DNA of 64,000 nucleotides. Source: Malacoraja senta (Eukaryota). Under the pieces are notes generated by a model. The model was not told where the DNA came from, made no database searches, and saw only the letters and a program-made list of their open reading frames with translations. Positions 1 through 64,000 of the stretch are shown piece by piece; within the stretch, counting starts at the first letter, position 1, and each line of letters opens with the position of its first letter. Where the stretch lies: positions 50,344,001-50,408,000 of the forward strand of contig CM075977.1 in assembly GCA_038087875.1 (NCBI GenBank), given 5' to 3'. The position numbers were made by a program, and so were the translations under genes.

Positions 1-91
1 CTGGGGATGTCAGTGAGGATTGAATAGATGCGGGAATGGGGATCAGTGCGGGATGGAGTGGAGGGGTCCCAGGATAAGGGGGTGGCGTACA

Positions 92-124
<33 letters not shown>

Positions 125-310
125 CGAGGTGGGGAGGAAGGAAGGTCAGCGCTCCTCGGACAACATCGCCCCGCTGCCTTGGCCGTTGGGAACTCCTCGC
201 CACCGCCTCCCTCCTCCGCCAGCCAACAGCAAGGTGCAGGGCCGGGCGGTGCAGCTCAGAGATCCTATAGCTATAAGATCTTTGGTGCAGCTGCTTCAGA
301 CGAGTCGGAG

Positions 311-603
311 CGAATGACGGGCTTCGCACAGCGGCAGCAGCGGCTCCATCTCCTCCTTCCGCCCGCCGTGATAAGGGCCTCTGCTTCCAAACCCGCTAAC
401 GGCGATAACCGCTTTCGAAACAAACCCTCCCTCCCGCACACTGAGGCCTCCCCCTCCCTCTCTCCCCCCTCCCGGCCTCGGCGTGCGGGTGGGTTTGTAG
501 CGGATTTACAAGCAGCGGCCCTTATCAGGGCGGGCGGGGGGCGGGAGGAGGAGATGGAGCCGCATCGCGGTCGCTGCTGCCGCTGTTCGAAGCCCGTCAT
601 TCG
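311..603. repeat. GC-rich imperfect inverted repeat (arms about 311-398 and 499-603)
   Basis: CGAATGACGGGCTTCG(C/A)ACAGCGGCAGCAGCG...GCTCCATCTCCTCC...TGATAAGGGCC is present in both orientations. Confidence 0.85.
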
Positions 604-858
604 TTATGACCCTTCCTCACCCCGCACCTAGTATCTTTGCCCCGCACAGCCGCCGCCGACACGAAACGTCACGTTCCTTTTCTCCAGAGATGCTGCCTGA
701 CCCGCGGAGTTACTCCAGTTTTTTGTGTCTATTTTCGGTACAAGCCAGTATCTGGTTGCCAAGCCGGGCAAAATGACTCGGTGTTCAGGTTGCCCGGCGG
801 CGCTTTGAGTGGTCAGTGGCACCCGGGCAACTGCTAATTTTGAGCCCTGCCCTCTATC

Positions 859-1628
859 CATGGGCGGAAATCCAGGCGGGGGCAGGGGGACACGTTTCCC
901 ACCCCGCCCCCCCATGTTTTCAGAGGTGGGAAACAATCCCCCCAATGTTTTATGAAACGTGTATTTTGCAATCAGTTCCCATCCGACCGCATGCATGGTC
1001 AGCTGGCTCAGACTCTGAAAAGAATTAGACTGAAAAGAAAAGACTCTGAAAATGTCATCCTTTGTTAATGATAAACGCTCATCCATTCATATTCATTACA
1101 AGCTTTGTAAAGTATTGTGTCGGGTTTAATGAGTAGTGTACTGCAGAACGATTCGAGTCGTTTATCACTTCATTCCTCTGACTGAGACGAATGATGTGTT
1201 AACTGTCACTGTTAACTGCTACATCGATATGCATCCCTTATTCCTCAGTAAATATAATTGTGTTTAATACATCTAAGAATACAAAGTTTTAGGTTGCCTA
1301 TAATGCAGATCATTTATATATTGCTTGGTTTTAATAGCTTGGTTTCCATACTACAGCTTGAAAGTGTCCTCTCCTATATTATGTTGTCCAGCATGTTGTC
1401 CAGTGTACTTTAAATCTGTGGTACAGATCTACACTAATTTACTCATTCTAACGGCCTGATAGTAGAAGCGTCCATGTCGCAGGGCTGGAAACTGGAAGAA
1501 TCCTGAGCTAATTACTATCCACAGGGCCCACGGCTGAAGCCACCGAAGCCTCGCGTGTGTGTGTGTGCGTGCGCAGCCGCCAAGAAAGTGCGCCCCCCCC
1601 CATGTTTTGATAGCGATTTCCGCCCCTG
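859..1628. mobile_element. Non-autonomous hAT-type DNA transposon
   Basis: TIR CA(T/G)GGGCGGAAATC at both ends (one mismatch). 8-bp TSD CCTCTATC at 851-858 and 1629-1636. Confidence 0.85.
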
Positions 1629-1639
1629 CCTCTATCACT

Positions 1640-1985
1640 ATTAACACACTCCTTGACTGCATCTCATTTGGTTCCTGTACCTCTGCTCTCAATCCTTCTT
1701 CTCTAGGATAGAACAAGGATACAGTTTCCTTAATCCTCACCTTCCACTCCACCAGTCCCTGCAATCAAAAAAATCTTTCGCTGGCATTTCTGCCAATTTC
1801 AAAGAGACTCCACCACCAGAAGGGCCTCGACCTGAAACGTCACCTATTCCTTCGCTCCATAGATGCTGCCTCACCCGCTGAGTTTCTCCAGCATTTTATC
1901 CACCACCAGACTCCTCTTTCCCTCTACTCCCATTTTCAATATTTTGCAGGGACCATTCCATTCCTATCTGGTCCACTTTTCATTT
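1640..1985 (+). mobile_element. Degenerate Penelope fragment containing a 78-nt Penelope-terminus insertion (1821-1898) with 12-bp TSD
   Basis: Similar to 3690-3860. TSD TCCACCACCAGA at 1809-1820 and 1899-1910. Confidence 0.65.
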
Positions 1986-3644
1986 CTATGTCACTTTTTA
2001 TGAATTCTACCCAGTGATGCTGCTTGTCCCGCTGAGTAACTCCTGCATTTTGTGTCTATCTTTAGTGTAAACTAGCATCTGCAGTTCCTTCCTACACATT
2101 CTGATTTGTTATTTCCTTTCTCTTGTTTTGTGATTAATGTGACCTTGTGACCAGTGACCTTGATATAGTTTTGCAGTATATACAACATAAAATCAATCAT
2201 ATCCTGAATCATGGACATCTGCAAATGTTCACGTCAAGTTGGTGAATGTAGTATTCCTGATTTCTAATCAGTACTTTTTCTTTTTGTTATTCCCTATTGT
2301 TTGATGCTGCCCATTTGTGAATGCCATTTGTAATTTTTTCAGTGAACTCTGTGTTAGTTATTTAGATTTTACAATGACAATACCTAAAAACGACTTGTCT
2401 TTCGAAGTATTATGGAAAAATGGGCATTACTAAATGTTTATTGCCTATCTCTATTTGGCACTTTATTGAATTGCTGCAAATTATGTTACCATGATTTATG
2501 TAACATTCTATTGTGTTGTGTTTATCTTATTTGTGTGCTGCATGGTAACTCAAATTTCACTGCACCAATTGGTGTAATGGCAATAAATGTCCTTTGTCCT
2601 TTGTAATTGAGTGACTTCCTTAATGAGGCAGATGTGCTGGTGTGGGATAGAATTCTGTACAGGCACCTGTAGGTTTCTGTACAAGAACACCTGTGAGAAA
2701 ATGAACGGAGCAGCTAATTTAGACAAACACGAGACTGCAGTATATCGAGCAATAGATCTTGAGCAAAAGAACTCAGCGGGTAATCATGAAAAAGATAGAA
2801 AGTGCTGAAGTAACTCATCGGGTCACGCAGCATCTCTGAGAACGTGGATAGATAAGGTTCCAGACTGGTTCATACTGGAGAAAGGTTTTGATCTGAAATA
2901 TTGTCTGTCCATATCCTTCCACAGATGCTGTCTGTCTTGCTGAGTTCCCACAGCAGTTTGTTTTACGCTGCTTCAGAGAATCAAACCCTGACCTCTGGTG
3001 CTTCCCGTATGGAATTTGCAAGTTCTCCTTGCAACCGCATGGGTTTCTACCTGGTGCTGCAGTTTCCTCCATGTTCTGAGGACACGTGGTTTTGTGGGTT
3101 AATTGGCCTGTATAAATTGCCATAGAATACTGGGTGGGTGCAAAAGTATGATAACATGAAGCTGTGGAACAGTCCACCTGGGTGGGCAGAAGGGCCTGTT
3201 TCCATGCAGTATCTTTCTATCAATCAATCAACTACAGTCACTTTAATTTGTCTCTAATTAACTGAAATTTCAAGAAACATACTTGTCGCAATTGACTGCA
3301 GTTTGTCATGGTTGTTCCAATGCATTTGTTTGGCTGCTGATTGTGTTTGAATTATGTTATGGTATTTAAAATATTGAATTTTACTTCTGCGTAATGGATT
3401 AAATAATCAAAGCTTTTCTTGTCGGCCTGTAAGCTTTGCCATTTCTCTATTTGGCCACCAGATGGAGTAGAATGAAATATAACCAGTGGAAATGCTCAGC
3501 AGGTCAGGCAGCATCTGGAAAGAGAAACAGTTTATCTTTCCAGAGAAACAGTTTAATGTTTCAGGTTGCACAAATGCTACTTGACCTGAGTGCATCCAAC
3601 ATTTTCTGGTTTTATTTTGGATTGGCAGCATCTGCTTTTATTTG

Positions 3645-4520
3645 AGAGAAGAAGTTTATTTGCTCTTGCTCCCCCTCCCCCCATTTGCAACAAGGACAGA
3701 GTCCCCCTTGTACTCACTTTCCATCCCATCACTGTCGCATACAGCATGTAATCCTCCAACACTTTCGCCACCTCCAAAGGGATCCCAGTACTGGCCACAT
3801 CTTCCCATCTCCACCCTTTCTGCTTTCTGCAGAGACCGTTCCCTGTGTAACTCCCTGGGCAACTCGTCCCTTCCCACCCCGTCCCCAGGTACTTTCCCTT
3901 GCAACCGCAGGAGATGCAACACCTGTCCCCCCCCCCCCCCCCCCCGACTCCATCCAAGGACCCCAACAGTCTTTTCTGGTGAGGTAGAGGTTCACTTGCA
4001 CCTCCTCCAACCTCATCTACTGTATCCACTGTTCCAGGTGTCAACTTCTGTATATCGGCAAGAGCAAACGCAGGCTCGGCGATCGTTTTTGCTGAATATC
4101 TCCGCTCAGTCCGCGTTAACCCACCTGATCTCCCGGTTGCTCAACACTAACTCCCCCTCCCATTCCTAATCTGACGTTTCTGTCCTGGGCATCCTCCATT
4201 GTCAGAGTGAGGCCCAGTGCAAATTGGAGGAATAGCACATCATATTTTGCTTGGGTACCTTCCACCCCAGCGGTATGAACATTGACTTCTCTAACTTCAA
4301 ATAGCCCTTGCTTTCCCTTTCTCTCCATCCCCTCCCCCTTCACAGTTCTCCCATCAATCTTACTGTCTCTGACTACATTCTATCTCTGTCCCGCCCACTC
4401 CCCTGACATCAGTCTGAAAAAGGGTCTCGACCTGAAATGTCACCCATTCCTTCTCTCCAGAGATGCTGCCTGTCCCGCTGAGTTACTCAAGCATTTTGTG
4501 TCTACCTTTGATTTAGAACC
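3645..4520 (+). mobile_element. Penelope-like element 3' fragment (GIY-YIG endonuclease region plus terminal repeat)
   Basis: Frameshifted translation includes GTFPCNRRRCNTC and FTCTSSNLIYCIHCSRCQLLYIGKSKRRLGDRF (GIY-YIG-type YIG). Ends in the CTGA..AGGGTCTCGACCTGAAA terminal motif shared with many short repeats in the window. Confidence 0.85.
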
Positions 4521-7500
4521 TGCAAACTTCTATGGATTATAACCACAAAGTCTTTGGAACGCCGGTTACATGAGCAAGAAAAATGATCCAGCTAATCCAA
4601 GTGTACATTTAAAAGTGTTTCCCATAGTCTGATTTTTAAAAGACTAAAGGAATGTTGCCCTCCTTGGAATGTATGTTGCTTATTGTATTCCTGAATGGAG
4701 ATAAATGTCACAGCTAAGGTAGAGAACCCTCCCCTCCCAATGTAGTTCTGCATCCAACACCCTCCCCCCAAACCCTCAAGGACAAATCTTGTTTATATTA
4801 ACAACTTTAGTCTTTTTATTTGCAATCATGTTCTCCTGCTAACTGCTTTCATTTTATTGATATAGATGCATCTTGCAGGAATTGGTAAAGCTGTGTCTAA
4901 TGGCAAGTCTTAAATGGATTCACCATTTTCAAATCACCTTTGCTTAAGTCTTTATGGTTGGCTGTTGGCACAAAGGTTGCTGAAATTGTCGTATGACTCG
5001 ACTACAAGCTGCCTGTTCAAATATTTAAGGTTTTTGCTAGAGATTATGAGGAGGTCTTTACCATCAGAAAATCATCACTGTAGCTTTTCAATTATGTTCC
5101 AGAATGTGATGATATTGTGATTTTCTTAAGGTAAACATGACATTAGGCTGCTATTTGAAATGCATCTCTCTTCCTCCCATTTCCCCTCCATCATTAGATC
5201 TGTGAATTATAAACCAGGGTTCCTTTCTATTGAAATCTTACACATGCTGCCACTGCAGAGTTCCAGTCACTGTCTTACTTTTTTGTAAATATTTATTAGA
5301 AATGAGTGTGCAAATTCTCCTCTGGTTTGTTCGACATGCTTCAGGATGTGTACCAAAATGGAAAGCATACTGTTCTGTAGAAGACGGTAGACTGCTCCAG
5401 GTGCTGGCATTAGTCCAGAGAAACTAGACCTTGCAGATCTGTGTTATAGCCAGCTGAATGGCTGTTCCGTTCCCCACTGAGGCGGCCTCTTATTTTTTGC
5501 TCTCCCTGAGCTGTCATTTGAGATTGCTAATTGGATGCAGACTTTGCATAGACAAACAGTGACTTACAGGAAATGCATGGTTTGGAGTTTATCTGGGAAG
5601 TAAGGGGAAGGTCCGAAACAGTCAAATAGTCTGAGGCAAGGAAAGTGTAGCTGTACTTTATAGTTCTCTTGGTATTTGCTTAATAATCAAATACATTTAT
5701 TGCAAATGTATATTTTATCAAACGTTTTTGAAAACAGCATTGTATTCAGATTATCAAAGCAAAAAAAACTTTAGGAAGGAATGTGAAATCCTTCTCTGCA
5801 GCTGACGGGATTTTCCAAAAAGGATGACAACAGGATTTTACAGTTTGTGAGCAGGAAGTAACCACCACATTTTGTCACTCAGTGAGTTTATTTATTTTGC
5901 ACATTTAAAAGGTGTATTTAAAAACATTATCTAATCAAGATTTTTTGTTGTATTGGTGTCAGATATCTAATGCAAATATTGGTAATTGAGAGAGATACGA
6001 GTCTCCCTATTCATATGTATTAATGTGGGGATACTTAATTCAACAGACTGTTACTAAACAGTCTCCTGATTGTGTTGTATTACTGAATCTTCACAGTTCC
6101 TTGTCTTTTGACTTTTAGTTGCTGTCAGACGTAGATAATAAATATAGTTCTGAATGCATGCTAATGAAAATTTAAAAGAATTAGCACTTCATCTGAAAAA
6201 TATCTGCATAAAAATCTTTGCAGACATTTTAATGTTTTAAATGTAACTTAAGAAAAATCATGATTTAAGCTAATTTCTGCAAAAAGATGTGAAATGGTGC
6301 GCAACTTTGGATGAAATGGCTGCAACATGATTGATGTATTATAAAACTGATTGCCGTTTCCATTTACATTGCATGTTCAAAATCATGATTGCAGTGGGGC
6401 TTGGAATATATTTTTACATTTCCCATTTCAGTAGCATGGTGGGTTTAATAGTCCATATTTGATTCGGAAGAATTCTTCGACATTTGAGTAAAATCTATGC
6501 AATCTAGTCTAAATGTATTATGGTTTCATTTGTGTGCGGTTGGTCAGTCTTCATGAACAACTTTTGGGTTATTGAATGAAATAACCTTAAACAAAATGGA
6601 AATTTAAAATTTCAGGCTAGCTGTAAGAGAAAACGGTACAATGGTGGTTTATTAGATGTATCTGGGTACAGTGAAATGTTATTTTTGCATACAGCTCAAT
6701 AAAATCCTGCTATACATGAGCGCACTTAAGTACAAGAGTGTAAGAATAGTGGATTACATGAGTCGCCATGTTTCTGATGTTTTCTTCAATTTCAATGGGG
6801 GATTTTTAAATGTCGAGTTTTAATGTCCTTAAAGGTCTGTTGGCCTGGAAGAGGTCCCTTCCTGAGAACTGTCTGGAACTGTGAATTTCTCTTGTTAGAA
6901 ATATCTCTTTTTTTCCACAAATACGCATACCACATTTGGGTTCTATTAAGGTAGTTCCAAGGTCTGGAATTGGGGATTTAGTTTTTAAAAGAATGGATTA
7001 TGTTCTCTCTACTTTCATAAGGGACTTTGCAGATGAAATAAGTTTCATATATCCAGAGTCATAAATGTCATCTCGTGGATGTTTTCTCATACATATCATG
7101 TAACATTTGGCATTAGGCCTGTGACACTAGCAGATCAGTGGCAGTCATCATTGATCACTGACCAGAATGGAGCATGTTCCAAGTCTAAAATTGTGCATAT
7201 AATATAACATGGTTAATTTCATATTTCACATTATATAGTTAAACACAAGAATGGACACCTTCACCAGACTTATTTATTTATCTCCACTTGAGCTGAGATA
7301 CTTAAAATATATCAAGCCCAAATGTAACTTTGTTTCATTGGATGCTGTTTCATTTGGTTTACTAGGAAGTAATACAGAGAGTTTGCCACAAATTTGCTAT
7401 TACATTCTGCAGATCTATATATATCATAGGTTTTATAATTTGTTCAAATTGAGTTGATTGTCATGTGCACGGTGACCTACAGATACAGTGAAAATTTGTT

Positions 7501-10254
7501 TGCAGCAGCATCAGAGGTGCACAAACTTGGGCAAACATACAAAAACAAATTATACATAAATTCCTCAAAATTCTAAAAGACTGCAAAATAAAACCAACAC
7601 AGCAGTGAAAAATCATAATTAGAAAAAAAGGTGGGCTATGGTATTCGGTTGTCGTGGTATGATTAGGGTTGTATAGGTTGGTTCAAGAACATGACAGGTG
7701 TCAGTAAGTCGCTGTTCCTGATATTGGTGGAGTGGGTCTTTAGGCTTCTGTACCTCTTGCCTGTTGGTAGCAGCTTAATCTTTACTTCCTATAGCATTTG
7801 TAGGGTTTTTTTGGTCATATGTTGAAAGCAAAATTCCCAATGTAATCTAAGCAATGCATTCAGCATCTCAAAATTCCTCACACGTTGTGTTCTGGTTATC
7901 TGTTCTATCTGTAATTTTACTTTGCCATTGATAGATGCAATTGCTGGTGTAACTCAGTAAGTTAGGCAGCATTTTTGGAGAGAATGGATAGGTGATGTTA
8001 AGTGTTGGGACTCTTCTTCAGATTGATTGCAGAGGGGAATGGGGGTAAAACCTGGAAGAGAGAAGAGGGGCCAGTTTTTTTCAGTCTGTCTGAAGAAGGG
8101 TCCCATCCTGAAATGCCACCTATCCATTTTGTCCAGAGATGCTGCCTGACCGACTAGCTGAGTTACTCCATTTTGTGTCTATCTTTGGTATAAACTAGCA
8201 TTTGTTGCTCCTTGTTCGTTTGCCATTGGTGTTTGATAGAAAAACGTATTGACTTGGAAATTTAATCAAAACATATTGACTTAGAAATTCAAACACATAA
8301 TGCTTTTTTTAAACAATGATACATGTGAAAATATTTTTCTCTTCAGGACTGGAATGCAGCTACAATGTTTTCAAGATTGAATCACACCATCTGTGGAATA
8401 CAACAAGCCATTTCATATAATGGATCATGTATGTGCAGATTAGCCATTTTCCACATTGGATCTGCATGTAATGACACTGTGCAGAACTTTTTAGAAATTA
8501 AGGAAAGCTTATTTTCCATAGTTCTGAAATGATCCTGTCATCCCAACTGAATTTTAATAGCAATGCTTGATCTTCATTGGCACAAATTGAAGGGAGGCTT
8601 TCTGGGTTGATACAGACTAACATTTGCGAACCTGCCTCAGTTATATCCCCCGTCATTCTATTTAGCTCCTTGGTTCTCCTTTGAGGCTATCTGTTTTTTT
8701 CTACACCTGGTCCACAATCCCATATTCCACTGTCACAGCCCCCAATTTGCAAAATGTGACACTCCATCCATGGTTAAAAAAATATATATTATTCTGTATT
8801 GCTAATCTTGTACTAATCCTCTGGGCCTCTGAAGGTGTTCTGCTGAAGGAATTGGAATACAAGCAATTTTTTAATTTATTTTTTACTTTGAGTCGTTGAC
8901 ATTTAAGTTCTATTAAAGACCGACAAAACTGGTGCTGGATCAATTCGGCATAGTACAGGAGAAGATATAGGCAGCTGCTTTTCAATGAGCTTCAGGTTAT
9001 GGAGGATGAGACACTAACGAGGTGAACTTTGAAATTGTTCATAGTGGAAATGATTGATGCTGAAGAATGTTTTAGGACCAGATTGAATGGGGTAAAGGTA
9101 GAGATGGATGACAGAGTTAGGAGTAATGGGTTTGTTTGCGCAATAGGGGGATCATTATACTTTAAGTCATCTATTTTTCTTTTCTCGTTGTCCACATTAT
9201 CTATTTTAAAAGATGTCAGGATATTTAAGTTTTGTGTATGATGTGTGCCTGGAAAGGTAACAACAGTGCACACTTGCATAGAGCCCCTTATATAATAATG
9301 TGTAACACAAAATATATAATTAGTCCTGTGCTTTGCAGGGTTTGAGTGTGTTTGTTAGCATGACCATCCCACCATCTGATAACATTCAGTTTTGGGAAGG
9401 TAAATGTGCAAGAAGGTATTAAAAGATTACTTTTTATAATCTTAGTGATTCTTTATAAATTGCAAGATCTATTTCTGTCCTGTGTATGGCCATTGTTCAG
9501 ATCCTCCCAGTCTGTTTAAAAATGGAACATGCTTGTAAACATTCAGTAGACTGGGCAGCATAAGTGACAAACTATGTTAACCAGCTGTATCACATTTTGT
9601 TCTACCCATCTTTAATTTTCTTTGCCCATCCTCCTTCCCCACACTATGCTACCTCTATAACTGAACTAATATTTTGTGACTCTGAAAGTCAAAACTAATT
9701 TGATGACTCCTCTGTCACTGAAAATTGGAGTGGTTAACTTGTAATATTGATCAATGTACATCACTAAACAAAATAATTTAACTGCATTTACCTTTACAAT
9801 TCATATTGACAACCTCGCTCAAATGATTGGGGCTGTGGTTTGTATAAAGGGGAGGGGTAAAATATAAACCGTAAATGATCTTATCAGGCCAGCACAACTG
9901 AGCTTTGTCGTTGCACTCACTACTAAGTCCAGGAACAGAGTAGGACCAGCATCAGACCTGCAGCTTGTTTGATTCAGGTTGCAAGATGTAAGTGGAAGGC
10001 AAGAACCCACCAATTAATTTTGTTAGCTGATTGGTATGATTGCTTTGATGATCATTTAGCTGAACACTTGCCCACACAAGGTGCTTAACTTGTTCCTGCA
10101 ATTTCAGATTCAACGTCCATGTCTTTCATTGCCTTGATTCAATAATTCAGACCTGTTGATCGTTGCATTTACCAAGCAATTTGAAACTCTGGACTTATTT
10201 TTGCCCAAATGTGTCTTTGAACAGTTTTAGTCTGCTGATTTGATCTCATTAATG

Positions 10255-11295
10255 TAGCAATGTTACAAAATTTTGAGATTTTAAAAATAAAGTCTGCAAT
10301 TTATTCCATCAGATAAAGCATAAAAAGAAGTTTAATTTGACACTTAATTCACTTTCATATCTTCAGTATTAAAAAAGTTATGGCCATTATCATACTCAGA
10401 AATTAGCATCTAGTTCCCTATTGCTTTTCCATTGACTTAACACAAAAGCTGTGATCGAGGACAGTTAAAAGCCCATAACTTTCTTAAAAATTATGATAAC
10501 TGAAAGAAATTTTCAGTTATTATAGATTGAAGCATTCTGAAACAAATATGAAACAATCTTACTTCGAAGACATGAGAGTAAAGCATATAATTAGTTAGTT
10601 ACCTAATTGTAGCTAATTACAAAATTCAATTACTAGATCTAAACATCTATCAATTTCTTAAGAATAGATTAACATTTTTAAATAGCCTAAGTGTCCAAAT
10701 AACATTCACACAATAATTCACAATATAACATAATTTTTAAATCTAATTTTCATGAATTTACAGGCCAAATGGCAGGAATTGAATGTTTAATACCTGTAAA
10801 TTAATGGGGATTTAAATCATCTTGTGAGTGAGGATTTCTGGAACGCGATCTTTTGGAACGTTCATTTGCGGTGAATTTAACCCCGTATTGGCATGAAAAA
10901 TACTGCCGTTAATTCGGGGAATAAAATCACCGTGTCGCATGAAAAAATGTGAATTAAAGGCTTCTTAAGAAGCACTTTTATACATTTAAAGAAACCACTT
11001 TCGTTTACCTGCCCCGTGTGTGAAATCCGTCCCCGTTATCGGCGTTGACGCTTCAGGAGCTGATTTTAAAATTACTCTAGCGCTGACATTGACGATTTAA
11101 TAAAAATAAAAAATACACAAATCGCCACTAGGAATGATTTGTCAGCCAAGGCTTGTACTCCAACAAAATATTAACCAGGACAAGGGAGGAGAAACCCGCA
11201 TTTTAACCCCGCCCCCCCTTAAAGGCGCCAAAATCGCGCACACGGCCAGTGGCAGAATTACAGAACGACTGAAGGTAAGTTTTGTAACATACCTA
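10255..11295. mobile_element. Non-autonomous DNA transposon with TAG...CTA ends, superfamily uncertain
   Basis: Imperfect TIRs TAGCAATGTTACAAAA and TTTTGTAACATACCTA. Direct repeat ATTAATG(T) at 10248 and 11296 (7-8 bp TSD). Confidence 0.7.
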
Positions 11296-11653
11296 ATTAA
11301 TGTGCTTTACCTTTTGTGAAGAGAACATGAATCCATACGCTCATAAATGGATTTATGATCGGGGATCGTGCCAGCCAGCCACAGTGTTCTCTCTCTCTCT
11401 CTTTTTTAATATCGGTTAATGTTAAATCTTTGTGATGCATCATCTATACCCGTTTGCATAAATCTGAAATGTGACCAATTTAGGTTCTCCAGAGATGCTG
11501 TCAAACCCACTGAGTTATTCTGGCACTTGAGATTTTTTTTTGGAAAGCAACATCTGCAGTTCCTTGTTTCTAATCTCTACCTTCGACTACATGGGAGCCT
11601 CTTCTGCAAAAGACTAAATGAGGCATGATTTACACTCGCTACACTGGCGAGTA

Positions 11654-12138
11654 AAGGGCCTGTCCCACTTACGTGACCTTGCCTCGCAAATTACGCGACC
11701 TCGTGGTCGCTTGAGGCGTTCGGGCACCGTATGGCCGCGTGGGGCCGGTCCCACTTAGAAGCGCGGAGTTGTGCGGGGCTGGTCCCGACATCGCGCGGGG
11801 CTCCAAAAATCTGACAGTGTTCGAAATCTTCGCGCGCCAACGGCCTGTCGGCATGCAGGTGCATTGCGGTCGTACGCAGCGTCTTGACGGCGTACGCAGC
11901 GTCTTGACAGCGTACGCCTAGCGCGTGGCGTTGCGCGATGACGTCACCGCCCAGCATGGCGTTGCGTGATGACGTCACCACCCGACGCCGTGCGATGCCC
12001 AAATTCAGTCGGCCCGCCTCCTGCCCAGCTGATTGGTAAGTATGACGCAAATGACGTCACGCGTGTACTTAGCGTGAACTCCGCTTCTGTTTGGTCGCGC
12101 CAAACGCATGCAATCGCATGCAAGTGAGACAGGCCCTT
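11654..12138. mobile_element. GC-rich MITE (PIF/Harbinger-like)
   Basis: TIR AAGGGCCTGTC(C/T)CACTT flanked by TA/TWA. CpG-rich and internally repetitive (CGTACGCAGCGTCTTGAC twice; GATGACGTCAC repeats). Confidence 0.8.
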
Positions 12139-13932
12139 TAAGGCATTATGCATTAAATTCCCTTCAACGAGTTTTGAATCGACTAATCCAGGTTAGGGTG
12201 TGCTTATAATTGAACTGATTAAGGACATGTAGGGAATAAATTGCCAACGTGGGATCTATTAATTTTAGTGAGAATATGGTAACATTTAAAGTGACTGGAA
12301 GATGTCAATTAAATAAGTGTCTCCTTGAGAACTCACACAAGTGTGATGGACTGAGTAGTTTTCTGGATTTAATTTTTTTTTTTCCTGAGAATAAAAATAT
12401 TCTAAGGTATATTCCTAGTATTTAATTACGCAAACTTCTAATGCCATCAAATTTTCAGATATTTTCAGATATCAACTACAGGCCAAACTATCAAACTTGA
12501 TGTAAATTAGCTTATGGCTAAGACAAGGCAGATTTCATGGCATGAATTTCATTAACAGGTGGCCAAGTTGCTAGGGAACCATAAGGTGGCTCAGCAAATT
12601 AGTAATTGTCGATGGATGTTCAAGATTAACTAATCTCCAAAGAAAATGGGTGGTCTGTGTGCTTTATATATCTGCATCTTTTAGCTGTGTGACCATGTAT
12701 ATGCATGTTGTGTGATAGGAAATTTAGCTTCATTTCTGTGTATTATAAACAATTCTGAGTAAAACATTAGATGGTGAGCTGGATGCAGAACGAAGCCACC
12801 TCTTCCAGTTGATCTCATCCAAAAATAGAGAAATTGCACACTGGGTACTATTTATGATTTTTTTTGCTAGTTGATAGTCAATAGTTTATTACGCTAAGAA
12901 TGTTTGTCTACCAGTGTTTGGCTTCTCATTTTTGTGGCAATCCTATGCTCTTTAAAAAAAAAACAATTAAAAAAAAGTAGGGGGGATTGACATGATCTAC
13001 TGGGTAGCAGTTCTCTCTGCCTCCTTGTATGCTTCTAAAATGTGAACTACATACTGCATTCCTTGGCACATATATATACCATCAATTCTGTCTTTATCAT
13101 CGTCCAAATTCATTGGAAGGATACGTGAACCAATGTCATTGACTTCTCTCAGACCAACATCAGCGGTGTTGAGGCCCTAATGCACTTGGTCAACGACATT
13201 GGGCAGGCCACATATCCACTGCAATAGACCCACTATTCCAAGGTTTGTTATGAGAAGAGTTTAGCAGGTGGACGGAGGAAGAAAATACAAGGATATGTTC
13301 AAAACCTCTTTGAAGATATGCAGCACACCCTCTAACTCCCAGGAAGCTCTGAACTATTCCAGCTTTAAGTAGAGGTGGAACATTTGGCAAGGTATGGAGA
13401 AGCTCAAGGCCTGCAATGGAGTCTTTACATTAGCAGAAGTAGACATCTTCAAACTACCCACGCCGTCTGGATTGTCCTAATTATTTTGTAAACTTGACGC
13501 AGCATTGAATTGTTGTTCAATGACAGAATTTACTTCTCTTGCAAAAACATCTTCAATGACTGTATAGCTAGACAATTGGCTCCAGTGCCGTCATTGCATT
13601 TGCTGGCAACACCACTGTTGTTGGATGAATAACGGGTAATTGAGTCAGAGTGCAGGAGAGGGATTGAAAGTCTGATTGAATGATACCAGAACAAAAATCT
13701 TGTTCTCAAGGTTGCCATCGTTGCCATTGCAAAGAAAGCTCATCAATGCCTATTTTTCCTTAAAAGATTGAGGAGATTTGGTATGACAACAAATGTCAAA
13801 CTTCTACGTATGTATGTATGGTAGAGAGCATGCTGATTGCTGGCATCACAGCCTGGTCTGGCAACTTCAGTGCCCAGGAACAAAGACCTCGGAGGATGGT
13901 AGACTGCCCAATCCACCATTGAGCTGATTAAG

Positions 13933-15140
13933 TTCAAGTTCAAGTGAGTTTTTTGTCATGTGTCCCTGATAGGACAATGAAATTCTTGCTTTGCTTCAGC
14001 ACAACAGAACATAGTAGGCATTGACTACAAAACAGATCAGTGTGTCCATATACCATTATATAAATATATATACACATGAATAAATAAACTGATAAAGTGC
14101 AAATAACAGATAATGGGCTATTAATGTTCAATGTTTTGTCCGAGCCAAGTTTAATAGCCTGATGGCTGTGGGGAAGTAGCTATTCCTGAACCTGGTCGTT
14201 GCAGTCTTCAGGCTCCTGTACCTTCTACCTGAAGGTAGCAGGGAGATGAGTGTGTGGCCAGGATGGTGTGGGTCTTTGATGATACTGCCAGCCTTTTTGA
14301 GGCAGCGACTGCGATAGATCCCCTCGATGGAAGGAAGGTCAGAGCCGATGATGGACTGGGCAGTGTTTACTACTTTTTGTAGTCTTTTCCTCTCCAGGGC
14401 GCTCAAGTTGCCGAACCAAGCCACAATGCAACCAGCATGCTCTCTACTGTGCACCTGTAGAAGTTAGAGAGAGTCAGGGAAAAAATTAATATTAAAATTC
14501 TGGAAAGGCCCTACAACCCCCACAATTAAAATGTGGATTGTGGAAATGTCGGAGACCCTACATCTAGAAAGAATTAGACTCGTCTTAATGGACAAGCAAG
14601 AACTTTTTGTTAAAATATGGGCTCCATTCATTGCCTATTTGAAGGGATAGAGTGGCCCAGCGCGAAAGCCCGACTGAAGCTTGAACTCAGGATTAGATGT
14701 AATTATATTTCATAACATATGAACTTATCTCCTATGACGTATTATAAGTAATTAATTCCACCTTTTTTTCTTTTTTGATATTGAAATTCTTCTTTCTTTC
14801 TCTTCTTTCTCTCTATTTTTCTTTTTCTATCTATATAAAAAAAACACTAGAAGCAGAATTAACTGACAATTGACAAATTTAATAATGTATGAATGATTGA
14901 TGTATATGAAAAGTTTTTTCTTCTATTCTATTATAATATGTTACTCTACACTGTAATATGTTTGCTTCTAATAAAAAATTTATATCAGAGAAGTTAGAGA
15001 GAGTCCTCCTTGACAAAACGACTCTCCGTAATCTTCTCAGGAAGTAGAGGCGCTGATGTGCTTTCTTGATAATTGCATCAATGTTCTCGGACCAGGAAAA
15101 ATCTTCAGAGATGTGCACGCCCAGGAATTTGAAGCTCTTG
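13933..15140 (-). mobile_element. 5'-truncated Rex1/Babar LINE 3' fragment, interrupted by an L1 fragment
   Basis: Near-identical to 38126-38780. ORFs 14128-14454 and 14879-15118 match the RT C-terminus of that element. Confidence 0.9.
14476..14988 (+). mobile_element. L1-clade LINE 3' end nested in the Rex1 copy, 17-bp TSD
   Basis: 14477-14650 encodes GKKLILKFWKGPTTPTIKMWIVEMSETLHLERIRLVLMDKQELFVKIWAPFIAYLKG*, resembling fish L1 ORF2 C-termini. AT-rich 3' UTR with AATAAA. TSD AGAAGTTAGAGAGAGTC at 14459-14475 and 14989-15005. Confidence 0.8.
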
Positions 15141-16304
15141 ATTAACTGAATAACGCATAATATCAGGCCATTTGGCCCACCAAATCATCTGACCTATTGA
15201 TTGTCCTTTCACATTATGTTAACTGTTCAATGCTATCCCACTTTCGCATCCACTCTCTGCATAGAAACATAGAAAATAGGTACAGGAGGAGGCCATTTGG
15301 CCCTTTGAGCCAGCACCAACATTCAATGCGATCATGGCTGATCGTCCGCAATCAATACCCGTGCCTGCCTTCCCCCCATACTAGTTAACTGGCCTCTGCA
15401 TACTAGTGGCAATTTACAGAGGCCAGTTAACCTACACGCTAGCACGACTTTGGGATGTGGGAGATTGGAGGAAACGCATGTGATCACAGGGAGGACGTGC
15501 AAATACCACACGGACAGCACCCGAGACCAGGATCGAACCCTGGTCTCTGGTGCTGTGCGACAATGACTCTACCAGGCACTGATCTCGTCCCACTCAATGG
15601 GAGAAGCTACCTTAAAGGCAACCAACATCCCACATCACCCTGGTATTGTGCTCATCTCTACCATCAGGAAAAAGGTACAGGAGCCTGAAAACTCTAACCA
15701 CCAGGTTCAAGAACAGCTAACGTCAGCAGCTATTGCATTTTTGGTGGCCTGTTAAATTGCAGCAAAAATGCCATTGTTCCATTGTCGTTGCCTATGACAA
15801 TTAAACACTTCATCTTGGTTTCATGATCACTGATTGGATAAAATGTTGGTATGGTATTATCTTGATTATTTTAAGAAGTCTGGATTGAGAAGATGAGCCT
15901 AAATCGCACAGTGGAAATTCGAAAAATGAATTTATTTTTATTCTGGATTCACTAAAAGTGACCATAGCATTTTCAGCTAGTCAATTGAAACTCAGCTGGT
16001 TTACTTGTGTTCATTCAAGGACAGAAGCTTGCTGTTCTCGCCCTGTCTAATTTGTATGCAACTTTTGTCACAGGGTGTGCTTGACTCGTATATGACTCTA
16101 AATGTTTTAACAAGCCGCTCACTTAAAAATGGCCTTTCCCACAGTAAATTGGAATGAGAAATTAATGTGGAGGATTAAGGCCTTTTCAAAATATGTCAAG
16201 TCATGATTTGAAAATGCATAGCAAACTCTAATCTGTTTTCATTTGCCTAGATTACTAAAACTGTTTGAATAATTACAATTTTACTATATTTTCTAAAGAT
16301 GTAT

Positions 16305-16617
16305 TGTAGCGGCACCTAATGGTTAGGCCACTCCTCCTATGCGAACCCTCGGCAACCCTGGGAAAGAGTCACGAGATATATTGGGTGTGTCCCAGTATAT
16401 AAGTCCTGACCTTCCCTCTCTCTCGTTCTCTGGCTCTTGCTCCTCCTCTGACTTCATGAGAGTGTCCTGCCACCGCAGCAGGAGCACAACAGAGCCCACG
16501 AGGCAACAGCCTCTCAACAACTACAACTGTTATGTTAGAGTGTTAAACGTCCATGTATTGTCAACTTACAATGCCTAAATAAAGCATCCTGTTATTCATG
16601 ACGTTTGCACCTCTACA
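16305..16617 (+). mobile_element. Solo LTR (Gypsy-like)
   Basis: TGTAG...CTACA termini. 4-bp TSD GTAT at 16301-16304 and 16618-16621. TATATAA at 16396-16402 and AATAAA at 16578-16583. Confidence 0.82.
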
Positions 16618-16718
16618 GTATATTGATTTACAACTTGCAATTCATTGAACTACAATACCGGAGTGAAATATAAATGAAAGGTGCCAGTTTGAATGATTAA
16701 AGCATTATTAATTAATTA

Positions 16719-17380
16719 ATGCATGCAGGTACAGCAGGCAGTGAAGAAAGCGAATGGCATGTTGGCCTTTATAACAAGACGAATCGAATATAGGAGCAAA
16801 CTTCTGCAGTTGTACAGAGCCCTAGTGAGACCACACCTGGAGTATTGTGTGCAGTTTTGGTCCCCTAATTTGAGGAAGGACATTCTTGCTATTGAGGGAG
16901 TGCAGCGTAGGTTTACAAGGTTAATTCCCGGGATGGCGGGACTGTCATATGCTGGAATGGAGCAGCTGGGCTTGTACACTCTGGAGTTTAGAAGGATGAG
17001 AGGGCATCTCATTAAAACATATAAGATTGTTAAGGGCTTGGACACGCTAGAGGCAGGAAACATGTTCCCGATGTTGGGGGAGTCCAGAACAAGGGGCCAC
17101 AGTTTAAGAATAAGGAGTTAGCCATTTAGAACGGAGACGAGGAAACACTTTTTCTCACAGAGAGTGGTGAGTCTGTGGAATTCTCTGCCTCAGAGGGTGG
17201 TGGAGGCAAGGTCGCTGGATGCTTTCAAGAAAGAGCTAGATAGGGCTCTTAAAAATAGCGAGTCAGGAGATATGGGGAGAAGGCAGGAATGGGGTACTGA
17301 TTGGGGATGATCACATTGAATGGCGGTGCTGGCTCGAAGGGCCAAATGGCCTACTCCTGCGTCTATTGTCTATTGTCTAT
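16719..17380 (+). mobile_element. CR1-clade LINE 3' fragment
   Basis: ORF 16723-17121 (LYRALVRPHLEYCVQFWSP...IEGVQRRFTRLIPGM...TRGHSLRI) is the CR1 RT C-terminus. (TATTGTC)n tail. Confidence 0.92.
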
Positions 17381-18595
17381 AATTGCAGTTTTGGTTGCAC
17401 TGTTAGTCAGGATTCTAAATTTAAATTTTCTTCCATTTTCATGTAACAATTTCAGTCCAAAGTAATTCAAAATGTACAGTGCTCACTCGCAATTGGTTTA
17501 GATTACACACACTTGTAATGTAAGCCAATGAAAGTACATTTTTAAGACTTTTAGGAGCTGTCGGATGTAGATAATAAATATAGTTCTGAATGCATGCTAC
17601 TGAAAATGTTAAAGAATCAGAAAAATATCTGCATTAAAATCTTTGCAGACCTTTTAATGTTTCAAATGTAATTTAAGAAAAATCATAATTTAATCAAATT
17701 TCTGTAAAAAGCTGAGACACTTGCAAGTGAGAAATGGTGGGCAACAATTGGTTTAGATTACAGATATTTGTAATGTGAACCAATTAAAGTACATTTTTAA
17801 GACTTGGTTAATTGCTGTTAACATGCATATTATTCTATCTAATGTGTTCCCAATATTCTTTTGGGAGGAATGTTGCATTTTGCTTCCAGGGTGCACATTC
17901 AATGTGCCTCTGCTTCCAGCCCTGCCTACTGGTGGTGATTAAAGGTTGAATTATACTTTTCACTGGTATTTTTCTGAAATGTTACAAAAATGAAGTCATG
18001 ATTTGTGCCTTTAATCGCAGTTTACAAATAGAGTATTGAATGTCAGATCAATACATTGATGCTCCTAATTGAAGTTACCCTTGGTGGTGCTAACATGTCT
18101 CTTGGCTGGATGCAAAAGATGTAAAGCAGGAGTGTCTCATGGCAATAATTCCATGCACAATCAAACTAGGCTTATGCATCATTTTGGCAAGAAGGTGAAC
18201 TACACTGCTCCATGGTTGATTGACTTCATAGTTTTTGGTGCTAAATTTGAGTAGGGAAATATATTAACATCTGGCAATCCCGTGTAATTATTCAGTTGGA
18301 TTTTGCATCTAACCACATCAGTAAAGTTGAAATAATATAAATTGATTAAAGTACTTCTACTTTGTATTTAATGCTGAATTTTAAAACTCTGCTGCATTAT
18401 GTTACTGGGATGTAGAAAATTGGAAAAAAAGGTGCAGGAGTAGGCCATCTAGCCCTTCGAGCCAGTACCGCCATTCAATATGGTCATGGCTGATCATCTA
18501 AAATCAGTACCCTATTCCTGCTTTTTCCCCATATCCCTTGATTCCTTTAGCCTTAAGAGCTAGATCTATCTCTCTCTTGAAAACGTCCAGTGAAT

Positions 18596-19187
18596 AAGCG
18601 AGTTCGGTATTCTGAAAAACGCAAGGAATCATGGGATTGGTTAAAGGTCACTCGTGATCAACATTCTCGGCAACTGCTGCTGCATGTATACAGACCTGCA
18701 TTTCATCCATAGTCAGGATCGAACCCGGGTCTCCGGTGCTGCAAGCACTGTTGAAGTGCTACTGGACCGTCCTCGTCCCCTCCTGTGTCCCATCCCTGTC
18801 CGGGGCTAACTCCAGCTCAACTCTGCCTGTCCCGCCAGGTTAACCGACTGCCCTGGACTGACGGGACACCGGGCCGGAGCAGTGAAGTTGGCATTTCTTC
18901 TCCGCACTGGCTGCAACCCTGGGCCGCCACTGCAACGGGCCAGTGTCCTGTTAGTCCAGGGTCACCCCGGACATATCCGGCCGCCCCCAGACAGGGGTGG
19001 GACACTCTGGAGGGGACGGGGACGGTTCAGTAGCAATTCAACAGCGCTTGCAGCGCCGGAGACCGTCTTCAATCCTGACTATGGTTGAAACACGTGTCTG
19101 TATTCATGCAGCAGCTCAGCTGCCGAGAATGTTTATCGCGAGTGACCTATGACCTGGGCATGCGCAGCCAGAATACCGAACTCGCTT
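18596..19187. mobile_element. Foldback-like palindromic MITE inserted in a CR1 3' fragment
   Basis: Perfect TIR AAGCGAGTTCGGTATTCTG. Inverted symmetry continues over about 18645-18810 versus 18980-19150. CR1 sequence resumes on both sides, with an apparent 2-bp AT duplication. Confidence 0.82.
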
Positions 19188-20222
19188 ATAGGCCTCCACA
19201 GCCTTCTGTGGCAGAGAATTCCACAGATTCACAACTCTCTGGGTGAAGAGGTTTTTCCTCATCTCAGTCCTAAATGACCTACCCCTTGTTCTTAAACTGT
19301 GACCACTGGTTCTGGCCTCACCCAACATCGGGAATATTTTTCCTACATCTAAGTTGTCCAATCCTTTAAGAATTTTATGTGCTTATATGATGCCCTCTCA
19401 TCCTTCTAAATTCCAGCGAATGCATGCCCAGTCGACACATTCTTTCATCATACGTCATATGTGGAATTCATCATATGTGGGATTCTTTCACATAAATCAG
19501 AAATTATATACTTTGCTCCAGGGAGGAAGTAAGCACAAACTAATTGCTTCATATATGAAGGATAATTGAAGGGCAGTCAACAAAGCTTTTACATGCAGAG
19601 ATGAGACCAATTGTTGTATCGAGAGCCTATGGTGAGTCATCCGGAAACCTCACACTATAGACAAATTCAGTAGTAAGTTCCAGATATTAACAATTTAGCT
19701 GGTGAAGCTTGGATTTGGTTTATGCACATCACGATATTATCAAACCTCTGATCTGCATATTTATAAAAGTTGTCATCTGCAAAAATAAAATATGATTAAT
19801 CACAGATTTTTATGATTAATGATTGGGATGGTTACATTAATATCACTCTGTATCCATTGGATGTTATAATGTATACAGAGGTTTGGTTTGTCCATAAACA
19901 ACACTCTACCTGCTGTTCGTTTGATTTGTTGACAGTAAAGGGTTTTGTTTTTAATTTTCTTCTCAAAAAGGGCCATTCATTGGTTAACTTGCCAAATCCA
20001 TCACCCACCGTCTCACTTTAGACGGTATTGACTTTATTTAACTGAAAAGTAGAGGATAACCACGCTTACTGAAAATAAAATCAGTTTAGAAACATTTTTA
20101 TGCATTACCAAATGTATAATACAAATAAAATGTGTATTCACAGCTTCAAAGTTAAGTACCACTGGTATATTTGTGTCTTTGTTTGCCTGGCTTATAATTT
20201 TGAAAATCAAAGCCTAATGTTT

Positions 20223-21031
20223 CAATAGACAATAGGTGCAGGTGTAGGCCATTCGGCCCTTCGAGCCAGCACCACCATTCAATGCAATAATGGCTGATCA
20301 TCCACAATCAGTACCCCGTTCCTGCCTTCTCCCCATATCCCCTGACTCCGCTAGAGCCCTATCAAGCTCTCTCTTGAAAGTATCCAGAGAACCGGCCTCG
20401 CTCTGAGGCAGAGAATTCCACAGACTCACAACTCTCTGTGAAAAAGTGTTTTCTCATCTCCATTCCATATGCCTTACCCCTTATTCTTAAACTGGCCCCT
20501 GGTTCTGGACTCCCCCAACATCGGGAACATGTTTCCTGCCTCTAGCGTGTCCAATCCCTTAATACTCTTGTGTTTCAATAAGATCCTCTCTCCTCCTTCC
20601 AAACTCCAGAGTATACAAGCCCAGCCGCTCCATTCTCTCAGCATATGACAGTCCTGCCATCCTGGGAATTAACCTTGTGAACCTATGCTGCCTTCCTGTT
20701 TTTGCTACCAAAGTGGATAACCTCACATTTATCCACATTAAACTGCATCTGCCATGCATCTGCCCACTCACCCAACCTGTCCACTTCACCCTGCATCCTC
20801 ATAGCATCCTCCTCACAGTTCACACTGCCACCCAGTTTTGTGTCATCTGCAAATTTGCTAATGTTACTTTGAATCCCTTCATCTAAATCAATGATGTATA
20901 TTGTAAATAGCTGCGGTCCCAGCACCGAGCCTTGCGGTACCCCACTTGTCACTGCCTGCCTTTCTGAAAGGGACCCGTTAATCCCTACTCTTTGTTTCGT
21001 GTTTGCCAACCAATTTTCTATCCATGTCAGC
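20223..21031 (-). mobile_element. CR1-clade LINE fragment with internal deletion
   Basis: ORF 20683-21069 (SGVPQGSVLGPQLFTIYI...SKFADDTKLGG) is joined directly to the 3' end sequence. Confidence 0.9.
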
Positions 21032-22084
21032 ACTTCATTTTCATTTGGTGCCTTCATCAAAAAGCTCAATGTCAGTTCTAAAACTTACTAATGAATCAGT
21101 AATTTTATAGCAGATAATGTTTGGTTAGTTTGCGTCACTGACTCTTTAAATCTGTTCAAGAACCTTGAACTTCAGGGCAAGGCTGAGAAAATGCATGAAT
21201 AATTTAGTAAACCTGTTCCCATCCCTGTACTTTGGCATTAGCATAATCTTTTAGCTTCAACAGAAGGTGTCAATATAATTATAAAATATTACATCAATCG
21301 TAAGTACCATCAGATTAACAGTTGAATATGTACATATGTTTAGTATGGATGCTAATTGAATATTAATATTTAAGTTTCTGAAACGTGAAAACATCAAGGA
21401 ACAAAAACAAAACATGGCTGCTGTTCTTGAGTTTGTGGACAAATGGGGCATCTTCAGTTGGTTGACTAAAGGCCCTGCATGTTGGTGGTTCTGTGGTTGC
21501 TAAGGAAACACTTGTTTTAGTGTGTTGTTTCCTATAGTGCAAATGAAGCGGAAACAGCTGTTGTTTAAGCTTTTAGTATGTTCAGATCTGCTTGCAAAGG
21601 AAACACAAATAATATAGTTAAAAATCATTTGATGGGTCTATCTCACAGACAGAAACCTTGTGTATTTCATTAGATTAAGTGTGAACTGGGAAGAACATCC
21701 AACCAGTACAAGTTTACATAGCTTTCATATCTGTTTCCCTTGTCCGTTTTATTAATTAGCTCCTTGTTTGAATGTTGTGGTGTTTTGGGTTCCATTTCTA
21801 TTTTCTAGACAATTTGGTAATTTGTCCAGGTGAATCTTAAAGTATCCTCTAGATTTGTCTGCCTAAACAAATTGCCGTAGATGAGTCTGAAATTAGTGTG
21901 ATACAAACCTTCAGATAATTTAACTTGCACCATTGCGATATCTTAAACATGAATATATGATCAGGAATGGAAAATTTAAATTGTTTAAATGGAAAATATT
22001 GGCATTACACAATGATCCAGTCATAATAAAAATCTTAGAACTAAACTCAATCTTCATTATAGTTGTGCAGGACATTGATGATGC

Positions 22085-22570
22085 TGCACTTAGTATTGTG
22101 TTCAGTTTTGGTCACCCTTTTTGAAGAATGTTGTGAAGCTCGAAAGAGTGCATTGATGATTTCCAAGAATATTGCCCAACGTGAGGCTATAGGGAGAGGT
22201 TGGGAAAGCTCAGACTTTATTTCTTGGGTCACAGGAAGCTGAGGGGTAATCTTATAGACATGTATAAGATCATGAGGGGAATAGATAGGGTGAATCCAGA
22301 GTAGGGGAATCAAGAACTGGAGGACTTGGGTTTAAGGTGAGAGGGGAAAGATTTAAAAGGAACATTTTAAAAGGCTGGTGGGTAAATGGAATGAGGAGCC
22401 AGATGAGGTTGTTGAGGTAGGTACTATAAACACATTTAAAATGTATTTGGACAGGCACATGGATAGAAAAGGTTTAGAGGGATATGGACAAAACACAGGC
22501 AAGTGGGACAAGAGGCATCTTGGTGGGCCTTGGGCCAAAGGGCTTCTTGTTTCTGTACTGTGTGACTGAT
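22085..22570 (+). mobile_element. Older CR1-clade LINE 3' fragment
   Basis: Degenerate RT C-terminus (WNEEPDEVVEVGTINTFKMYLDRHM) and CR1-type 3' UTR. Confidence 0.75.
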
Positions 22571-22767
22571 TTGCACGCTACACAAGTGTGTTTTAAAAAG
22601 GTATAATAAGACTAAGTTTTAACAAATTGTGAAATGAATATTAGCTTATCTCTGCTTCTGTGTGCAACATTGATGATCACTTGAATATGACTAGACTTGG
22701 CAGACAAAGACAGCAGTACAAAGAGCACAACAATATTCAGAACTCCTGAACAAATGATACTTTAGAG

Positions 22768-23140
22768 CAGGGGTCGGCAACCTTGTTCTGCATAGGAGCC
22801 GGGACGCATGTCTGTGAGCAGATGGCAGGCCACATCTATCACGTGTACACATGGATCCCGCCCCGGATGGCAGGCATCAAATCGCCTTGTCTACCTTCAA
22901 TTTTTCCAGCATCTGCAGTTCTTTCTTAAATGTGTTCACAGAAGGTGCGCGGCCATGCCAGCGGCTTTGCGCAGGATGCAGTACAGCCAGAGCTCGGCCG
23001 CGCTCGGGGAGGCGCACAGGGGGACGCTCGTCTGTGCTTGGGGTGGGGGGGGGCAGCGCTCGGCGGGCCGGATGATTACGGGGGGAAAAATCCGCCTGCG
23101 GGCCATATTCGGCCCGGGAGCCGTAGGTTGCCGACCCCAG
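22768..23140. mobile_element. hAT (Charlie-like) MITE
   Basis: TIR C(A/T)GGGGTCGGCAACC. 8-bp TSD CTTTAGAG at 22760-22767 and 23141-23148. Confidence 0.88.
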
Positions 23141-23679
23141 CTTTAGAGGTTCAGAATGGTGGCTTAACTGCCAAGTTTGTGCATTTCATAGAACATATTT
23201 CACTGTAACCTTCAGTTGTAAAGACCTTGATATTAAAAATGAATCCAGATTAAGTATTGATCTCTGCTTTTAGCCACATTCAAACTTGACCTTAAATTTT
23301 AAGTATGTACATAATCTGGTAAGTATTCAGGGGGTGCTGCTTTGACAGAGGTACCTTGACAGAAGACATTGTGCAATGATCACTTTTTTAATAATCAAAT
23401 TGTGTGCTGTATTCTACAATTGACCTTCCCTCTTTTACTGCATGCCCATACTAATTGGCCTCTGTGCTCCCTAATCCTCTTCTGAGTAGACTAATTGCAA
23501 AGCAGCGGAAATAAAAAAATAATTCACTATAATTAAGAAAGAAATGGATGTACACCACAGGAATGCCAAAAATAATTATCTCTTAACTATTTTAGTACAA
23601 AATCGATGTTGGTTTATTGTGAAGCGAACCGAGATACAGTGAAAACGTTTCATGTACTATGTGTCTTTGAAACGTCTCC

Positions 23680-24537
23680 AGGTTTGCGGATGACACAAAG
23701 CTGGGTGGCAGTGTGAGTTGCGATGAGGATGCCATGAGGCTGCAGATTGACTTGGATAAGTTGGATGAGTGGGCAGATGCATGGCAGGCAGTATAATGTG
23801 GATAAATGTGATGTTATTATCTAAATGGTGTCGGATAAGGAAAAGGGGAGGTGCAATGAGATCTGGGTGTGCTTGTACATCAGTCACCGAAAGTAAGCAT
23901 GCAGGTACAGCAGGCAGTGAAGAAAGCTAATGGCATGTTGGCCTTCATTGTGAGAGGATTTGAGTTTAGGAGCAAGGAAGTCCTACTGCAGTTGGACAGG
24001 GCCCTGGTGAGAATGCACCTGGAGTATTGTGTGCAATTTTGCTCTCCTAATTTGAGGAAGGACATTATTGCTATTGAGGGAGTGCAGCGTAGGTTCACGA
24101 GGTTAATTCCAGGGATGGCAGGAATGACATATGATGAAAGAATGGGTCGACTGGGCTTGTATTCACTGGAATTTAGAAGGATGAGAGGGAATCTCACAGA
24201 AATAGATAAAATTCTTAAAGGATTGGACAGCCGATGTTGGGTGAGTCCAGAACCAGGGCTCACAGTTTAAGAAGGGGTAGGCCATATTGGACTGAGACAA
24301 GGAAAAACTTCTTCACCCAGAGAGTTGTGAATCTTTGGAATTCTCTGCCACAGAAGGCAGTGGAGGCCTATTCATTGGGTGTTTTCGAGAGTTAGATTTA
24401 TCTCTTGGGGCTAAATAAATCAAGGGATATGGGGGGGAAAGCAGGAATGGTGTACTGATTTTAGATCGGCCATGATCATATTAAATGGCTTGAAGGCCTG
24501 AATGGTCTACTCTTGCACCTATTTTTCTATGTTTCTA
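23680..24537 (+). mobile_element. CR1-clade LINE 3' fragment
   Basis: FADDTKLGG motif plus ORF 23869-24270 (RT C-terminus) and the CR1 3' UTR. Confidence 0.9.
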
Positions 24538-24981
24538 TCCAGTCAAATCATACCATGCATGCATACAATCAAACTTCACAGAAGTATAATAGAGAAAAGG
24601 GAAGAATTACCTGAGTGCAGAATACGCTGTTACAGCATTGTTAGAACTACAGAGAATGTGCAGATTTTAAAAAAAAAAGGTGACATGGTGGGTTGGGAGA
24701 GCAGGACAACACCCTTAGCTTTAAGAGGTCCATTTTATAGGCTAATAACAGCAGGGAAGCTGATAAGTGAGAAGAGGGAATGACTGAGGTGTAAATGCGT
24801 CATATTTGTGGTTACATCTACAATTCTCTGAAATCACTTGTGATCTCTGCAATTCCTTAAAGTAAAGCTGTGGCGAAGCATCTCAGTAGGGCACTTTCCA
24901 CAGGACATCTGTACCATTCAGCACCATTGAATCTGAGACATGTACACCACACCATTTCCTGAAGTCGTAACTCCTTCATCT

Positions 24982-25960
24982 TAATAATAATAATAATAAT
25001 AATAAATTTTATTGATGGGCGCCTTTCAAAAATCTCAAGGACACCTTACAAAGTTTAACAAATAGTAGAAACATGTAAGCAGAATGAAACAAATAGTAAA
25101 GACAACACGAGTACACAAATTAAAGAGAGAATTCAATCCAAAAACAAAAATCAAAAACACAATATGGAAGAGAGAGCAGCGGCTGCTAAAGCGCGCCAGC
25201 GTCCACTCTCCCTTCCGGCAGCCATCTTGGACATAAAATAAAATATCATTAACACACAAAAATCATCCCCCCACAATGATTACCACTGTGGGGGAAGGCA
25301 CAATGTCCAGTCCCCAACCCCAGTTCACCCAAAGTCAGGCCTATTGAGGCCTCCACAGTTGCCTCTACGGAGGCCCGATGTTCCTGGCCGTTCTCACCGG
25401 GTGTTGTTGCCCCGGCGTCGGGAGAGTCCTCGCAGCGGCTGGGCCACCTGGAGCGGCAGGTTTCCTACCGGAGTCCATGGCACCTGAAGCCAACAAGGCC
25501 GCGCCGATTTGGAGCTCCGAGCTCCCGATGTTAGGGTTGGCGCCGCCGCTCCGCGGTCCCGCAGCCCGGAGGTGTTGAGCTCGGCGGTCCAGCTCACCGG
25601 AGCTCCAGCGCGTCGATCCAGCGCGGCAACCCAGGCAAGGTATCGCCCGCTCCACTCCGCGATAGCGCTCCAGCGCTGTGCCGCCACCGAAGCTGAAGGT
25701 GCTGGGCAGTCCCGGCAGGGCAGTCCCCGCCAGGAAACGCCACTCCACGCCGCTCCATGCCCGTTGGTAGGCCGCAAGGACGGGTCGACGGGGCAGCCCG
25801 GAGAAAAAGCTGCCTCACCGACCAGGTAGGGACCTAGAAATAGTTTCCCCATTACCCCCCCACATTAAAAGTCAAAATTCCCCATAGACAAAAACAAGAA
25901 AAAAACTAAAAACTAAGTTTTAAAAAAAAGTAAAAAAGTGAATTTAACGGGCGGCTTGTT
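24982..25960 (-). mobile_element. GC-rich non-autonomous retroelement with L2-type tail and (TTA)n
   Basis: Minus-strand 3' end GTAAGGTGTCCTTGAG...AAAGGCGCCC..AATAAA followed by (TTA)n. CpG-rich body with no credible protein. Confidence 0.65.
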
Positions 25961-28937
25961 AGCATGAGGGGGGTGCTGTTATCTTGACACCATGTTGCTC
26001 TGCTTTCTATCCTTCCAATACTCTGTATCATCATTGTTTGAAATCTGGCCCATGGCTGGACATCATCTGCAACGATATAAATGGAGTTGGAGCAGAATTT
26101 GGCTGCACAGTATATAGTAGGGAGTATTATAAGGAGCTGAGAATGCATCTTTGTGGGGCACCAACGTTGAGAATTATCGTGGAAGATATTTTGTCACCTA
26201 ATTTATGGGTCAGGATGTCGAGGATCCATTTGCAGAGGGTGGTACTGAATCCCCAATCCAGGAATTTGGAGAGGAATTTGGTTGGAATTTTGGCATTTGA
26301 AGTATGAGGTATAGTCAATAATTAGGAGTCTGATGTAGGTGTCCTTGTTATCCAGATGTTCCAGAGATGAATGTAGGGCCAGGGAGATGGCATCTAGGCT
26401 AGACCTGTTGTAACGGTCTTCCAGCTGGTCAGCACAGGTTTTGAGGCCAAGCTTCTGGAGGGTATCAACCCGAAGTGTCATCTGTCTATTCTCTCCACAG
26501 ATGCTGCATGATCTGCCGAGTTGTTCCAGTTCAATATTCCAGCACCTACAGTTATTGTCTCCATTCTTGGGGTTGGTCTGGTTGAAGTCACTGGTTATTA
26601 TGAACCAGACCTCTGGGTACTTTTTCTTTGTGACAGTTCTAGTTAGGTATACAAATAAGACAGTGGTCATCTGAAGATAAATAAAATGTATATATTTATT
26701 GTCTCTTCTGCCTGGTCATAATGAACAATGGTTTTCTAAATTCCATACTTAACCTCACTTGTTAACAATCATGACTGCTTGTGCTTGCAAGTTAGTTCCC
26801 GGCCATGTCTGGACTATATGTTGGGACTATGCAAATCTATGTATTGGTGTAGAACAATAATAAAGATTTAGTTGATTTTATCCTATCTGAAAAATTCCAA
26901 TATTGAGGAATTAATCTCAATGGCCACAAGTCTCTCGTCAAGAACTGCTGGTAAGATTATGATTCTATGTAGGAAGCTGTCAAGGTAGCACAATTAATGT
27001 ATACAATAAGATTATTTGTTGGACAAATGTTTTGCCTTCTCGGCCTTTGAAATATGTGCTCAGTCAAGGCAAAATTTTATTTCAGCATTTTTCATTTAAT
27101 TTAATAAATAATAATTTAAACGTGCAGGATGCCAAAGCTGGTTGTTTGGTTTAAATATTCAGTCTCAAACTGTGAGCTATAGGATACTGGGCTGAATGCT
27201 TATTCCAAAGAGTGTAGGAAAGTAAATGAATTTGGACATCTCCCTGGGTGATGTTCTCAGCGCCAAAGATGCCCTTTAAATTCCTGTATAGAACAACACA
27301 GCACATGTCTGTGGCGACCATGATGCTAGTCTAACTAATCCCATTGGCTTGCACATGTCTGTATGCTTCTATTACCTGCCTGTTCGTGTGTCGGTCTATC
27401 TGTCTCTTAAATATTGTTATCGTATCTACTTCTACCATCTTCCCTGGCAACGGAGAGAAAATCTTATTGTTTTGTGAGTGATCAAGATCAGGCACGTCAA
27501 AGCCAAGAGTGAATTGTCTCAACCATATTTTGCGGGAGTATTGCAAATTGAATTTTCTCACCTTTGAACGGGAAACAAGAACGCTTGTCGTTTTCCTTAT
27601 TCCTACAGAATTCCTGGAAGAGCATGAGCTTCTCTTGGGAAAAGTTTGGAAATGTGTTTTCCAATGTAGAAGGGAAAAAATGTTTGACCAATTTATTGTA
27701 TTTCTTTGAGGAAATCCCATCAGTTTAGAGGGTTATCAGCCAAGTGTAGATGGGGCATGTTGGTCGGTGTGGCAAATTGGGCAAAGGGCTTGTTTCCACA
27801 CTGTATGACTCTGACGCTGTGTAAATTACAGTTGTGGAGGCATCAAAGGTAAATTTGGTAGAAGGGCATAAGGTAGCCAAAAAATGTAGGAGGTTGAGTT
27901 TACAGACTAACAGAAGGCAATTGAAATATAATGTCGGGAGATGCAAATTTGTGCATCCTATTTTAACACCCCTAGACCATTTTGGGTTATTTTTTGGCAT
28001 TTGCACGGGGTGTCAGTACCATTCCCATAGCTTGCATTGTATAGTCTTGGTCTCCACGCTTTAAGGCACGATTACAAGTCATCAGTTTGAAACATTAATA
28101 GCCCTGTCTCACGGTGCGAGTCCACCCACGAGTGATCCCGAGTGAAAGAAAAAAATCAAACTCATGTTTTCTACGAGATTCCAAGTTTATGTTCACGAGT
28201 TTAAACGAGTTCCCACGTGTATGTCTAAGTTTGCCGTTTACTTCTCATTTCTGCGATGTACCAAGTTCCTCTCCCGAGTTACTCTTGAGCCAACAACGAC
28301 TACCGCCGTGTGGAAAAATCATCACATGGTAAAAATGATGTCATGCAGTTTTTTTTCACTATGAAAAGCCTCCCATGTTTAAATTTCTTAGGGTTACGGA
28401 ATCAAGGGATATGGGGAGAAAGCAGAAACGGGGTACTGATTTTGGATGATCAGCCATGATCATATTGAATGGCAATGCTGGCTCGAAGGGCCGGATGGCC
28501 TACTCCTGCACCTATTTGCTATGTGTTTATACCTTTTAAATGTTTTGACATGCGTTTCAGGATTCCAGCATCTGTCTTTTCCAATATCCCTTTCCCTGTA
28601 TTTCTCTTGGGCTTTTCCTCCATCTGCCAGTCCATCTGAGTGTAGATATGAAGTTCTTCTTGGCTGTCCAACTGTATGTGTGGACTTTCCATTAAAAGTC
28701 ATCCATGATCATTATCCCACAATCCTTCAGGTGTTTTTGCTACTCATTTCTCATCATGGGTTCATACAACACAGAAACAGGCTCCTCCGCCCACCATGTC
28801 CATTCCAACCATAGCCTTCCTGACCGTTATTCGAGTTCTGGCCCATATACTTTGTAAATCTGCATCCGTCGCGTTCTCAGATTACGACTACAGTACTTAC
28901 TGGGTTGAGAAAAAAAATCATCAGATGCCCTCTAACC

Positions 28938-29065
28938 AGTCTGAAGAAGGGTTTCGGCCCGAAACGTTGCCTATTTCCTTTGCTCCATAGATGCTGCTGC
29001 ACCCGCTGAGTTTCTCCAGCATTTTTGTGTACCTTTGATTTTCCAGCATCTGCAGTTCCTTCTTT
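28938..29065 (+). mobile_element. Penelope-terminus-derived repeat with hammerhead-like core (28941-28968)
   Basis: CTGAAGAAGGGTTTCGGCCCGAAACGTT followed by the shared GATGCTGC...GCTGAGTTTCTCCAGCATTTTTGTG body. A related inverse copy lies at 34050-34177. Confidence 0.7.
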
Positions 29066-29892
29066 AACCCTCTATTCCACCTGCTGCTCACGTTAAATCT
29101 ACGCCCTTTGATGAGTTCAATTCATCTGATTATTGTCTGTCCTCATTCATTTCATTATACGTTCACTTGAGCAGCGTGTGTCACTGCTCCAGGGACCCGG
29201 GTTCGATTCTAACCTCCGGTACTATTTTATGGAGTTTCCCCCAAGTGCTCCCTTTTGCTCCCCGCACGCTGCTTTGTTGTATGAATGCTCCCCGTAACAC
29301 CTGCTGTGTTGTATGAACCCATTACTCGATGAGAAATGAATGGCAAAAACACCTGAAGGACTGTCACCTTCCCCCAATGTGTCGGTGAGTGGTCGAATGG
29401 GGCTCAGGTGGGAAATTGATGTGAATGCGGGCAGAAATGAGTTTGAGGTAAATGAGTGTTTGACGGCTGGCTCAGTGGGCAGGAGGGCCTGTTTCTACCC
29501 TTTGGAACATTTTCACCAGCTGTGTGCGCTGCCATACGCGAAGCTTCGCTATTTGTAAAGGTTTCTTGTCTAATGAACTTTTTTTAAACTCACTGAACCC
29601 GAGTTTTGGGATTTTTCAATATATAGGCTGACGGTTAGTACATTTCTCACCCCTGTTTATTCATCGCTCGGCAGACTGTATTTCGGGGATCTCGCCTCAA
29701 ACCTGTATCATTGGCCACGTTATCATATCCTGCACTGTTTTATCTGTGACTGTGGATGGCAGTGAACGACCCCAAAGGATATTCCCCTTCGTGTTGGTAA
29801 AGTTTTGCAATTGGTTTATTTTTCACATAAAGGCGATTTATTTTTAAGAGTTGGTGTGGATCATTTCATTTTCAAATAATCTTATTCAAACA

Positions 29893-30072
29893 AGAGATGG
29901 ACACAAAAAGCTGGAGTAACTCAGCGGGTCAGACGGCATCTCCGGAGAAAAGGAATAGGCGACGCTTCGGGTCGAGACTCTTTTTTTCAGTGATGCTGCA
30001 TGACCCGCTGAGCTACTCCAGCTTTTTGTGCCTGTCTTCGGTGTAAACCACCATCTGCAGTTCCTTCCTACA
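29893..30072. mobile_element. Palindromic Penelope-terminus-derived short element, 12-bp TSD
   Basis: Inverted arms GACACAAAAAGCTGGAGTAACTCAGCGGGTCA and TGACCCGCTGAGCTACTCCAGCTTTTTGTG. TSD CTTATTCAAACA at 29881-29892 and 30073-30084. Confidence 0.8.
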
Positions 30073-30367
30073 CTTATTCAAACAGGAATGCATTCACTCC
30101 CCCACCCTCCCCGCCCCACATAATGCATCAAACCTCTGAAGCAGTAATGTGAAAGGCACATAAACAAGGGAAGTGACCTGCCCTTGGAAATCTGGAAATA
30201 TTGGTTGTTGGTCGCTCTATTCCAAAGGCCAAGGTGAGATTCCCACAGGTGTCTCCAGCATCAGGCAGACATGGCGAACCTTTTTTTACTCACCTTTTTT
30301 TTTCTCTCTCTGTCCAGCTGCCGAGTTAACTCAACGGGTCATGCAACGGTGATGTTTGAAGGAAGGA

Positions 30368-30627
30368 AGTTTGGAAGGAAGGAATTGCAGATGCTAGTTT
30401 AAACCAAAGATAGACACGGGCCAGGCAACATCTCTTGAGAAAAGGAGTAGGCGACGTTTCGGGACGGGACCCTTCTTCAGGCTAAGACCCAGCCTGAACA
30501 ACGATCTCGACCCGAAACATCACCTATTTCTTTTCTCCAGAGATGCTGCCTGACCAGCTGAGTTAGTCCATCATTTTGTGTCTATCTTTGGTTTAAACTA
30601 GTATCTGCAATTCCTTCCTTCAAACTT
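30368..30627. mobile_element. Palindromic Penelope-terminus-derived element with hammerhead-like core on the minus strand
   Basis: Long inverted arms. 30453-30480 reads CTGAAGAAGGGTCCCGTCCCGAAACGTC on the minus strand. Confidence 0.75.
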
Positions 30628-33029
30628 TTAGAGCAGTTTGTTTCAAGAAACAATCCTTCCAAAATTGCTCAAACTTGTTGCATTTGCCTCTTTAATTTGA
30701 GATGAACCACATTAAGATTGCAACTCGCTTTCCAAAGAAAACCAGGACAACTCAATGAAGCTGCATCAACTCAACATTGTCCTGCATTGAATGTTTGGTT
30801 TGATTGAGCTGCATCACTAAAACTGATCCGTGCCCTTCCCTTTAGTAATACTAAAAGCCATGCTGTGCTAAGGCAACGGGTGTCCATTTGAACTGCATTT
30901 GTTCAAGGTCTGGAATCAATCATTGAAAGGCATAACTCACTGAAAATGAATTGCTAGATCACTGTTAAATTTCCCATTAAGATCTGACTAATCTTCAACA
31001 TTTCACTTCTGGCATTCAGGCCAAACCCACGAGTTACTTACGAGTCACTACGGTAAACTCACAGGCTACTACGGTATTACAACAAGTTTAAAAGTTTCAA
31101 ATTTTTCCTTCAAGAGTAAATTTTACTCATGGAAATCTTTCAACATGTTGGAAAATTTTCACGAGTTAACAAGTTTCCCGAGTACCTGCCGTTAGCGTTA
31201 CGAGTCGATAAGTTACGTCCACGAGTTCCGACGTTCCTGCTACGTTAATTCTACGTGATTACCACGAGTTTGATTTGTTTTTAACTCGGGATCACTCGTG
31301 GGTGGACTCCCACCGTGAGACAGGGGTTTAACTCTGTTTCTGTTCCACAGATGCTGCTTGATTTGTTAAGATTTTCCAGCATTTTATATTTCTTCCCCAG
31401 CACCTGCAATATTATGCTTTGTGTTCCCAAGCTATCCCTGTTCTCTCTCACTTTGGAGGTTCCATGTTCAGGCACTAACACATTTACAAAGAAGAAATGA
31501 AAGCAAGACAAGCTGTCGGTTTCCCAGAAATGTAGAAGGGAAAAAATGTTTGACCAATTTATTGGATTTCTTTAAAATGTTTGACCAATTTATTGGATTT
31601 CTTTAAAAGAAATAGGATAGGCTGGTTTAGAGCATTTTAAAACTAGTTTGTTTTTTTTTGCTTTCATGAGCTTTTTTTAAACTGCTCCGATAATCACCAT
31701 TAGGCGGATTTGGCCGTGGTGTTTGATATAACAATTTTTTAGCCACAAAGTGGGATAGGGATAATTTGTACATGGAAGAAGCAGATATATTCAGGTTCCA
31801 TTAGGCAAATGTAAATAACAAATACAATGTATAAGTAGGGCTTTATTTTATTTTTATGTGACAAAAGCATAAAAATCCCTTTCGGCCACTTTGGAAGATC
31901 TTTTTTTGTTCACCAATACACATCATGCAAAATCTGTGGCAAAATTGTTTTGATTTTCAAAATGTTCATTTAAGCTACTGGAGACTTCCACATTATGGAG
32001 TGGTTGTGTTCCCAGTAAACTTTGTATTGTAACTTTCCACCACACAAACCCTTTTTCCTATAGAATCCCATATTATAAGTGGAGAAGCATTCCTTAAGGA
32101 TGTTTTTCTCTCAACGATAATGATAGTATCAGATTGCCTTGTCTAAAACAAATCTCTTGAATGGCAACAGCTGCATTTGGAGGCAAGTGACTACAGATGC
32201 TCTAACGGGGGGAGGGGGCAAATTAGCAGATACAATGCAGATACTGGTTTACAAAAAAATGATACAAAGTACTAGAGTGACTCAGCAGATTGGGCAGAAT
32301 CTCTGGAGAACCCACCCATATTCTCCGGAGATGCTGCCTAACCCACTGAGTTACTCCAGCACTGTGCCTTTTTTTGAGGTTAAAATAACAAGGGAAGAAC
32401 TTTCTGGGGGAGATGAGGTGAAACTGCTAGAGAACAAAATGAACCTTCATGCCTAAAAATAAATAGCACATTACCTACAAATGTGTCAAGAAATGCAAGC
32501 TGAAAGCGATGATAATGCACAAAATTAGGTTATTTCACATTTTGATTTTATTCATATTTTTGTCTACATAAATTCCACAAGGAAGTTTTATTCTGTATTT
32601 TGGGATTTTGGATAGTGAATTGTCAATTCAATAGGGGTGAATTTAAATAAACTGAACAGCTGTAACCCAGGGGTCGCTTAATCCAATTTGAAGGATGCAC
32701 AAATCAGTGGGATAAATCTGGTGAAAATAACCAGAAGAGTAAAAGCACTGAAGGGGTGAAAGAAATTCCAGTTCAAATGAACAATGAAAAGCATGACCTG
32801 TAAATACCACAGAATTGTTATATCTCTGGTTACAAGCAAAGCAGCACGTCAAATTTCAGAGAATCAACACAGCCTACTCAATTCAATTGTTTTAATCCGG
32901 TCCTGATTTCTAGAGAGACAAATATTTTTTTTTTTAATTGTACACATTCTAAATTTGTTTGTGTAGTGTTGGTATTAGGAATCACCTAGAAATGCTGGTC
33001 AATGGGATAAGTATAAATAGGTAGTTTAC

Positions 33030-33300
33030 TTTAGAGATACAGCATAGAAACAGGCCCATTGGTCCACCGAGTCTACGCTGATCACCTGCTCACCCCAGCT
33101 CTGTTATCCACTTACGCATTCATGCCCTACACATTAGGGGCAATTTACATAGGCCAATTAACCTACAAACCCGAATGTCTATGGGATGTGGGAGAAAACG
33201 GGAGTACCCGGAGGAAACCAAAGCAGCCACTGAGAAAATGCAAACTCCACAACAGACAGCACCTGAGGTCAGGATCAAACCCAGGTCTCTGGCACTGTGA
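33030..33300 (-). mobile_element. tRNA-derived SINE
   Basis: Minus strand has a B-box-like GGGTTTGATCC, the GGTTTCCTCCGGGTACTCCCGTTTTCTCCCACATCCC core and a CR1-like tail. Related copies lie at about 2985-3215 (+), 15390-15560 (-), 29170-29500 (+) and 34280-34485 (-). Confidence 0.75.
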
Positions 33301-35734
33301 GATACTTGGTCAGATACAAGGTGAACCAAGGGCTAAACCGCGCCAATCCCATAATGGATGAAGGGAGCATCTAAATATTGCTTCATAGCAATATTCTCAA
33401 CGCCAACACCCACGATATCTGTTGTACCTTTTTTGCTCCAGGTGTTTGTTAATCTTGTGTAAATTACAGCTGTTATAAGAAACTAGGATTTTTGAGATTA
33501 TGATCATTATCTGATTCAAAACATTTTCTCTTGTTAAAAGTTGGGTTAATGGGCATATCAAGCAACCTGTTGGATATTTAAAGAATCTTGCGTTGTCCTT
33601 CTGCAGACGAGCATTTCCTCATGTTTTTTTCCTCTTGGCTACAACCAAAATCTTTACTATATGAATATAAGATGGATGTTTGTATCTTACAGTGCTTGTA
33701 TTAATTGATCAAATTGTGTTAAGGTAGGGAGCTTTTGCATTTTTCAGCTTGAAATTGTGCAATCTGGTGCATACTGTAGCGAGTCTTTTAACTTGCATAT
33801 GAATGCAACATTTATGCTTTAAATTGGATTAGGTATGAATAAGGTTAGGCTAGATTACATTCCTAATTACATTCCACAATAGAGCCAGGCTCTGATCAAC
33901 AGGTGCAGCACATGAATGACTGTATTCATATATGGAAATCAGATTATATTCATGCTGTTATGTATATATATAGAGAGAAAAACTCGGAGAAACAAAACAA
34001 AAGTCGGACTTCCATCACTGTTCTGCACAAATAAATCAATCAACCTTGTTCAAGAAGGAACTACAGATGCTGGAGAATCGAAGTTAGACAAAATTGCTGG
34101 AGAAACTCAGCGGGTGCGGCAGCATCTATGGAGCGAAGGAAATAGGCAATGTTTCGGGCCGAAACCCTTCTTCAGACGGTTTCAACCTTACCCTTTGAAT
34201 ATAGAAACAAGACAGAAATAATGCCACATATTCAATCTTATATGGTTCAATGAAATTAAGATATATATGTAAAAATATATATGGAAACAGGCCCTTCCGC
34301 CCACAAAGTCCACACCGACCAGCAATCTATCATACACCAATTCCATCCATCACGCCAGGGACAATTTACAGAAGCCAATTAACCTACAAACCTGCACTTC
34401 TTTCGGATAGGGGAGAAACCGGAATATCCAGAGAAAACCCATGTGGTAGTAAGGCAGCAACTCTACCACTGCGCCACCGTGCCACCCCATTAAATTATTT
34501 TTTCTGTAATATATTTATTATGGTGTCACGTGAATAAAGATGAACACATGATTCTGATTTCTGCCCTTAATTGGATAACACACATGTCCAGTCATTGTGT
34601 TTTATGCCTGGTTTTCAACCTCTTCAGGCTGAAGGTCTTGACTCGAAACATCATCCATTCTTTCTCTCCAGAGATGCTGCCTGCCCTGCTGCGTTTTTCT
34701 AGTTTTTAGTGTCTATCTTCAGTTTAAACCAGCATCTGCAATTCCTTCCTACACTATTTGTTAAGCAAAACAGGTCCTATTCTCATTATATAATTTTGTG
34801 ATCAGCGTGAGAGCATGAGAATGTTGTGAAATGTGTGAGTCTCACGCTCAATGCGTGAGAGTTGGCAGCCCTGCTAATAATGCAAACATTTTATGCACGT
34901 TCCAATTGTTTGGACAAAAATCACTTATTACTGCTTTATAACAGTTAATTTACATTAAGACCATTTCAGAAATTATGGCAGTCAACAAAAAATCAACTGA
35001 CAAATTAAAGCAAACTAAAAAAAATAACATGTTCCCTTTCCTGACTCTACCTCATAAGTACTTTAACGCTGTTAACAGATCAAAGGGATATTAATCGCAA
35101 GAATCAAAATGGGGAAAGTGAGGGCAGTTTTGCTTAAATGGTCATTCTAAGCCCATTCAGATCTGCATAGAGTCAGAGTTATACAACATGTACATGGCTG
35201 GCCCAATTTGTCCATAATGATCAAGTTGGCATTCTGCGTGCCCAGGGACTGGCTGCCGTTCCCAGATCAGCTCGCTGCAGGGACTGGCTGCAGTTCTCAG
35301 GTCGGCTCGCCTGCCCCGACCCCGTGAAAACGAATTGGAAAAAAAAACTTGTTTTTTTCGGGTTACGGGCCGGATTCGGCCCGTGTGCCGTAGGTTGCCG
35401 AACCCTGTCCTAGATGATTGGCCTCATTGTGGTCCCCCCCCATGTTTTACAACCAATTCACCTGGTTAATTCTATCTCCGGCTGCTTCATGTTGTCGGCG
35501 GCTGCACATCCAACCAAGAAAGAAGAAAAGAGAAGAGATGCGATGTCACTCACAGCCACCAACTGACGCGCTTCCCCAGACTGCACAGATCGCTGTGATG
35601 TGGCGCAAAAGAGACAAACTGCAGGGACTGAAGACAGCGGGAGAATTCTGTCATCAGCGTAAGCATTGGCTGAAATGCGTGACTCTCACGCTCAAAGCGT
35701 GAGAGTTGGCTGCCCTGTCTAAGGCCAGGATGTG

Positions 35735-36156
35735 ACAACAGACACACAGGGAGACACATACACAAAGGAACACACACACGCGCACACACACACAGACACA
35801 CACATGCAGACAGACAGACACACACAGGGAGACAGACAGACACACACACGGGGAGACACACACAAACACAGAGACACATACACACAGGGAGACACACACA
35901 CAGGGAGACACACACACACGGAGACAAACAACAAACACGGGGAGAGACACACACAGGGAGACACACAGACACGCACACACACACGGAGACACACACACAC
36001 GCACACACACGGAGACACACACACACAGGGAGGCACACACACACAGGGAGACACACACATAGGGAGACACACACACAAGGAGACACACACAGGGAGGCAC
36101 ACATACACACACAAGGAGACACACACAGGGAGACAGACACACAAGCACACACACAC
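35735..36156. repeat. (CA)n-derived minisatellite, unit approximately GGGAGACACACACACA
   Basis: Directly visible tandem low-complexity array. Confidence 0.95.
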
Positions 36157-36364
36157 CTTTCCTTCCCCCTCGCTCCATCCTCCCCTTCCTCCCTCCTGCC
36201 CCCATCCTTCCCTCTTTCCCCCCCTCCCTCTTTCTCCACTTTCTCCTTTCCTTCCTTCATCCCCTTTCTACATTTCCTCCCCTGTCTCTCTTTGCCTCCA
36301 TCCCTCCCTTTTTTTCTTTCCCTCTCTCTCTCTCTCTCTCTTTCCCCCCTCCCTCTCTCTCCCC
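36157..36364. repeat. Polypyrimidine (CT-rich) tract
   Basis: About 200 nt almost exclusively C/T. Confidence 0.9.
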
Positions 36365-37508
36365 AGCCGCCCAATGGGGAGTCTGGCGGGCACGGTGTAG
36401 CGTGGATTGGCGGCACTGGCGCTGCCTTGTGAGTTGGAGGGAGGGAGGGAGGGAGCGAGGCTGCAGCAGCGCTCACAGCCGGCACATAGAGCTGCTGACA
36501 CCCGGCGGCTGCACATCCAACCAAGAGAGAAGAGACGCGACGTCACTCACAGCCGGCAACCGACGCGCTTCGCCAGACCGTGCAGATCCCTGGCATGCGG
36601 TGCAAAGGGACAAACTGTGCAGGGACTGAACTCAGCGTGAGAACTCGGTCATGAGCGTGAGGGCGTGAGAATTTGCTCCAAGGCGTGATTCTCAGGCTGA
36701 AAGCGTGAGAGTTGGCAGCCCTGTGTTTAGTTAAATCCTGAACAAGCTACCTGATACAGTGGTGGGTTATGGGAAGAAGGCAGAAAATGGGATTAGGTGG
36801 CAGAGATCAGCCATGATTGAATGGCAGAGTAGACTCGATGGACTGAAAGGCCTTATTCAACTCCTGTCACTTGTGAATTTGTGGAATGTGTGATAGGTGC
36901 TTAAAATAGGAGAGGCTTAGGATAGAGGCCTTCATGTGGGCAAAAGAGATTAGTGTAGATGGGAATCATGATTGGCATGGATGAATTGGGCCGAAGGTGC
37001 CCTTTTTATGTGCTTAATGCATCTATAATTGTATGAATAATCTGCTAAACTGTTTTGTAAAAACAGTGAAATATTTTATTGATCGTGCGCTGACATTTGA
37101 CCAGTCCAAAATGACTATACTCTTGGAAAATGTAAACATGGTGAACTGATTATTTTATACTTGGTTGTATTAAGGTTTTATTAAGTGTCTGAATTAATTA
37201 GTTGACAGATGTTAGAATATTTAATTTAGTTGGCAGGTGTCCATCAAACAAGCATAGTTTCTGCTGTTGTAAATATGACTGATTTTAACTTATTGATAAC
37301 AATCACAACAAATGCAATATGTTGTCATATTTGTCATGGGAAAGGTGTATTAAAACACTACCTGCTACACTGAAAGATTTTCAAGATTCTCATCGTAAAA
37401 GACAATATTTTCACCTGATTGAGGCTGCAAATTATTTTGACAGTTCAGGCTCTTTCTGGACTAATACATTTTCCAAAACCGGTAACTGCCAGCTCCAGTC
37501 AGGACCAT

Positions 37509-37634
37509 GGGGTGGAAGATTGCAACCTTCACGTGGTCCGCCCTGTTTCGACGAATGCAATCAACCCGGCGTGCACAATCAAATAGAACAAGTTGTCCTA
37601 CAACTTTAGGCTGTGCACGCCATACGCAAGAAGA
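37509..37634 (+). mobile_element. 126-nt structured retroposed insertion with (AAG)n tail, 12-bp TSD
   Basis: TSD AGTCAGGACCAT at 37497-37508 and 37635-37646. Stem GGCGTGCACA/TGTGCACGCC. Confidence 0.72.
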
Positions 37635-38125
37635 AGTCAGGACCATCTATACTTCTTCATGGTCCCATTTAGTCTATCTGCAAACAAACTATTTTGAATG
37701 ATGTACAAGTTAAATGTATGTCAAAACTCTTAAACAAGTAGAAAATCATTTTTAAAAAGCTGGCCATTCAACTCCTCAAGCCTTTTTCCAGCACAAAGTG
37801 TGTCTCCCTTAAAAGATATTTGTATATACCAAAACCGTGATAACTTATTTCTACTTGACGAGCTGGAAGTTGGCAGTTATCCTTCTCTAGATCGTCAGTC
37901 CAGGAGAGGGCTGACGAATTTCTTCACCAATCTGAAGTGGCTGTGCACCATAATCTGCAATGTGCATCATATTCTCCCTGAAGGCCAAATACAATTGACC
38001 ACTTTGTCAACAAATAGACCAGCATAAATTAAGGAACACTAACCTCAAGTTATGCCTGGGTGTGTGTTCCTGAAAACCACCGTGTAAATTGACACCTCAT
38101 AACTGGAGACTTTAACTCTGTTGAA

Positions 38126-41100
38126 AGTCAAGTCAAGTGAGTTTATTGTCATGTGTCCCTGATAGGACAATGAAATTCTTGCTTTGCTTCAGCACAACAG
38201 AACATAGTAGGCATTGACTACAAGGCATTCTATGAATATATACACACATGAATCAATATACTGATAAAGTGCAAATAACAGTATTGGCTAATAAAGTTCA
38301 GTGTTATGTCCGAGCCAGGTTTAATAGCCTGATGGCTGTGGGGAAGTAGCTAGTCCTGAACCTGGTCGTTGCAGTCTTCAGGCTCCTGTACCTTCTACCT
38401 GAAGGTAGTAGGGAGATGAATGTGTGGCCAGGATGGTGTGGGTCCTTGATGATACTGCCAGCCTTTTTGAGGCAGCGACTGTGATAAATCCCCTCGATGG
38501 AAGGGAGGTCAGAGCCGATGATGGACTGGGCAGTGTTTACTACTTTTTGTAGTCTTTTCCTCTCCAGGGTGCTCAAGTTGCCGAACCAAGGCACGATGCA
38601 ACCGGTCAGCATGCTCTCTACTGTGCACCTGTAGAAGTTAGAGAGAGTCCTCCTTGACAAACCGACTCTCCGTAATCTTCTCAGGAAGTAGAGGCGCTGA
38701 TGTGCTTTCTTAATAATGGCATCAGTGTTCTCGGACCAGGAAAGATCTTCAGAGATGTGCACGCCCAGGAATTTGAAGCTCTTGACCCTTTCAACCATCG
38801 ACCTGTTGATATAAACGGGACTGTGGGTCCCCATCCTACTCCTTCCAAAGTCCACAATCAGTTCCTTGGTTTTGCTGGTGTTGAGGGCCAGGTTATTGTG
38901 CTGGCACCATATGGACAGTTGCTCGATCTCTCTTCTATACTCTGACTCATCCCCATCAGTTATACGTCCCACAACAGTGGTGTCATCAGCGAACTTGATG
39001 ATGGAGTTCGCACTATGTCCGGCTACGCAGTCATGAGTATAGAGTGAGTACAGCAGGGGGCTGAGCACGCAGCCTTGAGGTGCTCCCGTGCTGATTGTTA
39101 TCGAGTCTGACACATTTCCACCAATACGAACAGACTGTGTTCTGAGAGTGAGGAAGTCGAGGATCCAATTGCAGAGGGATGCGCAGAGACCCAGTTCTTC
39201 GAGTTTGGTAACCAGCTTGGAGGGGATGATTGTATTAAATGCCGAGCTGTAATCGATGAATAACAGCCTGACATATGAGTTTTTGTTGACCAAGTGGTCC
39301 AGAGCGGAGTGGAGGGCCAGCGAGATCGCATCCACCGTTGATCTGTTGTGGCGGAAAGCGAACTGCAGTGGGTCCAGGTTTTTGTCGAGGTAGGAGTTGA
39401 TCTGCGTCATGATCAACCTCTCAAAGCACTTCATCACCACAGGTGTTAGTGCCACAGGTCGATAGTCATTGAGGCATGTCACCTTACTCTTCTTGGGCAC
39501 TGGTATAATTGATGCCCTTTTGAAGCAGGTGGGAACCTCAGACCTCAGAAGTGAGAGGTTGAAAATGTCCGTTAAAACTCCAGCCAATTGGTCCGCACAG
39601 GTTTTTAGAACACGACCAGGTATACCATCAGGTCCAGGCGCTTTTCGAGGGTTCACCCCTCTGAAGGATTTCCTGACGTCGGCCTCTGTGACTGAGACTG
39701 AAATACCATCACAGCGAATGGGCGATCGGCAAGGCACGATAAGGTTCTCCCTATCAAAGCGTGCGTAGAACGCATTGAGCTCATCAGGGAGTGATGTTTC
39801 GCCAACATTCGAGCTGCCTCCTGATTTTGACTTGTAAGAGGTGATTGCATTCAGGCCCTGCCACAGCCGCCGAACATCTGTCTCTTCCTCCAGTTTGGAG
39901 CAGAAGTCCCTTTTGGCCTTTTTGATGGCCTTACCAAGGTCGTATCTGGACTTCTTGTAGGCCACTGTATCATCAGACATGAATGCCCGGTGTCTGGACT
40001 TCAGAAGAGTGCGGTTCTCAAAGTTCATCCAAGGTTTCTGATTGGGAAACGCTCGGAAGGTTTTGGTGGGGATGCAGTCCTCCACACACTTTTTAATGAA
40101 GTCTGTAACGACTGTGGCGTATTCGTTCAGGTCCGTTGCCGAGTCCTTGAACATTACCCAGTCTACAGACTCCAAACAGTCCTGGAGTTGTTCCTCTGCC
40201 CCCCCTCCCCCCCCCCCCCCGACCAGCTCTGTACTGTCCTCACCTCTGCGGGTGCGCTCTTTAATTGCTGCCTGTAGGCAGGAAGAAGCAGCACCGCGGT
40301 ATGGTCGGATTTACCGAAGTAAGGGCGAGGGATAGAGCGATAGGCATTCTTGATGGTGGTGTAGCAGTGGTCGAGGGTGTTTGGTCCTCTGGTGCAGCAG
40401 GAGACATGTTGGTGGAAGTTAGGGAATGATTTCTTTAGGTTTGCCTTATTGAAATCCCCGGCTATGGTGGTGAAAGTCTCGGGTTAAGACGTCTGGTGTT
40501 TGTTGACCACGAGGTGCAGCTCCTCCAGTGCCAGACGGACATCTGCCTGGGGTGGGATGTAGACCGCGGTCATGATGATGGAGGTGAATTCCCTTGGGAG
40601 GTAGAAGGGACGGCAATTCACCGCCAGATGTTCGAGGTTTGGAGAGCAGGAGTTGGACAGGACTGCCACGTCTGAGCACCACGCAGAGTTGACCATGAGG
40701 CAGACGCCCCCTCCTCTCCCTTTCCCAGATGCCAGTGTACGGTCCATACGGTGGATGGAGAACCCTTCAGGCTGGACCGCTGAGTCTGGGGAGCTGGGGG
40801 TGAGCCATGTCTCTGTGAAACAGAATACAGAGCATTCCCTCAGCTCCCTTTGATAAAGCAGCCTTGCCCTTAAGTCCTCCACTTTATTTTCAAGGGACTG
40901 TACGTTGGCCAGTAGGATAGTAGGGAGAGGGGGCCGAAGTCCCCTGCGCTTCAGTCTGACCTGAAGTCCTGCCCGTCGGCCACGTTTCCGGACACAATGG
41001 AGGCTTCCCCTTTGTTTCCAGGTACTGAGTTTACTGTACCTGCTGTTTCTGCGGACCTGCGCTGGAACGGGGATTCCTTCACAGACGGCAGCTCCAGCTC

Positions 41101-41445
41101 CGTAACGAACGGGGGTACCTTCAAAGTCGGCAGCTCCAGCTTCATTGTTCCTGGGAGATCCGGCCCGTCGGCTCTGGAGGTCATCCCGGGGTTTCCAAGT
41201 ACAGTACCTGGGATCCTCAGTCGGGTCGGGAGTTCCACAGCCAGCATGGGAAAATTTAACGTCCGGGCCTCCCGCAGCTGCGGGAGATCGCGAAATTGCC
41301 AGCGCTTTCAGCTGCCCAAGCAGCTTGTCTGAAACGGCACCGATTACTGCCGTTTCCCTGATGCAGGTAAGTTGATAGAAGTTGTAGGTGAACCTTTTCT
41401 GTTCTGGTGCTCCGCAAAACTCGCCGCAGGCAGGCGCCATCTTGG
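38126..41445 (-). mobile_element. Near full-length Rex1/Babar-clade LINE (APE endonuclease + reverse transcriptase), two lesions
   Basis: ORF 40484-41491 has the APE start (LPTILLANVQSLENK...FCFTETWL). ORF 38304-40175 has RT motifs (PQGCVLSPLLYSLY, KFADD). In-frame TAA at 40484-40486 and a frameshift in a G-run near 40199-40220. 3' tail ATGACAATAAA followed by (ACTTG)-like repeats. Confidence 0.93.
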
Positions 41446-41545
41446 GTACTTGGGAAGTAGGATTAGGAATAAGATTTGATAAGCAACCCAATATGATTAA
41501 ATAAAGTTAAGCATAAAATAATGGAATTCAGGAGCTTATTAAAGT

Positions 41546-41573
41546 CTGAAGAAGGGTCTCGACCTGAAACGTC
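41546..41573 (+). ncRNA. Minimal hammerhead-ribozyme-like core in a Penelope-derived repeat
   Basis: CTGAAGA-AGG(GTCTCGA)CCT-GAAA-C-GTC fits the CUGANGA / stem II / GAAA / NUH layout with a minimal palindromic ACGT stem III. Activity not demonstrated. Confidence 0.55.
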
Positions 41574-41744
41574 ACCCATTCCCTCTCCAGAGATGCAGCC
41601 TGTCCCGCTGAGTTACTCCAGCATTTTGTCCAGCATATTCATCAAAGTGGTCACTGGCCATTAAGCTTGTAATCATAGTAAAATCTTCAAGTAAATCAAC
41701 CAAATAAGTGAGCGGCAGACAGTAACTTTCATCGGATCCAACAA

Positions 41745-42015
41745 GCAATGATCATAAGTGATAGGAGGTGAATTAGGCCATTTGGACCATCAAGTCTACT
41801 CCGCCATTCGATCATGGCTGATCTATCTTTCCCTCCTAACCCCATTCTCCTGCCTTTTCCCTATAACCGTGACACCTGTACTAATCAAGAATATATCTCT
41901 CTGCCTTAAAAATATCAATTTACCTGGCCTCCACAGCCTTCTCTGGCAAATAATTCTACAGATTCACCACCTCTGACTAAAGGAATTCCTCCTCATCTCC
42001 TTCCTAAAGAAGCGT
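41745..42015 (-). mobile_element. CR1-clade LINE 3' tail
   Basis: Reverse complement of the CR1 3' UTR motif GATCAGCCATGATCGAATGGCGGAGTAGAC. Confidence 0.7.
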
Positions 42016-42687
42016 CCTGGTATGATGTGAGAGACTGAAGGGTCCATGTGGTCTGCCAGAGTGCACCCCTAACCTACGTGTGAGCTTTGAGAGCTCTTAT
42101 TCCTCAGAACATATCCTGGCCGCTAAGTGATTAGTCAAATGTACAGTATGAAGCCAGATATCTTGTGAATTTGAAACATTGTTCCTATTTGCACAAAGCA
42201 TAAACACATGAATCAATGTAACAACTGTATAATTGATGGTCCCATTGTTAATATAAGCTAAGGGGAAGATATTAAAGTGATCTGAAATTTAAATTTCTTA
42301 AGTTGGAAAACGTTTTGGCAGAGGGAAAGTGGGTATGAGTTTTGCATTAATCAATGTATCTGTTAGTCCTGTTTTCCTTCAATAATAGATGAAGTAATGT
42401 AAAAATCACTGAAGTATGATTTGGCACTGAATTGTATTCCAGCGGCTTAGATTCTATATTGTATCTTTGAATGCCTCTGTTATGGATTCAACGAGTACAT
42501 GGAGCAGTACACCACAAGAACAGGCTCTTTGGTCCCAGATGTGACCATAATCCTGCAACAGATTAAACTTTACTATACTTGCACATATTATTTTGTGCAA
42601 TCCAATAATCAAGCTTGTGATTGTAAAGACCATTTAAAAATAAAAACACAAGTTGTTCCCTGTAGCTGGATGAGCAACTATATATCA

Positions 42688-43071
42688 TTTGGCTGTGTCG
42701 GCACCCAAATTATGGAACGATCTGCCTCTCCACATTAAACAGGCCTCTTCTCTGTCTGTTTTTAAATCACTTCTTAAAACCCATCTCTTCTCCGTGGCCT
42801 ATGATACCCAGTAAGATGTCGACTTTATTTACTTGATTTAATTTCTTTTTTGATTGCTTTTATTGCGTGGCTATTATTTTTACTCATGTTTTATGTCTTT
42901 TAATTTATTGTTGTATTTCATATGTAATTTTTGCGTCTCATGTGAGCTGTTATGTTATGTTCTGTTATGTTGTCTGTTTATGATGTCTTGTTTAGTCTTC
43001 TGTATAGCACTTTGGTCAACATTGGTTGTTTTAAAGTGCTTAACAAATAAAGTTGGATTGGATTGGATTGG
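42688..43071 (+). mobile_element. L2-clade LINE 3' end
   Basis: Encodes APKLWNDLPLHIKQASSLSVFKSLLKTHLF, followed by an L2-type stem tail (AGCACTTTG...AAAGTGCT..AATAAA) and (GATTG)n. Confidence 0.8.
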
Positions 43072-43604
43072 ATAACAGTACCTTGTCCAGTTAAAGTTTT
43101 CCCACTCTCGCCCTCCTCGCCAGCCTCCTCAACCCTGTAATTGAGCTAACTTCAAAGAGTAAATTAAAATCATAAAATTTCAGAAATAATTCTGTTCCAC
43201 AGTGTTCAAGGACCAGTGTAATCTCGCTGATCTATTGGAATTTGTTTGAGAGCAGAAGAATAAAGATGCATCTGAAGTATCAAACTAAAATTACAGTAAC
43301 TAAGCAAATAAATTAAGATAGCATTTTGGGTGGTATTCAGATTGATTTTCTGCACAACAACACATAACTAGAATAATTAGGTGGCTCCTACGAAGTTAAT
43401 CAAACAAAGAATATTTCTTGATACAATTTTAACGGAATTGTAGGGACGCCTTGGTTGCGAATTCTCAAAACAATTCTATAATCAGATGTACGTATAGCGG
43501 TTTCCGTGGCCGCGGGCACAGCACCAGGATGTTTTATGGAGGGTAGCACAGTGGATGTCCTGAAAATCTTGTTCCTCGGATCTTTAAAAACATTTTGATC
43601 TCAC

Positions 43605-44350
43605 TTTTGGTGGCTGCGGCTTGTGGCAGCGGCTCGACTGCAGTCTGTCCGTCTTTTCTTTCTTTTTGTCCCGTTATGTGTATGTTTTTGGTTTTATTTT
43701 TTAGATGTGTAAATGTTGGAGGGTGGGGGGGGGGGTGGTGGGGGAAACTTTTAAAACGTTTTAATCTCCCCTGTACGGGGACCCGACTTTATCCCTGTCG
43801 GGTCTCCGTTGTCGTTGTGGCCTAACATCGTGGAGCCGGCGGCCTCCAACCGGAACCAACCTGGGGGCTCCAGTCGCGGAGCCTGGGGACTCACCATCGC
43901 GGAGCTGGCCGACTTCGGAGCGTGGAGAGCTGTGGTGGCGCGCAGCTGCGACCCAGCTTCGGAGGCTCCAGCCGCAGGCCCGGTGGACGGTAACATCGGG
44001 AGCTCGCGGGTCCCTTGTGGGAGACCGCTTTTAGGAGCTCCCCCAACGGCAACTTCTCCCGCCCGAATCGCGGGGTTAAAAATGACCCAGACCGGGGCCT
44101 TACATCGCCCGGCGCGGCTTTAACGGCCGCGGGACTTACCATCGCCCGCCGGGGGCTTTAACATCGGGAGAAGAATAAAGAACAGGGGAGAGACAAGACT
44201 TTGCCTTCCATCACAGTAAGGTGGTGTTTGGAGATTCACTGTGATGGATGTTTGTTTTAATTGTGTGTCTTGGTTTTTTCTTGTTCGTATGACTGCAGAA
44301 ACAAAATTTCGTTTGAACTTAGGTTCAAATGACAATAAACGGTAATGTAT
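43605..44350 (+). mobile_element. GC-rich non-autonomous retroelement with Rex1-type tail
   Basis: 3' end AATTTCGTT...AATGACAATAAA resembles the Rex1 3' UTR at 38140-38180. Shares TAACATCGGGAGCTC and a hairpin with 24982-25960. Confidence 0.6.
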
Positions 44351-45089
44351 TGTAAAACTGATCTCGCCTAAAATCACTCCCTTTCTCATGGCAAAAGACT
44401 GACTATCTACCCAATCTATAAATATCCATATGGTCATCCCTCTGCTTCCTTTGCTCCATGGAAACCATCGCAACTTACCTGGTCTCTCCTCATAACTCAA
44501 GCCTTACAATTGGGACAAAATTCTTGTGAATCTTTTCTGCACCCTCTGGCTTAATGTCATCCTTCCTGTAGCATTGCATCCAGAACTCTATGCAACATAT
44601 CTAGTGCAATCTCACCAATGTCTTGTATAGCTGTAAATATTACATCCTAACATCTGTATCGAGGCCTCGACTCATGAAGACAAATTTCCATATGCCTCCT
44701 TCACAGCCTATCTACTAGTGTCACCACTTTGGGCTCTGTATTTGTTTCCTTATTCAACAACACACCCCAGGGCTCTGTCATTAACACGTATGCCCTGCCC
44801 TGGCTTAACACGTCAAAATGTATCATTTTGCACTTCTCTGTGTTAAATTTTGTTTGTCAGTCCTTTGTCCATTTTTCCACTTGATCTGATCTCTGTTATA
44901 ACCTTCACTGTCCACTATACCGCCAATTTTGGTAACGTATACAAAGTTACGAATCGTGCCACTTGCATTCTCATCCAAATCATTAAAATTTCAACATAAC
45001 AGGGACCCAGCATCAATCCCTGTAGAATGCTTCTGGTCACAGGCCTCCAATTTGAAAAACAACTGTCCGTCTTTTTACTAGGTACTTTG

Positions 45090-45992
45090 AACAGGTACTT
45101 TGGATCCATCTTCACTAAGGAGCACACAAACAATCCCCCTGATGTACTAGTGGCCAGAGGATCTAGGGTGACGAAGGAACTGAAGGAAATTCACATTAGG
45201 CAGGAAATGGTGTTGGGTAGACTGATGGGACTGAAGGCTGATAAATCCCCAGGACCTGATGGTCTGCATTCGAGGGTACTTAAGGAAGTGGCTCTAGAAA
45301 TCGTGGACGCATTGGTGATCATTTTCCAATGTTCTATAGATTCAGGATCAGTTCCTGTGGATTGGAGGGTAACTAATGTTGTCCCACTTTTTAAGAAAGG
45401 CAGGAGAGAGAAAAAGGGGAATTATAGACTAGTTAGCCTAACATCAGTGGTGGGGAAGATGCTGGAGTCTATTATAAAAGATGAAATATGTGGAGTATTG
45501 TGTGCAGTTTTGGTCTTCATATTTGAGGAAGGACATTCTTGCTATTGAGGGAGTGCAGCGTAGTTCACAAGGTTAATTCCCGGGATGGCGGGACTGTCAT
45601 ATATTGATAGAATGGAGCGGCTGGGCTTGTACACTCTGGAATTTAGAAGGATGAGAGGAGACCTTATTGAAACATATAAGATTATTAAGGGTTTGCACAC
45701 GCTCGAAGCAGGAAACATGTTCCCGATGTTGGGGGAGTCCAGAACCAGGGGCCACAGTTTAAGAATAAGGGGCAAGCCATTTAGAATTGAGATGAGGAGA
45801 TACTTTTTTACACACAGTTATGAGTCTGTGGAATTCTCTGCCTCAGAGGGTGGTGGAGGCCGGTTCTCTGGATGCTTTCAAGAGAGAGTTAGATAGAGCT
45901 CTTAAAGATAGGGGATAGTGGATGATCAGCCATGATCACATTGAATGGTGGTGCTGGCTCAAAGGGCCGAATGGCCTACTCCTGCACCTATT
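45090..45992 (+). mobile_element. CR1-clade LINE fragment with large internal deletion
   Basis: ORF 45027-45548 (KSPGPDGLHSRVLKE...NYRLVSLTSVVGKMLESIIKD) jumps at about 45489 to the 3' region (ORF 45585-45896). Confidence 0.9.
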
Positions 45993-46085
45993 TTCCCCCT
46001 ATTTTCTATCACTGAGCCAATTTTGTATCCAATTTGCTAGATCACTCTGGATGCATGTGATCTAACTTTCTGGACCAATCACCAC

Positions 46086-47776
46086 AATAGACAATAGGTG
46101 CAGGAGTAGGCCATTCGGCCCTTCGAGCCAGCACCGCCATTCAATGTGATCATGGCTGATCATCCCCAATCAGTACCCCGTTCCTGCCTTCTCCCCATAT
46201 CCCCTGACTCCGCTATCTTTAATAGCCCTATCGAGCTCTCTCTTGAAAGGATCCAGAAAACTGGCCTCCACCGCCCTCTGAGGCAGAGAATTCCACAGAC
46301 TCACAACTCTCTGTGAGAAAAAGTGTTTCTTCGTCTCCGTTCTAAATGGCTTACCCCATATTCTTAAACTGTGGCCCCTGGTTCTGGACTCCCCCAACAT
46401 CGGGACCATGTTTCCTGCCTCTAGCGTGTCCAAACCCTTAACAATCTTATATGTTTCAATAAGATCCCCTCACATCCTTCTAAACTCCAGAGTGTACAAG
46501 CCCAGCCGCTCCATTCTCTCAGCATATGACAGTCCCGCCATCCTGGGAATTAACCTTGTAAATCTACGCTGCACTCCCTCAATAGCAAGAATGTCCTTCC
46601 TCAAATTAGGGACCAAAACTGCACACAGTACTCCAGGCGTGGTCTCACTTGGGCCCTGTACAACTGCAGAAGGACCTTTTTGCTCCGATACTCGACTCCT
46701 CTTGCTATAAAGGCCAACATGCCATTTGCTTTCTTCACTGCCTGCTGTACCTGCATGCTTACTTTCATATACTGATGAACAAGGACCCCAGATCCCGTTG
46801 TACTTCCCCATTTCCCAATTTGACGCCATTTAGATAGTAATCTGCCTTCCTGTTTTTGATACCAAAGTGGATAACCTCACATTTATCCACATTAGACTTC
46901 ATCTGCCATGCATCTGCCCACTCCCCCAACCTGTCCAAGTCACCCTGCATTCTCATAGCATCCTCCTCACAGTTCACACTGCCACCCAGCTTTGTGTCAT
47001 CTGCAAATTTGCTAATGTTACTTTGAATCCCTTCATCCAAATCATTGATGTATATTGTAAATAGCTGCGGTCCCAGCACCCCACTAATCACTGCCTGCCA
47101 TTCTGAAAGGGACCCGTTAATCCCTACTCGTTGTTTCCTGTCTGCCAACCAATTTTCTATCCATGTCAGCACTCTACCCCCAATACCATGTCCCTAATTT
47201 TGCCCACTAATCTCCTATGTGGGACCTTATCAAATGCTTTCTGAAAGTCCAGGTACACCACATCCACTGGCTCTCCCTTGTCCATTTTCCTTGTTACATC
47301 CTCAAAAAATTCCAGAAGATTAGTCAAGCATGATTTCCCCTTCGTAAATCCATGCTGACTCGGACCGATCCTGTTACTGCTATCCAAATGTGCGGCTATT
47401 TTATCTTTTATAATTGACTCCAGCATCTTCCCCACCACCGATGTCAGGCTAACTGGTCTATAATTCCCTGTTTTCCCTCTCCCGCCTTTCTTAAAAAGTG
47501 GGATAACATTAGCTACCCTCCAATCCACAGGAACTGATCCTGAGTCTATAGAACATTGGAAAATTATCACCAATGCACCCACGATTTCTAGAGCCACTTC
47601 CTTAAGTACCCTGGGATGCAGACCATCAGGCCCTGGTGATGTATCAGCCTTCAGTCCCATCAGTCTACCCTACACCATTTCCTGCCCAATGTGGATTTCC
47701 TTCAGTTCCTCCGTCACCTCAGATCCACTGGCCACTACTATATCAGGAAGATTGTTTGTGTCCTCCTTAGTGAAGG
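46086..47776 (-). mobile_element. CR1-clade LINE, 1.7-kb 3' portion (RT domain, frameshifted)
   Basis: ORFs 47166-47660, 46765-47172 and 46170-46433 give consecutive CR1 RT segments (QHGFTKGKSCLTNL, YLDFQKAFDKVPH, KFADDTKLGG). Confidence 0.93.
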
Positions 47777-49964
47777 ACATCTTGTCAAAGCTTTGATAAA
47801 GAGCAAATAGATACCGTGTTCCGTCCTGCCCTGGTCAATCCTCGTAACAAAAGAACAAAATTAAAATTGTGAGACACGACTCTCTTTGCACGAAGCTATC
47901 CCAAATCGATCTATGCCTAGCCAAATGCAGATGAATCCTGACTTTTAGAATCCCCTTGAGTAATTTCCTCCCAAAGGTTTTTCCTAAATAAAGACACAAT
48001 ATTAGCCACCCTCCAGGCTTCCGGCACCTAACCCGCGGTTAACAAAGATGCAAAAATGTCTGACTGGATTTCTTCCCTGGCTTCCTACAACATCCTCCTC
48101 AGGCTCCAGGGATTTGTCCACCTTAATGTGCTTCAAGATTGTGAAAACGTTTGTAAAGTCTGTTTCAAGGACATCACTGTTCTCTTTCCTGAGCTCTATA
48201 GTCCTTTATGTTTACCTTTTGATTAAAATAATGTAAGATTGTACAATGCTTGAAACCGTCACTTGAGAAATATAGCTGTTATATTTTCAATGTACAATAT
48301 ATACCGTTTCTGATTTGTTCATGTGAAAAATATGAGCAACTATCTATCAGATTACATTTTTAAACAAGATGGTGTTAGTTGTTCCAGGATTATGAGGCTT
48401 AAAGTCTTCTTGTGTTTCAGCAGGCTGGCCTATTAGTATTAAGGGGCCATTTGTTTCTGACATTAGCAATCACTGCTGTCAGTGTCATATGGCTGGTTGA
48501 TGCAGCCTCTGACTGGTTTGAAGCAAAAATGGTTATTAGAATCTGGATTAGTAGCTGTGTACACAGAATATTCTCTGGAGATCTCATTTTGAACTCCATT
48601 ATTACGGTAAGATTTTTTTTCAGCTGATTATATTATTCAGCAGCCTAAATTTCTACAGCAATGTAGGTTTATATTTGTGAAAGCAAACTAATTATAGTTG
48701 CACAGGTAAAATTGAATGAGAACTGCCATTGCTCAAGTTAGTGTTTGACAGCGCCTGCCATCTCACTTTCAGGTGAGATCCGATGTGGGTGCTTGCATTT
48801 TTATAACTGCATGATATAGACTGAGGTGTCATTTTTAAATCTCAAGAAGATTGAATTGTTTTATCACTATACAATAATGTACTTTTGGTCAAATTCAGCC
48901 AGCAAGCTATCTTATTATATTCCAAATAAGTGGTTGCAAAATACTGGGAGAGATGCTGTTTGTTACAGTACCAATCTGTGCAGCAATCAGATTTTAGATT
49001 ACTGCATATGTTTCCAAAACTACCATCTATTTGATCAGTACAAAATCAGAACACAACGTTCCTGTTGGAATACCAATAGCTGCATAATCAATAGCTGCAA
49101 TTTATGCTTTGCTACCTGTTGCACTGCTACTGAATTTTGATTTATTTTAAAAGAATAGCTTAAGTATATTTTTTTATAACAAATATTAAGAACACTACAT
49201 ATACTATTGAATGGGTTAGCATTGTGTACACGCGTGAAGTCATTTTACTTAAACAGAATCCATTTGAAGACTCAATGAAACGCACTACAGCCACCACTTT
49301 GATTAAAATCAGGGAATTTCTCCAGCAAAGTGAAATTAATATATTATACACAAAAAATATCCTTCTTTCGCCTACAGCCCAGTTATGGCTTGAACTCACA
49401 TGGTATACAACAATAAAATAACTGAATTTTTATGCATGAGTGGAATAGATCTCAGCATTCACTGTTACAAATGCAATTGCCATGCAAGTCTGGATGCATG
49501 GTTTAAATTTTAAACATGTTGTCTTGTCGTCATTTTACCATCCTTTAGCTACATTTACAACACAGGCAATAATTGATATCCTCTATAATTTGTTTTTATC
49601 TTCTAAATTCACTATTTCTTTACATTGATATTGACATCCCTTTGCTTATTGTTTCTCTTGCCTTCAAAACTACCAGCAATTTGCCCTTTCCGCTACCACC
49701 GGAGCCGCACCCAACCCTCAACCCTCAACCCTCATCGCAAAAGTACACACTGAACTATTGTGTTCCGTTCTGTTCAGATTCCCCTTCCTGCAATTCTTCA
49801 GGTGGTTGACTATGGTACCATGTACAAAAATAAGGGTGTTAACACTGTTACTATAACCCAATGGACCAAACTAATGATATCCTTGTCTGAATTTAATTCT
49901 CTGATCCAGTACTCTCAGTGGATCACAGAAGAATCATCTATATCAATAATTTGAATGAAGAACG

Positions 49965-51772
49965 TACATGATGATACAAAAGTGGGTTGTTGTGAAAAAT
50001 AGCAGCAAGATCTTGATCGATTGGCAAGGTGGGCTGAGAAATGGTTGATGGAATTTAATACAGAGAAAAGTGAGGTGTTGCATTTTAGGAAGTCTAACAT
50101 GGGCAGGACCAACACAGTGAATGTGGGACTCTGGTGAGTGCTCCAGAGCAGAGGAATCTGGGAGTGCAGGTGCAGGTTCCTTGAAGGTGGAGTCGCAGGT
50201 AGATGAGGTGGTCAAAAGGACTTTGGGCATATTGGCCTTCATCAGTCAGAGTATTGAGTATAGACGTTGGGAGGTCATGTTGCAGTTGTATTAGACGTTG
50301 GTGAGGCTGTATTTGGAGCATCATCTTAGACGAATGATGTTGTCAAGCTGGAAAGGGTACAGAGAAGATTTACGAGGATGTTGCCAGGACTAGAGGGTCT
50401 GAGCTATAGGGAGATGTTGAGTAGGCTGGGACTCTATTCCATGGAGTGCAGGAGACAAGACAAGACAAGAGAGCTTATTGTCATAGGACAATTAAATGCT
50501 TGCTTGCTTTTAGGCATAAATCCAGATCAGATCAGTGTGACCATATACCATAGAATATATATACACACATAAATACACAGATAAAGTGCAACAGGCTGTT
50601 ATAGTTCATAGTTTGTTTGAAGTTGTGTTTAATAGTTTGATGGCTGTGGGGAAGGAGCTGTTCCTGAACCTGGATGTTGCAGATTTCAGGCTCCTGTCCT
50701 TCTATCTGATGGCAGCGGAGAGATGAGTGTGTGGCCTGGATGGTGTGGGTCCTTGAAGATGCTGGCAGCCTTTTTGAGGCAGCGCCTCGATGCTAAGGAG
50801 GTCAGAGCCGATGATGGACTGGGCAGTGTTTACAACATTTTTGCAGCCTTTTCCGCTCCTGGACGCTCAGGTTGCCGTACCAAGCCACGATGCAACCGGT
50901 CAGCATGCTCTCTACTGTGCACCTGTAGAAGTTCGAGAGAGTCCTCCTTGACATACCGACTCTCCGTAATCTTCTCAGGAAGTAGAGGCGCTGATGTGCT
51001 TACTTTATGATTGCATCAGTGTTCTGGGACCAGGAGAGATCTTCGGAAATATGCACACCCAGGAATTTGAAGTTCTTGACCCTTTCCACCATCGACCCGT
51101 TGATATAAACGGGACTGTGGGTCCCCATCCTACCCCTTCCGAAGTCCACAATCAGTTCCTTGGTTTTGCTGGGGTTGAGAGCCAGGTTATTGTGCTGGCA
51201 CCATTTGGTCAATCGGTCGATCTCACTTCTATACTCTGACTCGTCCCCATCAGTGATGCGTCCCACAACAGTGGTGTCGTCGGCGAACTTGATGGTGGAG
51301 TTCGCACTATGTCCGGCTACGCAGTCATGAGTATAGAGTGAGTACAGCAGGGGGGCTCAAGCAGCCTTGAGGTGCTCCTGTGCTGATTGTTATCGAGGAT
51401 GACACATTTCCACCAATACGGACAGACTGTGGTCTGTGAATGGGTGATCTTATAGAAGTGTATAAAATCATGAGAGGAGTAGGTGAATTGAGGACCAGAG
51501 AACATAGGATTAAGGTGAAGGGGAAAAGACTTAATAGGAATCTGAGAGGTGACTTTTTCACACAAAGTGTGATGAGTGTATGGAACAAGCTGACAGAGGA
51601 GATAGTTGAGGAAGGGACTATTCCAACAGTTCGACAGGTACATGGATAGAACAAGTTTGGAAGGATATGGACCAAACGCGGGCAGGTGGGACTAGTGTAG
51701 CTGGGACGTGGTGGCCGGCGTGGGCAAATTGGGCCAAAGGGCCCGTTTCCAAGCTGTATAACTCTGACTCTA
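49965..51772 (+). mobile_element. CR1-clade LINE 3' fragment split by a Rex1 insertion (50455-51439)
   Basis: RT C-terminal similarity at 49965-50455 continues at 51440 (GDLIEVYKIMRG...). Confidence 0.8.
50455..51439 (-). mobile_element. Rex1/Babar LINE 3' fragment inserted into a CR1 fragment
   Basis: ORF 51000-51266 (GRITDGDESEYRSEIDRLTKWCQHNNLALN...) matches the RT of 38304-40175. (CAAGA)n repeats at the 3' end. CR1 sequence resumes on both sides. Confidence 0.88.
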
Positions 51773-52004
51773 AATGTAAATAAATTTATACTATGAATTC
51801 CTGGAGTGGGATTTACCCCACAAACTTCTGTCTTGATAGCCTGGTCCAGTGGAGATTTTCATTACCATTTCCTCTACCACTCACATGAAGGAAAATATTT
51901 GACTATTTAAATTGTTTGATATTTTCTGCTTTGAATTGGACCTGTCTGCATTTGTGTAGTATGTGATGTATATAATTATTCTTCTTATTTACTATTAACA
52001 GCAG

Positions 52005-53330
52005 TGTAGCTAATGTTGTTCCTTTATTTAAGGAATGTAAAGAGAATTATAGGCTGGTGAGGTCACGTCAATGGTAGGGAAGCTATTGGAGCGGCTTGTT
52101 CGGGATAGGATTTACTCCCATTTGGAAAAGAATGGTTGATTAGGAACAATGAGGATGGCTTAGTACATGGCAAGCATTGTCTTAATAACTTGATCGATTT
52201 TTATGAGCAAGTGATCGGTGAGGGGAGGGTGATGGTTGTCTACATGGATTTTAGGAAGACATTTTATCAAATCCCTCATGGTAGACTGATCCAGAAGACT
52301 AAAATGCACGGGATTAACAGTGACCGGGTCGTATCGATTCAGAACTGGCTAAAGACGAATGGTTGTGGTGGAAGGATAATATTCAGGTTGGTGGTCTGTG
52401 ACCAGTGGAGTTCTGCAGGTGTCTGTACTGGGAACTCTGTTTTTGATATATAGAAATGACTTGGACGTAAACATTGACGGGTTAATTAGTAGGTTTGCAG
52501 ATGACACTAAGATCACTGGGGTTACAGACGGTAAGGAATGCTGTCAAAGTATACACCAGGATATAGAAATGGCTGAGGGAGTTTAATCTGAACAAGTGAG
52601 TGATTGCACTGATGGTCATATGTATAGGGGAAATATGCAATTAATGGCATGGTCCTTAACAGCATTGATGTAAAGAAGGATCTTGGGGCCCTGGCCAATA
52701 ACTCCCTGAAAATGCCAACACCAGTATATGAGGTATAAAGAAGCTTATGGTATGTTTGCTTTCATATTGAGTTTAAGAATCAGGATGCAACTTTGTGGAC
52801 ATGGTTTAGACCGCATTAGGGGTATGGTGTGCAATTATAGTCAGCCCGTGGCAGGAAGAAAGATTGTGGCTGTGCAGAGAAGTTTACTGGAATGATCCCT
52901 AGATTAGGGGGTATTAGCTACACTATGCAGTTGGGCAGGCGTGGATTATTTTTCTGGAATGCTTGAGGTCGTGGGGGGTATATAAAATTGTAGAGCGGAA
53001 TAGTGACAGCGGGCGGTCAGAACCCTTTTTCCAGGATGGAAAAATGAAATACCAGAGAGCATAGCTTTAAGGTGAGAGGGACAGGAGATGTGTGGGGAAA
53101 TTTTTTCCACACAGGGTGATGAGTGCCTGGAATGTGCTGTCAGGTGTGGTGGTTGAGCCAGAAAGGATAGTCGCATTTCAGAGACATGGATTGGCATATA
53201 ACTAGAAAGGAAATTGAGACATGAATTGCGTGCAGGCAGATAATAGTTGGTCTAACCTTAATGCATCATATTCGGCACAGACATTGTGGGTCGTAGGCCC
53301 TGTTCCTGTGCTGTATTTTTCTATTTTTAT
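52005..53330 (+). mobile_element. Old CR1-clade LINE fragment
   Basis: Degenerate RT motifs (VYMDFRKTFYQIPHGRLIQK; SRFADDTKITG). Confidence 0.8.
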
Positions 53331-55280
53331 TTGGACCCACACGACAAAACTTTATTTATCTGCCAGCGAGGGGGGGGGGGGGTGAGTCAGTCAGTCTCAC
53401 TCTATCCAATGACTGAAGGGGGAGGAGTTGTACCGTTTGATAGCTTGATTGATTTTTGATTATTAGTAATTATAAATAAAGACAATTAGTATGACAATCA
53501 GTTAGTGAAGTCTCACAGTGTTAACCTGTTTTCCAGAAACCTGGCCCAAAACTTCATGAAGAATTAGCATAATTTTCATTTGAAGACGATTGTTTAAGAA
53601 GAAGGCTTACAATATTTGCTTGCCAAAATAGTATTAAGCTCTCTGTATCTAATTTTTAGAACAAAGTTATGATTTTAAGTTAATTGTTGTAGCTTAGGTA
53701 CATTTTTCTACTATTCATATGCTGTAAGAAAATACGCATTTCATTTTAATTGAATTATTCCCACCAATTTTGAATTAATCTTTCGTCCAAAGATTGTAAA
53801 GGTAAAAAAAATTCTCTCTCCATAGAAACTCAATTTGGTAGAACAAAATCTTTTATATTCACAGAATTAAGATTCCGTATCAATCACCATGCATTGCTAA
53901 AATACTTTTTTTTTTAATTTATAAGAACTGCAGCTATTGGACGATTTTACAAGCTTGCTTGGAAATTGTGATCCCCAAGACTATTCAGGAAAAGAGTTTG
54001 AAAGTAATTTTGATTGTTGGAAACCTGAAGTTAAAATATAAAATGGTGGAGATAATCATACAAAATAATATGCTTGTCAGCTTCTATGGAGATCAAAACA
54101 AAAGAACAGTTTCAGGATGATGACATTTTAAGTTGAGCAAGCATAGGTGCTGTTTGGTCCTGTGAATTAAAATAAGCAGCACCATAATGAAAAAGCAAGG
54201 CCAAAAGAACTGGCTTGCCCTCACCACTGCAAGCAGCAACCTGCACATTTCTGGCACTGTTCCAAAAGTTCAGCTGCCAAGTTTGTCAATGTGCATTTGG
54301 ACAAAAGAGTGCTTGGATGTTTGGGGCAGCAATATCCAGGAGAACAGACCCTCTTGATGTAGCATGTCAACTGAAAGATCAATTGATGATTTTCTTGTCA
54401 GGAGAGTTCACCCAGCCATGTCCTATAATAAAAAGTGGCAAATGCATCTCCAGAAAAGAGATTTCTCTTTTTCGGTCTCCGAGTAAAAACACGTTAATGC
54501 ATTCCTTTGAAATAAATTTGAACCAAACGATTTGCCTTCCTCTTTTCCATTCATTTTTTGTCTTTATCATAATTGTAATTGCAGTCAGATTTTTTTATGA
54601 ACAATAATGCCAGCAATAAATATCTACTTTGCCCTGAATCAATCACGAGTTGCCATATGGACTGTGCAGGTATAATGAAAAATTTGTTTGCAGCAGCACT
54701 ACATGCACGCAAACTCATATAATTTTATTATCTGTGGATTATACATAATTCTACATAAATTCTGCAAGACAGTGAAATAGGATTGTGCAGATTGGTTCCA
54801 GAACCTAGCTATTCTACAGAAAATAACTGTTCTTGAACCTACGGGTGTGGAACTTCACGCTTCTGTACCGTCTGTCTGACAGTAGCAGTGACAACATGGG
54901 GCATGGCTTGGTTGGTGTGGGTCCATGATAATAAATGCTACCTTCTTGAGATAGCGCCTCATGTACATGCTTTCAATGAAGGGGAACGCTGCACCTGTGA
55001 TGGACTGAGCTGTGTCCACAACACACTGCAGCCTCTTGCATTCATGTGCATTAGCATTTAATGTACCAGGATATTTCACAGCTGGTCTACAGTACTTGTG
55101 TAGATATTTGTTAGAGAATTGTGTGATATGCCAAATTTCTACTTCTAAGAAAGTAAAGGCGCTAGCACACCTTTGTGAATAAATATGGTGCTGGTCGAAG
55201 ACAGGTTATCTATGATGTTAACACCCGGGAATTTGAAACTGCTTACTCTCTCCACCACCAACCCAACAATGAAAATGCAG

Positions 55281-55470
55281 ATAGACACAAAAAGCTGGAG
55301 TAACTCAGCGGTCCGACAGCATCTCTGGAGAAAAGGAATAGGTATGTTTCTGGTCTCGACCCGAAATGTCACCTATTCCTTCTCTCCAGAGATGCTGCCT
55401 GACCCGCTGAGTTACTCCAGCTTTTTGTGTCTATCTTCGGTTTAAACCAGCATCTGCATTTCCTTCCTAT
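55281..55470. mobile_element. Palindromic Penelope-terminus-derived element, ~15-bp TSD, inside an old Rex-like fragment
   Basis: Inverted arms. TSD ACAAT(G/T)AAAATGCAG at 55266-55280 and 55471-55485 (one mismatch). Confidence 0.8.
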
Positions 55471-56598
55471 ACAATTAAAATGCAGTGTTGAGTTGATAGT
55501 CAGTGAGAAGATGCAGACTTGAGTGCACCTGTGTTGATAGTGAGGAGAACGTGTTACTAATCCGTACTAATTGAGATCTGCCGATAAGGAAGTCTGAAAG
55601 TTTGCTCAGGTAAGGGTAATAGTCGTCTTTCCCTGAACAGCATTGATGAAACTTGGAATTTCAGGAGTGTCTGGTGTTTTCAAGGTCTTTTCAAGGTCAT
55701 CTCTGATGCAATGGAATTATCTTTATATTCTATTGCATTAGTGAAATCAAATACCCAACTGTAATGGGAAGGTTCAAGGACCACAAATCCATGTCTTGGA
55801 TATAAATCCAATAATTTAACCTTTTGGTTCAATCATTAAGCATTTATAAGTATGACACTGTATGATAAGAAAGCATTAAAAACTAAAGTCAGTCAGTAAC
55901 TCACCTACTCCAGTTGAAGTAGAGCCTAGAAAGTCAAACTTGGGATCCCTCTGAGTTCCTCCAGCGCTTTGTATTGCTGAGAAGTCCAAGTTTTGCTAGT
56001 TGAAGCTTAAATGCTGATTTAGCCTATGGTATTGTACCTTTCTAGTCGCTCCAGGCTTTGGTGTGGATGCAGAAAGAACTTGTTTCCTGGAATGAGAGAT
56101 TGTAGCCTTGTGAATGGTCCGGAGCAGCTTGGATGATTCTTACAGTAGAGACGGTTGAGGAATGATTTGATGAATCCATACTAATGAATCCGTACTTAGT
56201 AATCCGTACTAAAATCATGAACAATTTGCCGTAGAGATATTATTTTTGATGGCTAAAGAGTAGATAACCAGAGGACATGAGAATAATGGTGATTGTCAGT
56301 TTGATTAGTGATTGGGGGAAATGTGTTTTAATAGTATAGTAGTTCTCAAGGCAAGATTAGTCAAATACTTGAAGGAAGTAGCAGGAAAGTGCAACCAGAT
56401 CAGTTTGCTTCAAACCTAGCAAAAACTAAATGGACAATATGATTTCCGCTTATGCTCCATGATTCATCTTTGATATGGAACATTTGTTAAGGCACCCAGA
56501 TGGAAGCTCAATAAAAACTGGTACAGCTTGAGGCATGTTACATTTTTGTAGTGATTCAAGTTACACAAACAACTTTTTGCTGAAACAGTGATTTGTCG

Positions 56599-56827
56599 AC
56601 TGAAGATAGACACAAAAAGCTGGAGTAACTCAGCGGGACAGGCAGCATCTCTGGAGAGAAAGAAATGGTGACTATTCAGGTCGAGACCCTCCAGGTCTGA
56701 AGAAGGGACTCGACCCGAAACAGCACCCATTCGTTCTTGCCAGAGATGCTGCCTGTCCCGCTGAGTTACTCCAGCTTTGTGTGTCTATCTTCAGTTTAAA
56801 CCAGCATCTGCAGTTCCTTCCTACACA
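56599..56827. mobile_element. Palindromic Penelope-terminus-derived element
   Basis: Near-perfect ~90-nt inverted arms. Central CTGAAGAAGGGACTCGACCCGAAAC at 56697-56721. Confidence 0.8.
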
Positions 56828-57628
56828 TTTGGCTTGACTATCTTTTTTCACTCGTGGCGCAGCAAGAAACAGTGTGGATAGCATCACTAAGCATACGTGG
56901 CTCTCTGCATGAGAATTATTTGTCTATTTTAATTCATATTGGATGTGTAGCCTACAAAAGGCGCGCATGTAAATACTTAAGTCAAAGCTAGTGTGGTCTC
57001 CCCTTAATTAATAGTAATTGCTCTAATATGTTTTCAGTTGGCAGCAGTCAAAAGATGTTGATTTGCCTTTATGTTCTAAATCCAAAGAAGCTTTGTTCTT
57101 GTATTTTTATCCCATAATTACCATGCATGAGAGTCAGAATTTTAATAAAAGCCTAAAGTTTTTAATTTTAAAGCCTTTTCTTATTTTAACCAATATTTGC
57201 TGAATAAGTTCACAAGACCAAATATATGAGATTGCATTCACATAACCTAGGAAAATGGTGCAAGAAGCACTGGATGATTTCCTTTGTTAGATCAACATGA
57301 AATGCTAAAAGAAAGGAATTCTTTTGTTTTGCAAGCATATTATAAAACAGTGCAGTGGGGGGGGGGGAGTGAAACTTTATTTTTTGCATCACATGCCGTG
57401 TTTATACTGAATACTGTAGTTGGAGGATTTTGAAAGCAATAAACATTAGTCATTGATATTTTACATGCATTGTGCCAGCCAATAGGGCAGCGATATTAGC
57501 TGGTCGATAATCAAACTGGGAAAAACAGATGCTATCCATTTTGCTCTTTATAACATTATTCACAGATGATGTTAAATGTCAATATTTTATCCTATGAATT
57601 TCTAAATTATTTGTATTTTTCTCTTTAG

Positions 57629-58095
57629 TGGTTCAACAGCTCCTTTCAGCACACTTTTATGGAGTTTGTGAGAAACAGCAGTGGCTATTGCCCAGCACAA
57701 CATAGCATCTTTGCAGACAAGTAAATCTAAGCAAGAACCTGAAGACTACCATTTTGGATTGACCATCAAGTTTAAAAAAAAGAATCCAAGTGATAAGAGA
57801 CTTGGCCTGTTCGGTATCACTAGTTGCATTCTAATTGTTTTGCAATGCATCTCCAAATGGGGTGACTGAACTGTTGAATGTTAGAAGCATTTGTAGTTTG
57901 AAGGAGAGCAAATAAGAAAAAACGGAAAAAGGGACTGATTTTATAAACAAAGTTTAAAGAATAATATTTTGTTCTTGTGCTACAATAAGAAACCTACAAT
58001 CGTATGAAGACAGCGCACATAGATTAAATTGGAGGTACTAAGATCATTTACAGACCTTGTGCTAAGATACTTCTGTGCCACCGGTTTCCAATCCA
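57629..58095 (+). other. Probable 5' UTR portion of the first coding exon of the PTP4A gene
   Basis: Strong acceptor ttgtatttttctctttAG at 57627-57628, followed by repeat-free sequence up to the ATG. Vertebrate PTP4A genes have a long 5' UTR in this exon. Confidence 0.7.
57659..57724 (+). promoter_or_regulatory. Upstream ORF, 21 aa (MEFVRNSSGYCPAQHSIFADK*)
   Basis: ATG at 57659 (context tttATGG, G at +4) to TAA at 57722-57724, 30 nt after the putative acceptor. Mammalian PRL mRNAs are known to have regulatory uORFs. Confidence 0.65.
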
Positions 58096-58200
58096 ATGGC
58101 TCGCATAAATCGCCCTGCACCCGTGGAAGTTTCTTACAAACACATGAGATTTCTCATTACACACAATCCAACAAATGCCACATTGGGTGCATTTGTAGAG
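58096..58200 (+). CDS. PTP4A/PRL-family phosphatase, first coding exon (aa 1-35)
   Basis: ATG at 58096 translates [35 protein letters not shown], the PRL N-terminus. 105 nt, followed by donor GTGAGT at 58201. Family is certain but the paralogue (PTP4A1/2/3 or other) is unresolved, so no symbol is given. Confidence 0.97.
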
Positions 58201-59840
58201 GTGAGTCTTGAAATGCTAAATATAAATGGGACTATTTGACAATTCTGCTTCTTTTGGTATAGATTTTAGTGCCTGCCATTTTGCATTTGAGTTATCTACG
58301 GGAGACTGTTAACATTTGTGAGGATTTTCTTGATTTGGAATCCTATACCTTAGTGGTAAAGATAGTAATGATTTACAAGAAGTTGATGCACTTTGAATTA
58401 TAGATGTTGCAATAATGAAATAATCTGACCCAAGTAGATTATTTAATTTACATGCTTGTCGACTTCCGTTTTGTCTTCAATAATTTATCAAACCTTAAAT
58501 GCACTTAACTTCAACCCAGGCACAAACTCTAGTAATACTACCATAGCCTTGTGAGCCATGTACATTTGTATAGGAAAAAGCTGCTGCTTTTTGTTTGTGT
58601 CTGTAAGTGACGTGAAGTATATGTTTTCAGGTTGGGCGCAACATTGAAACTGAGTTGATTTGAATTGGAAATAATAAAATGAGTGCCATCTACCTTATTT
58701 GATATTTTTATCTCGCCTTGGCTTTTTGGGCCTTAATTGTGGAAAATAAATAGGGAAGCTCTAAGTTTTCCATCTTGTCCTGCTTTTGCATAATTTTATA
58801 CAATGATTTTGCCTTCCCATTGTTATTTCACTTGTCAATAGCACCTTTGGGAATGATCAGAAATGTACGATCTACATAAATGTTGAAGATAATATAGCCA
58901 GTCAGGGATTGGATATTTGGTGGCCGGTAATTTGCCATGATGCCATAATGCCTGATTTTTCTTTTAGTATGTATATTTTTTAATTTAATTTTATTGCTAA
59001 TTTTGAGAATATCTGGACAGTGTCACATAATGTGAGCTTATTCAGTTAAAATTTAACAAGTTTGAAGATTGAGGCCTAAAGAGCAGAAATCTAATTGAAA
59101 TTCCAGAACTTGTCTGTGGACAGTTACTTGAAGGCATGGTTGTTGATGGAACAAAAGTCAGAGTCAAAATTAGAGGAGGTATTTGGAAGCTGGGAGCCAT
59201 GTGGTTCAAATATTGAAAGTATGAAATGAAGGGCAAATGTGTCCAAATATCAATGACACGAAGGTTTTGAATGTATTTAGTTCATGGAAGTTAAAATATC
59301 AGTGGATAAAATAGAAGTGATTCAGAATAGTCAAATCGTCATCCATCAGCAACTAATGGTCTGAGAAAATGGGAACAGGTGAGATGATGGAAATTTGAAC
59401 AAGCAGTGATGTTGAGAAGGCATATTTGAGGTCAAATAGTTCTTTCAGTTCTTTCCAGGTAATTACAGATTATATAAGTTGTATAGTAAATATGTAATCA
59501 TGTGGCTTAATTATTACCGGATGTGAATAAGCAATGCCCTTCCAATTTAACAAGAACAAACTTTTTGAGATATATTCTTGTATCATGCACCAGCAATGGC
59601 CAAATCGCGTTTGCAGATTTATTGACTTCTATTTTGTGGGTGAGAATAAAATTCAAAATGGTTTTGCTATTTTTAATATTAAAAATACTAATACCACCAT
59701 TCTCTTAATTTGAATTCATTTTTTTAGTTCATAACCCACAACATAAAACAATAAACTGTAGATTGCATGTCTCATTCATCTCCCAGAATGTCTTCATCAG
59801 CAATAATTCTTAAATAGTTACTCATGTTTTCTTCTCTTAG

Positions 59841-59933
59841 GAGCTAAAGAAGTATGGTGTAACAACTCTTGTGAGAGTATGTGATACCACGTATGATAAG
59901 AAGCCAGTGGAGAATGAGAGTATTGAAGTAATA
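59841..59933 (+). CDS. PTP4A/PRL-family phosphatase, second coding exon (aa 36-66)
   Basis: Acceptor ttttcttctcttag, 93 nt phase 0 encoding [31 protein letters not shown] (includes Cys49), donor GTAAGT at 59934. Confidence 0.97.
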
Positions 59934-60438
59934 GTAAGTAAAGGCTCCTTGCATTTTATTCATTAAAAAGTTTGCATTCCACAGATGTTTAACTTGGTTT
60001 GTTCTGTGCTTACTGGAGTTCAGTGCTGACCAGAGAGGGTTTCCTTATGTGCCAATGATAATGTGGCAATTACAATATATTTCCGGACAGGCACCACATT
60101 AATTTGGTAAAAGTTAAAACAGGGTGAGTTGTTTTGATTACAACATTTTTATTAAATCAATGTCCAGCAGCCACAGCATCTAACAAGTTCTCGATATTTC
60201 ATTTTGGTGTCCTACCATGTACATTTCAAGGCTTATGTGTGAATTTTTCATGGCCTTGTTCTTCAATGTTGTAAGTGTTGAATGGTTCATGGAAGACATT
60301 CAGTCTTGTTATGGGCACAAATTGCTGGTCAGGCAGCATCACTGGAGAACACAGATAGGTGACATTTTGGGTTGACACCCTACTTCAGTCTGATTGCAGG
60401 GGTGGAAGAGAAGAAAGATGGAAGAGATGAGGGTTAGG

Positions 60439-60607
60439 ATAAGATGTCACTAACTTGATTGAAAGGCTGGCTAGCTGTTAGATGTAGAATTCATTTTTAA
60501 AGGGGAAGTACAATGTGAACCATAAGATGTCACTAACTTGATTGAAAGGCTGGCTAGCTGTTAGATGTAGAATTAATTTTTAAAGGTGAAGTCGTACAAT
60601 GTGAACC
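60439..60607. repeat. Tandem duplication of an ~83-nt unit
   Basis: ATAAGATGTCACTAACTTGATTGAAAGGCTGGCTAGCTG... at 60439 and 60522, with few differences. Confidence 0.9.
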
Positions 60608-60864
60608 ATACTGTGCTTCATTCAGCCTCTGGAATTAGAGGTAGAATGAAGTTTGGTGATGGGACCAAGAATGTTTTAAAAGACGGGGAAGAATACCAAT
60701 GACTTTGGAAACCTGAGTGTTCGAAGAATAGCCAAATGGATACTTGTGATCCCCTGTATTTAATTGAATTGCATTCTGTTACATTATCAATTGAACCTAA
60801 TGGGGTTGGACCAAGAGCATTGAAGGTGCAAAATGTAATTCTTTGAAAATGATGCTACCAATAA

Positions 60865-61345
60865 GAGCTGGAATGGGTACAGAGAAGATTTATGAGGATG
60901 TTGCTACGACTAGAGAGTCTGAACTATAGGAAGATGTTGAGTGGTTGGAACTCTATTCCTTGGAGCGCAGGAGATGAAGGGTGATCTTGTAGAGGTATAT
61001 ACAATCATGAGAGGAATAGATCGGGTAGATGCATAGTCTTCTGCCCTGAATAGGTGAAATCAAGGACCCGAGGACATAGGTTTAAGGTGAAGGGGAAAAG
61101 ATTTAATGGAAATCTGAGGGGTAATTTTTTCACACAAATGGTAGTGGATGTATGGAACAAGCTACCAGAGGAGGTAGTTGTGGTAGGGACTATCTCAATA
61201 TTTAAGAAATGCTTAGACAGGTACATGGATAGGACAGGTTTGGAGGGATATGGGCCAAACGTGAATGTAGCTGGGACAATTTGGTCGGTGTGGGTAAGTT
61301 GGGCTGAAGGGGCTTTTTCCACGCTATAATATGACTCTGACTCTA
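60865..61345 (+). mobile_element. CR1-clade LINE 3' fragment in a PTP4A intron
   Basis: ORF 61054-61329 (SRTRGHRFKVKGKRF...FFTQMVVDVWNKLPEEVV) and (ACTCTG)n-type tail. A second CR1 tail lies at 61568-61778. Confidence 0.85.
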
Positions 61346-63192
61346 AGAAGTAAATGGTCAAAGAGGCAATTGCAAATTGTGCAAAGCAGAAAATTGATCG
61401 CAATTGAAAGGCATCCAGATGTAAACAGTAGAATTTTGCTGTTCACATCTGGATGAATTTGACCAAATGGGAAAGAAAACACTTTCTTCCTACCAAATAT
61501 AAGTAGGTATCAATTTAAAAATAGAATTCCCCAAAAAAGGTTGTTGTGGATTTTGCATCAGTTATTTATGGAATTCCCTGCCACAGATGGCAGTGGAGGC
61601 CAAGTCACTGGATGGATTTAAGAGAGAGTTAGATAGAGCTCTAGAGGCTAGTGGAGTCGAGGGATATGGGGAGAAGGCAGGCACGGGTTATTGATAGGGG
61701 ACGATCAGCCATGATCACAATGAATGGCGGTGCTGGCTCGAAGGGCCGAATGGCCCCTCCTGCACCTATTTTCTATGTTAAGTTATGTAGGCAGAACTCT
61801 GTAGATCGCATATTATTATTCTATAAAGCTCATAACTTTGAAGTTTCAGAATATGCAAGGTTTAATGTGAAAACCGTGAAACTGCTGTCAGTGTTTCTTT
61901 ACAGGCTGTGTGGTTTTGCAATCTTAAATAATCAAAGGAGATCTGTGATCTGTTGAGAATTTTGGGTATTTCTAAAGTGTTCTTGTTGTATAATACTTGG
62001 GCTTTGTTACAAAGTGGAATATTTTTATTTTTTAATTGTAAATTAAGCCACAAATACCTGTCAAACCTGATGAACCTAACAAACGAATCTTATGTGTGGA
62101 TTATTGTACTCCAGATAAATATCATAATATAATGGATTTTAAAGTATCTGTTTGTCTAATTCAGTGTTTGTACTTCTATCTTATTCCTGTATTGCCTTTT
62201 GAAATTTGGATTGTGTGAAATATTTTAAATTTTTCTTTCCCATTATGCCCAGCCGGCTACTACTCAAAGTTACAATTTATAAAGCTGCTCAGCCAGCTTG
62301 ATGACCATCCAGTTGCTGTACAGCATGGATCCTGTTGAACTGAAACCTAACTCTCTTTGAACTAAGTTGCAAGCAATGTCTCTCTACGCTAACAATTTTT
62401 TGTAAAACTCAGAATTAGTTTATTTTGTTGAGGTTCCCATTCTACCTGAGTGTAACATCTCTGTGATGCAGTGAGATTTTTTGCATTAATATCTAAGGCT
62501 AATATTTGTCACTTTTAGAAATCCCAATGAGCAGCAAGTTCAGTTGAAGCATATGTTTTGGTAGTGTAGCTCTAATAATTATTTTTTTTAAACATTCTGT
62601 TCCCATGCAGCATTTCTTGGGAGATAAAAATAATATGGCAGCAACCCTGGAATTCATTTGGGAGACTATTTTCCTGTGGTAGATTCACAGCATTGCTTAG
62701 GAACAAAATGCAGATATTGTTTACTGTGGCTTCAATTAGAACAGATTTTAATTTGGTTTTTATTTGTGAATTTTCCAATATTCACTGCAAATAGAAGGTC
62801 CAAAACATTAATATTCAGGAACAAGTGGGAACGGGAATTTCATAGGATGTAATGTGATGCAAATTAGACAGGGAAAACCGTTTTCCCCGTGGACTGTACT
62901 ATTTTCTTCCTACTTCCATCATTAAGTGCAGTGTCTTCCAAAGAATACCTCAAGGCTAGTAATAGAATGGGTTGAAGATGGAGTTTATACTTAATGTTAA
63001 TAAATCTTAGCGCACAAAATGATTATTTGTCAGATGCTTGACCATCTTTTAATAGATGTTTAAACCGGCTTCATGTTATGATGTATCTTGCAAGACCCAT
63101 GTATTAAAATGTTACATATTTGGGAAAGATAATAGCAAGGTCCTTGTTGTACCACAAAACCTTGTGTTTTATAGTACTTTTACCTTTTTAAG

Positions 63193-63323
63193 GATTGGCC
63201 ATTTGATGATGGTGATCCACCTCCAAGCAAAATTGTGGATGATTGGCTAACTTTACTTAAAACTAAGTTTTCGGAACAACCTGGAAGCTGTGTAGCAGTC
63301 CATTGTGTTGCTGGCCTTGGGCG
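63193..63323 (+). CDS. PTP4A/PRL-family phosphatase, third coding exon (aa 67-110, WPFDD loop and P-loop)
   Basis: Acceptor cctttttaag, 131 nt encoding [43 protein letters not shown](R), donor GTAGGT at 63324. HCVAGLGR is the PRL CX5R motif. Remaining exons lie beyond the window. Confidence 0.97.
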
Positions 63324-63768
63324 GTAGGTATACAAGCTTTTGCGGGCCATTGTCTAACTACCACAGTTTTACTAGGAAGTAGTTGTTATTTAAAGTAGTT
63401 GAGTAAAAATGAATAATTGATTGAATTCAATTAACCTGATAGTGGCAGAAATAAATTGTGCTGTCTCATCAATGTATGAAAACTAACCCAGGGCAGACTA
63501 TGGGAGAAGAAAATTAAACACTTAGCAGGTTCAAAAAGGGGAGGTGCGTTGGCAGAAGCAATAAACCTGGCAGAGTATATAATGAGGAGAATTACAAAAA
63601 ATAGTATGCCATTTATCGGGCTGCTAAAATAATCAGGGAGAACTAAATATCAAATATTCCTAATTAGAAGTATGAGATTTGGTAAATGGCACATAGGATA
63701 TCAAAATAATTTGGGAAAGTATTAGTTGGCAAAATGGACGATGTGCAATGAATGTGTAAATGCTTTAC

Positions 63769-63860
63769 TCAAGTCGAGTCAAGTCACATTTATTTATATA
63801 GCACATTTAAAAAACAACTCTCGTTGGCCAAAGTGCTTTACATTTGTTATAAGAATAGTA
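63769..63860 (-). mobile_element. L2-type 3' tail
   Basis: Minus strand reads GTAAAGCACTTTGGCCAAC...AAATGTGCTATATAAATAAATG followed by (ACTTG)-like repeats. Confidence 0.6.
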
Positions 63861-63920
63861 TAAACAAACAAACTAATTGTACTCTCTAATTAACTGCCTG
63901 ACATAATCATTAAGAACATA

Positions 63921-64000
63921 CAGTAAACCCTTGTTATAACGGACCATGGGGGGGGGGGGGGAGAGGGGAGAGAGGTTATTGCTGATTGTCAGCTGTAACC
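63921..64000. mobile_element. Tigger/Tc1-mariner-like MITE left end (truncated by window)
   Basis: TA followed by CAGTAAACCCTTGTTATAACG, a typical pogo/Tigger TIR start. Confidence 0.55.

What the first reader, a model, noticed from the sequence alone, without database searches (positions are those of the whole stretch)
57659..57724. 21-codon uORF at the start of the PTP4A leader exon: candidate Mg2+-responsive translational switch
Seen: ATG-initiated MEFVRNSSGYCPAQHSIFADK* lies just inside a strong acceptor, about 370 nt upstream of the main ATG, in repeat-free sequence. It is below the ORF-track size cut-off. Established: mammalian PRL-1/PRL-2 translation is controlled by a conserved magnesium-sensitive uORF, and PRLs bind CNNM magnesium transporters. 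Inference: this may be the homologous uORF, which would date the circuit to the jawed-vertebrate ancestor. I cannot confirm peptide homology from memory.
Basis: partly seen in the sequence, partly recalled or inferred. Interest (0 to 1): 0.7.

Follow-up and report, generated by a model that had tools for sequence, protein, structure and literature searches.

The report
Conserved PTP4A upstream ORF in a skate
The 21-codon reading frame is real, lies in the mature mRNA of a skate PTP4A3 gene, and matches the small upstream reading frame that controls PRL phosphatase synthesis in mammals; this is a known kind of switch, shown here to be shared by all three gene copies and by lampreys.

Summary
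Observation confirmed and homology supported; Mg2+ control was not testable.

- **The ORF and its mRNA.** ATG 57659 to TAA 57724 encodes the stated 21-residue peptide. mRNA contigs of a close relative (little skate, about 98.6% identical) start at the predicted acceptor (57628/57629), run through the uORF to the main ATG (58096), then splice to 59841 and 63193.
- **Chance versus conservation.** An ORF this long is expected by chance in the AT-rich leader (75% of shuffles). The evidence is conservation. Homologous frames sit at the same place (acceptor, 30 nt, ATG) in bamboo-shark PTP4A3-like (20/21 identical), shark, mouse and zebrafish PTP4A1, deer-mouse PTP4A2 and a lamprey PTP4A2-like gene, all 21 codons. 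A bona fide PTP4A3 mRNA has 19 codons. M1, C11, A13, Q14 and H15 are invariant.
- **Selection.** Between paralogues only this stretch of the leader aligns, with dN/dS 0.14-0.32. No RNA structure or Rfam family was found.
- **Corrections.** In the relative's mRNA an in-frame AUG in an upstream exon, outside the window, gives a 37-codon uORF, as in PTP4A1. The origin is at least the vertebrate ancestor.
- **Extra.** A conserved AUG-GGG-stop mini-uORF lies 92-161 nt downstream.

This is a new member of a known kind. I found no earlier scan note of this uORF.

The parts
57600..57628 (+). 3' end of the long first intron: pyrimidine tract and AG acceptor
   Evidence: The mRNA contigs that reach the exon's 5' end switch from upstream-exon sequence to window sequence exactly at 57629. 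Intron sequence is unalignable with bamboo shark (48% identity).
57629..58200 (+). Leader plus first coding exon (second exon of the mRNA)
   Evidence: Contiguous in 15 mRNA contigs of a close relative at 98.4-98.8% identity; donor GTGAGT at 58201.
57629..57658 (+). Ten in-frame codons before the internal Met. They form part of a 37-codon uORF if the exon-1 AUG is used.
   Evidence: In the relative's mRNA an AUG 18 nt before the exon-1 donor reads in frame into these codons. The same 6+10+21 codon layout is seen in PTP4A1 of zebrafish and bamboo shark. 30/30 nt identical to bamboo shark. Between paralogues only the last two codons (T, F) are shared.
57659..57724 (+). Core 21-codon conserved-peptide uORF with its stop (the finding)
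   Evidence: for the ORF. 20/21 residues identical to the bamboo shark orthologue. Significant ungapped similarity to PTP4A1, PTP4A2, PTP4A3 and lamprey uORFs. Paralogue dN/dS 0.14-0.32.
57857..57865 (+). Mini-uORF AUG GGG UGA (nested in the 6-codon ORF 57845-57865)
   Evidence: AUG-GGG-stop lies 92-161 nt after the core uORF stop in skate, little skate, bamboo shark PTP4A3-like and PTP4A1, mouse-genus PTP4A1, a bona fide PTP4A3 mRNA and lamprey PTP4A2-like. It is absent from deer-mouse PTP4A2. The motif is rare, with 1-5 plus-strand hits per locus.
58004..58027 (+). 7-codon uORF whose start and stop, but not its peptide, are kept in bamboo shark
   Evidence: Window MKTAHID* versus shark MKTVRMY* at the aligned position. 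Not seen in the paralogues.
58096..58200 (+). Main ORF start: PTP4A3-type phosphatase, coding exon 1
   Evidence: Translation and alignment to PTP4A proteins.
59841..59933 (+). Coding exon 2
63193..63323 (+). Coding exon 3 (the rest of the CDS lies beyond the window)

Best explanation
The ORF at 57659-57724 is the conserved core of the PTP4A-family conserved-peptide upstream ORF, here in the leader of a skate PTP4A3-lineage gene. Shown: it lies in the mature mRNA, at a fixed position 30 nt inside the second exon. Its length, start, stop and a C-x-A-Q-H centred peptide are kept across PTP4A1, PTP4A2, PTP4A3 and lamprey genes, and selection acts on the peptide rather than on an RNA fold. Inferred from mammalian PRL-1/2 work: scanning ribosomes start at the exon-1 AUG (37 codons) or, by leaky scanning, at the internal AUG (21 codons); both have a U at -3. 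The nascent peptide then slows or stalls the ribosome near the uORF end. This limits how many ribosomes reach the main AUG 371 nt downstream, and the block is relieved when intracellular Mg2+ falls. The conserved AUG-GGG-stop mini-uORF about 130 nt further on probably acts as a second gate for re-initiating ribosomes; that step is my inference only.
For: - mRNA inclusion and splice site.
- Skate-shark orthologue conservation: uORF part 94/96 nt, against 71% for the rest of the leader, 87% for the CDS and 48% for the intron. Synonymous divergence is 0.067 in the uORF against 0.376 in the CDS (Fisher p = 0.03).
- Same architecture (acceptor + 30 nt + ATG + 21 codons + stop) in PTP4A1 of shark, mouse-genus and zebrafish, PTP4A2 of deer mouse, and lamprey PTP4A2-like.
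- Similarity statistics: permutation p < 5e-6 for every comparison. In each locus except L017 (lamprey PTP4A1), the single best tblastn hit is the leader site, with E from 6e-20 to 4e-5 against at least 0.15 for the next hit.
- Between paralogues only the uORF stretch of the leader aligns, with pN 0.20-0.27 against pS 0.5-0.8.
- No stable or covarying RNA structure and no Rfam family.
- Literature: the PRL-1/2 uORF is evolutionarily conserved and magnesium-sensitive, and scrambling its coding sequence abolishes the response (PMC11855589; PMC10083557). A frameshift in the PTP4A1 conserved-peptide uORF derepresses a reporter (PMC7530721). The uORFs of the PTP4A1 leader are translated in human cells (PMC4383229). 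The Ptp4a1 uORF peptide is conserved from human to fish (PMC3914846).
Against: - There is no translation, reporter or magnesium data for any chondrichthyan or for any PTP4A3 gene. The mammalian experiments concern PRL-1 and PRL-2 only.
- The primary paper (Hardy 2019) was not available. That the uORF I traced is the tested one rests on it being the only conserved peptide uORF in these leaders.
- Exon 1 of this species is outside the window, so the 37-codon form is shown only in the relative.
- The skate peptide has P where most others have Q at position 12.
- Very low synonymous change between skate and shark hints at an extra nucleotide-level constraint that I cannot explain.
Confidence: 0.85

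Rival explanations
1. Homologous uORF, but in the PTP4A3 lineage or in skates it is a constitutive brake, or it responds to another signal (for example eIF2 phosphorylation), and not to magnesium.
For: Mg2+ experiments cover only PRL-1/2. The PTP4A1 leader also confers resistance to eIF2 inhibition. The PTP4A3 versions are the most divergent: 19 codons in L013, and P12 in elasmobranchs.
Against: The invariant C-x-A-Q-H core and the C-terminal half are retained; the window's C-terminal half is almost identical to mammalian PTP4A2. Skate-shark conservation is stronger than that of the CDS.
Confidence: 0.3
2. The conserved thing is a nucleotide element of a hyperconserved leader (RNA structure, protein-binding site or internal promoter), and the open frame is incidental.
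For: Synonymous sites are almost frozen between skate and shark. The mouse Ptp4a1 leader is listed among hyperconserved leaders with internal transcription starts (PMC9456764).
Against: Between paralogues synonymous sites are saturated while the peptide, the frame, the start and the stop are kept. The fold is no better than shuffles (z 0.61), and the alignment fold has no compensatory pair. There is no Rfam hit. Frameshift mutants derepress in mammals.
Confidence: 0.05
3. The peptide is a stable micropeptide with a function of its own in trans.
For: Strong peptide-level conservation over more than 450 million years.
Against: Nothing here tests it. Its fixed position upstream of every PTP4A paralogue, and the cis effects reported in mammals, fit a cis-acting nascent peptide.
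Confidence: 0.05
4. Chance ORF in an AT-rich leader.
For: 75% of shuffled leaders hold an ORF of this size.
Against: All the conservation evidence.
Confidence: 0.01

Closest known systems
Magnesium-sensitive conserved uORF of mammalian PRL-1/PRL-2 (PTP4A1/PTP4A2) mRNAs (Hardy et al. 2019, cited in PMC11855589 and PMC10083557; the PTP4A1 conserved-peptide uORF of PMC7530721; the Ptp4a1 uORF peptide of PMC3914846)
   Same: Homologous peptide, same 21-codon core, same stop, same place 30 nt inside the exon that carries the main AUG, and the same two-exon 37-codon layout as PTP4A1.
   Different: It sits on the PTP4A3-lineage gene of a cartilaginous fish. It has P instead of Q at position 12 and a different exon-1 part (MNRRRA in the relative against MSKHIP). 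No functional data.
TRPM7 leader uORFs (Mg2+-sensitive, PMC4227784)
   Same: A vertebrate magnesium-homeostasis gene whose translation is set by conserved uORFs.
   Different: No sequence relationship was looked for or seen. The proposed mechanism there is competition between uORFs and the main ORF, not a conserved stalling peptide.
Bacterial Mg2+-sensing leader ORFs and riboswitches of mgtA/mgtCBR (from my own knowledge; the analogy is also drawn in PMC10083557)
   Same: A short leader ORF couples magnesium status to expression of a magnesium-homeostasis gene.
   Different: Unrelated sequence, with a transcription-attenuation logic. Analogy only.
Minimal AUG-stop or two-codon uORFs such as plant NIP5;1 (from my own knowledge)
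   Same: The conserved AUG-GGG-stop at 57857-57865 is of this minimal type.
   Different: It has one sense codon after the AUG. No function is known and nothing was tested here.

Membership tests
PTP4A conserved-peptide uORF | Lies in the 5' leader of a PTP4A mRNA, upstream of the main AUG, in mature transcripts | tested here: met
   mRNA contigs of a close relative cover 57629-58200 and splice onward.
PTP4A conserved-peptide uORF | Peptide homologous to the mammalian PTP4A1/PTP4A2 uORF | tested here: met
   12/21 and 10/21 identities without gaps, permutation p < 5e-6, tblastn E 1.6e-9 and 2.5e-6.
PTP4A conserved-peptide uORF | Same gene-structure position and length | tested here: met
   Acceptor + 30 nt + ATG + 21 codons + stop in seven loci.
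PTP4A conserved-peptide uORF | Purifying selection on the encoded peptide | tested here: met
   Paralogue dN/dS 0.14-0.32 on the core. Orthologue pairs have too few changes to estimate it well.
PTP4A conserved-peptide uORF | Translated (ribosome footprints) | not testable with these tools
PTP4A conserved-peptide uORF | Sequence-dependent repression of the main ORF | not testable with these tools
   Known for human PTP4A1 only (PMC7530721).
PTP4A conserved-peptide uORF | Relief of repression at low intracellular Mg2+ | not testable with these tools
   Known for human PRL-1/2 only.
PTP4A3 orthologue group (host gene) | Groups with PTP4A3 of bony vertebrates in a protein tree | tested here: met
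   Elasmobranch 'PTP4A3-like' proteins are sister to osteichthyan PTP4A3 with support 100/97. The tree has 34 rows, 169 columns and a midpoint root only.

The most novel reading that the evidence does not exclude
The uORF is older than the duplications that produced PTP4A1, 2 and 3. It is present in lampreys, and in most lineages it is paired with a second conserved element, an AUG-GGG-stop mini-uORF about 90-160 nt downstream. On this reading the ancestral vertebrate PRL gene already carried a two-part translational switch, and PRL-3 outside mammals is also under magnesium control.
Probability: 0.35. Interest if true: 0.55.

Novelty: new member of a known kind. Interest (0 to 1): 0.4.

Why it matters
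PRL phosphatases bind CNNM magnesium transport regulators and are oncogenes, and their synthesis is set by a small upstream reading frame. Finding the same frame in a cartilaginous-fish PTP4A3 gene and in lampreys, with five invariant residues (M1, C11, A13, Q14, H15), does three things. It narrows the functional core of the peptide. It shows the control element predates the split of the three paralogues. It suggests PRL-3, the paralogue most tied to metastasis, may have been under the same control ancestrally. It also flags gene models that wrongly fuse the uORF, or the mini-uORF, to the phosphatase coding sequence.

Tried and rejected
- The primary paper (Hardy 2019) could not be read by DOI or PMC id. 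The conserved-uORF survey (PMC7530721) has no supplements held. A full-text search for the peptide found nothing.
- The upstream exon seen in the relative's mRNA has no match in the window.
- RNA structure and Rfam gave nothing.
- A first look at one lamprey mRNA contig found no homologue. That contig starts just 3' of a truncated copy, which I found later in the genome.
- The ORF's length alone as evidence was rejected.

Full report
**1. What is in the window.**
A PTP4A-type coding sequence starts at 58096. Its exons are 58096-58200, 59841-59933 and 63193-63323, and the rest lies beyond the window. The stretch 57629-58095 is 37% GC and holds five upstream ATGs. In 2000 shuffles of this stretch, 75% contain an ATG ORF of 21 codons or more. 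The ORF's existence alone therefore means nothing.

**2. Is it in the mRNA?**
I found a full-length relative of the protein. Its exact sequence (P0184, and the variant P0349) is encoded on many Logan RNA-seq contigs.
- The core of these proteins equals the little skate protein P0339. The contigs are therefore little skate mRNAs, and the window comes from a related skate (98.4-98.8% identity).
- Thirteen of the 15 contigs begin their match at exactly 57629; L003 and L004 start inside the exon. All run without interruption to 58200, then join 59841-59933 and 63193-63323.
- Thirteen contigs carry 2-153 nt of a further upstream exon (about 124 nt once adaptor letters on the longest contigs are discounted) that has no match anywhere in the window. 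The first intron is thus longer than 57.6 kb. This fits the 154-kb and 179-kb gene ranges of the two catshark orthologues.

**3. The uORF is probably longer than the window shows.**
In the relative's mRNA, the first AUG after the 5' end lies 18 nt before the exon-1 donor and is in frame with 57629 onward. This gives a 37-codon uORF: 6 codons in exon 1, 10 codons at 57629-57658, then the 21 codons of the finding. Both AUGs have U at -3, so leaky scanning to the internal one is plausible; that is inference.

**4. Orthologue.**
The bamboo shark PTP4A3-like locus (L027) has the same acceptor, the same 10 codons and the same 21 codons. There is one amino-acid change (A19S) and one synonymous change. 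Identity over the aligned regions:

| Region | Skate-shark nt identity |
|---|---|
| Exon-2 part of the uORF | 94/96 (98%) |
| Rest of the leader | 71% |
| Coding exons 1-3 | 87% |
| Intron | 48% |

Synonymous divergence is 0.067 in the uORF against 0.376 in the coding sequence (1 of 15 sites against 27.5 of 73; Fisher p = 0.03). The uORF is thus better kept than the phosphatase itself.

**5. Paralogues, mammals and lamprey.**
A mis-predicted bamboo shark PTP4A1 protein (P0159) first showed a near-copy of the peptide in its N-terminal extension. Reading the loci gave one architecture everywhere: acceptor, 30 nt, ATG, 21 codons, stop.

| Locus | Gene | uORF core |
|---|---|---|
| L010 | Bamboo shark PTP4A1 | 21 codons |
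| L029 | Mouse-genus PTP4A1 | MEFLKGSGDYCQAQHDLYADK |
| L011 | Zebrafish ptp4a1 mRNA | 37-codon form read from spliced RNA |
| L028 | Deer-mouse PTP4A2 | MAILSVRADFCQAQHSVFADK |
| L030 | Brook lamprey PTP4A2-like | MEFVKGRGEYCQAQHEVFADK; main ATG 376 nt after the uATG |
| L013 | Bona fide PTP4A3 mRNA (protein cluster of birds, frogs, turtles, basal ray-finned fishes) | 19-codon version starting at the same Met |
| L017, L019 | Second lamprey paralogue | Truncated 16-codon copy |

- M1, C11, A13, Q14 and H15 are invariant.
- Ungapped BLOSUM62 scores of the window peptide against each of six of these (the two lamprey copies were not permuted) lie 7.5 or more standard deviations above permuted peptides. 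None of 200,000 permutations reached them.
- In every locus but L017, the single best tblastn hit of the window's 31 residues is this site. E ranges from 6e-20 to 4e-5, against 0.15 or worse for the runner-up.

**6. Peptide or nucleotide constraint?**
Between paralogues the rest of the leader does not align. On the 21 codons, synonymous differences are near saturation (pS 0.5-0.8) while non-synonymous ones are 0.20-0.27, giving dN/dS 0.14-0.32. The 10 codons before the Met are conserved only within each orthologue group. The RNA folds no better than shuffles (z 0.61). The alignment fold is -0.9 kcal/mol with no compensatory pair. Rfam finds nothing. The shared constraint is therefore on the peptide, its start and its stop. 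The very low synonymous change within the PTP4A3 lineage remains unexplained.

**7. Link to the known switch.**
- I could not read Hardy et al. 2019.
- A review states that the PRL 5' leader holds a small uORF thought to stall ribosomes at normal magnesium. Rearranging its coding sequence, with start and stop kept, abolishes magnesium sensitivity (PMC11855589).
- The same group calls it evolutionarily conserved and uses the PRL-2 leader as a magnesium reporter (PMC10083557).
- A survey of conserved-peptide uORFs used the PTP4A1 one as a positive control and saw derepression on frameshift (PMC7530721).
- An earlier tool paper showed the Ptp4a1 uORF peptide conserved from human to fish (PMC3914846).
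- Ribosome profiling showed translated uORFs on the PTP4A1 leader (PMC4383229).
- The frame I traced is the only peptide-conserved uORF in these leaders, so I take it to be that element. This is a well-founded inference, not a direct reading.

**8. Host gene.**
In a 34-protein tree the elasmobranch PTP4A3-like proteins are sister to PTP4A3 of bony vertebrates with support 100/97. The simplest reading is orthology to PTP4A3 rather than a fourth paralogue. The tree is short (169 columns) and midpoint-rooted.

**9. A second conserved element.**
AUG-GGG-stop (57857-57865) recurs 92-161 nt after the core uORF stop. It is present in both skates, bamboo shark PTP4A3-like and PTP4A1, mouse-genus PTP4A1, the bona fide PTP4A3 mRNA and lamprey PTP4A2-like. 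It is absent from deer-mouse PTP4A2. In zebrafish the stop is lost and the frame runs into the main ORF. The motif occurs only 1-5 times on the plus strand of each 1.7-64-kb sequence. I did not follow it further.

**10. Verdict.**
The element is at least as old as the vertebrate ancestor. It is a further member of a described class, so novelty is modest. The mechanism (cis-acting nascent-peptide brake relieved at low Mg2+) is carried over from mammals and is untested here.

Noticed in passing
window 57857-57865; L027:4774-4782; L010:20794-20802; L029:2719-2727; L013:339-347; L030:5828-5836: A two-codon uORF, AUG GGG stop, is kept 92-161 nt downstream of the core uORF in PTP4A3, PTP4A1 and lamprey leaders, but not in deer-mouse PTP4A2. 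In zebrafish its stop is lost and it becomes an in-frame N-terminal extension of the annotated 184-residue protein.
   Followed up: partly
window 58004-58027 and L027:4909-4932: A 7-codon uORF keeps its start and stop positions between skate and bamboo shark while the peptide differs (MKTAHID against MKTVRMY).
   Followed up: no
upstream of window position 1 (exon 1 not in window); L005:1-105, L023:1-153: The first exon of the gene, about 124 nt in the little skate mRNA, has no match in the window, so intron 1 exceeds 57.6 kb. The catshark orthologues span 154 and 179 kb.
   Followed up: partly
P0159 (bamboo shark PTP4A1 gene model), L010:10001 and 20607-20702: The public gene model fuses the uORF (MSKHIP from exon 1 plus the exon-2 part) to the phosphatase through an invented intron. 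This annotation error is what first revealed the homology.
   Followed up: yes
window 58105-58107 (codon 4): The window and bamboo shark read MARI at the N-terminus, where little skate, thorny skate and most vertebrates read MARM (A against G at 58107).
   Followed up: no
P0339, P0340, P0195, P0319 (C-terminus, beyond the window): Elasmobranch PTP4A3-like proteins end in CAIV instead of the CCIM, CCVM or CCIQ prenylation box of other PRLs.
   Followed up: no
L001:2874-2928 against window 4411-4468, 30430-30544, 34634-34675, 41543-41594, 55352-55393, 56695-56747: The 3' end of the little skate mRNA contigs matches a short element repeated at least six times in the window at 78-88% identity. One copy lies inside the retroelement family noted by the scan at 56599-56827.
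   Followed up: no
L017:5189-5239, L019:5196-5246: The second lamprey paralogue (annotated PTP4A1) holds a truncated 16-codon version of the uORF ending right after the C-Q-A-Q-H motif. Its leader is contiguous with the ATG exon over at least 730 nt.
   Followed up: partly
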